From the NCBI GenBank assembly GCA_010405405.1, contig MU004230.1:2762627-2826626 (forward strand): DNA of 64,000 nt. Direction: 5' to 3'. Below are positions 1-64,000 of this stretch, in pieces. The notes beneath the pieces were generated by a model. The model saw only the letters and a program-made list of their open reading frames with translations, was not told the origin of the DNA and did no database searches. The position numbers and the translations under genes were made by a program. How positions within the stretch are numbered: the first letter of the stretch is position 1; every line of letters begins with the position of its first letter. This DNA is from Microthyrium microscopicum. Its lineage: Eukaryota.

Positions 1-1271
1 ATACCCATCACGGTATTTGAGTTGAAAGCGTCGTCATGTATTTTATGTCTCAGCCTTGTCTCCTCCAATCTCGTATCAGAACTTCCCGGCTACCAATGTC
101 TCCGCTTATCATCTCTTATGGAAAAGTACGAAATACGATGGTCTACACCGTACTTGGTGGGTACAACAAAAGCATCTATATAACTGTCATCAAGTCTGCC
201 CCACCATGAAGGTTGATATCATAACCACCATCATACGAAAAACCATTAGCGTCATAGACCAATCGAGTGGAGTACTATTTACTGCCGTGTCAGTGCAGAG
301 ATGCAGCACTACTGGCTCTGTGCACTCTTGTCCCCTTCATCTATGTACTTTTCAAGGCAAGCCGGCAAGGAAACGGACATGACAAGACTGATGTGAGAAG
401 TTTCGCATTTGTTTGTTCGTTGTAACCGCCACTGGTCCAACCTAAATTGCGCAGGCTCATAAGAGGCTCCGGGTTTCTCCATTTATAACACTCCGTTCAT
501 GCAAGCTCCTATCTTTGATTCAAACAAATTGAGATATAGCTGGCTAGCGTGACATGTCCAATTCTTAAAGTGGTTTCTTGTCTGACATGTTCAGCATGTT
601 GAACCACAGCTGGCGTGAGCTGCGTAACAAGCCACAACAGCCTCAGTTGTAATTTTATCAATTTACGTGCAGAAATGGAACGCATGTCATCTATATTTTG
701 ACAGATCCACGAAATATGAGATGTTGTGTCTTGATATCTGTGCTTGTAGTTGTACCATCCTGAAATATCTTTCGTCCTATGCAGGTTCGCCGATATCATC
801 AGAGGATGTATGCAATTGCTAGTGTAATATACACTCCCTTTATATTCGACTTTCGTTAGAGACATGATTAGCTATCTCGTGCTACTTGAAAGCTTAAGTC
901 AGAGCCTCATTTTTTCTTTTAGCAGAAAATCGTGAACTGTTCCGCCTTGTCCCATTTCATTGGCCGGTCCCACCAGGTACCTCCAGGTCCTTCCAAAATA
1001 TTCACACTCGAAATAAACAACTCCAAACTCATCCTCGCCCATAATACCCCGACCACTATTAATCTTTTCCATTTTGCCGCTTACAACAGGGTTATTTGCT
1101 TGCCTTGCTTATTCCCACATCAAATCCTCATCCTTCAGTTCAAGTTCGGAACATCGCCAATCTATCTGACACCAAGGCCCGCCACACCTTCAAACCACCA
1201 GCACTAACATCCGAATATCAGCATCCGATCATCAACATCCGAGTCTGACCGTCCAAGCACTTCAAACAACA

Positions 1272-2210
1272 ATGGCTGAGCAACAAGCAAATCCCATAGT
1301 CTTTTTTGACATCAAACTAGGCGGTACGTTATTTTTGAACACCATCACCATAGCCCTCGCTGCACATCCAGCTTGCCCCAAGGGACATGTAATTGTTGTT
1401 CTTAAAGAACTTCAGCCCTGCAATGGTTTCCCCTGTATCACCTTGCTCAAACGGGCCATGTTCCCAAATAAGACAAATTTAGGGCCATTACACTTGTTCT
1501 AAGCCTAATACCTCCAGAAAAGGAATGATTAGGGTAACATCGAGGCTGACATTATCAACCATAGGAGAGCCTCTTGGACGAGTCAAGATGGAGCTGTTCA
1601 AGGACGTTGTGCCTCGGACGGCGGAGAACTTTCGACAGTTTTGTACGGGCGAGACGAAAGGACCGCAGGGACGGGCTCAGGGATATAAGGGTGCGAAATT
1701 TCATCGTGTGGTATGTCTAAAACCTCCTTCCCAAACTTTGGTGGTGGTGGATATACGTTCGGCAGGTTATGTGTGGTTCGTGGTGTGTAGGTATTGTGTG
1801 CTGATGGGCATTCTAGATCAAAGATTTCATGATCCAAGGCGGCGATTTCCTTAATGGCGATGGAACGGGCTCAACATGTATCTATGGGACTCGCAATTTC
1901 GCTGATGAGAATTTTGATTTGAAGCATGATACGCCTGGTTTGTTGAGTATGGCGGTAAGATATCACTTTTGCTTGTTTTGATATATGGGGTTTCGGTACT
2001 GACGAGCTTGGGTAGAATAGCGGACCAAACTCAAATGGCTGCCAGTTCTTCATTACGACTGTGCCAACTCCGTTTCTTAATAATAAACATGTTGTGTTTG
2101 GCAAAGTCGTGGAGGGCATGGAGATTGTGCAGATGGTGGAGAATACGAGGACTGTTACGAATGATAAGCCGGCGCAGGATGTTACTATTTCGCAGTGTGG
2201 GGAGATGTAG
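1272..2210 (+). CDS. PPIH: Cyclophilin-type peptidyl-prolyl cis-trans isomerase H (U4/U6-associated), 4 exons
   Basis: Exons 1272-1323, 1565-1710, 1817-1954 and 2016-2210, joined by GT-AG introns, give [41 protein letters not shown]...[22 protein letters not shown]...[19 protein letters not shown]...KHVVFGKV...ISQCGEM*. These are cyclophilin motifs with PPIH-type NFRQFCTGE and QCGEM. Confidence 0.93.
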
Positions 2211-2532
2211 GTTCTATGGATGGAATCAGGGTACGAGTGCATATGGGAGTCGAAAATGATATCCAGCGGTCTAGCGCTGTGGGAATAGAGGTAATCAAAA
2301 GCATTGAATCACCGATATCAACATCATGATGCCACACACTTCGTGCATGGAGACAAGGCAGCCGGCACCGAATCGAAGTTGAACACAAGAAAATGCAATT
2401 GATGAGCAGCAAGTTTACGTTCAAGAAACTGTACATGCAAACTGCCGCTGAGTGTTGCCATCAAAGCCAAAAGTCTATTCGTGATGTTATACATCGCCAT
2501 GCTCTTCCAGTCTGATATCCCCCATCAACCCA

Positions 2533-2939
2533 TTACGAGTCCGCTAATGCCTTCAGTCGGTCCGCCCGGTCCTTCTCGATCTTGATGTAGAACGCATCTC
2601 TGTGTCGAACGTTTGGAACGTGATATGCTGAATATGCAAGTTAGATCGATCAAGCTGTATAAGAAATACACCTCGGGTGCTGATATGTCGGGCGTTGATG
2701 TTTTGGGTGTTGATTCTTTACGTACCGTACCACCAGTAGCTGGCGCCAACTACTCCGAGTCCTTTGGTAGTTGTTAGCCATGTCATGAGTATATAATTTT
2801 GAGGGATTTGAGCTTACCTCCAGCAATGCTGAGGTCAAGGATGATTCTTCGGCGAAGCATCTGTGTTTATCGTTAGCTCGAACGTTCGCCAGAGGTCTGA
2901 TATTGGGTGTCGCACGCCGGTGATTGGTGCAACCGCCAT
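2533..2939 (-). CDS. COX9: Cytochrome c oxidase subunit 9 (VIIa), 4 short exons
   Basis: Spliced product MAVAPITG-MLRRRIILDLSIAG-GLGVVGASYWWY-AYHVPNVRHRDAFYIKIEKDRADRLKALADS* matches the fungal Cox9 pattern (APITG...YWW...FY). Not captured by the ORF track because of introns. Confidence 0.88.
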
Positions 2940-3227
2940 GTTCAGTAGCAATTGAGGTGTTGGAGTGGAGATTGAGGAGACTGAGTGCTTTGGGTCGTGG
3001 GATTGTAGAAGAGCTGTTTGGTGGTTCGATACTTGAGATGAAGTGAAGTCAAGTTCCGGTGTTGGCGCTAACCCAATGGGGTTTATGGTCTTGGCACTTC
3101 TAGGCCTTTGCGACCTCGACGACTTCTAAACTATCAAACTCCAACACTCATCTCCCAGCTATACCAGTTACAAATGTCGCGACGCTTCGAATCCAAATGA
3201 AATCCTCTTCAGCGCCCTACCTAAACT

Positions 3228-4298
3228 ATGACTGCTTCACCTCTCTCCTCCGCGACCTCCTCAGCCATGAAGCGCTCAAGTGAGGACCTTGAGTCGACTC
3301 TTCAAGATGACCGACCTACCAAGCGCATTCGTCGATTCCGACATAGCATAAAACACAAACAGCCTTTCGCAATAGAAACAGCGACGCGCATACATGATGA
3401 ATTTCTCACACATTCTCAAATGACACGATCCATCACACTGGCGCTGTCTGCTCATGGTTTCACAGCAGTAGAGTCTTCAGCACTTGAGAGCTTCAGAGCT
3501 GTGACAGAAGAATGTGAGTAGTCTATCTCAGCATTAAAACTTATGTCACTATCATCTAGGTGCTAACATCTACAACCTATAGACATCCTTCGCTTTTTAA
3601 AATCAGTAAACTCTAGCATGCGCGGCGCGCGAAGAGCAGAACCCACTCCTCACGACTTCATAACCGCCCTCTCACATTTCAATCTCACATCCTCATCCTT
3701 CTCTTCGTTTTTAGAAATGCCGCCATATCCCTCAATATGTCAGCCATCGTTGATCATACCTCTTGAAGCCGAGAAACCCGCGCCTGACCTTGACACCGTA
3801 CTGGGAACAAGTCTTCAATCTACACAACCCCGAAATAAATATGTGCCAAAACATATGCCCGGGCTACCTAGCGCACACACATGGAAGAGTACGGCGGTCA
3901 TGCCCTCTCGAGAAGAAGATGCACGGAAGATGAGAGAACGAGCTACGCGGGAAGGTGTGCTTGCAGAACAAGCACTACGCCGACTCGCGCAGGCGAGCAA
4001 GGCTGCTCATAAAGACAATGCTGTGAACGGGACTGGCACAGGAGCCAAAAGCAAACCGCAGAAATCCTGGATGGCGGCGCTGAAGGCAATCAAGAAGGCT
4101 GACCAGGAAGAAGAAGAGAAAGAAGAGGCGTCCGCAGAAGCCAACCAAGTGGACGTTGACATGGAAGATCCGCAAGCAATGCTTCCTCCGATTGGAGCAA
4201 AGAAGTCGAAGACGGCGCCGAATGAGAGTTTTGAGACGGCAGCGGTGGTGAACTGCGAGCGTTTGCATTGGCGGGAGTTGGCTCGCGGAAAGGCATAA
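3228..4298 (+). CDS. TAF8: TFIID subunit TAF8-like (bromodomain-associated histone fold plus TAF8 C-terminal domain)
   Basis: Two exons with intron 3514-3582. Contains RSITLALSAHGFTAVESSALESFR, ARRAEPTPHDF and YVPKHMPGLPSAHTWKSTAV...AEQALRRL. Confidence 0.85.
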
Positions 4299-4393
4299 TC
4301 TGAATACCCATATATTAGAGGAGGAGGAAGTTTTGCATATTGCATAGTCAAGTCATACCTTGGCAGAAATACCATCATAAGCGCATTATTTTT

Positions 4394-4804
4394 TCATTTC
4401 TTCCTTGCTTCCTCTGTGACATCTTTAAGCTCTCTGGCAGCAACGCGATTCCACTCCCATTCCGTAGTTTCTACCGATAACCCTCCAGCGCATCTAGAAA
4501 ATGTTAGTACCTGAAATAGGCTTCCAAAATCCTGGATAAAAACAAAATGGCTGCCTCAGGTAGTAGCCAAAAAAACATACTGTCGAAAGTACCGCCAAAA
4601 TGGCTTACACGTCACAAACTGCCTTACCCCCTCTTTCTTACGCCCTTGAACATCGCAATTATATTGAACCAGGCGCATTAATTCGCAGTCTTCGAGCTTT
4701 ATTGGTGGGTGGCGCGGTTTCCCGTTTGGGAGCTTGTTGACGCGCTCCTCGAGCTCGTTGATGGAAAACGTTTCGAAGGGAACTCCTCCACGCTGCGAAC
4801 TCAT
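4394..4804 (-). CDS. SOM1: Mitochondrial inner-membrane peptidase subunit Som1-like protein
   Basis: Two exons give ...PPIKLEDCELMRLVQYNC...CKPFWRYFRQ-CAGGLSVETTEWE..., the L-x-QY-x-C / C-x-P-x-x-R-x-F-R-x-C / VETT-x-WE pattern of Som1. Confidence 0.8.
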
Positions 4805-4914
4805 CTTTGCGACGCAACACACGCAACACCCCGCGCAAGTCTGAACGTATCGAAAAGAAAGAGAAATTGGCCTGATGATGCTTTTATGGGAGTTTGAGAG
4901 ATGAGAAGAGGACG

Positions 4915-6147
4915 ATGAGTGTGCAAGAAGCTGGTCGGAGGTTGTTGGGGGAAGTCAAGTCCGAGGATGCGAACGAAGTAAGTGGTTTTTTGCCAACGCT
5001 CGAACAAGGCGTTGTGGTTTTTTCGGGGAATGGTTTGAGTATGTGCTAACTGTTTAAGATTTTTCGTATTGCGAGATTTCTTAATCAGACGAAAAATCGG
5101 AGGGACGTTTTCGGGGTTCCGCAGCTGGATGTGCCTGCTCGAGAAGGTGTTACGGCGGATGACTTCTTGGAGTATTCTGTCGACGATGAGACTCTCGAGT
5201 CTGGAGTTGATAAGCTTCTGGTCACTTCTACCGGCAGCACTTTGATTGAAATCACGGCGGCGGACACTTGTTCTGGCAAATCTACTTTACTCTATCTCAT
5301 CATCGCCATTGGGGTGTTACCACGCCAACATGAAGACATTGAAATAGGAGGCAAAGAGGGTCTTGTTGTCGTGATTGACAACGACAACAAGTTTGATGTT
5401 TTGGTTCTGCAGAACAACATGAAAAGTTACATCAAGAGAGCGGCGGCTCAACAGGCGGCATCTGAAGACAACAAGGAAAAGAGACCAGAAATCACGACTC
5501 ATACAACCCTCGATGATGAGGTACTAAACGCCATCACCATGGTAGCTCTATCTCATGTTCACATCTTCCGTCCAGCTTCCCAGCAGTCGCTACTTGCTAC
5601 TCTCGATACTCTACCAACCTATCTCCTTGGCAACAAACATCGCTCGAGCAGCCGGCATCTCAGCAGTATTGTTATAGACAGTGCCAGTGCATTCTACTGG
5701 CAGCTACGAGGTACTCAAGAGGACCGCAAGGCTGAAGCGCTGGATGGCAACAAAGAAGATACTGCTAAGAGCATGTCTTCGAGTTATGCCCGATTGATCA
5801 AGTCACTCCAATCTCTAAGTCGACGCTTCGAATGTCCGGTGATTGCCACGACGCTCCAAGTTTCCGCAGCTGCCAAGTTTCCATACTACGATCTCAATCC
5901 AACCTTTCCAACAGCGCCAAATCTACAAATGACCATAGCCAGGAATCAATACCGTAGTGCCACCCGGTATGCTTCTGACATCAGCGTGGAAAGAGCGCGC
6001 ATGACGCCCAAGTATACCTATACAAGCCACGACTTTGAAGTCTTTGGAGGAAACTATTTTGCAGATGCTCTCTTTTCTGTAAGGGAAGGAGTAGCCCAGT
6101 TCCATGATGAGTCGGATCTTCAGAAATTGGATACTTACCCAACCTGA
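4915..6147 (+). CDS. XRCC2: Rad51 paralog, XRCC2-like RecA-fold protein
   Basis: Exon 1 (4915-4977, MSVQEAGRRLLGEV) splices in frame to 5059. Motifs: LIEITAADTCSGKSTLLY (Walker A-like), VVVIDNDNKFDV, HVHIFRP, SIVIDSASAFYW (Walker B). Confidence 0.78.
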
Positions 6148-6543
6148 AGGCCTTGGTCCCTCTGTATCTGGCTTCAGTGCTGTGGTAGACCAGACTGAAG
6201 AGAGTCCTTGGTGAAAGCCGCTGCACCACCGACCGTCCACCACATACATTACGGAAGGCAGAACTGATGTGCCTAGGCTACTATCTACGATCGGAAGTTC
6301 CTTTCAATATTCATTCGAATCAAAACCTCAATTGTGCTCAACTAACCCCTGTGAGGCTGCACGTGAAGTCGTGAGAGGTTGGCGTCAGAATAGGCAACAG
6401 ACGGCCAAAGCTTCACCCCAGCGCGTCTTGAAATCCTTCGCGCATCCCCTTTACTTCAAACAAAAAAATCAATAATTTCCCTTAAAATTTCCTATTCTGA
6501 GGAATCACATACAAACCCCCTCCGATTGTCGTCAATTTCCGAG

Positions 6544-8702
6544 ATGGCGCCAAAAAAGCGTGCGGCGGCTGCAAGTGCTGCTACTACCAATAAGCGAGCT
6601 AAGAAGGACTCGGATGCTACGCCAGCTACCAAAGTCAAAGCTACTCCAGCTGCAAAATCCAAAGCCAAAGATACCAAGAAGGATCTCAAGGTCTGTTGAT
6701 TTGTATAGACCTTTGGAGTTAGTGCTCACTCTGTCAGAAGGAGACAAAGGCCCCAGTTGTGCCTGTAGATGAGAATTGTCATTTTTCAACGACACATCAT
6801 GTCTATATTGACGATGAAGGACTTCCCTTTGATGTCGCTCTCAATCAGACAAATGTTGGCGACAACAACAACAAGTTCTATCGGATTCAGCTACTTGAAG
6901 ATGCTGCACAAAGCAATTACGTAAGTTCTCTCCTGATCGTCAATGCATCGTCGAACTGCTCAGAGTTGTGTTTGGGCATCATGACTTCGGGTACTATGGT
7001 GATTATGTACTAACAGGTCTCCAGTACACATGGACTCGCTGGGGCCGTGTTGGTGAGCGCGGTCAGTCAAAAGCCCTGGGTGGAGGTGCATTGGCTGGTG
7101 CTATGAAGGAATTTGAGAAGAAGTTCAAAGAGAAGACAGGACTTGCATGGGATGATCGTTTTGACGACCCGAAACCGAAGAAATATACATTTCTTGGTAA
7201 GTTCATCTAGTATACTCTAAGTTGCCAACTGACACTTTTCCAGAAAAGAGCTACGAACCCGTTGCAGGAGCTAGCAAAGTCAACAAAACTGTCGCAGAGC
7301 CTACAATTGCCCAGCCAGTACAAAAACTGATGCAGCTCATCTTCAATGCCAAGTTCATGACTGCCGCTATGGAAGCGCTTGACTACGATGTTGCCAAATT
7401 GCCACTTGGAAAGCTTAGCATGCGGACCATTGAGCAGGCTTATCAGACATTGAAAGTAGGACTTTCAAGTCTGCTCATGCTGTCCCGCTGCTAACTACTT
7501 TCAGGATCTCTCTGTATTCGTCGTTGATGCTGCCACCGTGGACACCAACAAGGAGTCGGTTGAAGAGCTCACCAACCGCTACTACACTCTCATTCCCCAT
7601 GCATTTGGTCGTAGAAACCCACCTCTTCTGACATCAAGCGATATGGTCAAGCGAGAAACCGAGCTTCTCGACTCTCTCATTGACATGAAGAAGACCAGCG
7701 AAATCATGAACGAAGAAGAAGAAGAGAGCCAGGAGGCCACCGTCGCTCATCCTCTGGATCGTCAGTACCAAGGTCTCGGCATGGAGGAAGTCACTCCTCT
7801 AGATCCCAAGACCAAGGAGTTCAAGGAACTTGCCGCATACTTGATCAAGACTCAAGGTGCTACCCACGGAGCTCTCAAATATCAAATTGAGGACATCTTC
7901 CGCATTGAACGCCAAGGAGAGTTTCAGCGATTTGACTCTGCTCCTCATACCAAGGTGAAGAAGAGCAATCGTCGTCTTCTATGGCATGGTTCTCTTGCTA
8001 CCAATTTTGGTGGTATTCTCTCAACCGGATTGCGCATCGCACCTCCTGAAGCCCCAGTCAGTGGGTACATGTTCGACAAGGTCAGTTCACGACGCCATCA
8101 TATTGAAGGCTACATATCTTTCAAATGAAGAGTAATTCTAATCAATTCCTAGGGTATCTATCTGGCAGACATGGTAAGACACGCCCTTTCAGAATTCGCC
8201 ATCCAAGCAGGCATCGCTCCATACGCACACATCTATAGGCACAAAATGTGGCCACACGATATATCTTTGCTGACAAGTATAGTCCTCCAAATCTGCCAAC
8301 TACTGCCGTGCGGGGGTCACGGGTGGCACTGGCCTGCTTCTTCTCTGCGAAGCAGAACTCGGCGATCCTATGATGGAATACGAAGACTTCAAGTACGATG
8401 CAGGCTCTGAGGTGAAGAAAGCGGGCAAGCTGGCGACCTGGGGCAAAGGCAAAACCGGCCCTTTGAAGTGGAAGGATGGTAAGACCATTCACAAGTCCCT
8501 CAAAGGCATCTCTGTGGTAAGTTAAGCCTGATAACGTGAGCCAATTTGTTGTTCTGACAAGGTTTAGCCCGATGTGTCGACTGCTCCTGGACCAACTGGC
8601 GTGAAGAGCACTAGTGGCTATGGTGGACTCGAGTACAACGAGTACATCGTGTATGATGTCGCTCAGGTCCGTCTTCGATATCTCTTCCGAGTGAAGATGT
8701 GA
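6544..8702 (+). CDS. Poly(ADP-ribose) polymerase (WGR, regulatory and catalytic domains), multi-exon
   Basis: WGR domain (NNNKFYRIQLL, TWTRWGRVGERGQ), regulatory domain (LPLGKLS, RYYTLIPHAFG) and catalytic H-Y-E triad (LLWHGS; GIYLADM on a 21-nt microexon near 8153-8173; SSKSANYC; LEYNEYIVYD). TGA at 8700-8702. Confidence 0.93.
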
Positions 8703-9190
8703 GCTTGTCGAAGACCTGGAACACTCTTAGACGGTTGCATCCTCCATCAAACATCAACGGACAACCGCTATGTATATCAAAGTAAGCAGCATTACCTCAT
8801 CTGCCATATCGGATACCGAAGCTTTGTTTGTCGCCGCAAAGCATGCGTTTTGACACACAATGCAAATATTGATATACTTCTATATCCATAACACGGGTGT
8901 GTGGTCAGTGGAATTGTGGTTTAGACAACATATTACATTATAGCTCTATTCTATAATAGACATATATAGCATGCCCACCAATGCTGCCTAGCAGATAGCT
9001 AGAACCGTCAGGCAGAGCAATATAATTTTCCACCGCACAACTATGCTCAATGATGTGTAAGAATTCTTGTCTCAAATCACTGCGGATGGGCACCACCATC
9101 TTCCACGATATTGAAAATAGTTGTAGCAACTTTTTAACAACGACATATACAATAATCATACACCCCTTTTTCACCTACAGTATAATTAAT

Positions 9191-9868
9191 CTAGAGACTC
9201 GCCATAACCGCCGCAACAGACACCAACCCCACCGCACTCCACGTCCATGCAACACTACCCGACGCAGCCATACCCGTAGCCCCCGTCGAATTCCCGCTCG
9301 CCGCCGCGCCTGTAGCCTTCGCTCCACTCGAACTCGCACTCGTGCCCGTCGCCAACTTATCCAAGCCTCCCGTAATCGTCACAGGCATAAGCGTCGCACT
9401 CGCCGCATCAACCGTACTCGTCGTAACGCCCGGATCATTCGCGCCACTACCTCCAAAGCTCTCCGTGCACACCACCTGCCCGCTCGCACCACTAGAAGAA
9501 GGAAGCACACAATTTATGCTAGCAGTGAACTCCCCTTCCTCCACCATACTGATGATCCAGGTAGATTTATTGCTCACGGTGACGTTTGCGCCGGGTCCAA
9601 GACCACAGTCTGAGGCGTCGGTGTTGGGTGGGCAGTTGATGGAGTAGGCGGTGACGGAGGGGTTGGCGCTGATGACGGAGCCGACGATGGGGAATTGGTC
9701 GGCGTCGGGGAAGAAGATTGATAGGGTGGTGGTTGGGCCGGTGGGGGAGAATGACGAGGATGATGTTGTGCTGGAGAAGAGACTGCCGCGGGAGGCGGTT
9801 GATGTTATGGTTTGCGCGCTGGAGAGGGCGGCCAGGGAGAGGAGGGTTGTTAGAAGGGTGGATGGCAT
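9191..9868 (-). CDS. Secreted Ser/Thr-rich, probably GPI-anchored cell-wall protein
   Basis: N-terminal signal peptide (MPSTLLTTLLSLAALSSAQ), small Cys-containing core, S/T/G/A-rich linker and hydrophobic C-terminal tail (AWTWSAVGLVSVAAVMASL). Confidence 0.8.
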   Translation of the reverse strand: MPSTLLTTLLSLAALSSAQTITSTASRGSLFSSTTSSSSFSPTGPTTTLSIFFPDADQFPIVGSVISANPSVTAYSINCPPNTDASDCGLGPGANVTVSNKSTWIISMVEEGEFTASINCVLPSSSGASGQVVCTESFGGSGANDPGVTTSTVDAASATLMPVTITGGLDKLATGTSASSSGAKATGAAASGNSTGATGMAASGSVAWTWSAVGLVSVAAVMASL

Positions 9869-10530
9869 TTTGGCGGTTGTGGTTTATTACGAGTGGTATA
9901 AGATTCAGTTCAAAAGAGCGTAGAGAAGAAAAATGCGAACGATGGTAGGCGTAAGCAAAATGTGCGATTTGATGTAACCTAAAGCGAATGAAGGTGAGAG
10001 AGAAAAGTTACGCGACTTGAGGGATGAGGGACGTTAAGTATTAGCAAGGACCCACCGGGGTTCAGCGTAGCGTCGGAGGCAAACTTACAAATACAAGCCT
10101 CGACATGATTCAGCGATTTCACGATGCAGAAGAGAGATGATGGGAGCGCGACTTTGAGAGAAAAGGAGTGGTATGAGACTAGGATCAGAAATGATCTCCA
10201 ACGCCATTGACTTGGCAGCCTTGCCAGCATCCGACTTGTCCAATCAAGATCAATATATTCGTGACTGGATCCGGGTAATGGCCAACGGTTGAGAGCCGTT
10301 GGAAAAGCCCCTTTTGCGATCCATGCTAGTTGCATCCTAAAATAGGATTTTCTTTTGCTGGGGCATGCAAAAGGAGGCTGAGATTGGCTCAAGGATTGCA
10401 ATAAGAAATAGGCTAACAGCTTTTTCACTTGGAGGATCTCAGCTCTTCGCTACAGCAGAGTATGAAACTTATGATAGTGAATCGATACAAGATCTTTCAT
10501 GACCCGCTTGATATCAACGAGCAAAGTATA

Positions 10531-13465
10531 TCAACCTATATCTACAAATGCCCTTTTCTTCCCGCTACTCGCCACATCATCAGCTTCCACATCTTCCAGG
10601 GTCGATATGCCTTTCTCTCTCGCTCTATCCTCAATACACTTGAGCGCCGCCAGATTGAAGCCCAACACATCCTTAACCTCACCCAGTGTCGCTCTGAGCT
10701 CCCGCCGAATCGTCTCCAACGACGCCTTAAGCTCCCTGCTTGTGACAATCTGCTTCTGATGCGTCTTGATCATGAAAAATAGTACCCGACACACGAGCGT
10801 CACATCCCGCTGCTTTGTCACCCAAATGCTGATGAAGGTGAGCAGCGCTGGCAGTACCGAGAATGGTAATACTAGCAATGCATCTTGTAATTGAGCGGCG
10901 GGTATCTTGGCGAAGGTGTTGAGAACGTGTCGTTCTGCGCTGATGAAGCCGAGAGCCATGAACAGCGGATCGCGTTGAGGTGGCGCCATCTTCGGATTCA
11001 CTGCTTTTTGGCGCTCCCACGCTTGTACGGTGGCTAGGTCTTCCATGCCGAGCTCCAAAGCTTCCATGATCTTTTCTCCAGCAGTGAGTGTAGCGACTGT
11101 TTGCTTGGAAGCAGCGACAGCAGCATCTTCATCAGCGTTGCCGTCCATGTCGTCATTGTCGAGAGAGGTGGTGAGGGTTGACTCATATAGTTCTTCCATT
11201 TCACGCTCGCGCTCTTCTTCCAGAAAGATGGGTTCATCAGTCAAATTCCAGATGCGTATACTCTTGTCATGGGAGGCGGTGACAAAGAAATCGCCCGTCC
11301 GACTGACTGCGAGAGCCCATATTTCGCTGTGATGCCCGCTGAGTTTTTGGACTTGTTCAAATTTGTCGCCGTCCCAAGTCTTGACGGAGCGGTCTTTGCT
11401 GGCGCTGAAGAAAAAGTGACCTTCTTCTGGGGTGGCTGGTTCTTGGATAAACTTGACGTTCATGATACTGTCGTTGTGGCCGAATAAGGCCTTGTGGCAA
11501 TCGCCAAAGTCTAGGCCCCAAAGCCGGATGTTTTTATCAGCGCTGGATGTGGCTATTAGTTTGCTGTCAGATGATATTGACATGCTTATTGCGGGAAGTC
11601 GATGACCGTAGAGATTGAGAAACAGTTTGAGGGTGTCGGTGAAGAATACTTTGACGGTATTATCTAAAGTTGCAACAGCCAGGAGTCGGGAGTCGGGAGA
11701 GAAGCAGAGGCTGAGGATATCATCGTTGACCTTGAGGGATCTTGTGTGCGTGAGTTTGAGTCGAGGAGTGGTTCTTTTTGTTCCAGGAATATCTTCTTGA
11801 ACAATGTCAAAGTTCCAAAACTTTGCTGTCTTGTCTGCTCCGCCAGTCACACATGATTTGCCATCAGGATGGACCTGCAGTGACCATATCGAGGCTTCAT
11901 GTGCTTGTATGCTTTCAATCAGAGTCGACGAGGCAATATCGAAGAGCTCAATCTCTCCTGTTTTGGTACCGACAACAACTATCTTGTCACCAGGCAGGAA
12001 AGCGCAACATAGAGCATAGCCACAATCTAACGTTCTCAAACAAGCTCCAGTCTTGACATTCCATATCTTCAGCAAACCACTTGAAGCAGTTGCAAGCATT
12101 CGGTCATCCGAGCTGAGTGAAACAGCTCGAACATCGGTCCTATGGCCAGGACTGTCAATGGAATATGTTCTTGTATAATCGGACCCCTCTTCCGCTTTCG
12201 CTTTTCGCTTTTCAGACTCGATGGCTATGATGTCGTAAACCTCTATCGAGTTATTGCCGCAAGCAGCTGTCAGTTGCACCATCTTGCTGGATTTCTTGTC
12301 GATCCAGTCTATCGCGCTGACCTTGCCACCTGTCCGCACAATTGTGTATGGAACAAAGTATTCCGTAATCGCAGGTGCTTGATCTTCTTCGTGGTCTCCA
12401 TTGGTCATGGCTGTATCATCGTCGCCATTAGTTTGTCCTGCCTTTTCTCTCTTTCTCCGCTTCTTTCTCTGCATGCTCTTCTGTACTTCGGTCTCAGAAC
12501 GTATTCTCCATACCTCCACAGCTTTCTCAGACCCGTAGACAGCAAAGTAATCGGCCTTGGGATGAAATATAACGCCAGTCGTCCTCTCTTTGCTTTGCCG
12601 AAATATGATGCCTCGATCTTGTAAAACTCGAGGTCTCTCTTTCCCATCCACTCCATTATGCGTGAATTGTGCGGCTTGTACATTAACAGACCAGACTTTC
12701 AGCTCTCCGTCATTTCCCGCAGTTATACATCCACTCATGTCCGGCGTAACACCCATTGCCCAGCATTCTCCGTTGCTTTGCGCAACATGCGTCTCCAGAC
12801 AGTGTTGCGAAGCCACGTCCCAGAATTTGATTGTTGCATCTTTACTGGCCGAGAGTATGAACGAGTACTCCTCTGAGGTCTGCTCCTCCGAGTCCTCCTC
12901 CTCTTCAGATTCGCCCGATGAGATCCATGACAAAGACACCACCTGATCCTTATGCCCTCGAAGTTTGAATAAGCCAACCTCCGCCACAAGATCCCATATA
13001 ATTATATCAGTGTCCTTTGCGCCGCTAGCCAATCGAGCCCCAGACTGATCAAATGCGAGCGTAGTCACCGCAGACTTGTGCCCATTGAAGCTTATAACAA
13101 TCGATTCGATCCGCGAGTCCCAGACTTTGATAGTCCCATCATCGTACCTGTCAAAAACCCATCAGCATTCGCACCTTCCAGAAAATGCGCCGTCACAAAA
13201 CTCACCCAACAGCATAGATATCCGGATCCGCGCCACTTTTCGTCAAAGCAGTGACTTGCGCGCTAGTGTTGACATCGCTCCATCGACTAACAAGTTGTCC
13301 TTTCTTGATATCCCATGTCAAAACATGCTCATTTGCGCCCACAACAGCGAGTCCAGGTCCAGTGGCGCGGGAGGAGGAATCGGCGACGGAGACGATGTTC
13401 GAGAGACTAGAGGCTACGAGGCCAAAAGTCTGGGACAGCTCATATTTGCTGTATGTTCGTACCAT
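10531..13465 (-). CDS. DIP2: U3 snoRNP/SSU processome WD40 protein Utp12/Dip2
   Basis: Exon 1 (13465-13206, MVRTYSKYELSQTFGLVAS), intron 13205-13148, then many WD40 repeats (GLFKLRGHKDQV, LFLNLYGHRLP, WGLDFGDCHKALFGH) and a C-terminal Utp12 domain (TLTAGEKIMEALEL, LQDALLVLPF). Confidence 0.95.
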
Positions 13466-16400
13466 GGCTGGTTTGGTGGGTGGTTGGAAAGTTCACAAGT
13501 TGGTTGGTCGCAAAAAAAATTGGAGGGGACGTGAGGGGCGGCCTCTTCGCGCTAGGAATTTGACAGAAGGCAAGGTTGGCAAACTAGTTAGTATAGTCTA
13601 GTACTAGTACTAGTAGGACTAGTATCTAGTATTAAAAGTAGCTACTAGTACTAATTAGTCTAGGGATACTCTAGTACTAGTACTAGTACTATACTAGTCT
13701 AGTATTTTATAATACTAATTAGACTAGTACTATAGTATACTACTAGTATACTAGTACTAGTTCTATACTAGTTTTATAAATAGATTAGGTAATATTATAG
13801 GCTAAAAAATACATTATTTAATTTAGTATTTTACGTAGAATATAATAGTGTTATTCGTTTTAATAGGCGCTAACTAGTTCTAGAGTTATTTAACTTTAAA
13901 GTTAGAGCTTTTTTTTTTTATTAAAAAATAAAGCTTAAATAATTACTAGAGTAGTTAGTTTTTAATTTTAAGTAATTATTTTTTAGGTATAGCCTCCTAG
14001 AATTATACCTAATAGAATACAAAAAGAATTAGAACTAAATACTATTATTATAAGTTTTAATACAAATAATTAGATATTAAGAGTATAAATATAATAGATA
14101 AAAAGAATAAAGTTAACTAAAATACTATATTTAACTTAACTATACTAGAAATTACTATTTTTAAGTAAACCTATATATAGTTCGATTCGTTATAGCGTAA
14201 TGAGTATACTTAGAGTATTAGTTTTATATAATACTTACGTAATAAAGATATATTAAATATATTAGTAATAAAAATTAATATTTATAATAAAAAAGTAAGT
14301 AAATAGTAGAAATAAGTCTTTTAATTATAGTTTTTTAAATAAATCTTAGCTACATTATAAATATATATAAATTCTATATAAAACTATATATCTATTTTAT
14401 CTTATCTAAGCTTATTTAGTATTTAAAAAAACTTTTTATTATTTCTAAGTTTCTTAAATACTACTAAGAGTTATAATACTTAAGATATAAAACCTATATT
14501 ATTATATAAAGCTATTTTAGGGCTATATAATAATATAGAATTTCCTATATATTTGCTATCTAATTTAATTCTAGATTCAAAATATAAAATACTACTTTAT
14601 ATAGTAAAACTTTAAACTATCTTTTATTATTATTTTAAAACTATTTATATAACTACTAAAACTAAACATCTATAAACTATACTATATATTATTATGTACC
14701 TTAAAGCCTACTCTATCTAATAATCTAACTTATCTTTCTTAAATATACACTTATTACTAGTTATATTTTAAATACGTTTTTTTTATTTTTATAATTAACC
14801 TACTTATTAGAGTAAGATAAGCTATGATTTAATATATAATTTATAAAGAATAAATATAAGTAGTAGATTTCTAAATTTTAATGTAATATAACTAGCTATA
14901 AGTATTAATATCTATTAAAAGTTAAACGTAAATCTTTAAATTAGTATATAAATTTATAAGTTCTTTATATTAGGATTTTAACTACTTTTACTATATTATA
15001 TTAAATAATCTATATACTACAAAACTTAAATCTATACTACTACTCTATACTCTAATACTTAATAATCTTATACTTATTTTTACTTTTAATAATAATATTT
15101 TAGTTTTAACTAATCTTTTTATATTTTCTATTTAAACTAATACCTATAACTTCCTAACGCCTAAAAGATAAACCTAACTAACTCTACTACATTAATAATT
15201 ACTCTCTACCTCACTTTCACTACTATCCTCATTTCTAGATTTATATAATAATAATTTTTCAAACTTATTAATATCTGCTAATTTCTAGTTTTTAAGCTAA
15301 ATAATCCTTTTACTAGTCTTTACTAGTAGTTTATTTCTATTATTTAAAATAATATCTGCTCCAATACTAAATATACTTTTAGCACTAGTAGAAGTACTAG
15401 GTATTATTAAGTATTTTTTAGCTAAATGAAATAAAATAGGAAATTGATTTTGGTTTTTAACCTAGTAATCTAAAGGGTGTTTTTTAGGATGCTTACGTTC
15501 TTGTCCTAAATAACGAATATACTCTTCTTTAGTAGTAGTAGTATTATCGTTAGTAATAGGAATAAAAAACGTATTTTCATTATCATCTAAAATAGGATCT
15601 AAATTACTACTTTCTTAATTTAAAGAAGTAGGATTTAGTTTTATTTTAGCTAAATTATACTCTTCTTCAAATAAATTAGTAACGTCTATTAAAATCTAAG
15701 GATAGTAAAATAATAAGCTACGAGGATTATTTGTAAAGTGTATTGTTTTATATCTAGGATCTAAAATCAAAGCTATAATAAAAGGTTTTAGATTTTCTAC
15801 TACTTCTCGATTTATAATCTTATAAGGATAGTATTCTTCTAGCTTATTAAGGCCTTCCTTAATAGCATTAATAAAGTATTTACGCTTAGGATAATCTTCT
15901 AATATAATAGAGTTAAGAGACATAGAAAATTTAAGCATTTAATCTTCTAAATTTTTAAATAGTTAATAAACATGTAAAAGCGTTTAATTAACTGTAGTAT
16001 AAATCTGCCCTTATAAAATAATGGTAGAGGTTTCAAAATAGCCTAAAATGTTCTTTAAATGCTTTAATGCTAGCTAATTAGCTTTATTAAATATAAACTT
16101 CTTAAACTTTTTATCTTTAGTATTAGTAAAGACGTATTCAACATAAGGTTTAAGTTTAAAAAAACAATTTAGAGTATAATACGTAGAATTCCATCTAGTA
16201 TTATTATCTATAGGTATTTTAGTTATTTTAATATCTTTGTCTAGTATCCCTCTTTTAATATAAGGAATCCTTATAGGTTTGGTGTTTTAGTGTTAGATCT
16301 AGAGATCTAATCCTACAGATAAGATCTCTTTATCCCGTTTAGGGTTAGTGTGTCTAAGGATCTCCTAGGCCCTATATCTTTATATTTATAGCTCTATCTT

Positions 16401-19400
16401 TAGATCTCCTCTCTTCGTACGTAGATTCTATAATATTAGCTATATTCTACTCGCCTAATTATGCCTAATAGCTCTTTATATAATCTATGTACCTCTATAC
16501 TAAAAAATAACTCTATACGTTTATTACGCATTACTAAATTGCTACTAGCTAAAGTTGTACTTAAATCTGCTAAATAATAACAATATATTAGTAGTACTAC
16601 TCTTAGTTAGGATTAGTGCTATTTAGATCCTTATAAAAGGTACTAGTAAAAGCTATAAATACCTAATTAAATAAACGCTTTTTTAGCGTTATTTACTAGA
16701 ATAAAGAGCATAAAGTAGTTAAAGCGTTTACTCTACTATGTTCTTCTACTAATAATCTATAGAGGCATTTCTATATCCTCTCTACTTACTATCTACTTAT
16801 ATATACCTTATCTCTTGTCTAAAAATATCTATTATTCTATTATCTTAGTTCTAATAATAATAGAAATAATATTACTATAGATTCTTAGAATAATTAGCGC
16901 GTTAATTATAGTATACTACCTTATCCTCTTTATCTTAAATATAAATACTTATAATCTTATTTACTAAAGCGCTCTCTACTTCTTTATAACTTATATAGAT
17001 ACTTTTTAAAGGCTATATTAGTTATATTAGATATAAAAGCTAATTAGATATTAACTTTATAGTTAACCCTTTAATATAAACTACTTAATATCTAAGATTC
17101 TATTAAACTCCTTTTAATACCTAAAAAGAATAAAAGACTCTTTAATAATAAAGATGCTAAATTCTTATATTAGAACCTTATAGATATCTATAAAGTAGAA
17201 AAAGCTTTTAAAGTAATACTTATTGTAGTATTAATAAAAGAGCTAGAATTAAAGAAAAAGGTATTAATCTTTAATACTACTTAGATTGCTAGCCTTTTTG
17301 TAATAAAAGTAATTAAAGGAAAAGAATATATAATAGAAGCGTTAAATAATAGTAAAGTACGTCTTCTAAAAGATATATAATTCTAGTTAGATTTACTACT
17401 TAGTTGACCTAACCCTCTAAACATCTTTCTAGGATTCCTTTTCTATTTACTTATTATATCTATAGACCTAAACTACTAGGTTACTCTATTAGTAGTAGAT
17501 AAGCCTTTATTTATATAGGCCTTATATAGAATTAGACTAAAATAAGGAAAATAAGTATTAATAATTTACTAAGACGAAATAAACCTATTAAACCTAGTAT
17601 AAGATTAATATCTTACTATTAAAGGGGAGGATTTCCTATATTATTATATTAAATCTAGCTATTCTAAAGATTTCTTTAAATAACTTTATATTATGTTAGT
17701 AATATTATAGACTATAACTCTTTGCTATTAGTCTTTAAGATTAGTATAGGATACTATTATAAAGAACTTCTTAGAATTAAACTTTAATATAACTTATCTT
17801 AAGAAGTTATTTAAAACCTTATAGGAAAAAGCTATAAATTAGTAATAGTTAATAGAGGATATTTAAGCCTATATTAACTAACTATAATATAACTATACTA
17901 TTAAATTAAATATAGTATACTAGTTAGAATAATAAACTATTATAAAGCTAGAGACTAAATAAGCTACTAACCTTTAATATTAAGAATTAGTTAACTTACT
18001 ATGTACTAAGGTTACTAAACTAGAAGAATAGCTATAAGTAGTATTAGTTATAGTACTACTACCCTATATTAATTATAAAGATTTAGAAGATAATACTATT
18101 CTAAGTTATTATATATTAAACTCTATACGTTTAGTAGTATTAAGTAATATCTAATTTATAAGAATGTAATATCTAACCCTATTATTAACTACTATAAGCG
18201 TAGTAAGTAGTTATTCTTATTTTAAGAAACTTAGCGACTTTACTAGAATTAATATAACTAAGTATAAGATATAGAAGGAGAAGATACTTAACGTTTTACT
18301 TAATAATAAGGTATATTTATACGTCTTAATAAAGAAGAAAAAGATTAAATTTATTTATTAACGCCTTATTAGTACTACTTATAACCTTGCCGTTATTTAA
18401 AAAGGTAGAGAATTAAAAAACCTATATAAGTATATAAATAAAATATAAGCTAATTTAGATAGCTACTTTTATTCTAAAAATAGTTTTAAAGACGCTAAAG
18501 CTTAGTTAAAATTACCTAAAGCGAAAATGAAGGATTCTAAGACTCTTTAAGGATTTTTAAGATAATTTAAAGCTAACTCTATAGATATAGAACTTAATAA
18601 ACGTAAGAAGATTATTAAACTTAAAAATCTAATCCTAAAAAAGTTTATAAACTTCTTAGTAGCTTATAATATTAAAGACTTTACTACCTTTTATACTTAA
18701 TTCTATAACGTTAGTTATTATATTAACTATAAACTAAATACTAATGCAAATTTAAATAATAGTAACCTATATTAGAATAACTTACGTTAGAGAAATAATT
18801 AATCTTCTAATTAAGGAAGTAATACTAACGCTAAAAATAATAATATTTCTTAACCCCTAGATATATTTTAAGTACTAAAGACTAAGAAACGTTATATTTA
18901 TTATAATAAAAAAGAATATCGTACTAATACTAAGAACCTACTTTATAAAAATTAAGAGCTATTGTTTAATTAGAAGATTAAAGCTAAAGTTGCTTAACTA
19001 GCTATAGTATTTACGCGCGTACGTTAAGATTAATAGCTCTTTATTAAGAAAGCTTAAGATAAAGATAACTATTATTTATTAAACTAGATACTTCTTTGCT
19101 AAGCTATAAGAAAGAGCTAAATAAGAATAAAGTACAAAATAAATAAAAGAAACGTTAGAATAACTAACTTAACGTATAACTACCTAATATTAAAACTAAT
19201 AAGCAAAAAGCTAAGAAGACCTTTTATAAGAATAAGGAGATTATTATTAAATATCTATATTATTATATTAAGCGCCTTAAATATAAAGAAGTAGTTTGTA
19301 AGAGACGTATTATACTAGTATACTCTTAAGCTATCTATATATTACTAGCTTTTATTATACCTATAATATAGCTAAAGGATATTAAAAAGAAAGACCCTAT

Positions 19401-20289
19401 TATTAAATCCTAATAGACTATAGTAAAGTAAGTTTACGTCCTATATAGTAAAGCATATTCTAATATAGGTATCCTAATTAATATAGGTAGTAGCGCTATA
19501 AGTATTATTAATTCCTACTATTTATAATAATATAGTATACTAATATTTAACCTTACTTAACCTTAAATTATTAAGCTTACTAATAGTAAGTCTATTTCTA
19601 TAGTTAATAAGGCTATCCTTATTAATATTCGTATTAGCTACTATGTTAAATAACTTAGTTATTTTGTTATAGAAGTTACCTTGTACGACCTAATATTAGG
19701 AGCGCCTTAGATAGATTAATATAAAGTTAATCTCTATAGGGAATTAAGAATCTTAACCTTTAGTAGTATATAATATATTACTAATTATATTATATTACAT
19801 TACTTAATATCTATAGATCTAAAAGGACGTATAATTAATCTTCTTTTTCCTAATAATATAGACATTACGTTTATATTAGCTATAGTATTTAAGAAGCTTT
19901 TAAAGCGTAAAGACGCTATTATTAATGCCTTTTAGCTAGAAGATTTTAAGAAAATAAAAGATAATAGAATAATAGATAAGGATAATAATAATGGAGAAAT
20001 AATAAACCTCTCTATTTACGCTATCTCTAAAGAGGATTATATTAAATAATAGGATAAGTAGAATAGCCTATATATATTATAAGAAGAAATACTAAAGCTT
20101 ATTCTAGAGAAATTCTAATAATACTTTAAGGTTTTTAACCTAAAACGAGCTAATACTCTTATACTATATTAAGGCAAATTTAATTATACTATTAACCTTA
20201 TCCTAGACGCAAAAATACTAAAACGTTATTCTATCTTAATATCCCTAAAGTAGGCATTAGTAGTAAAGTAATATATAGAGTAATTATTA

Positions 20290-21494
20290 TTATTAAATCT
20301 TGTTTATTGTCTTTCAGCTACGCTAATGGGCTATGCAGACGCTACTCTTAATAAGCGGGTAAAAACCCTTATCTAATCAGCCGATCTACCCGAATCTAGC
20401 CGAGCCGGCTCACTCCAGGCCTGAGGCCTAGTCCGGCTTCGGCTAATCCCTACATGTTCGGCAAACCGAGGCGCTAACTACATAAGGGAAAACCCCGCTG
20501 TCGTGTTCCGTGGGCCGATCCGTGCCAAGGCCGTTAATACTATGCCAAGCCCCATCGGCTTCCCGAGCCACGGAAGCATTGGTGGGTCGGGAGAGCCGAA
20601 TTCCGGGTAGTATCCAACCGCGGCACCTCTCCAGGCCGGTATCCGTTACGGGTTATTGTTCTTCCGTTCGGTCCACTGCTTCAAGTTCTTGAAGTTGCCG
20701 ATGTTGTCGTCCCCCGAGGGGCCGAGATTCCTTCCTTGTTATTGTGTTAGATCCCTCCATTCGTGCCGCAATACCGAGTCCGAGGCAGCGCCGACGGTCT
20801 GCCGAGAGCTATCCGTCTACGCTGTGCTTCGCTTTCGAGCCGAGATCCAGGTCCTTCGGCTCGGCGTGTTCTGGGTCACCTCCCCCGAGTCTGCCGGCTT
20901 ATTCCTGTAGCGCCGTGTTTGTGCCGACCCGAGGGCACCGTACTTACCGAGCCGTGGTGTCCTGGATCCCGTGATTTACTGCCGTGTCGTTCGGTCCGAT
21001 CTTTGCCTTAACCGATTGCGGCTAGATTTCGGGCTTACTAAGCCAAGGCCGCTCCTCCGATCTAATTGCCAAGAGCCGTAAAAGAATTGGCTTCGGCATG
21101 CCGAATTTGCTGCGCTTCGGCGATGTTGTGGCTTTGTTTGTGTGTGGCTTTGCGTGCCGTGTGGCTGGTTTCCAATCATGTGATTTTTGACGCTAGTCCG
21201 TTATTGTTGGTGGGGCTTCGACAAGGATGATCTTGTGGCTGCATACAGCGGTCACGTGATACAAAAATTTGCACCTTCCGCGACGTATTAAAAAGAGCTG
21301 TAGCTCGTCCTCCACACCTGCTAAAAAGGGAAGGATAACCTTCCCTAAAAAGGGGTGAACGTGGCTTTAAAAGCGAGTAACGATTGCCTTTTTGGGGTGG
21401 TGGGGGAGACGGGAATCGAACCCGTGCCCTGCGGATTCTCAAACAGGTAGGGCCTGCCGCGAGATCGCAAGTACTACCACTGTACTACTCCCCC
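20290..21494 (-). mobile_element. tRNA-headed non-autonomous non-LTR retroposon (long SINE-like), 1205 bp
   Basis: Absent from the equivalent site of Gypsy-A copy 2 (~39980-40000). 18-bp TSD TATATAGAGTAATTATTA at 20272-20289 and 21495-21512; (TAA)n tail at the 3' end; tRNA-like head with A and B boxes at the 5' end; GC-rich against AT-rich flanks. Confidence 0.85.
21398..21494 (-). ncRNA. tRNA-like head of the retroposon (probably not a functional tRNA)
   Basis: GGGGGAG-TA-GTAC-AGTGGTA-GTAC-T-TGCGA...TCCGCA-GGGC-ACGGG-TTCGATT-CCCGT-CTCCCCC-A-CCA. Perfect 7-bp acceptor stem, D arm, T arm with B box and an encoded CCA. The anticodon arm is expanded by about 22 nt and has no canonical U33/anticodon. 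Confidence 0.8.
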
Positions 21495-24400
21495 TATATA
21501 GAGTAATTATTAGCACGCGGGTTTATAAGGCCTTCTAAGTCTTAATATACTATATTAATACTTTATGTTAGTAAGCTAGGTAGAGATATTAGAGTTTATA
21601 TTAATTATTATAAACTTAATAAAATTACTATTAAGAATAGTAATATTCCTTCTCTTATTAATAAAATACTTATACGTTTAATGTATATAAAGTTCTACTC
21701 TAAATTTAACATTATTATAGCGTTTAAATAAATTTAGATTAAACCTAGAGATAAGCATAAAATAGCCTTCCTTACTTAATATAGCCTCTTTAAATTTAAT
21801 GTCCTTTCTTTTAGTCTTATAAGGGGACTAGGAACGTTCTAATCTTATATTAACTACGCATTAATATAATTCCTTAATAACTTTATTACTATCTACCTAG
21901 ATAATATCTTAATCTTTAGTAAGACGTTAGAAAAATATAATATATATGTTTATCTTATCTTAGATATATTAGAATATGTAGATTTATTCTTAAATATTAA
22001 GAAGTCTAAATTCTATATCTAGGAAGTTAAATACCTTAGTCTAATTATTACTACTAAGAATATTAAAATAGATCTTACTAAAGTTTAGGCAGTACTAGAA
22101 TAGAAATAACTAGCGTACTTAAAAGATATTTAGATATTTCTTAAATTTATAAATTTCTATTATTACTTTATATTTAGCTATTTAGCTATAGTAGCGCTAT
22201 TAACTAATCTTATAAGAAAGGACGCTATTATAGTCTTCCTATAAGATCTAAAGGGGCCTAAAAAGAAAGCATTTAAAGCTCTTAAAGAAGCTTTTACTTC
22301 TACTTCTATTCTTATTTATTTTAACTATAATAAAGAAACTTAGGTAGAAATAGATACCTTAGATTAGGCATATATAGTAGTACTATTATAAAAGGACGCT
22401 AATAGAGATCTTAAACTTATTACGTTTCTATTTAAAAAGATAATACCTATAGAATATAATTATAATATCTATAATAAGGAGCTATTAGCTATTATCTAAG
22501 CTTTTAAAGAATAGGAACCTAAACTCTTTAGTATAGAAGACGTTATTAAGGTCTTCTTAGATTATTAAAACCTCTAGATATTTATAAAAATAAAGAAGCT
22601 TACTTACTATTAAATATAATAAGCTAAATTCTTATTATAATTCTACTTCCTTATTAAATATTACCTAGGAATAGCTAATAATAAAGCTAACGCCCTTATG
22701 AGACGTTCCTAAGATCTTCCTTAAAGTAATAATAATCTATAGATTACTTAATAGTATTAACTACTTTTATTTCCCTATTAGTTTAGTATAAAAAAAGTAG
22801 TTAAACTTACTATAATTCTTATTAACCCTATTACCTTATCCCTTTTATAAGTAGTTATAATTATAGTAGATAAGTTAGATGCTACTATAATAGGGGAATT
22901 ATATTTAGAACCTATTATAGAGAGCCTTTAGAATAAGACTCTAGCTAGTTTAGATAATTCTCTACTAGTTAATAAGGAATCCTTAGACTTTGCTCTAGAA
23001 TAGTTCTTAAAAGAGGTAATAAAAGTAAGTAAGGTTAATAAGCTATTAATTATAATTTAGCTAGCTAAAGTATAAAAAGACTACTTCTTACCTTTTAATA
23101 TTCTTAACTAAAAGCATATTAAGTTAATAGATTATAAAGCTATGCTAGATAGTACTATACTCTACTAGTAAAAGCTCTTTATCTCTACTATCTATTTATA
23201 CTATAAAGCTATAAAATAGGCTTATTAATATAAGGTAATAGGATATAGAAGAGTTATAATAATATACTACTATTTATAGTAAGATTACTAGTAGCTACGT
23301 ATGTTAGAGTTAGTAAAGACTTTTATTAAGGGCTATTACTATATCTTTACTAAACCTATATATTAAAAGAAGTAAGGTTTATTAAGATCCTTTCTACTAC
23401 TAGATTATGCTTAGTTAGATATTTCTATTAACTTTGCTATCTCCTTACTAAGATATATATACTAAGAGATTATCTACTACTATATTATAATTATAGTTAA
23501 TTGCCTTATATAGTCTTAGAGATTTATTACCCTTCTTAACCTATTAGTTAAAATAATAATTATTATATTTATTAACTACGTCTAAAAGCTTTATAATTAA
23601 CTAGATTCTATTTTATTAGATAGAAGAACCTAGTTTATATTAGTATTTTAGAGTCGCCTTTATAAGCGTATTAGTATTACTCTAAGGTTAAGTATAGCTT
23701 AGTATCTTAAGATAGATAGAATTATAGAAATTTTAATTACTATACTTAAATAGTACTTATACTTATTTATTAATTAGGACTAAGATAATTAGGCTTTATT
23801 GTTACCCTTTACTAAGTTTATAGTTAATTCTATAGTAAGCGCTACTATAGGCTTTATACTATTTAAGGCCTAGAATAGTTTTTTACTAAAATTAGGATTA
23901 GAATTAGCTTATTATCTACTACTTAAGACTTTATATAAATCTATAGTAGCTTATAAGGAAGTTGCTTTAGTAGACTATATTTAGAATAGTAGAGAGAAGC
24001 TATACTAATTCTTAAAGGAATAATTAATATAGGCGTAGTTATAGTAAAAGCTCTATACTAATAAGTACTAGCGTTTAGTACCTAATCTTTATCTAGGAGA
24101 TTAGGTTTGTCTTAATATTTATAACTATAATATAATATACCCTTTAAAAACGCTTAATAATAAAAGCGTAGGATTATTTAAAGTCTTTTATAAGATTAAT
24201 AGTATTACTTATAAATTAAATCTACCTAAGTTAATAAAAATATATTTAGTATTTTATACTTAGTTATTATATCCTATTAATAATAAGGCTAAGCTTCTTA
24301 AAGAAGTTAATTCTTTATTAGCTATTATTAGCAAAGTTGAAGGTAAAGAAAAAGAATAGCTTGTAGATGCTATTACTAATAGTAAATAGGAAGGCTATAG

Positions 24401-24825
24401 CAAAGGTAAGGTCCTTAAATATAGGATTAAATAGAATAGTTATTACGATAAGAGTTAGCAACTATAGTAGAATATGCTTAATATGCCTAATGCTATCTTA
24501 GAGTTTTATTATCTATATCTTAATAAACTAGGTCTATATCCCTCGTAGAAGCTACTAAAGCCTAACTAAGAAGAAGATTATAATATTAATAGTTTACCTA
24601 TAAATTGGAATCTTATAGCATAAAAGCACTTTATTTTTATAGTTTTATATCCTTTGTTTTTAGTTTGTTTTTAATAATGCTATTATTAAGACTATTGGAC
24701 ACTATGAACTATCTTAAATAGATATCCTTACCTTTATTAATAGGTTTTAATAGTTGCTAGGGTTAGTAGATAACGTATTATATGTTTCTTAGTAGTAATA
24801 TATATGAAGGAGTTTTAGTATTTAT

Positions 24826-24895
24826 ATAGACTAGACTAGACTAGACTAGACTAGCTTAGCCTAGCCTAGAATAGAATAGATTAGAATAGCCTAGG
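24826..24895 (+). repeat. Pentamer array (TAGAC/TAGCC/TAGAA)n in the Gypsy-A 3' UTR; also present at ~50716-50785
   Basis: tagactagactagactagactagactagcttagcctagcctagaatagaatagattagaatagcctagg, just upstream of the PPT in both Gypsy-A copies. Confidence 0.75.
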
Positions 24896-27091
24896 AGGTC
24901 TATTTTAGAAAGGGGGAGTTATGTAAGGAATCCTTATAGGTTTAGTATTTTGGTATTAGATCTAGAGATCTAATCCTATAGATAAGATCTCTTTATCTCG
25001 TTTAGGGTTAGTGTGTCTAAGAATCCCCTAGGCCCTATATCTTTATATTCGTAGCTCTATCTCTAGATCTTCTCTCTCTATACGTAGATCCTATAATATT
25101 AGCTATATTCTGCTCGCCTAATTGTACCTAATAGCTCCTTACATTTAAGATATAACTTTCTAGATAATTTAAAGTTCTTTTAATGTTCTTGCTTAAATTT
25201 AATAGCGTGAACTACTTTTTTAAGTCTACCTATTAGACTCTTAGAAGCTATAGTATCTAAAATAGTATCTAATTAAGTAGAAGTAGTATATTGACTAATA
25301 AGACTAGCTCTACTTCTAGCGGTCTTAATTTCCTTATCATAATTAGCTACAAAGTGTCTAATAATAGCTTTAGCAACTAAATTAATAATATGTACAGTAC
25401 AACGAATATCATAGAAATCCTTAGTAGAACCTATTAGATTCTTTTCAGTTCTTAGCTAAGTAATTAATATATCGTTATTACTAGCATTATCCCGTAAAAA
25501 ACTAATAAAATGACTAATATCTAAGTTAAAAGACTTAATAATACTTTTAAATACACTATAAAGATATTTTCTAGTGTAATTAGTAGTTAATCTTTTAAAT
25601 CCTAGTAATCTATACTATAATTTAACGTTGCTATTAGCATAGATAATTATTATACCTAAAAAGGCATACTAATTACTATTAGATGTCTATGCATCTAAAG
25701 CTATAGCAAAATAATCGTTTTTAGAAACTACTGCTTTTAATTCACGTTTTAGCTTATCTTTTGCTTCATCGTAACTAGAATAAAGAAGATCTCAAAGCTT
25801 ATAACGATTAATTTAAGGACTATAACAATTATAATACTTTAGGAGTTCTTTAAAAGAATTAGAGCTACATGAGTTAAAAGATAGGTTATTTTTAACTATA
25901 AATTTAACTATTAAATATAAAGCAGTATCTAAATTAAAATCTAATCTAGTATTAGCTCTAGCTCGTTTATTACTAACTATAGACATAGTAAAAGGATTAC
26001 TAGGATTATTACTATTAGCTTTAATTCTAGCTTGGTATTCTCTTATAGTTTTTTTATTAGTTTCTTGCTCTTCTTTAGTAGCAATAGTTTTATATTTAGC
26101 TCTATAATGTGCTACATAATTAGAGGTTTAGAAACCTTCTAGATCTCTTATCCAACTATAAGAATAAAGAGTATATATAACTTTAACCTGTCTAGGCTTA
26201 GTAACATTAACAAGAAGTAGTTCCCTTTTAATAAGTCCTTTTGTAATTAAATAAGCATTAGAATTCTTATCGTCTAGCCTAAAGTGTAGTTTATTATACC
26301 TTTGCTAACTAAGTGAAGCAGTAGTAGAGATATTAGATATACTATCCTAAGGCATAATAGACTCAGTATTAGATATTTAGCTATCATTAAAGCTAGAATT
26401 TAGTATATTATGGTTAGCCATTATATAAACTATTTAAATAAATCTAAAGTCTTTAATATAATAGAAAATAAATTAGAATAAGTAAGACTAAGTTAATAGT
26501 TATATAGAGTATACTATCTAAATTCTAGAACCTAATTTTTAAGTCTTAAATAAGATAAAGAATAGAGATATAATAAATAATTAATGTTTTTTAATAAATA
26601 AAGATTTTTCTATTTTTTTAACGATTTATAAACTATAGAGCTAAGGAAGAATATAGTAATAGAAATGAAATAACTAAGCTATTCTATATCTAATAAGAAG
26701 AGCTTAGAATAATAACTAATATTATAGTAACTAGTTTAAAAGCTTAGAAATTTAAAAGTATAAAATCTAAACTTAAAGTCTAATTGTTTCTAAAAGCTAA
26801 ATAAACTAATGCTAACTAGAGTAAAAGCAATAAAGCTATAGACTATAAAAGCCAATTCTCTAAAGAGAAGAATATAGTATTATATTATGTAACAAAGGTC
26901 TATATATAATAAAATATTTAAAAAAGTAAAAAAAGAAAAGTGATTTTTGGCGATAGATTGAAATATATATAGTGAATTTTAATAATAAGGGGGTATGTAG
27001 GCAAGCTACAAGTAGGTAATAGTATAGTTTAAAGTAGTGTAAGCAAAGTAATTAATTAAAATCTAAGATAAGTAAGAATTCCAACAGGTTT

Positions 27092-27399
27092 ACTCAACAT
27101 ACTTATGTTCTTTTAATACAGAATCTACGCGTTGAAGACACCATTGTAACCGCCGTAATTCAAGCTTCAAAACGTATATCGTTTCAACTAGTTTAGGCGC
27201 GTAATGTGAAAGTTATTAATAGAAATAGATAGGGCGCATAAATGTTTTACTAAGCGCCCTATCTAGTTCTATCAATAACTTTCACATTACGCGCCTAAAC
27301 TAGTTAAAACGATATGCGTTTTGAAGCCTAAATCACGGCGGTTACAACGGTATCTTTAGCGCGTAAATCCTATATCGAAAGAACATAAGTATGTTAAGT
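27092..27399. repeat. Long inverted repeat (foldback), about 149-bp arms and a 10-nt loop, inside the hAT
   Basis: ACTCAACATACTTATGTTCTTT...GATAGGGCGCATA / loop AATGTTTTAC (27241-27250) / TAAGCGCCCTATC...AAAGAACATAAGTATGTTAAGT. Arm mismatches are mostly transitions. Confidence 0.93.
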
Positions 27400-27679
27400 T
27401 TCCCTTAATAATCTTTAAATTTCAAACAATTACTACACTTTCTACCTATTACTACTACTTTACATTTTAGTACTATTATATACTAGTGCTCTCTATACCT
27501 TCTAGACTTAGCCTCTTTTGTCTTTTTATTCAATACTTCTCTACTTTCTATAGTAAGTATTATTACCTTTTTTTTTTTTTTTTTTTTTTTTTTAACTTTC
27601 TTCTTTCTAGTCTCTGACACTAGGCTACTACTAGTTAATACTAGTGTTCTATATTATTCAACTCGCTAAATTTTCCTCT

Positions 27680-28723
27680 ATCCAACGGTCTCTTTGCCTA
27701 GTCTTATCTAGCCTTTTTAGGTAAGTTATCTTTTATTTTCAAACTTTATTTTTTTTTCTAACTTTTTATTTTAGTTATACTTCTCTTGTTCTTTCAGCTA
27801 AAAGTAAGTTATAACCCTATTCTTATTACATTATACTAATATAATATATAGTACCTTGAATTAACCCTTGCCCTTAATACGATCTACGAGTCAAACTACA
27901 ATATTTTATAAACGAATTTCTTAGCTATAGAAACGCCCTTTTTTCGAATAATAAATTACAATATAACTCGTTCATTTTAGAGCGAGAATGGGCTAGAAGA
28001 TAGGAATTTAGGTATTTGGTTTATATCCATTAAGAATATAATCTTCAACGTGTATATCTCAATTTCTTACCCCTTTTAGAAGGTAGAAACGTTAAATCTT
28101 TTATAGTTTACTTCGTCTTGAAAATTAAGGAAGTAGACTATAAAGCTATGTTTTTACATAATAGCAAGGAAACTACTATTCCTATTATATACAGGCCTAT
28201 TGCTATTTAGTCGTTACGTGGATATAAAACCAAATCATTAACTATACTAAATCTAGTAATCAATTAGAAAGGATTATAAGCAGATTAGACTGAAACTGCT
28301 TTCAAAACTAGCAAAACAGCTTCTAGGTAAGTTATATTCGTTCTTTTATTTCTAACTTATACTAACCTTTTATAGTAGCAAAGATCAGGTTTAAAAAACC
28401 TATAAATCTAACCCAAAACACCCTGTTGAATTACAAGAAGCTTCTACTGAGTCACGTCAAATTAGACACTAATAGCTACTAGAAACTCATAAGAAGATTA
28501 AGGAAGAACGACGAGCAGAGAAAGAGCTTAAATGAGGCTTTTGGAAGGTTAGTTTTCATTAATAATATTACTTTTATATACTAATTTAATATAGAAAATA
28601 AAAGAGCTTAAAGCGTTAGATTTAGCTGCTTCTAGCCCTGCTCTTAGCAATTCCTCTAATTTAACTTATGTCGAGGATGAAGAGCTAGATGTAGCTTTAG
28701 AAGATAATCGGTTTATGTCTTAG
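27680..28723 (+). pseudogene. RIP-damaged four-intron cargo gene of unknown function inside the hAT
   Basis: GT-AG introns with branch sites at 27721-27774, 27804-27851, 28327-28375 and 28548-28594. Splicing keeps one frame from 27866 to 28723 (YDLRVKLQYFINEFLSYRNALF...ETHKKIKEERRAEKELK*GFWK-KIKELKALDLAASS...YVEDEELDVALEDNRFMS), with scattered stops that are C>T/G>A revertible. The start is not resolved. Confidence 0.65.
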
Positions 28724-28829
28724 TTGAAATTTTAGTTATTTTCTTTCCGTAGTTTGTTTTTAGAATTCTAATGCTTATGTAATCAATTAATCTTTTGCCT
28801 ATAAAATAAAGCCATTTTTTCTCATTATA

Positions 28830-29700
28830 ACCATATATAATATATATCTTATCTCCTTCTAGATCTTAATATATTTATAAAAGTAACTTTTTTATATATT
28901 ATTTTATTATATAGAAATTAGATACAAATAAGACTTTAAACCTATATAAGGTTATAGAGCTACTCTTAAGCGTTATAACGATATATAAATCTTATAAAAA
29001 ACTATAAAGACTACTTTTCTATTATAGTTATAATAAAAAATATTAAATTTATTTATTATATATTTATTCCTTTATATTTTTATTAAAATATTATTAGTAG
29101 ATTATATAATATTAATATATTTATATAATTAGAATCTCTAGAGTATTTCCTAGTAAGTAGTATTATAGTAATACCTATTATATATCTTATCTCCTACTAG
29201 ATAATATTATATTTTATAAAGTAGTTTTCTATATATTATTTTATATTATAGAAACTAAATATAAATAAGAGTTAAAACCTATATAACGTTATAGACCTAC
29301 TTAATAGCATTATAATACTATATAATATTTATCTAAATCTTTTAAACGTACTATTAAATACTAGATATTATAATATATATTAAATTTAATCTTTATATAT
29401 TTATTTTCTTATATTTTTATTTTAATCTCATTAATAAATTATATATTATTAATATATCTATTTAATAAATATATATAGAGTATTCTATAGTAGTTAGTAT
29501 AATAGTAATATCTAGTATATATCTTATCTTCTTCTATATTTATTTATATTTTAAAAAGTACTAACTTTATAAGCTATTTTATATTATAATAACTAAATAG
29601 AAATAAGATATTAAACCTATACTACGTTATAGAGCTACTAAACTATACTATAATATTGTAACTTAGAACTAAAGAAGTATATTATTATACTATTTATTAA
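28830..29700 (+). repeat. Tandem array of about 2.5-3 units of ~338 bp near the right end of the hAT
   Basis: TATATATCTTATCTCC.. recurs at ~28841, ~29179 and ~29516; AAACCTATA...GTTATAGA.CTACT recurs at ~28938, ~29275 and ~29613. Confidence 0.8.
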
Positions 29701-32700
29701 TAATAAAAGTAAATATATATACTTATATATTTTATTAAAATCTATATCTTATATTATCTATAACTCTATAACTACTAATGTTATTAAAATTATAAGACTA
29801 GATTTAGATTCTAGAGATATAGAGCTATCGAATGATATATATTTTAGTTTAAATATAAAAGGCTTGGCTAGTATTAAACTAGTAGAACTAGTATACTACT
29901 ATTATACTATACTAGTTAACTAGTTTAATATTTTATACTAGTACTAACTAGTTATTAAATTTTTCTAAACTAGTACTATACTATACTAGTCATGTGACTA
30001 GTATAGTATAATACTATACTAGTCACGCGACTAGTTTACTAGACTAGACTAGTTTTACTACTAACTAGTTTGCCAACCTTGACAGAAGGTTCGTTCTAAA
30101 CCCTAGATCCGCGCTAGTCCTAATCTAGGATTAGGAAGTGGAAACACCAAAATTCAGCCTCTATTAGCTATTATATCTTTTTGCCTTTTCTACCCCTTTT
30201 TATATATTACTTTTGCCTCTATTGTAGTCTAAATTCTAGGCTCTAAGAAGATACGTTTTACGTTTTTAATAAGGTATAAATACTATAGTTATTATAGTAG
30301 TTAGTTAATTAGATTCTTTAATATTCTCTTTACTAATTCTATATTCCCTAAGCTATATAGACTATATTCTATTAGTTATAAGCCTAGTATTCTAATATAC
30401 CTTTATTATTTTATTATTCTATACGCAAATCTTTTATAAACTATATTATTATAATCTCCTAAATTCTAGCTATTACTATATACTAGTTTTAGTATTAAAA
30501 CTTACCTATTAGGTTATAGATTAATTTATAACGTTACTTCTAAACTTATAATTATTACTAAAGCTAGAACTACTCTCTAGAGCTACTATTCTTTTAGGTT
30601 AGGGTTAGGAAGTACTTTACTTTACCTATTCTTCTCTATAGCGACTTACACCTCTTTTTATTACTTTACTATTTATAATACCTATTTAAATTATTAGGAA
30701 GTAATAAGAGAACCTTACTACGTTATTTAATAGTAAGAAAGAGTAAGAAATTAGTAGATTAAATTAGGAAATTACCTAAAGAAGTAATCCTATAAACCTT
30801 AGGGGTATAAATATTCTTCTATCCTTTCTTCTCTTTCTCTTCTTTTTCTTTTCTTTATTATATACTTTAAGCTTTATACCTTTACTAGCACTCTTTTTAC
30901 TATATTTAGCGTTTATATAACCTTTACTATTAAGCTCCTAGCATATTCTTATCTTTAATAGTTCTTAAAAGCTATTACTTTCTTAAATTCTTAGCACGCT
31001 AATAGCCTTAGCATTAATAATACTAGAATATGCTAATAGCCTTAGCATTTATAGAGGTAAAGCATAAGTAATACTTCTTACTACTTTTAGTTGCTATCTA
31101 GTCTTCTAGTCTTTAACGATTCTTTTATTGCTATTACTCCCTTAACTTTAAAGACTTAACTACTAGTAGTCTTTACTTTTAAGAACTTAACCTCTTTACT
31201 AGGCTTAGTATGCTAATAGCTTTAGTATTAGTAGTACTAGATAATACCTTTTAACTCCTTAATAGTAACTATATTGCTATACTTGCTACTTCCTTTCTTA
31301 TAGACCTAAGCTACTAAGTAGGTCTCTTAAAGAAACTTATTATTAGTATTATATAAACTATTACTATTATTCCTTAACTTTAAGGACTTAATTTCTTTAC
31401 TACTTTAGTCGTAGTAGTGCTAAAACCTATACTACTTTTAAGTACGTCCTAAATTCCTATAGAATATTATTAGTAATCTTACTACTACTAACTTAACCTT
31501 AGTACTTTAATCTAGGCCTAGCACGCTATAACTAGAAGGTATATTTAGTAAAGATATATAAGTATCTAATTATTCTATATTCTATTCCTAAGTAGAGTAG
31601 AAAGAGCATTTAGTAAAGATATATAAGTATTTAATTATTCTATATTCTATTCCTAAGTAGAGAGATATAACGCTAGGCCTAAACCACTTAAAAAGGAAAT
31701 CTAAGAGGCCTAGAGGGTATAAATATCTTTCTTTTCTTACTTATCCTCCTTTTTTTTTTCTTCTTTCTCTATACTAAGGTAGTATTTCCTAAATAGAGGT
31801 ATAAAGACACTAAGGTAGTATTTCCTAAATAGAGCGACGACCTACTAGAAGCACTTATTATAAGCTTATGTACGCTCTTTCTAAATAGACTTAACACAAA
31901 TTACCTAAATAGGTAATCCCTTAATCCCTAGGAGTATAAAACACTTTCTTTCTCTTTTTCTCTATTTCTTCTTTTTCTTTTTCTATATACTAAGATAGTT
32001 CCTCTAAATTAAAGGTATCTCTAAAACGGCCTATTAAGCTAAAGGAATAAGCTATAGTAACTTAATATAATAGTAGCGTTCTTACCTCTTAATTAGAGTA
32101 GTATTAAAGATATTAGTCTTTATAGAAAGCTAGGTATTATTTTTAAGTATACTATATAGACCTTATAAAAGGATTATCTAAAATAGTAACTACTAGAAAT
32201 TTCTCTATAGCGATTATATTATAGAATAGTAACAACTAGTATACTTAAATTAACTTTATAAAATAGTAGGCATATACTCTAAATATATAGAATTATATTA
32301 ATCTAAAAGGAACTAGTTCTCCTCTAAAAGAACTAGTACGCTTATCTAAAATACGCCTAGTAAAGCCTACTATTTTTTAAGTATTTATAAAGAATAGTAA
32401 GGATTAACTTACTTAAATAGTAGAGTTAATTCCTACTTAAGAATATAATGTCCTATTATAAATATATAATTTAGACTACTAAGAGTATTAAGACACTAAA
32501 AACGCTATAGTTAAAATTAATAACTTCTTAAATAAGATAGTATCTAAAAGTCTTTAGAATTACGTTACTAACATCTTTAAGGCTTAAGATATACTTTAGG
32601 CACTTTAGAAAGGTATTTATTCTTTCTAAACTAGTATAATCTTAAAGCTAGATAAAAAATTTAATACTTTAAGGAAGGGATATAAATAGTAAGAACTATA

Positions 32701-35700
32701 ACTCTAGCTAATCTACTAGATATCCTTTTAAAAAGAAAGTTCTTTTTATAATAAGGATAGAATTTTTAAAAGATAGCTTATAGATACCTTTATAGACGCT
32801 ATTTAAGCTTCTTGCTTTAGTGCCTAAATATAGTTTACTTATTATTATATAGAAGGTAAATAACTTACCCTTTTAGAGTATATTAAGAAGTATTAGACTA
32901 TCTATAGTAAGGAAACTATATTAGTATTATAATCTAGTATTGCTTTTATTACTACTCTTAATAGAAAGACTTAGGAAGAGATATCTTAATCTAAGAAGAC
33001 TTCCTTAAATATAAACGCTTATTAACCTTTCTTAACGTCTAGATTATAAAGTTCTTAGAAGGATAAAAAGATAGTTCCTCTTTACCTCTATAATAAGACG
33101 GAATACTATAACGATTATTTCTATCTTTAACCTAATAAACGTCTAAATAAATAGTATCCTAACCCTAAAGTAGAAGCAAAAATTAAGAAAAGCCTTAAGA
33201 ATCCTTAGCTTAAAGTAAGAGTTAATTATATCCTTAAAATAAGTTAAGATTAAGAGCGTAGTAATAATAATTAACTACTTAAACTAATTAAATATATAAG
33301 TATTAGAATAGTAGTTATAAGAGTTACAATATTTATAGTAGTTAAGATATCTTTTAATAAAAGGTTTATTCTTAATTCTAAAGCAAATATATATATTTAT
33401 AATAATAGATCCTACTTTAAGATATATAAGAGTATTCCTAATTCTTTAATCTATAGTAGGGTCTCCTTATAGGTAGTAGAATATAGTAATATAGATATTA
33501 TTATTTTAGGCTCTAAAGGATACTAAATAGTTACTCTCTATAATATTACTTATATACCTAGCTTCTATAAGAATCTAGCTTCCTATTATAGGATAAAAGC
33601 TATAGGATATCACTAGAATAATGAAATAGGCTAGATTAGGCACGTTAAAATAGGAAAGCTTCTAGCTAAGATTATCCCTTCTAACGTTTACTTCCTCTTT
33701 AAAAATAATCCTTACTATACCTTTTCTATAACATTATTACTTCCTTATACTTCTATAGCTTCTATATCTAAATAGTATTAATAAATAGGTTATATTAGTA
33801 AAGTTATAGTATCTTATATAGAATGCGCTACTAAAGGCGTAAAAATTACTCTAAATATTACCCCTTCTAGAGATGCTAAAGATAATGACTATTTCTATAA
33901 AATCTATATCAAAATAAAGCAAAAGAAATAGATCTCCTATTAACTAATGGATTTAGGCTTAAAGCCCTTTAAGAAGCTTTATATTAATCTAATTTAAGTT
34001 AAGAAAGGCTATAATAATAATTGCTAAATTATTTACGCTTACTATACTATTACAAAGTTCTATCTGCTAGAAATACTTCCTTAGAAGATATAAGAGAATT
34101 ATATTTAATTCTTACGCTATATGCTTACTATTATTAAGAATATAGGTTATAAAGTAGGCAATATTAAATATAAGGTCCTTTAAATCTATAAGGATCATAA
34201 AGCTATAATAGGTAAGAAGTAGGATAATAAGATCTAGCTAAATAATATTATTAAAGAACTATCTATACTCTATACTACTTTATAAAACGGTCTTATAGAA
34301 GTATTAGGACAAATCCTAATATCTATTATAAGGGTACTAAAACAATATAGTAACCTTCTAAATACGTTATAGCCTAAACTTACTTACTTAGTAGTATATC
34401 TACTTAATAGGATCCTAAAGAAGTAGCTAAATTAGAGAATACCCTTTAAGATAGTATTTAAATAAGTGCTAGATCTCTCGTTAGTCTAAATTATTAGCTT
34501 AAAAGCCTATATTTATAATCCTAATATTCTAAAGCTTAAGAAGCTTTAATCTTGCTTAATTAAAGGCTAGCTAATAGGTTATACTAAAAGTAACATCTTT
34601 AGAGTCTAGATTCTTTTAAATAACTATATTATTAAAGCACGAGATATTATAATTAATAAAACTATTAAATTTAATACTACTACGCTTACTATAATTAATG
34701 ACCAATTTACTAACGCACCTCTAAATACACTACTCTCTTATCTTAAAATAGACATTAGTAGTAGTATATTTAACCTGCAAGAGGCTAAATAATAGCCTAA
34801 TTAAAATTAGGGAGCATAGGATAATTAATAGTAAGAATAAGATAGCTATTAGACTTTTAAAAATAATTCTAATTAACCTATGTTTAACGACTAGCTAATA
34901 ACGCTTAATCCTATATTATTACTATTATCTTAGCCTTTTTTATAATATCTAACACCCTCTATAAGTCTATTACCTACTTAAGATTATACTAAATTAAAAG
35001 AGGATACTCTAGAAGATCTTACTCTTATAATTCTACTAGTACTACTACTAGCTACCCTAATAGCTTGCCTAAAATAGTAGTATATTACTAAGTATAAACA
35101 AGAGATCTAAGCCTCCTAAAATGTCTCTATACGTATTATAAGAAGTAGTTATATCTTACGATCCTTAAGGACTACTAATCTAGTACTCTATAAACCTTAC
35201 CTCCTTACCTTATTATATTATGCGTTCTCTATAGCTTTAATTTAATACTACTATAAAAGAAATATGCTAGAATTACTAAAAATATAGTTTAAAATAATAA
35301 AACGCCCTAATTAAGACTAGTATCTTTTAGCTACTAAAATTAAGATTAAAATACTTTAGGAATAAGGCATATTTAAAAAGGTCTATACCCCTTAAACTAA
35401 TAAGCCTATTCTACCCTTAAAGTAGGTATTCTTAGAGAAGTACGATTTAAATAGCTTTTTTCTTAAATATAAGGCTAAAATCTATATAAGAGGAGATCTA
35501 TAGCACCAAAATCTAGAACTAGAGATTTATACTACTACTAGAGCTTACTATATATTATGCGTAATTCTTACGCTAATAGCTACGTTTAATCTAGATCTTT
35601 ACTAATTTAACGCTATAAATGCCTTCCTAAATACTATTCTAGATAAAATAGTTCTAGTTTAATGCCCTAAAGGCTTTAATATTCCTAAAAAGGTCTTACT

Positions 35701-35971
35701 ACTTTGCTACGCCTTCTATAGACTACTAAGATCTCTATTACTATAGTATTAGGATATAAGAGCTACCCTTTATACGATAAAGTTTAAGCTTATTCTAAAA
35801 GACTCCTACCTTTTTAAACACGTTTAGTATCCTATCTTCCTCTTTTGTTATATTAATAACTTCCTTCTTCTTTTACTAAAAGCATATTAAGTAGAAGCAG
35901 ATAAGATAAAATATAAACTTAGTATGCGCTACGCTATAAGGGATTTAGGCACCCTAAAAAGCTTCCTTAAT

Positions 35972-38900
35972 TGTAAGGATTCCTCATAGGTTTAGTGTTT
36001 AGTGTTAGATCCAGAGATCTAATCTTACAAATAAAATCTCTTTATCCCGTTTAGGGTTAGTATGTCTAAGGATCTCCTAGGCCCTATATCTTTATATTTA
36101 TAGCTCTATTTCTAAATCTCCTCTCTCTATACGTAGATCCTATAATATTAGCTATATTTTACTTGCCTAATTACGCCTAATAGCTCCTTATATAATCTAC
36201 GTACCTCTATACTAAAAAATAACTCTATATATTTATTACGTATTGCTAAATTACTACTAGCTAAAGTTATACTTAAATCTACTAAATAATAATAATATAT
36301 TAGTAGTACTATCCTTAGTTAGGATTAGCGCTATTTAGACCCTTATAGAAGGTATTAGCAAAGCTATAAATACTTAATTAAATAAATACTTTTTTAGCGT
36401 TATTTACTAAAATAAAGAGTATAAAGTAGTTAAAGCGTTTACCTTACTATATTCTTCTACTAATAATCTATAGAAGCGTTTCTATATCCTTTCTACTTAT
36501 TATCTACTTATATATATCCTATCTCTTATCTAAAAATATCTATTATTCTATTATCTTAATTCTAATAATAATAGAAATAATATTATTATAAATTCTTAGA
36601 ATAACTAGCGCGCTAATTATAGTATGCTACCTTATTCTCTTTATCTTAAACGTAAATACTTATAATCTTATTTACTAGAGCGTTCTCTACCTTTCTATAA
36701 CTTATATAAACGCTTTTTAAAGGCTATATTAATTATATTAAATATAGAAGCTAATTAGATATTAACCTTATAGTTAACTCTTTAATATAAACTACTTAAT
36801 ATCTAAAATTCTATTAAACTTTTTCTAATACTTAAAAAAGATAAAAGACTCTCTAATAATAAAGACGCTAAATTCCTACGTTAGAACGTTATAAATATCT
36901 ATAAAGTAGAAAAAGCTTCTAAAGTAGTACTTATTATAGCGTTAATAAAAGAGCTAAGATTAAAGAAAGAGGTTTTAACCTCTAGTACTACTTAGATTAC
37001 TAGCCTTTCTATAATAAAGGTAATTAAAGGAAAAGAATATATAGTAAAAGCGTTAGATAATAATAAAGTACGTCTTTTAAAAGATATATAACTTTAGTTA
37101 GATTTACTATTTAGTTAACCTAACCCTTTAAACGTCCCTCTAAGATTTCTTTCCTATTTACTTATTATACTTATAGACTTAAACTATTAAGTTGCTCTAT
37201 TAGTAGTAGATAAGCCTTTATTTATATAGGCTTTATATAGAATTAGACTAAAATAAAGAAAATAAGTATTAGTAATTTATTAAGACGAAGTAGACCTATT
37301 AAACCTAGTATAGAATTAATACCTTACTATTAAAGAAGAGGATTTCTTATACTATTATATTAAATCTAGCTACTCTAAAGATTTCTTTAAATAACTTTAT
37401 ATTACGCTAGTAATATTATAGACTATAGCTCTCTACTACTAGTCTTTAAGATTAGTATAGGATATTATTATAAAGAACTTCTTAGAATTAAACTTTAATA
37501 TAGCTTGTCTTAAGAAGTTATTTAAAACCTTATAAAATAAAGCTATAGATTAATAATATTTAATAGAGAATATTTAAGCCTATATTAACTAACTATAATA
37601 TAACTATGCTATTAAATTAAATATAGTACGCTAGTTAGAATAATAAGCTATTATAAAACTAGAGACTAAATAAGCTACTAACTTTTAATATTAAGAATTA
37701 GTTAGCTTACTATATACTAAGGTTACTAAACTAGAAGGATAGCTATAAGTAATATTAGTTATAGTACTATTCCTCTATATTAATTATAAAGATTTAGAGG
37801 ATAATACTATTCTAGATTATTATATATTAAACTCTATACGTCTAGTAATATTAAGTAATATCTAATCTATAAAAATATAATATTTAACTCTATTATTAAC
37901 TACTATAAGCGTAGTAAGTAGTTACTCTTATTTTAAGGAACTTAGTAACTTTACTAGAATTAATATAACTAAGTATAAAATATAGAAGGAGAAAATGCTT
38001 AACGTCCTATTTAATAATAAGGTGTATTTATATGTTCTAATAAAAAAAAAAAGATTAAGTTTATTTACTAATACCTTACTAGCACTACTTATAACCTTAT
38101 CGTTATTTAAGGAGGTAAAGAATTAAAGAACCTATATAAGTATATAAATAAGATATAGGCTAATCTAGATAGCTACTTTTATTCTAAAAATAGTTTTAAA
38201 GACGTTAAAGCTTAGTTAAAATTACCTAAGGTAAAAATAAAGGATTCTAAGACTCTTTAAGGGTTTCTAGGATAATTTAAAGCTAACTCTATAAATATAG
38301 AACTTAATAAACGTAAAAAGATTATTAAACTTAAAGATTTTATTCTAAAAAAGTTTATAAACCTATTAGTAGCTTATAATATTAAAGACTTTACTACCTT
38401 TTATACCTAACTTTATAATATTAATTATTATATTAACTATAAGCTAAATACTAACGTAAATTTAAATAATAATAACCTATATTAAAATAACTTACGTTAG
38501 GTAAATAATTAATCTTTTAATTAAGGAAGTAATACTAACGCTAAAAATAATAATATCTTTTAATTCCTAAATATATTCTAAGTACTAAAGGCTAAGAAAC
38601 GTTATATTTATTATAGTAAGAAAGGATATTATACTAATACTAAGAACCTACCTTATAAGGGTTAAGAGCTATTATCTAATTAGAAGATTAAAGCTAAAGT
38701 TACTTAACTAGCTATAGTATTTATACGCATACGTTAAGGTTAATAGCCTTCTATTAAGAAAGCTTAAGATAAAAATAACTACTATCTATTAAACTAGATA
38801 CTCTTTTACTAAGCTATAAAAAGGAGCTAAATAAGAATAAAGCGCAAAATAAATAAAAGAAACGTTAGAATAACTAACCTAATACCTAACTACCTAATAT

Positions 38901-41900
38901 TAAAACTAATAAATAAAAAGCTAAAAAGACCTTTTATAAGAATAAGGAAGTTATTATTAGATATCTATATTATTATATTAAGCGCCTTAAATATAAAGAA
39001 GTAGTTTATAAAGAATATATTATACTAGTATACTCTTAAGCTATTTATATATTACTAGCTTCTATTATACCTATAGTATAGCTAAAGGATATTAAAAAGA
39101 AAGACTCTATTATTAGATCCTAATAGACTATAGTAAAGTAAGTTTATATTCTACGTAGTAAAGCATATTCTAATATAGATATCCTAATTAATATAAGTAG
39201 TAGCGTTATAGGTATTATTAATCCTTACTACCTAAGATAATATAATATACTAATATTTAACCTAACTTAATCTTAAATTATTAAGCTTACTAATAGTAAG
39301 TCTATTTCTATAGTTAATAAGGCTACCTTTATTAATATCTATATTAGCTACTATATTAAATAGCTTAGTTATTTTGTTATAAAAGTTACCTTATATAACC
39401 TTATATTAGGAGCGCCTTAGATAGACTAATATAAAGTTAATCTCTATAGAAAATTAAGAACCTTAACCTTTAGTAGTATATAATATATTACTAATTATAT
39501 TATATTACGTTACCTAATATTAATAGATCTAAAAGGACGTATAATTAATTTTCTTCTCTTTAATAATATAAATATTACGTTTATATTAGCTATAGTATTT
39601 AAGAAGCTTTTAAAGCGTAAAGATGCTATTATTAATACCTTTTAGCTAGAAGATTTTAAAAAGATAAAAGATAATAAAATAATAAATAAAGATAATAATA
39701 ATAAAGAAGTAATAAATCTCTTTACTTACGCTATCTCTAAAGAAGATTATATTAAATAGTAGAATAAGTAAGATAGCTTATATATATTATAAGAAGAAAT
39801 ACTAAAGCTTATTCTAGAAGAGTTCTAATAATACTTTAAGGTTTTTAACCTAAAATAAGCTAATACTCTTATACTATATTAAGGTAAATTTAATTACGCT
39901 ATTAACTTTATCCTAAATATAAAAATACTAAAATATTATTCTATCTCTATATCCCTAAAGTAAGTATTAGTAGTAAAGTAATATATAGAGCAATTATTAG
40001 TATATAGGTTTATAAGGCTTTCTAAGTCTTAATATGCTATACTAATACTTTACGTTAGTAAGCTAAGTAGTAGTATTAGAGTTTATATTAATTATTATAG
40101 ACTTAATAAAATTACTATTAAGAATAGTAATATTCCTTCTCTTATTAATAAAATACTTATATATTTAATACGTATAAAGTTTTACTTAAAATTTAATATT
40201 ATTATAGTATTTAAATAGATTTAAATTAAACCTAAAGATAAGTATAAAATAGCCTTCCTTACTTAATATAGCCTCTTTAAATTTAACGTTCTCCTCTTTA
40301 GTCTTATAGAAGGACTAGGAATATTTTAATCTTACGTAAACTATATATTAATATAATTCTTTAATAATTTTATTACTATCTACCTTAATAATATCTTAGT
40401 CTTTAGTAAGACGTTAGAGAAATATAATATATATATTTATCTTATCTTAAATATATTAGAACGTATAAGTTTATTTTTAGATATTAAGAAGTCTAAATTC
40501 TATATCTAGGAAGTTAAATACCTTAGTCTAATTATTACTACTAAGGGTATTAAAATAAATCTTACTAAAGTTTAAGTAGTACTAGAATAGAAATAACTAG
40601 CATACTTAAAAGACGTTTAGGCATTTCTTAAATTTACTAATTTCTACTATTACTTTATATTTAGCTATTTAGCTATAGTAGCGCTATTAACTAATCTTAT
40701 AAGAAAAGATACTATTATAATCTTTCTATAAGATCTAAAGGGGCTAGAAGAAAGAGCGTTTAAAGCTCTTAAAGAAGCTTTTACTTCTACCTCTATCCTT
40801 ATTTACTTTAACTATAATAAGGAAACTTAAGTAGAAATAAATGCTTTAGATTAGGTATACATAGTAGTATTATTATAAAAGGATACTAATAAAGATCTTA
40901 AACTCGTTACGTTCCTATCTAAGAAGATAATACTTATAGAATATAATTATAATATCTATAATAAAGAGCTATTAGCTATTATCTAAGCTTTTAAAGAATA
41001 AGAACCTAAACTCTTTAGTATAAAAGATATTATTAAGGTCTTTTTAAATTATTAAAACCTCTAAATATTTATAAAAATAAAGAAGCTTACTTACTATTAA
41101 ATATAATAGGCTAAATTCTTATTATAATTCTACTTCCTTATTAAATATTACTTAAGAATAACTAATAATAAAGCTAATACTCTTATAAGACGTTCCTAAG
41201 ATCTTCCTTAAAGCGATAATAATCTATAAATTACTTAGTAGTATTAACTACTTCTATTCCCTTACTAGTTTAGTACGAAGAAGGTAGTTAAGCTTACTAT
41301 AATTCTTATTAACCTTATTACCTTATCTTTTTTATAAGTAGCTATAATTATAGTAAATAAGTTAGATGCTACTATAATAGGAGAATTATATTTAGAACCT
41401 ATTATAGAGAGCCTTTAAAATAAGGCTCTAGCTAGTTTAGATAATTCTTTACTAATTAATAAGGAATCCCTAGACTTTGTCCTAGAATAGTTCTTAAAAG
41501 AAGTAATAAAAGTAAGCAAGGTTAATAAGCTATTAATTATAATTTAACTAGCTAAAATATAAAAAGACTACTTCCTACCTTTTAATATCCCTAACTAAGA
41601 GTATATTAAGTTAATAAATTATAAAGCTATACTAAATAGTATAGTACTCTACTAATAGAAGCTCTTTATTCTTACTACCTACTTATACTATAAAGCTATA
41701 AAGTAGGCTTATTAATATAAAATAATAGAATATAGAGAAGTTATAATAATATACTATTATTTATAGTAAGACTACTAGTAGCTATATATATTAGAGTTAG
41801 TAAAGACTTTTATTAAGGGCTATTACTATATCTTTACTAAACTTATACGTTAAAAGAAGTAAGGCTTATTAAGATCCTTTCTACTACTAGAGCGTGCTTA

Positions 41901-44900
41901 ATTAGATATCTTTATTAATTTTACTATCTCTTTACTAAAATATACTTATTAAGAAATTATCTATTACTATATTATAGTTATAGTTAATTACCTTATATAG
42001 TCCTAGAGATTTATTACTTTTCCTAACCTATTAGTTAAAATAATAGTTATAGTATTTATTAACTACGTCTAGAAGCTTTATAGTTAGCTAAATTCTATCT
42101 TATTAGATAAAGGAACCTAGTTTACGTTAGCATTTTAGGGCTATCTTTATAAACGTATTAGTATTACCTTAAGGCTAAGTATAGCCTAGCATCCTAAGAT
42201 AGATAAAATTATAGAGATCTTAATTGCTATACTTAAATAATACCTACGCTTATTTATTAACTAGGACTAAGATAATTAGGCTTTATTATTATCCTTTATT
42301 AAGTTTATAATTAACTTAGTAGTAAGCACTACTATAGGCTTTATACTATTTAAGGCCTAGAATAGCTTTCTTCTAAAATTAGGATTAAAGTTAGCTTATT
42401 ATTTACTACCTAAAGCTTTATATAAATCTATAGTAGCTTATAAGGAAGTTATCTTAGTAGATTATATTTAGGATAGTAGAAAAAAGTTATACTAATTCCT
42501 AAAGAAATAACTAGTATAGGCTTAGTTATAGTAAAAGCTTTATGCTAATAAGTACTAACATCTAATACCTAATCTTTATTTAAGAGATTAAGTTTGTCTT
42601 AACGTTTATAACTATAATATAATACGCCCTTTAAAGATACTTAATAATAAGAGCGTAGGACTATTTAAAGTCCTCTATAAGATTAATAGTATTACTTATA
42701 AGTTAAATCTACTTAAGTTAATAAAAATACATCTAGTATTTTATACTTAGCTATTATACTCTATTAATGACGAGGCTAAGCTTCTTAAGGAAGTTAACTC
42801 TCTACTAGCTACTATTAATAAAATTAAAGGCAAAGAAGATGTTAGGGACCTATGGGCGCAAGGGTGCAAGCTAACGGTAGATATGATTTAAGAAAACTAA
42901 TACGAAGAATCTAAGAGAGAGGGTAGGGAATGGTCGTAGGTAAGCTATACCAGATAATCCTTGGGCGCTAAGCCCTTAGCATTACGTAACAGGGGATGCT
43001 AATGATGTTACAACAGGATTAATAGTAGCAGATCCATAATAATACTCTTCCCTCTAAGATTAGCGCTCCTAAGCTAAAAACTTATAAAAGGATAAGATCT
43101 GTAATTAAGTTGTATAGTCCTATAATTCTAACGCTTTTTAGGGTATAAAATATGAAACATAAAAGCAATAAAAGCAAAGATAATAACCTTCCTTTATGTG
43201 CAACTACTATATATGCCTATTCCTTATACTACCCTCTAACTTACTAAAGCAACTATTAAGAGGCATTAATAAACCTTAAGATATCTTTAGAATACTCTGG
43301 TTTATAGACTAAGTATTAAGGCACGCGTAGTAGTATCCTTTTACTATTCTAAGGGAATTTCGTCTAAATTATATTCCTCCTCCTTCTTCTTCTAAAAGTC
43401 TATAAATATAGGGTATAGTCTAGGTTTATTAAGGTTCTAATTATAATATTTGGCGACTAGCTCTAGGTAAGAGTTAAGATCTAACTATAGTTACTAGTTA
43501 GAGTCATAATTCTAGTCGTTCTATTCTATAAACTAAACTTTATACTACAAGACTTTCTTTTTGCTAAAGCCCTTCATAATACCTATCTTGCTATTAATAA
43601 TATAGTTAACTACCTATTCTTATTCTATATTATTATCTACGTTTATAATTAAGGGAAAGTTATTAAGTTCTTAGAGCACCATAGCATATTTAAGAACAGG
43701 GTAAAGTAGCTAAGCATAAAAGACTAAATAGATTTTTATCTTCTCTAATAATTCTAGCTTATAGGTAAGGGTATTAATCTTTTTAATAATTTTAAAAGGT
43801 TTAGTAGATTTATTATTAAGGGACTTTAATAGTTAGAGAGATTTGTAATAATGGGCGTTAAGTCATACTTAATCACCTAGTTTAAGGTCTAGTACTAGTT
43901 AACGAGTCTTATTAGCTTACTCTTCTATAAGGGTAGTAGACTACAAAATCTATTCGCAGAGGTATTTATAAAGGTTAGTACAAGTATAAAGATACTAGTC
44001 AGTAAGCTATTACTTAGTCTAGATTAGCTTAGTTCCTAAGAAGGCTTTTGGAGGCATTAGTTCTAATCCTAATTAGGGAAGATAACTATTAAGTACGTAG
44101 AAAGAACTCATCTTAGTAGAGGCATGGATAGCGTAGTTAGCTTTAAATTTAGCAAATAGTAGTAGTCCTACTTAGTTATTTTATTGCTAGTTGACGAAGC
44201 ATCTAAGGTAAGCTTTTAGTACTATAACTAATATTTCTATAATACTATTACCCTATAGGTACTAAGTAGTAGTTAGGCAAATAATAACACTAACACGTTC
44301 GTAGAGACGTTGCTAGAATGCGGATATGAATTATAAACTATAGTTAGAAAAAATAGAGTTAGGCTATCCTATATGCTTCTATATTTAGTTAAGGAACGTA
44401 AAGACTATTATCTATATACTTAGATTAGGGAAGAGAATGAACCATTAGGTACGTGTTAGCCTATCTATAACGATTATAACATAGCAATAGATAGTCCTAA
44501 GGTAAATGTAGAGCGGTAAGGCAACTATAAAGTTAATAGAAATGTTGGACTAAGTATAGTTAGGCGGTAAGAACGAGCAAAGGAGACCTTGCTTCTTTTG
44601 CTTAACTAGTTTAGAGAACGCGCACTTATATACTTTAATATAGTGCTTTACGTCCTTAGCTATATAGAGCTAGAAGTAAAATTAGTAGAAGCACTAGTAC
44701 GTGGAAGCTATGCTACTATAACCTATAACTTTATAATTATACGCGTATATAATAGCGTAGTATTAGAGACATTTCGCAAAAAGGATGAGGAGTCATTATC
44801 TATATTAAATAGTACTATTAGCAAGTACTTAGCAATCTCTAAGTTTAATTAAATCCTTCTCTAGAGTACTATATAGTAGGTAATGCGATTATACTACCTT

Positions 44901-47900
44901 AAAGTTATGGATTGCTTAGACAAGCTTATCTAATTAGCTAGTCTTAATAATATCTTTTTATAATATCTCTAGGTTGGCTAGCATGCTATCTATCCTAGGG
45001 TAATTAATTAGCTTACCTAGGACTAGGGTAAAACCCCCTATAGTTAGTTAATTAATTAGCTTGCCTTCTATAGTCAGCACATTGACTTTATTGGCAATAA
45101 TTATAGCAAGTTTAATTATTATAGGTTATTCACTATTAATAAGGAGGATAGCAATCTTAATAGCATATTAAGTATCGTAAGAGTAAGATATCTCGTAGTA
45201 AGTATTAAAGTTATAAGGGAAAAGGATTAGTCGTGTTTATTAAGCAATCTATAAATCATTATTAAATTTTAGAAGATCTTATAATCTCTAAGTTAGCGCA
45301 TTTACTTTTACGTTAGAGGGACTATTACAATATTTAATCTTGAACTAGAATTAGGAGAGGAACTCTACTTATTAAGCTTAATAGCAAAATAGCTTTTTAG
45401 TTAACATAAAAGTACGCAAGTTAAGATAGTTAGTAAAAACTTGCATAAAGTCAAAGGTTAAAAATAATTTAGGTTCCTATTCCTTAAACGCCCGTACGAT
45501 TATAAGGAGCTCTTTATTATAGATATCGTAATTATATTCTACTAGAGTTATCTTTTTAGAGAAGAAAGCTACTAGGCAAAGCTTACTATGTGCGCCTTTT
45601 TATAAAAGGATAGCTACTACTACCTAATCTAAGGTATTAGTCTTAACCTAAGTCTTAGCGTTAGGGTTAAAGTAATAAAGGATTAGGGTAGTAGTAAAGG
45701 CCTTCTTTAAGGCGTTAAATGCTTATTCCTTAGGTCTAGTCTTACTCTAAGGGAAATATAAGAGAGCGTCCTTTTTGGTTAGTACGATAAGTAGTATAAC
45801 AATTTTTGAGTATCCTTTAATAAAACGGCAATAGAAGTTTATAAAGCTAAGGAATATCTAGACGTCTTTTAGGAAGGTAGAGTAGTGCTAGTTAAGTATA
45901 GCGTTAACCTTCTTTTTGTCTATTTAGATTCTATTAGGTATAATAATAATACTAAGATATTTAACTAATTAGGTTATAAACTTAGATTTAGAAATATTAA
46001 AGTAGAGTCTAGCTTTTTTAAGCTTATTAAGGATTAAGTAAACGTAGGTAATATACTCCTCTTTAGTCTTACTCTAAACGAGGACGTCATTAAGGTAAAC
46101 TATGATAAAGTTATTAAGGTGTTCACGTATAGCACTATTAATATAAAATTAAAAACTTCCTAGTAATCCTATTATGCTAAATAGCATTACTAAGGTTTTA
46201 AAGAGTCTATAGCATATTAAAAATGCGATCTTATGCTTATCTTCTTCACGAATTTAAATATTATTAAAGGTAGTAATAACGTTAAATTGTAAAAAGAATT
46301 TTGCTTTATAGATCTTTGTCAATGTTTCTATTAAGAGTAGGAGTACGTTTTAGTTAGTTAGCATAATCTTATTAAGTCCATAGTAGTTAACATAGACATA
46401 AATACTACCGCCTAGTTTACTAACGCATAATACAAGTATAGCATAGTAAGAGGTACTTAGTTAGATAAAGCCTTTTCTAAGCATATTCTTAATATATTCC
46501 TTAACGACCTATACTTATTAGCAAGATATGCTATAGAATTTACGTATAAGTACTTTTACATTTAGGTTAGTAGTAATAGCATAGTTAAAACCTAGTTAGT
46601 ATGGTGGCAATTTATTAGCTTAGTAAGGGTTAAATAAGGGGACGTAGTAATAGAATTTTAGCGGTATTAATTTTAGTAATTCTTCTCACGTTAGTAGGTC
46701 ATAGTTAAGCTTTTCGCGCTATTTAGTATAGTCTTTAGTAGAGATCATAATAATACTAGCAACGTTCCGCTAAGAAATAAGGTTAGGGTCTTCTTCTTCT
46801 TCTAAGGCTTTAAAGTCTTCTTAGTAAAGGGCTATAAAATAATAATCTTTGCGCTTAATTATAGCTATAAAGACTCATAGCAATACTATATAGATATTAA
46901 GGGTTTCTTCTTGTTGTTTGTCTACAACTACTTAACCTTTATAGTTAATAATAATTAAGTAATAGGAGGCTATGCAGTACTTTATATAATGCTTAGAGTA
47001 GAAACCTAATATACGTTAGCCTCCCTAGAGCGTAACTTCGTATTTATTTACCTATGAGTCGCTAAGAATTATATCGTGGTTAGCGATTTTTATTATAAAG
47101 TAGAGAATCTATTCAAAGTAGATATTAATACGTAATGTAATAGCTACTATGTAGGTTATTTTTATAACAGCGTGGCTATTAGCTATTTTGGTATAGCAGG
47201 GTTGGGTTATCTTTACTAACGGAATGCTATAAATTTTAAGATAGTAGGAGTTAATGATGCTAAAAGTACTACTACCTATATTAATTAGGACTTTAGTTTT
47301 AGTATACGCGTTATTATTAATAAAGACATTGCTAATAATGCTCTACTATTAGCCTATCTTTAGAATAGAATATTTTGGTAATTGGTCAATAGGAACATAG
47401 GCTACTAATATATAGATAATAGCTATGCCTATAGGATTACTTTTAGTCTTAGAGTTACTTAGGTAGTTAATAACGGCCTCTATTTAACGTTTTTATTATT
47501 TATTATGCGCTTCTATTTTATTTAGCTCTTCTGCGCAACGTTATAGAGGAGTATCTAGTTTCTCTAGTCCTAGTAGTAATAATTATTATATATTAATAAG
47601 TAATTATGCTATAGGTTTAGATTTTATAGTTAGGTGTTGTCTTACTATAGATAAATACTAGCAAGTTTAGTAGAGATATTAAAATTAGAGAGGGCTAGCT
47701 TGCTTTTATACTTTAAGTTCTTGTCTTTATAGTTATAACCTTATTCGCTATATTAAGTGTAGTAGTAGTCTCGTATTAGACGTTAGTAGAGAGTAACTTT
47801 GTAGTATGGTACGTAGTTAATTTAGTTATTAGTTTAGTTGCTATTATTATTATTCTAACTACTAGATAGTTTCTTACTATCATTAGTTTTGCGTTTAAGG

Positions 47901-50900
47901 TTTTAGTTAATAACTTATAACTCGTTAATATATTTAGTAATAGTGGTAGCTTTAGAAAGAAATAGGCACTATATAATCTCTTTAATGATTATATATTTAA
48001 GGTAAGTAACCTTATCTACTTCTATGAGGCTAGCATTAGTAATTTTACTATTAAACTTAGTAATATATAGAGCAAGCTTCTTATTCTTCTTTATTTAGTT
48101 TAAGGAATTTTGTAACTAGGTGATAGTATCTTTGTAAGTATTGCGTTTTTAGGTATATTAATCTAAGTCCTTCTAAAACTCTGTTATATTAGAGTATAGA
48201 TTTAGTAATTTATATTAAGCGTAGTTTTTAATAAACCTAAGGGTAATGTTAAAAGTCTTACTGTATACCTAAATAGCAGTATCTAGTTCTATAGGAAAAG
48301 AGGCTTACTTGTTGTAGAGATAGTCCTTAACGTGGAGTTTCTACGCAAAGTATTGTTTAGGGTTATAACTAGAGTATTTGCCTAGATTGCTCTATTTACG
48401 TTTCTTGCTTTTACTACTAGCTAAGGATCTAGATACTGCTAAAGTTAGGCTATTAGTTTAGATATAAGGGACTTATTAATAAGGAGAAGGCATTACTTAC
48501 TTATTATTAGAGTTAAGTTAGTAGATATTCTCTTTAGACTTATGTGTAAACTAACTAAGCTAGTTCTTAAGATTTTTATTTTAGAGGCAAAGGGCTACAA
48601 TCTCGTTACGCTTCTTAGCATAAGAAGTATATAGTCGTTTAATATCGTTAAGTACTTTATTAAGTTCCTATTAATTTATATTATAGGCGTTCTTTAGGTA
48701 GAGGACGCGTTTATTATTTTTACGGTTAGCTTTAACTACGCGGTTAAGTTATTTACGAAGTTAATCTATCTTTACGCGTGCTTTATTAGCTATAACTATA
48801 GCGTTATTAAGTTTATTAGTCATATCTTTAATACCTTGCTCATAGTATTAGTAAGCGTTTATTATATTATTTAGTTAGGCGTAAGTCTCTTAAGCATAGA
48901 GATTAGCTACTTAGGCTAATTTAATATAACTACGTAGCTATTTAAACTAAAGTTTTAGTAATATAGTAACGCTATAAAGGAATCCTTTATAAGTCTTAAT
49001 AATTTCTAGATATAAGTTACCTTAAGTATAATATATAAGTATAGGGTCTAGAGGGACGCTTTTGATAGTGCTGTCTAGAGGAATAGTTTCCTAGGCTTAG
49101 AAGGTAACTTCTTCGCGAAGGAGTTATACTAAGAGTACTTAATTCTTCTTATCTAGAGTAATTAATTAGTAGGTAATAAAGTAAGAGAGTATCTAGTAGT
49201 TTAATAGTAGCTCTTTAATCTAGGCTTAGTTTACTAGTTAAAGAGTAGTGATTGGAGGATTAGTAGAGGATGCCTTCTCTTTACCTTTATTTTAGAATTA
49301 TAATTAGCTATAGATGTAGCTACTCTTAGCGATTTCTAAAATATTAGATAGTAGAGGTACCTTAGTTATAGAGCTACGACAAGAGTATAAGGAATTACAG
49401 CGTGAAGCTTAGCTATAAGGTAGTTTTATTATAGCGTTATCATTATTGCTATTAATCTAAGTATAAGGTAGCATAATTATAAACTAAGTAGTATTCTAAG
49501 TCCCTAATTGCTATTACTTATAAAGACGAAACGCGAAATAGGTCCTATGGGTCTTACTAGTATCTCCTATGGTAAGATAAGGGTTTAATACGGAGCAAGT
49601 ATAAGTAGTAGGCATAAGCGCTAAGAAGTCTTAAGATAAAGTACAAATAGGTCGTAAAGGTATAATAAGTAATTTAGGAAAAGGAGTAGGAGGTCCAATT
49701 TGTTATAGTTCATCTTTAGGGCTCATTATAATATAGCAGAATAAGCAAAGTCTTACTACAGGTATAGTAGTAAAGGAAGATTATTAACTTATAAGTCTAG
49801 TAAGGTAGAAGTTCTAGGTTAACTAGGGTCCTTTAAGCCCTTTAATTAGACGCTAAAAGTCTAAGCTTCTAGCGGGGTTAAGGGTTAAGAGTTTACGTAT
49901 TTACTACGCTAGTAGGTTGGATTTACTAGGATCTAAAAATAGGATTCTATATTTATATAGGTAGACGTATTAAATCTTTAGATTTTAATACACTAAAAAT
50001 TAGGATTATTTTTTAAATAGTATAAGGTATTAGTTTTATGTTAGGGACCTATGGGCGTAAGGGTATAAGCTAATAGTAGATATGATTTAAGAAAATTAAT
50101 ACGAAGAATCTAAGAGAGAGGGCAGGGAATAGTTATAGGTAAGCTGCACTGGATAATCCTCGGGCGCTAAGCCCTTAGCATCACGTAATAGGGGATGCCA
50201 ATGATGTCACAATAGGATTAATAGTAGCAGATCCGTAACAGAAGAATAGCTTATAGACGCTATTACTAATAGTAAATAGGAAGGCTATAGTAAAGGTAAG
50301 GTCCTTAAATATAGGATTAAATAGAATAATTATTATAATAAGAGTTAGTAACTATAGCAAAACGTGCTTAACGTACCTAATACTATCTTAGAGTTTTATT
50401 ACCTATATCCTAATAAACTAGATCTATATCTCTTATAGAAGCTACTAAAGCCTAACTAAGAAGAAGATTATAATATTAATAGTCTACTTATAGATTAGGA
50501 TCTTACTATATAAAAGTACTTTATTTTTATAGTTTTATACCTCTTATTTTAGGTTTAATTTAATAATACTACTATTAAGATTATTAAATACTATAAACTA
50601 GCTTAAATAGATATCTCTACCTTTATTAATAGGTTTAGATAGTTACTAAGGTTAGTAGATAACGTATTATAGTTTCTCTTAGTAATAATATATATAAAGG
50701 AGTTTAGCATTTATATAGACTAGACTAGACTAAACTAGACTAGCCTAGCCTAGCCTAGAATAGAATAGATTAGAATAGTCTAGGAGGTCTATTTTAGAAG
50801 GGGGGAGTTATATAAGGATTCCTTATAGGTTTAGTATTTAGTATTAGATCTAAAGATCTAATTTTGTAGATAAGATCTCTTTATTCTATTTAGGGTTAGT

Positions 50901-51031
50901 ATATCTAAGGATCCCCTAAGCCCTATATCTTTATATCTATAGCTCTATCTCTAGATCTCCTCTCTCTATACGTAGATCTTATAATATTAGCTATATTCTA
51001 CTTACCTAATTGCGCCTAATAGCTCCTTACA
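35972..51031 (+). mobile_element. Ty3/Gypsy chromovirus, family A copy 2, inserted in the Copia RT
   Basis: 221-bp LTRs at 35972-36192 and 50811-51031; TSD TTAAT at 35967-35971 and 51032-51036. Internal sequence is colinear with copy 1 (e.g. 36193+ vs 16481+). Confidence 0.93.
42840..50240 (-). mobile_element. Ty3/Gypsy chromovirus, family B (inverted), inserted at the start of the Gypsy-A copy 2 chromodomain
   Basis: 202-bp LTRs at 42840-43041 and 50039-50240; TSD GAAGA; minus-strand PPT AGAGGGAAGAG at ~43044-43054. Minus-strand RT (VYLNDVLV, ~46090), RNase H (VKTNTLD), integrase and chromodomain (~43450-43620). Confidence 0.92.
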
Positions 51032-52163
51032 TTAATATTTAAATACTTTAAGATTAAGCTAATTAAAAGCTCTAGATCTTATAGGACTAGTATATTAATA
51101 AAATTAGTGCCAAATTCTAGCTTAATATTATAAAGAAGACTAAATATATTATTCCTATCTTAAATCTTATTAAACTCATTCTAAATAAAGAATAGGCATT
51201 TAAAGATTAGATCTATACCTTCTAAATACGTTATAGCTTTATAATCTACCTTATAATAGTATATAGGCTAAATATCTATTATATAGCCTCTTATTTAAGC
51301 TATTTTAACTAGAATCCTTCTAAGCTTTACTACTATAAGATTAAAAGAACTATTCTATATCTTTAAGCAATAAAATACCTTGCGCTTAAGTATTATAGAA
51401 TTGCTAAAGTACCTACTACTAGTAAAGAAGTGTTTCTTGTAGCCTATAATGCTATATTTATAGATAATTAAGAGACTTAAAGATTAACTTAGGGCTTTTT
51501 ATTTAACCTATTTAGAGGACCTATTAGCTAGTAATCTTTACGCTAGAAGACTATCTTAATATTTATAATAGAAGCAGAACTTCTATTCCTTTTAAACGCC
51601 TTAAAAGAGCTAATCTTAATTTAACGCCTCTTCTTATAGCTTAAGTTTAATCCTAATATTAAAATACTAATATTAAATAATAATACCTAAATAGTAGGTA
51701 TCATAATAAAGTAGGCTTAGCTTTTATTTTCTAAATTGAAGTATATTAATATATATTAGTTCTAGCTTCATTAAGAAGTTACAAAGGGCTATATTTCTAT
51801 TAAATAAGTTTCTATAGGTAAGATACTAGTAAATAGTTTAATAAAAGCTCTCTTTCTATAAGAATATAAGAAGTTTAAAAAGATACTAAATTTAATAAAT
51901 ATAAAGCACTTAGTGCTAGCTTAGGAAGATTCTTTTTAAAACGCTATAAATACTTTTACTATTACTATAAATTACTAAATCTCCTATATTTTTATATAAG
52001 CTAGATTTCCTACGCTAGGGCTACTTAATAGTACCCTTTATTTCTTATTTTAATTAGTTTTAATATTTTAGTAGCTTAGTCTTAGAAAACCTAAAAATTA
52101 ATATTCCTTTATACTTAATACTAAGTATATCTTAAGATCTATAGGTTAAAAACTTAGGGGGTA

Positions 52164-52458
52164 TAATAGAAAGTTTATTCTAAACCCTAGATCTACGCTA
52201 GTCTTAATCTAGGATTAGAAAGCAGAAATACTAAAATTTAGCCTCTATTAGCTATTATATCTTTTTGCCTTTTCTACCCTTTTTTATATATTACTTTTGC
52301 CTCTATTATAGCCTAAATTCTAGGCTCCAAGAAGACACGTTTTACGTCTTTAACGAGGTATAAATACCATAGTTATTGCAGTAGTTAGTTAATTAGATTC
52401 TTCAATGTTCCCTTCACCGATTCTGCATTCCCTGAGCTGCACGGACCGTATTCCGTCA
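52164..52458 (+). repeat. Copia 3' LTR (295 bp)
   Basis: Colinear with 13561-13570 plus 30090-30374, differing almost only by C>T and G>A. Ends in ...CCGTCA followed by the TSD GAATT. Confidence 0.92.
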
Positions 52459-52766
52459 GAATTTTTTGGCCTTTCAGATTTCAGAGGGGAACTGTTCAAG
52501 CTGTTCTTTGTCAACAAACCTCGACCCAAAGTTTTACCTCAATGTTGCGCATACATAATTACATTTCTAAGCGATGACGAACCTCTACAGCAATGTAGCT
52601 ACGCGATTAACGATCATACTACGCTCAGAGCCGACCAAATTCACCGCAAAACACAGCAGGGTCAAATGCAAAACGAGCCGCGCAAGATGAAGGTTTAGGC
52701 ATTCGATATATGGACAAGTAACGTCGGATTTTATTTCAAACAACTGAAAACGTTGAAGCGCTTCCT

Positions 52767-53708
52767 CTAACTTTCAATGCTGGCCAACGCTGTAGCAGAC
52801 GGCGCAAAAAACGTAGTACCCGTCACAGCTTTCGAATAGTCCAAAATCCTGTCATGCTTCCCAACAGGTTCGCCAATAAACATGCGCTCCATCATCTTCT
52901 CAATAACCCATAACCGCCTAGAGTACCCGATAAAGTACGTGCCGTATTCCCCAGATGCCGGCGATCCAAAGGGCATATTGTCGCGAAGGATATCATACTC
53001 TTCACCATTGTCATCAGCGATAGTAGCAAGCGTCTTGTGTGCGGCCTGTTCGCCAGGTGCTGCATCATCCAGTTCAACATCATCCGGCTTGGTACGCCCA
53101 ACAATGGCCTCTTGTTGCTCCTTCGGAAGCTTGTTCCAACCTGCGAGGTTATGCAAATACTTTTGCACTACAATATAGCTACCGCCGGCAGCGGCTTTAT
53201 CTTCATCACCGATGATGACTGAGTCGTGTAGTTCCTGGCCGGTTGGATTCGCTGTACCGTCGACGAAGCCTAGGAGGTCCCGGAGGTCGAAATAGCGGAA
53301 ACCAACTGTCTCGTCAACAACCTTGACCGCATCGCCCAGTTTGTCTAGCACTTGTCGTTCAAACTCAAAGGTAATGTCCCGACGCTCGGCGCGGATGTGG
53401 AATAGTAGGTCACCGGGTGTTGACACTGCTGTATGCTTTGCGCCCTTTACCTCGGGGAATGGATGAAGCTCCGAAGGTCTAGGGAGAGAAGTCACTTCGT
53501 CCCAGATCTGGCTCCCTATTCCAATGGTGTATATCAAAGCATCTTTTGAGACTGTTATACCGCTCGCTATGCTGGGAAGACTTGCCAGTAGGGATCGTAC
53601 TGCTTTGATAGCCTCTGGTTTACGTTTGACTGATAGTACGAGGAATGTCGCCGCAGTCGTGAGTCCTGCCTCTACTCGCTGGGGTGTGATAGACTGGCCC
53701 TGGCTCAT
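52767..53708 (-). CDS. Dye-decolorizing (DyP-type) heme peroxidase, bacterial class B/P-like, intronless, no signal peptide
   Basis: Likely start MSQGQSITPQ at 53708. Motifs STPGDLLFHIR, GFRYFDLRDLLGFVDGTANP (GXXDG), GGSYIVVQKYLH, proximal His (AAHKTL), distal Arg (ILRDNMPFG), GTYFIGY and AVTGTTFFAPS. Confidence 0.93.
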   Translation of the reverse strand: MSQGQSITPQRVEAGLTTAATFLVLSVKRKPEAIKAVRSLLASLPSIASGITVSKDALIYTIGIGSQIWDEVTSLPRPSELHPFPEVKGAKHTAVSTPGDLLFHIRAERRDITFEFERQVLDKLGDAVKVVDETVGFRYFDLRDLLGFVDGTANPTGQELHDSVIIGDEDKAAAGGSYIVVQKYLHNLAGWNKLPKEQQEAIVGRTKPDDVELDDAAPGEQAAHKTLATIADDNGEEYDILRDNMPFGSPASGEYGTYFIGYSRRLWVIEKMMERMFIGEPVGKHDRILDYSKAVTGTTFFAPSATALASIES

Positions 53709-54321
53709 TCTGGAAGTTGTTCCAAGTTCTCTACACGAACGATACTGAAGTACAGGGCGACGATGAGGCCGAGCAGCCTGTTTGATGGATTTTGTGCGGA
53801 AACCTTGTCGTAATGATTGATTCAGTGAAAATCGCAGGAAAGTTCCAGAGTATACAGGTGTGAGATTTGAGTATGAACCTTTCTGCAAGCTTCTGTAGAA
53901 GATATTATGATAGCGCATTTGAGCTGAAGGGTCTCATGCCGGTTTTATAAAATCCGAATTTTCCAATTGGCCCCAAGAAATGTAAAAGAACACAACTTGT
54001 TGTCAACGTCAAGCCTGGATTCGGGCGTCTTAGTAATTGTGTATCATCTCTCGTACGAGTCCTCGAAGTTTAGATCTTCTAATCAACTTGATATTGATAG
54101 ACAATGGGAGAGGAAGCGACTCTTAGCAGGGTTATCCTTGCTCACCCCACCAAATCTAGCGGCAGGCTATTTTATCCTTTCCCAGGCAAAACAAGCATCA
54201 GGATCCTCTGTTAAAGTGCCAAGTCTACACCACCATCGAATTGCACCCCTCTACCTTGAGACTTGGACAGTTGAATGGCTCCAGGCATCCGTAGCTCGTC
54301 TCTCTCCTCCACATCACCAAT

Positions 54322-55478
54322 ATGCTGCTCCTCGATTATCAGAACGTGCTGATCGAGTCGCTGCTCAAAGACCGATTCTCTGGGTAAGGCCTCGCGCATT
54401 CGTTTTTGTGAGAGCGTCAGACTTATACCGAATTAATACAGAGCTCCCCCGGTTGCTATTGATCAAGTCGTTTCCGACTTTGATGGTGTAACCTTCCATA
54501 TATCAACTCCCGAATCCAAGTCAAAAATCCTCATATCCATATCGGTCCGCTGCTACAAGGAATTGGTACAATATGGAGCTCAGGCTGTGCTGGAGCGCGA
54601 ATATGGTCCTTATATCGTGGACCCAGAATCGGGCTATGACTTTTCGTTACTAGTTGACTTGGAGAATCTCCCAGAGGGTCAAGGTACTATGCATTGGAGC
54701 ATACGGTAAAGCGAGTGCTAAGTCATGATCTAGAAGCTCGAGACGATCTGATCCGCCGGATTTCCCTACTAAAGCGCAATGCCATGGCGGCACCATTCGA
54801 ACAAGCTTTTGACGAATTCGAAGCTCTACAAGAAGAAGCCTCCAAGTATACATCAGAGTCCGCGCCCCAAGGTGTCAAGGAGGGTGGAGAAGTTCGTGCA
54901 ATCCATTATCGAGAGCAGGAAGCAATATACATCAAAGCCAGTCACGACCGAGTAACGGTTATCTTCAGCACAATATTTTCGGACGAAACAGATCGCGTGT
55001 TTGGAAAGGTGTTCTTACAGGAGTTCGTGGATGCAAGAAAACGAGCTATCCAGAATGCTCCACAGGTCTTGTTCCGCAATGATCGTCCCCTAGAGCTTTC
55101 TCATATTCCGGGGCTTCCATCTGGAAAAGGGGAGATTGGGTACATTACTTTTGTGCTATTCCCTCGGCATCTGCAGAGAAAACGCAGAGAGGAAGTCATT
55201 TCACACATCCAGACTTTCCGCGATTACTTCCACTATCACATCAAGGCATCCAAGGTAGCTAAATCAAGGCAACCAGTTATATACAATACTAATCATTATA
55301 TAGGCATACATTCACTCCAGAATGCGTCGGAGAACGGCAGACTTCCTTCAAGGTAATATGGACTTCTTCTTAGGCGTGGCATTCACTAACTCGCTATCAA
55401 GTCCTACGCCGAGCTCGACCAGAAGCAGAAGAAAAGGAACGAAAAACAGCAAGTGGCAGATCTTTCAGAGTCCAATAG
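54322..55478 (+). CDS. ARC35: Arp2/3 complex 34-kDa subunit (ARPC2), multi-exon
   Basis: MLLLDYQNVLIESLLKDRFS-GAPPVAIDQVVSDFDGVTFHISTP...LLKRNAMAAPFE...FGKVFLQEFVDAR...FRDYFHYHIKASKAYIHSRMR...RKTASGRSFRVQ*. Confidence 0.95.
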
Positions 55479-55634
55479 AAGCCCTGGTCAGACTCAGATT
55501 GCACTTATGGATATGTATAGTATGGCTACCTCAAGCAAAGTAGCTGTACCTCAATTACGAAAAAAACGAAGCATATACAATTATCTGCCTTCCTCCTGAA
55601 ACTCGCCGTGCACTGAGTCTCATCCTGAAGCAAT

Positions 55635-57873
<2,239 letters not shown>

Positions 57874-58740
57874 ACCTCTGGGTAGAAACAATAATGATCG
57901 ATACGATCTCGCTTCGAAGATCTAGCATTAACGATCTAGCTTTGACAATAGAAGGAAAAGCTTTGGTCGGGGGGTAAAGACTCAGATTCTCAAATCAGAA
58001 ATATGGTAATCATAGTTCCTTCCAAAGGGCAAAATAAGAGCGAAGAAACACTAGATATTCTGGAGCTGCCCATCTAATTGTTAGCTAGTACGCTTCTTTG
58101 TTGAAATCGATACAGTACCTAGCGTGTGAAATGGCCGAATCAGGTAATTACAGATGTTCGGTGTAAACGTTGTGTTCCATTCAGCGCACTTTTACGTCAC
58201 ACGTAGATCATACATAGATCTGCCATCGAATCGAAAGTTCCCAAGGCTTCGGGCGAAGTTCTTCCTAGCTACAGGTCGAGTACTAGACTAATATTTCAGC
58301 TCAAGTCGGTCGCACGGAAGTACCCCACTCTGATGTCCTTTTTATTGGACGAGGATGAAAAAATGGTACAGTGTATTTAAGACATTCTAGAGATATTTCA
58401 GCGATACAATAGTTTCAAGCGCATCTTAAACGAGTTTAAAAGCACCGGACATTGGTATGAGAGGTATAAGGCTGACATCAGGCTGATACACGTGACCTCC
58501 ACTTTTTAGCTCCTGTTTGGGCCCTTAACTCAACTTCCATCTTGAGTTCACGCGACATTTCTTTGACGTCGCTGATATCATCCGGAATTCATTAGGAGCT
58601 TATTTAAAGCTTTGATTGCGAGGCGCGAAATTCTTGGAGAATACACCTGTCGCGTGAGGCTGGAGCTACTAGACTTTGCGACTTTCAGTCTGGGGAATGG
58701 CGAACATCCTCTAGCTTGAAATCTGTATTTCGGAAGCAAG

Positions 58741-60545
58741 ATGGTTTTCAGATTTGGTCCGTTCATTGCTACTATCACGCTACTGTGTACTAATAAACGA
58801 ACAAAGACCGCATCATCTCACTACTGATACCAGGATGTATATTGATACATGTGTTCTTGGCTCCGTACACCAAGGTTGAGGAGTCGTTTAACATTCAGGC
58901 GATACATGATATCACCAGCTACGGTTTTCTTCCTCATCCCAATGGAAGTGTCATTGCACAGCACTATGATCATGTGGAATTCCCAGGCGCAGTTCCACGC
59001 ACATTTGTTGGTGCATTACTTATGTCAGCCCTGTCAAGGCCTTTTCTACAATGGGTAGCTTCACCTGTGGGAAAACAGCTGTTAGGTATGGCAGAGCTCT
59101 ATAGGTTTTTTCAAAGATGCTAATCTGAGAACAGTGCGAGCTATTCTGGGCCTCGTCAATGCTTCAGCTATGCTGAGTTTGCGACAGGTGCTCAAGAGAT
59201 CCTTTGGCCGATCGACAGGCAATTGGTACGCGCTTCTTCAGGCTAGCCAGTTCCACATCATGTTTTATGCCTCGAGAACCTTGCCAAATATGTTTGCGTT
59301 AGCAATGAGTTTGTGAAGTCCTTTTCAAGCTATGCGGAATCATGCTAACATTTCAAAGCGACCTACGCTTTAGGAAGATACGTTGAAGCAACATCGTCTC
59401 CTAAAATGACGGACCATAGTAGGAAAAGAGGGCATATAGTTTCATTGATGCTTCTTACGACTGCCGGAATTATCTTTCGCTCTGAACTGGCAGTCCTCGT
59501 TGCCGCAAGGTGTCTCTTCATACTCTTATCACATCGGACAGCACTGACAAGAATCATCATACCAGCTGGGCTGGTGGGTCTAGTGATTGGCTTCTCAATT
59601 ACAGTATCGGTAGACTCTTACTTCTGGAAGCACTTTCCAATCTGGCCTGAGTGGGCGAGTTTCTACTTTAACACCATTTTGGGTAAGTCTTCGGACTGGG
59701 GCGTCAGTCCATGGCACTTTTACTTTTCCAATGCGCTCCCACGACTGTTGCTCAATCCTCTCACATACAGCCTTCTTGGTCCCCTCGCTCTGCTTTCATC
59801 AGTCCCGGGCAAAAGAGCTTTGCAGATAGCTGGGCCGGACTTGCTATTTCTGTCGCTGTACTCCATTCTTCCACACAAAGAATGGCGCTTCATAGTCTAT
59901 GTTGTCCCCAGTCTCACCGCTGTTAGTGCTATCGGCGCGTCTTGGATCTGGACTCGGCGCTCCAAAACTGTACTATACAAGGTTCTGAATTTGGCACTGA
60001 TCGGCTCCGTGGTAGCTACCTTTGTCGCAAGCTCTGGTCTACTAGCTATCTCCCGTCTAAACTATCCTGGAGGTTTAGCAATGACACGTCTGAACACTAT
60101 GCTCGCAAGCACTGGAAATAGCACAATCAGTGTTTTTGCCGACAACCTCGCATGCCAAACTGGGGTTACTCGATTTCTTGAAGATCGCAAAGCTACGGTA
60201 TCTGGTCACTCAAAGTGGCGGTTCGACAAAACGGAGAATCAAACTATACTACACGATCCCTTATTCTGGAACCAATTTGACTATGCCATTGTTGAACACC
60301 CAGAACGATGCATTGGTAAGTGGGAAGTCATAGACGTAGTCACCGCCTATGATGGCCTACAAATTGTTAGACCAGGGAGCGCCTTAGGGCCAGATACAAC
60401 TACAGACCATCTCCTTCTTGACGATAGACGAGAGAAGTGGCAGATGTGGAATGACTTTGGTAGGACGATGACGAAGTTTACTAGCGGATGGTGGATTACC
60501 ATCCGGATGGAGCCGAAGATTAAAATACTAAAACGACAAATATAG
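58741..60545 (+). CDS. ALG12: Dol-P-Man alpha-1,6-mannosyltransferase (GT22), multi-exon
   Basis: LAPYTKVEESFNIQAIHD, YDHVEFPGAVPRTF, SQFHIMFYASRTLPNMFAL, IFRSEL, LPHKEWRFIVY, NYPGG and CQTGVTRF. Confidence 0.93.
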
Positions 60546-60757
60546 GAACGAAAGATTCCCCGGGCTCTGGAAAAGTTATTAGCAGCTGTGTGGAATATGT
60601 TGTGCTATAGGGTCCAAGTTCCAGTTTCATATGCTTAAACACCAAATTAATATATGCTTCCTTGTCAACGCGGAATCAAACAATACATAACCATAACATA
60701 AAATTGTCCCAGCGAAAAGGAAGCGATGAGATTTCCGGCAGAGAAAAGGAAATCAAG

Positions 60758-63700
60758 ATGTTCGGAGCCTTGCTGTGGATTTTCGCCCTCATTGGTTTGG
60801 CTCTGAGTACTGATGATGGGCTTACTGATAAGGTTTCCTGGGACAAATACAGTCTTATGGTAAACGGCGAACGAGTCTTCATTTTCGCCGGTGAGTTTCA
60901 CTATCAAAGACTACCAATTCCCGAGTTATGGCTTGATGTCTTCCAAAAGTTCAAAGCAAATGGAATGAATGCTGTTAGGTAAGACTAAGATCTCAAGCAC
61001 TGGGCAATTGCTAACATGCATAGCATCTATTTCTTTTGGTCATATCATTCTCCAAATAAGGATACTTATGACTTGACAACCGGAGCACGCGATGTGCAAC
61101 GCCTTCTGGATTACGCAAAACAAGCCGGTCTCTATGTTATTGCTCGTCCAGGGCCTTACTGCAATGCTGAAACTAGTGCTGGTGGTGTTGCGCTTTGGAC
61201 CACCAATGGTAGTGGAGGGCGATATCGAACTGCAGATGCCAGATACCGACAAGCTTGGGCTCCTTGGCTTCGCGAAGTTGGCGCAATCTTGAAGAGGAAC
61301 CAAATCACGGAGAACGGAACTGTAATTCTTCTTCAGATCGAGAACGAGTTGGAGGAACGTTCGTACGATCCCACCGATATCGTCGTCCGTCACATGGAAG
61401 ATTTGAAGCAGACGTTTCGAAAACAAGGCATGGTCATTCCTACTATGCATAACGAGAAGGGCATGCGATCTATCTCGTGGTCAACAGACTATAAGAATCC
61501 CACCGGTGTGGGCACGGTCAACATGTATGGACTCGATAGCTACCCCGGCGGATTCAAATGCACAAAGAGTACAGGTTTCAGGCTGGTACGAAATTACTAT
61601 GACTGGTTCAAGAACTATTCTTTCACACAGCCGAGTTTCCAACCAGAATTTGAAGCTGGCTGGTTTCAACCTTGGGGTGGTCAGTTCTATGATGAGTGCA
61701 CCTCGGAACATTCTCCAGAGTACGCGGATTTATACTACAAGAACAACCTGGCTCAACGAGTTACGCTGCTGTCCTTGTACATGGCATACGGCGGTACATC
61801 CTGGGGACACAGTGCGGCACCTGTGGTAAGCAACCATACTTTCCAGAGAAGAATATCAGACTAAAGCTTGCAGGTTTACACATCGTACGATTACAGTGCT
61901 CCTCTCAGAGAAACACGTCAAGTTCTCAAAAAGTTCAAGCAGACGAAACTGATTGCTTTGTTCACCCGCGTCTCCAAAGATCTATTGATGACTGATCTGG
62001 AAGATCGTGGACCTGGAAAATCTGTCGGTAATTCTGCGATCTATACCTGGATTCTTAGAAATCCCACCAACAAAGCCGGCTTTTATTTCCTTCAACAAGA
62101 CAACTCACAGTCACAATCAAAGCAAACTACATCTGTGAATCTCAAGACCTCCCTTGGCACCATCGCTGTGCCGAATGTTATCATTGATGGTCGCCAAAGC
62201 AAAATCTTGGTTACCGATTATAATGTTGGTCCCAACTTCAAGTTGCTCTACGCTACGGCCGACGTTCTGACCTATGGTCAATTCCCTTACCCTGTCCTCG
62301 TTATGTACCTTAAGCAAGGACAGTCAGCAGAGTTTGCCTTTGGGCCAGATGTACAAAATGCAACGTTCAAGGCTCATGGAGCTCCCGCCGACTTTACGTC
62401 TTCAGAAGCTCACAGCGCCAATGGGACACGATACACCAAGTACCTCTGGACTCAACCAAAGGGTCAAACGGTCGTTGACTTTTCAGACCCGGTTGGCACT
62501 TTATTCAAGGTGTTTCTGCTTGACATCCCGACCGCATGGTCCTTCTTCGCCCCTGCGTACACTCTCAATCCAAACGTGAAGCCAACGGAACACATGTTCG
62601 TACTTGGACCATATTTAGTTCGAAGTGCCACCATATTTGGTTCAGAGATCCAACTTACCGGAGATAAAGAAGGCCCCAGTAGCCTAGAGGTATTTGCCGG
62701 GGATGTCAATGTCGATAAAATCGTCTGGAATGGAAAAGCTTTAGCAACTACCAAGTCCCCCTATGGATCATTCCTTGCAAATCTCGACGACTTGGCAACC
62801 AAATCAATATCTTTACCAACACTGTCTGACTGGAAAGTTGCCGACTCCTTACCGGAGATCAAGAAAGACTTTGATGATACCAAATTTGTTACCTGTGGGA
62901 AATCACTGCACAGCAGCGACTACGGCTTCCATGCAGGTATAAAAATCTACCGTGCAACTTTCACAGACAAGTCTGCCGTCAAGGCCAACATAACAGTTCA
63001 AGGTGGAACAGCAGCGGGATGGAGTGCATGGCTCAATGGAAAACTTGTTGGAGGCTCGCCTGGATCTCTAGGGTCAGCTAGTACCACCAGCATGCTGGAT
63101 TTCAAGAAGGTACAACTCGAGGCCAAGAACGTACTTACGGTTGTGACTGACTACACTGGCCACGATCAAGCAAGCGTCAAACCAGGAGGCCCTGCCAATC
63201 CACGAGGAATCCTCAATGCCAAGCTACTCGATGAGCACAATAAAGAAGTCAAGGTTAGTCAATGGAAAATTCAAGGTAATCTAGGGGGCGAGAAGGAGTT
63301 GGATCACGTTCGTGGCAACATGAACGAAGGCGGACTCTATGGCGAGCGAGCAGGATGGCATTTGCCTGGCTTTGATGCTTCGTCGTGGACCAAAGGATCT
63401 CCCACAGAAGGAATTCTACATGCTGGAGTCTCATGGTATATCACTAAGTTCAAACTCAACATTCCTTCCAACATGGACGTCCCAATCGGCGTCGAGTTCA
63501 ATGCACCCAAGGGAACCACTGCAAGGATACAGATGTTCGTTAATGGGTGAGTTGGCCGATTGCAAATGGACGATGCAGTGACTGACTGAACTAGATACCA
63601 ATATGGCAAATACGTTCCTCACATTGGGCCGCAGACGCAATTTCCTCTCCAGCCAGGTATCTTAAACACCAATGGAGAAAACACCCTTGCTCTGAGTTTG

Positions 63701-63841
63701 TGGGCGCAGAATGATGTGGGAGCGAAGCTGTCAGAAGTGAAGTTGATTACATATGGGCAGTATGAAACTGGGTTTAACTTCACTCAGGACTGGAGCTATC
63801 TTCAACCAGGGATAAACAAGGGTAGACTTGAGTTATTATAA
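60758..63841 (+). CDS. lacB: Secreted GH35 beta-galactosidase (LacB-like), 4 exons
   Basis: Signal peptide; [27 protein letters not shown] (acid/base), PEFEAGWF (nucleophile), [35 protein letters not shown] and [15 protein letters not shown] ends at 63841. Confidence 0.92.
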
Positions 63842-64000
63842 GATACTCTGTTTATAACCGATACTGTAATGCCTGCGTGATCTTGATAGTTCATAAGATC
63901 GAATGAAAAGGTGGGAATGCTATGAACTTTGAGAGCTCGGGTTAGAAGTAGTATTTACCAAGGTAATAGGCTGGAAACAAAACTGAATCTGCTCTTTGAA

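Follow-up and report, generated by a model that had tools for sequence, protein, structure and literature searches.

A 1.2-kb non-coding retroposon with a pre-tRNA-like head in a RIP-degraded Gypsy element of a dothideomycete

The minus strand of the 64-kb window (the whole stretch of DNA that was analysed, 64,000 nucleotides) carries, between two copies of an 18-bp target duplication (TSD), an insert that starts at the first nucleotide (G1) of a tRNA-like cloverleaf. This insert is very probably a young copy of a multi-copy family of non-coding, non-autonomous non-LTR retroposons in a dothideomycete, placed by LINE target-primed reverse transcription (TPRT) into a Gypsy element that was already degraded by RIP. 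In our interpretation it is a SINE-like retroposon that depends on a LINE, and an unusually long relative of the known SINE-type elements. Within one recently active family, it unites a perfect Pol III-type head with a cluster of terminators, a body of 1.1 kb and a 3' signal of the Pol II type, which makes it testable whether tRNA-headed retroposons are necessarily Pol III units or whether a tRNA fold can serve as a processing signal.

Insertion site and copies of the element

The insert and its surroundings comprise the following features:

20272-20289, no strand: TSD copy on the 3' side of the element; exact 18-bp direct repeat, single at the empty paralogous site
20290-21494, minus strand: the exact insert, 1205 bp
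21495-21512, no strand: TSD copy on the 5' side of the element; exact repeat and paralog comparison
21513-24275, plus strand: host, a RIP-degraded Ty3/Gypsy-type pol (RVT_1, RT_RNaseH_2, Tf2-type SH3), stops read as X
39982-39999, no strand: empty paralogous target within a second host-repeat copy, from flank alignments

The TSD, TATATAGAGTAATTATTA, is identical over 18 bp at 20272-20289 and 21495-21512. A paralogous host repeat elsewhere in the window aligns with the left flank of the insert as far as 39999 (90.3% over 518 bp) and with the right flank from 39982 onwards (87.8% over 518 bp); since the 18-mer is single in this paralog, 39982-39999 is the empty site. The 18-bp TSD claimed in the earlier note is thus genuine and not a chance repeat. 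In addition, public contigs of organism A connect 20293 with 21520, omitting 1226 bp (two contigs in run X1, one in X5), and in-silico excision of the insert plus one TSD copy gives an unbroken Gypsy RT frame (...YIE*LL|ARGFIRPSKS...). The insert lies antisense to the Ty3/Gypsy pol. It is without RIP mutation (GC 54.5%, RIP indices 1.07 and 0.95), and its flanks are RIP-mutated (GC 22-24%, RIP indices 1.63-1.66 and 0.12). An un-RIPped insert inside a RIP-destroyed region shows recent retroposition despite strong RIP in this genome, and bears on how strong-RIP fungi retain active elements. The TSD, the simple-repeat tail, the empty site and the 5'-truncated family members described below support insertion by LINE-type TPRT, as the earlier note had proposed. 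An LTR element, a DNA transposon and a MITE were rejected, the insert being without long terminal direct or inverted repeats. The only tandem structure was one weak array of three 10-bp copies at 20375-20403.

Numerous copies, mutated for the most part in the RIP manner, were found in contigs of public runs. At an identity of at least 85%, flanks included, 293 pieces were recovered from X1 and 299 from X5, and the changed places were C>T or G>A in 235 of 302 cases in X1 and in 212 of 287 in X5. Details of copies were taken from the 28 listed of 623 contig pieces. A search for copies with common 5' ends had been proposed in the earlier note, and the public contigs hold both: homology of independent copies ends at 21490-21497, that is, at G1 within 4 nt, in the listed pieces 7, 8, 16, 23 and 24 and at the loose ends 21495 (X2) and 21497 (X5). 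At least one 5'-truncated copy, found in X2 and spanning 20296-20470, has its own 14-bp TSD (TCATTTTTAATGTT) and a (CAA)n tail. The junction of head and body was collinear in all six bridging pieces among those listed (7, 8, 16, 23, 24 and 28), which come from three coded organisms. A variant with a deletion joining 21385 to 21462 was represented by one contig in X1 and one in X5.

Within the 64-kb window, blastn returned no further copy, nor did a RIP-tolerant search in purine/pyrimidine code, whose best match scored 60 bits, a value that 14 of 30 shuffled windows equalled or exceeded. In metagenome contigs, neither the junction of head and body nor a gapped pattern of the head had a match. 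No LINE was found in the window either, where five of 70 ORFs of at least 45 aa in the AT-rich block had a Pfam match, all of hAT or Gypsy type, and purine/pyrimidine-coded matching of the window gave no partner-LINE match.

Contig depth in X2, which we guessed to be an RNA run, was 385 for identical copies and 455 for a subfamily diverged by about 7%; in DNA runs, the corresponding depths were 63 vs 82 and 826 vs 879. The X2 contigs were rejected as evidence of expression given this common pattern, and an X2 contig that reaches 960 nt upstream of G1 was likewise not taken as such.

A head in the form of an unspliced pre-tRNA

The first 97 nt of the element contain the following features, given in the order of its sense strand:

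21398-21494, minus strand: tRNA-like head, consisting of cloverleaf, discriminator A and CCA (ARAGORN; fold -42.8 kcal/mol, z -3.07)
21477-21487, minus strand: A-box-like TAGTACAGTGG, 10/11 to what we take to be the consensus, TRGCNNAGTGG
21435-21459, minus strand: intron-like insert of 25 nt at 37/38, the canonical intron site (ARAGORN intron mode)
21412-21422, minus strand: B-box-like GGTTCGATTCC, the sole match in the window, 0.01 expected
21398-21400, minus strand: encoded CCA after the discriminator A at 21401 (sequence and ARAGORN)

G1 of the cloverleaf adjoins the TSD without a gap, in agreement with the 5' end given in the earlier note. The intron-like insert and the encoded CCA, which that note overlooked, bear on the origin and processing of the head, whose form is that of an end-processed, unspliced fungal pre-tRNA. 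In the predicted fold, the intron-like insert is base-paired to the anticodon region; the spacing from A box to B box is compatible with an intron. The B box matches 11/11 positions of the consensus that we assume for it. The A-box pattern at one mismatch occurs 10 times in the window, with 15 expected, and is no rarer than chance; it was rejected as statistical evidence and counts only through its position inside the cloverleaf.

According to ARAGORN, position 26 is missing from the spliced head and the variable loop measures 3 nt; in the predicted fold of 300 nt, other pairings compete with the acceptor stem. It is possible that the head is a tRNA in decay and is cleaved poorly by RNase P. 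Rfam recognised in it only the tRNA-like domain of tmRNA, below threshold (30.9 bits, against a gathering score of 47). A pattern of T arm, acceptor and CCA had no match in prokaryote genomes, and there is therefore no sign of a bacterial origin for the CCA-bearing head.

The pre-tRNA form of the head, with its intron, discriminator A and CCA, suggests that it was acquired by template switching of a reverse transcriptase. The 97 nt would be a retro-copy of a pre-tRNA with processed ends, starting at G1, with its intron retained and CCA added; on reaching the 5' end of the body RNA, the reverse transcriptase would have jumped to this pre-tRNA, and the fused unit would have founded the family. 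We consider this origin, from a retro-copied unspliced pre-tRNA and a template jump, to be reasonably probable. In budding yeast, intron-containing pre-tRNAs with processed ends and CCA are described as being exported and spliced in the cytoplasm (PMC5749166), and chimeric retrocopies produced by LINE template switching are described in a fungus (PMC2104539). Read in this way, the head would be the molecular fossil of a defined RNA, an end-processed, CCA-bearing and still unspliced pre-tRNA, which is cytoplasmic in fungi. It would lend unusually direct support to the derivation of SINE heads from LINE reverse transcriptase jumping onto small RNAs, and would hint at the cellular location of the jump. 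The literature searched contained no retroposon head that combines an intron with CCA, and no description of an element from this fungus.

Oligo-T runs, body and transcription

Downstream of the head, the element contains:

21263-21372, minus strand: sense-strand oligo-T cluster made up of a T4 and four T5 runs (run count and shuffles)
21323-21346, minus strand: 8-bp hairpin AGGGAAGG-TTAT-CCTTCCCT leading straight into the second T5, terminator-like (MFE and centroid folds)
21253-21260, minus strand: ATCACGTG box with palindromic core, matching RTCACRTG on both strands (motif match)
21177-21184, minus strand: ATCACATG box, matching RTCACRTG (motif match)
20309-21262, minus strand: GC-rich non-coding body, about 0.95 kb (GC, ORF, Pfam, fold and Rfam)
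20361-20365, minus strand: lone T5 outside the head-proximal cluster, GGGTTTTTACCC (run count)
20303-20308, minus strand: AATAAA hexamer, candidate polyadenylation signal, 13 nt from the 3' end (sequence; function by analogy with Eg-R1)
20290-20295, minus strand: 3' tail supplied by the element, two TAA units, TAATAA (sequence and paralog)

The five T runs reported in the earlier note are all where it placed them, i.e. a T4 at 21369-21372 and T5 runs at 21347-21351, 21323-21327, 21290-21294 and 21263-21267. The four T5 runs lie 47-135 nt past the head, each followed by a purine, and their clustering is non-random, since four were never reached when the 143-nt segment that contains them was shuffled 20000 times at the mononucleotide level. 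The remaining 965 nt hold a single extra T5. In element positions, the T5 runs are at 144-148, 168-172, 201-205, 228-232 and 1130-1134, and T4 runs at 123-126, 412-415 and 1003-1006. The cluster is kept in near-identical copies of two other coded organisms; conservation of the T runs is known only from copies 99-100% identical, which carry little information on selection.

The boxes that the earlier note had placed behind the T runs are present, and three of the six RTCACRTG matches in the window fall inside the element, with 1.18 expected in the whole window. The same note's description of some 0.9 kb of structured, GC-rich body with no recognisable protein also stands: GC content is 57% at element positions 261-1100, and the predicted fold of the body is more stable than those of 20 shuffled sequences (z -4.2). 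A protein-coding reading was rejected, given that the element has no sense ORF longer than 102 aa (the longest, of 102 aa, overlaps the head) and that none of its eight ORFs matched Pfam at E<=0.1. With Rfam, no family reached its gathering score in 19500-22500 at E<=1, where a sub-threshold tmRNA-like match and a chance leader match were obtained. The (TAA)n tail of the earlier note could be upheld in part: two TAA units come from the element and the next two belong to the target duplication. In another copy (X2, loose end at 20296) the tail is of the (CAA)n type.

In the mechanism that we propose, RNA polymerase II would make the full-length 1.2-kb RNA, reading through from outside or starting at a promoter of the element itself. 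The cloverleaf would be an RNase P site, by which all RNAs would begin at G1 whatever their transcription start, and the encoded CCA after the discriminator would prevent tRNase Z from severing the head from the body. The T5 cluster, with one run behind a hairpin, would halt Pol III drawn by the A and B boxes of the head; AATAAA would assist 3'-end formation, and a partner LINE would recognise the 3' region and the (YAA)n tail. Our confidence in the whole statement of a Pol II or read-through RNA of 1.2 kb that is trimmed by RNase P and protected by CCA, mechanism included, is evenly balanced. We lean against efficient Pol III transcription and towards Pol II because of the non-random T runs (four T5 and a T4) within 135 nt of the head, the T5 directly behind the 8-bp hairpin, the additional T4 and T5 runs in the body and the length of 1205 nt, because the element, with AATAAA 13 nt from its end and no genomic poly(A), is like the Pol II-transcribed Eg-R1 in this respect, and because two RTCACRTG boxes are present. 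In yeast, T5 is described as the minimal Pol III terminator, and neighbouring hairpins as markedly strengthening weak terminators (10.1101/2021.08.27.457903). Running against the mechanism, a perfect B box and a 10/11 A box are what a Pol III SINE requires, T5 is weak in budding yeast, where a few per cent of read-through could sustain a family, and an element dependent on read-through requires source copies behind active promoters. The search of the window for a partner LINE, which found none, and the possible decay of the head with its competing pairings weigh on the same side.

We consider it possible, on the unlikely side, that the element is instead a conventional, very long tRNA-derived SINE, transcribed by Pol III from its A and B boxes with rare read-through of weak T5 runs, which would just throttle it, and that the partner LINE copies this 1.2-kb template. 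To our knowledge, natural Pol III products are far shorter than 1.2 kb, and Pol III is regarded as the polymerase of all known tRNA-headed SINEs. The intact cloverleaf with its boxes and the exact common 5' end, typical of SINE families, agree with a long SINE, as does the report that efficient termination in yeast needs T6 (10.1101/2021.08.27.457903). SINE-like elements of 700-900 bp have been published from fungi, and the annotation of AfuSINE2 includes a 'tRNA-related CCA end' in the head and a tail of trinucleotide repeats (PMC5063351). However, the T5 runs, purine-followed, clustered after the head and in one case placed behind a hairpin, are succeeded by more T4 and T5 runs downstream, and an element that depends on read-through would be expected to shed them; the length is far above that of natural Pol III products as we know them, and AATAAA at the 3' end, together with the Eg-R1 precedent, suits Pol II.

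Quite improbable in our view is that the head is a functionless fossil of the founding template switch, with an internal Pol II promoter near G1 and with T runs and CCA that are neutral. SINEU and Eg-R1 offer examples of SINE-like elements transcribed by Pol II, with heads added by RNA recombination (10.1101/242271), and the copies in X2 and X6, with 0-2 differences across 320-490 bp, are too alike to read selection on the head. This explanation, however, needs an internal Pol II promoter that starts exactly at G1, and none was identified in the element, whose RTCACRTG boxes lie 240-320 nt downstream. The non-random T5 cluster also speaks against it, and neutrality of the head is hard to sustain because a perfect cloverleaf in the RNA would meet RNase P and, without CCA, tRNase Z, which would cut it. 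Finally, a one-off chimeric retrocopy or rearranged tRNA gene instead of a mobile family, an outcome that would have undone the earlier note's reading and that has in its favour the single copy in the 64-kb window, is extremely improbable, being refuted, barring assembly artefacts of a single locus, by the many public-contig copies with other flanks, shared G1 ends, truncated copies with their own TSD, RIP-mutated relatives and an identical head-body junction in every listed bridging piece.

To return to the mechanism based on Pol II and RNase P, a wider and more tentative reading is that this lineage exploits host tRNA maturation, through an RNase P cut at G1, a CCA shield, pre-tRNA-like export and T5 insulation. 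Any transcript entering a copy would be cut by RNase P at G1, the shape of an unspliced pre-tRNA would carry the RNA from the nucleus to the site of LINE protein synthesis, and the T5 cluster would shield the body from Pol III attracted by the head.

Relation to known elements

Long fungal SINE-like elements of 700-900 bp and the Pol II-transcribed Eg-R1 and SINEU have already been published, and the earlier proposal of an undescribed element class was overstated; because Eg-R1 and SINEU are precedents, we regard the element as a variant and not as a separate class. With SINE2 elements it shares a tRNA head with A and B boxes, a non-coding sequence, marks of TPRT and a repeated family with a common 5' end. 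It departs from them in length (1205 bp, against roughly 80-700 bp) and in containing internal Pol III terminators, five T5 and three T4 runs. The fungal tRNA-derived SINEs, which include Mg-SINE/MGL, SINE2-1_BG/Tad1-24_BG, Foxy and AfuSINE2, likewise have tRNA-related heads with A and B boxes, are non-coding, have a TSD and depend on LINEs, and their tails are trinucleotide repeats, ACT in AfuSINE2-1a (PMC5063351; PMC3747384). They measure 140-472 bp, and the longest listed fungal 'SINE-like' elements 700-900 bp. As far as their descriptions go, what sets the present element apart is a complete, intron-bearing cloverleaf with four T5 runs clustered behind it.

Eg-R1 of Blumeria and SINEU are also non-coding and flanked by a TSD (10.1101/242271; PMC4494074). 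Eg-R1, of about 0.7 kb, has internal oligo(T) that would stop Pol III and, like our element, carries AAUAAA close to its 3' end and no genomic poly(A) (10.1101/242271). The SINEU heads (U1/U2) were added repeatedly at the 5' end (10.1101/242271; PMC4494074). In the accounts available, the 5' end of Eg-R1 has no A and B boxes and the SINEU heads are Pol II-type snRNAs, whereas the head described here carries both boxes in a cloverleaf of the Pol III and RNase P type, with CCA. Pol II transcription has been reported as shown for Eg-R1; for the present element it is a proposal.

If true, the tentative reading of a lineage that exploits host tRNA maturation would make the element the host-enzyme counterpart of the strategy by which R2 and L1Tc use an HDV-like ribozyme. 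The 5' end of R2 is cut from a co-transcript by such a ribozyme. In L1Tc, an HDV-like ribozyme likewise frees the 5' end from co-transcripts, and it is shared with the non-autonomous NARTc (PMC3185411). The proposed logic is the same, in that an RNA-processing module in the first nucleotides sets a defined 5' end. Unlike the L1Tc/NARTc module as described there, however, that of the present element would be a substrate of host RNase P and not a self-cleaving ribozyme. Rfam found no ribozyme in the element, including an HDV-like one at +1 (19500-22500, E<=1).

The element resembles, in addition, the WEIRD-MGL/Mg-SINE chimeras of Magnaporthe and the U6-L1 chimeras of mammals, in which a processed, full-length small RNA is fused at the 5' end to a second transcript and the TSD encloses both parts (PMC2104539). 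According to what is reported of WEIRD-MGL and U6-L1, such chimeras arise repeatedly with differing junctions, whereas the copies of the element seen here share one fixed junction, collinear in six of six listed bridging pieces. This therefore indicates that the chimera itself became a propagating family. If the tentative reading of a lineage that exploits host tRNA maturation is true, the element would also be a living intermediate in the birth of a SINE from a template-switch chimera.

Insertion of the element into a RIP-degraded Gypsy copy

The tRNA-headed element occupies 1205 bp of the minus strand (20290-21494) and carries an exact 18-bp direct repeat at both ends. The features referred to below are as follows.

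Features of the insert and of its empty site (window coordinates)
20272-20289 and 21495-21512: two copies of the 18-bp direct repeat TATATAGAGTAATTATTA, exact match
39482-40499: second, RIP-diverged copy of the host Gypsy with the 18-mer once, 88-90% identity over 2 x 518 bp
20303-20308: AATAAA, 13 nt before the element end
21253-21260 and 21177-21184: matches to RTCACRTG

Directly to the right of the insert, the plus strand holds a stop-riddled pol of Ty3/Gypsy type (read with stops as X; RVT_1 from residue 25, RT_RNaseH_2 with E 1.9e-16, and a Tf2-type SH3). The Gypsy frame to the left continues into this right-hand frame when the insert is excised along with one copy of the repeat (...YIE*LL|ARGFIRPSKS...). 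Alignment of the left flank with the second Gypsy copy extends as far as 39999 (90.3% of 518 bp), and that of the right flank starts at 39982 (87.8% of 518 bp); since the two alignments overlap in the 18-mer, the latter is single there and the locus is an empty site. In addition, contigs of coded organism A, two in public run X1 and one in X5, bridge 20293 to 21520 without the insert. The repeat is thus a true target duplication, according to the Gypsy pol, the restored frame, the paralogous empty site and the joined contigs. A third Gypsy RT piece, 65% identical, lies at 46035-46451 on the opposite strand.

The duplication and the 5' end at G1 of the cloverleaf, both claimed in the earlier note from sequence alone, are therefore confirmed: the repeat is exact, with an empty paralogous site, and G1 adjoins the duplication with zero extra bases in the flank alignment. 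Its (TAA)n tail holds in part. The element does end in TAA units, but only one TAATAA derives from it, the next belonging to the target, so that the tail is just two units long.

The insert is the sole GC-rich island within an AT-rich 38-kb block (13500-52500; 13-33% GC) with strong RIP indices (TpA/ApT 1.64; (CpA+TpG)/(ApC+GpT) 0.25), which separates two gene-bearing blocks at 1-13 kb and 52-64 kb (44-50% GC; 0.66-0.75 and 1.26-1.32 for the same indices). The ORFs of the latter (WDR3/Utp12, GH35 beta-galactosidase, DyP peroxidase and an Alg9-like transferase) are ordinary ascomycete genes; the 875-aa WDR3 ORF has 100% identity to an NCBI protein assigned to Microthyrium microscopicum, followed by matches in other Dothideomycetes (63-75% identity). 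GC content is 54.5% in the insert and 22-24% in its 2-kb flanks, and the RIP indices are 1.07 and 0.95 in the former against 1.63-1.66 and 0.12 in the latter. The insertion postdates the RIP destruction of its Gypsy host, and the insert itself was spared effective RIP. No LINE relic was found in the window, the five of 70 AT-block ORFs of at least 45 aa with a Pfam match being all of hAT or Gypsy type. A RIP-degraded hAT transposase relic lies at 15204-17363 on the minus strand (Dimer_Tnp_hAT, E 2.2e-11 with stops as X), and the same domain is present in an intact 54-aa ORF at 15300-15461.

A multi-copy retroposon with a defined 5' end

Within the window, blastn found no second copy, and in a RIP-tolerant, purine/pyrimidine-coded search the best match reached 60 bits, a score of at least 60 being attained by 14 of 30 shuffles. 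Pattern scans of metagenome and prokaryote collections gave zero matches. In a public-run index the element was present in six runs from three studies, and the contigs of four of them (X1 and X5 of organism A, X2 of organism B, X6 of organism C) were aligned to 19900-21900 at an identity of at least 85%, which gave 623 pieces, 28 of them listed. Organism A contributed 293 (X1) and 299 (X5), with all identity classes represented (89/58/87/59 and 82/61/102/54, respectively). Most changed places, counted with the flanks, were C>T or G>A (X1, 235 of 302; X5, 212 of 287), an excess that is a RIP pattern.

Among the pieces listed, the five reaching the head (7, 8, 16, 23 and 24) all terminate at 21490-21497, and loose ends with unrelated flanks start at 21495 (X2) and 21497 (X5). 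In these five and in piece 28, head and body are collinear across their junction. A 76-bp deletion in the head, from 21385 to 21462, occurs in one contig of X1 and one of X5. In X2 the element ends at 20296 in one contig, where a tail of (CAA)n type and then flank follow, and another contig departs at 20470. Both flanks contain TCATTTTTAATGTT, so that 20296-20470 represents a copy of about 175 bp, truncated at its 5' end and bearing TCATTTTTAATGTT as its own 14-bp duplication. The search for copies that the earlier note had called for, run here on public contigs, thus yielded many, including independent ones ending at G1, and LINE-mediated retroposition is supported by the target duplication, the empty site and the truncated copy. 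The element is shown to be a LINE-type retroposed, non-coding, multi-copy unit with a defined 5' end at G1. A one-off tRNA-mRNA chimera is ruled out by the multiple copies, their shared 5' end and the truncated copy with its own duplication.

Further truncation points are suggested by two other loose ends in X2, at 20348 and 21158. At the second (element position 337) a copy starts with unrelated flank just downstream of the RTCACRTG box at 21177-21184; this may be a usual truncation of the 5' end or else point to an internal start site. Organisms B and C have copies that show little or no divergence (0 differences over 20400-20891, 20867-21085 and 21135-21457; 2 differences and 2 gaps over 21056-21495), and all three organisms share a subfamily diverged by about 7%, with indels. 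The occurrence of identical copies and of one subfamily under three labels could reflect one species, close relatives, an RNA library or horizontal spread. The AT-rich flanks left no trace in X2 contigs in the 19900-21900 alignment. At the variant places listed, organism A had 10-11 variant contigs over 21240-21440, 17-18 over 20302-20368 and 2-5 in the mid-body; the excess at the T-run region and the 3' end could be due to shorter relatives with the head-proximal part or to spurious AT-richer matches at 85%.

The head as a probable copy of a pre-tRNA

ARAGORN without introns reports the 97-nt head as an odd tRNA; with introns allowed, a canonical cloverleaf is obtained, with acceptor (7 bp), D (4 bp) and T (5 bp, TTCGATT loop) stems, an anticodon arm with a 5-bp stem and a 7-nt loop containing CTC, and an intron of 25 nt that lies at the canonical eukaryotic site, between positions 37 and 38. 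In the free-energy fold (-42.8 kcal/mol, z -3.07) the intron pairs with the anticodon region and lengthens the arm, as in yeast pre-tRNAs. The only Rfam match of the head, sub-threshold, was to tmRNA tRNA-like ends, and reflects the acceptor, T arm and ACCA. The head also contains a perfect B box, the sole match in the window, and an A box at 10 of 11 positions, both judged by their consensus motifs. After splicing, position 26 is missing and the variable loop is 3 nt long, so the head is regarded as tRNA-like and not as a demonstrably working tRNA.

The head ends in discriminator A followed by CCA, which fungal nuclear tRNA genes are not known to encode. Budding yeast pre-tRNAs are described as undergoing leader and trailer removal and CCA addition in the nucleus, the intron-containing form being exported and spliced in the cytoplasm (PMC5749166); given this order, a species starting at G1, ending in CCA and retaining its intron is a normal cytoplasmic one in fungi. 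It is exactly this end-processed, unspliced form that the DNA of the head reproduces. LINE reverse transcriptases are reported to jump templates, yielding such fusions in a fungus (PMC2104539), and the same route is proposed for the heads of SINEU elements (10.1101/242271). On these grounds we infer that template switching supplied the head and that the resulting fusion founded a family. The fixed junction in all six bridging pieces among those listed fits a founder and not repeated independent fusions. In a search of the published literature, no description of intron and CCA in one retroposon head was found, nor any element described from Microthyrium microscopicum.

Oligo-T cluster, predicted transcription and relatives

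The T4-T5 runs noticed earlier behind the head are where they had been placed (T4 at element positions 123-126; T5 at 144-148, 168-172, 201-205 and 228-232), and their clustering is non-random: when the 143-nt segment was mononucleotide-shuffled 20000 times, four T5 runs were never obtained, the maximum being three (7 times), and the remaining 965 nt of the element hold only one more T5. Each of the four is followed by a purine. The second stands directly behind an 8-bp hairpin (AGGGAAGG-TTAT-CCTTCCCT) present in both MFE and centroid folds. The first (21347-21351) can pair with the A5 right behind CCA (21389-21393; element 102-106), CCCCAAAAAGG with CCTTTTTAGGG forming 10 pairs and one mismatch in the centroid fold, so the T runs may have an additional structural role in the RNA. 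For budding yeast Pol III, five Ts are given as the minimal terminator and six as needed for efficient termination, and RNA structures near weak terminators as improving them markedly (10.1101/2021.08.27.457903). By these rules the segment has the look of a functional Pol III stop with several layers. In X2 and X6, the copies covering the runs show no changes in them; these copies are too similar to that of the window to indicate selection.

As with everything said here of its RNA, how the element is transcribed can only be inferred, and we give about even credence to Pol II, which we favour over Pol III. Under the Pol II model the RNA would come from read-through or an own promoter, the cloverleaf would be an RNase P site fixing its 5' end, and the T5 cluster would halt any Pol III drawn by the head. 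This leaning is based on the terminator cluster, placed where it would be most harmful to a Pol III unit, on the 1.2-kb length with additional T4 and T5 runs downstream, on the AATAAA at a 3' end from which genomic poly(A) is absent, and on the same combination of features described for Eg-R1 of Blumeria, whose RNA is reported to be polyadenylated and is regarded as a Pol II product (10.1101/242271). That the head is instead a Pol III promoter, its T5 runs being leaky, would agree with the intact promoter and the weakness of T5 in yeast; with the four points just listed all weighing against it, we consider this the less likely of the two models, though a serious rival.

A consideration absent from the earlier note is tRNase Z, which should cut a well-folded head after the discriminator and sever the body; the encoded CCA is the predicted reason why the head stays joined to it, and would thus be functional today whichever polymerase acts. 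Since initiation by fungal Pol III lies upstream of tRNA position 1, RNase P trimming is plausible under either model as well. The combination of Pol II and RNase P, with the CCA as an added argument, appears plausible. The proposed 5' processing module would resemble the HDV-like ribozymes described for L1Tc and for NARTc, its non-autonomous partner, where they occupy position +1 (PMC3185411); an Rfam scan of the element detected no ribozyme.

By anatomy and insertion mode the element is a tRNA-headed SINE-like retroposon, which departs from usual SINEs in being neither short nor free of internal Pol III stops. Fungal relatives in kind include Mg-SINE (472 bp), mgsr1 (800 bp), Egr1 (700 bp), EGH24 (900 bp), Foxy and AfuSINE2, the last having, according to its annotation, a CCA end related to tRNA, tails of ACT repeats and a resemblance to the 3' UTR of a Tad/I-clade LINE (PMC5063351); SINE-LINE pairs such as Mg-SINE/MGL and SINE2-1_BG/Tad1-24_BG are known in fungi (PMC3747384). 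Judging by the published descriptions, our element is longer than the 472-900 bp ones, and shares three features with Eg-R1, which differs in lacking A and B boxes. The "undescribed element class" of the earlier note is therefore too strong, given the SINE-like anatomy, the likeness to Eg-R1 and the long fungal relatives, and we rate the element as a variation on known SINE-like retroposons rather than a separate class.

The body, described before as structured, GC-rich and devoid of recognisable protein, has 57% GC, folds better than its shuffles (z -4.2, 20 shuffles) and holds no meaningful ORF or Pfam match, which bears out that description. The two boxes seen behind the T runs are indeed RTCACRTG matches, presumably a putative Cbf1/CDEI-type motif; three of the six matches in the window sit at these two sites, with 1.18 expected across all 64 kb.
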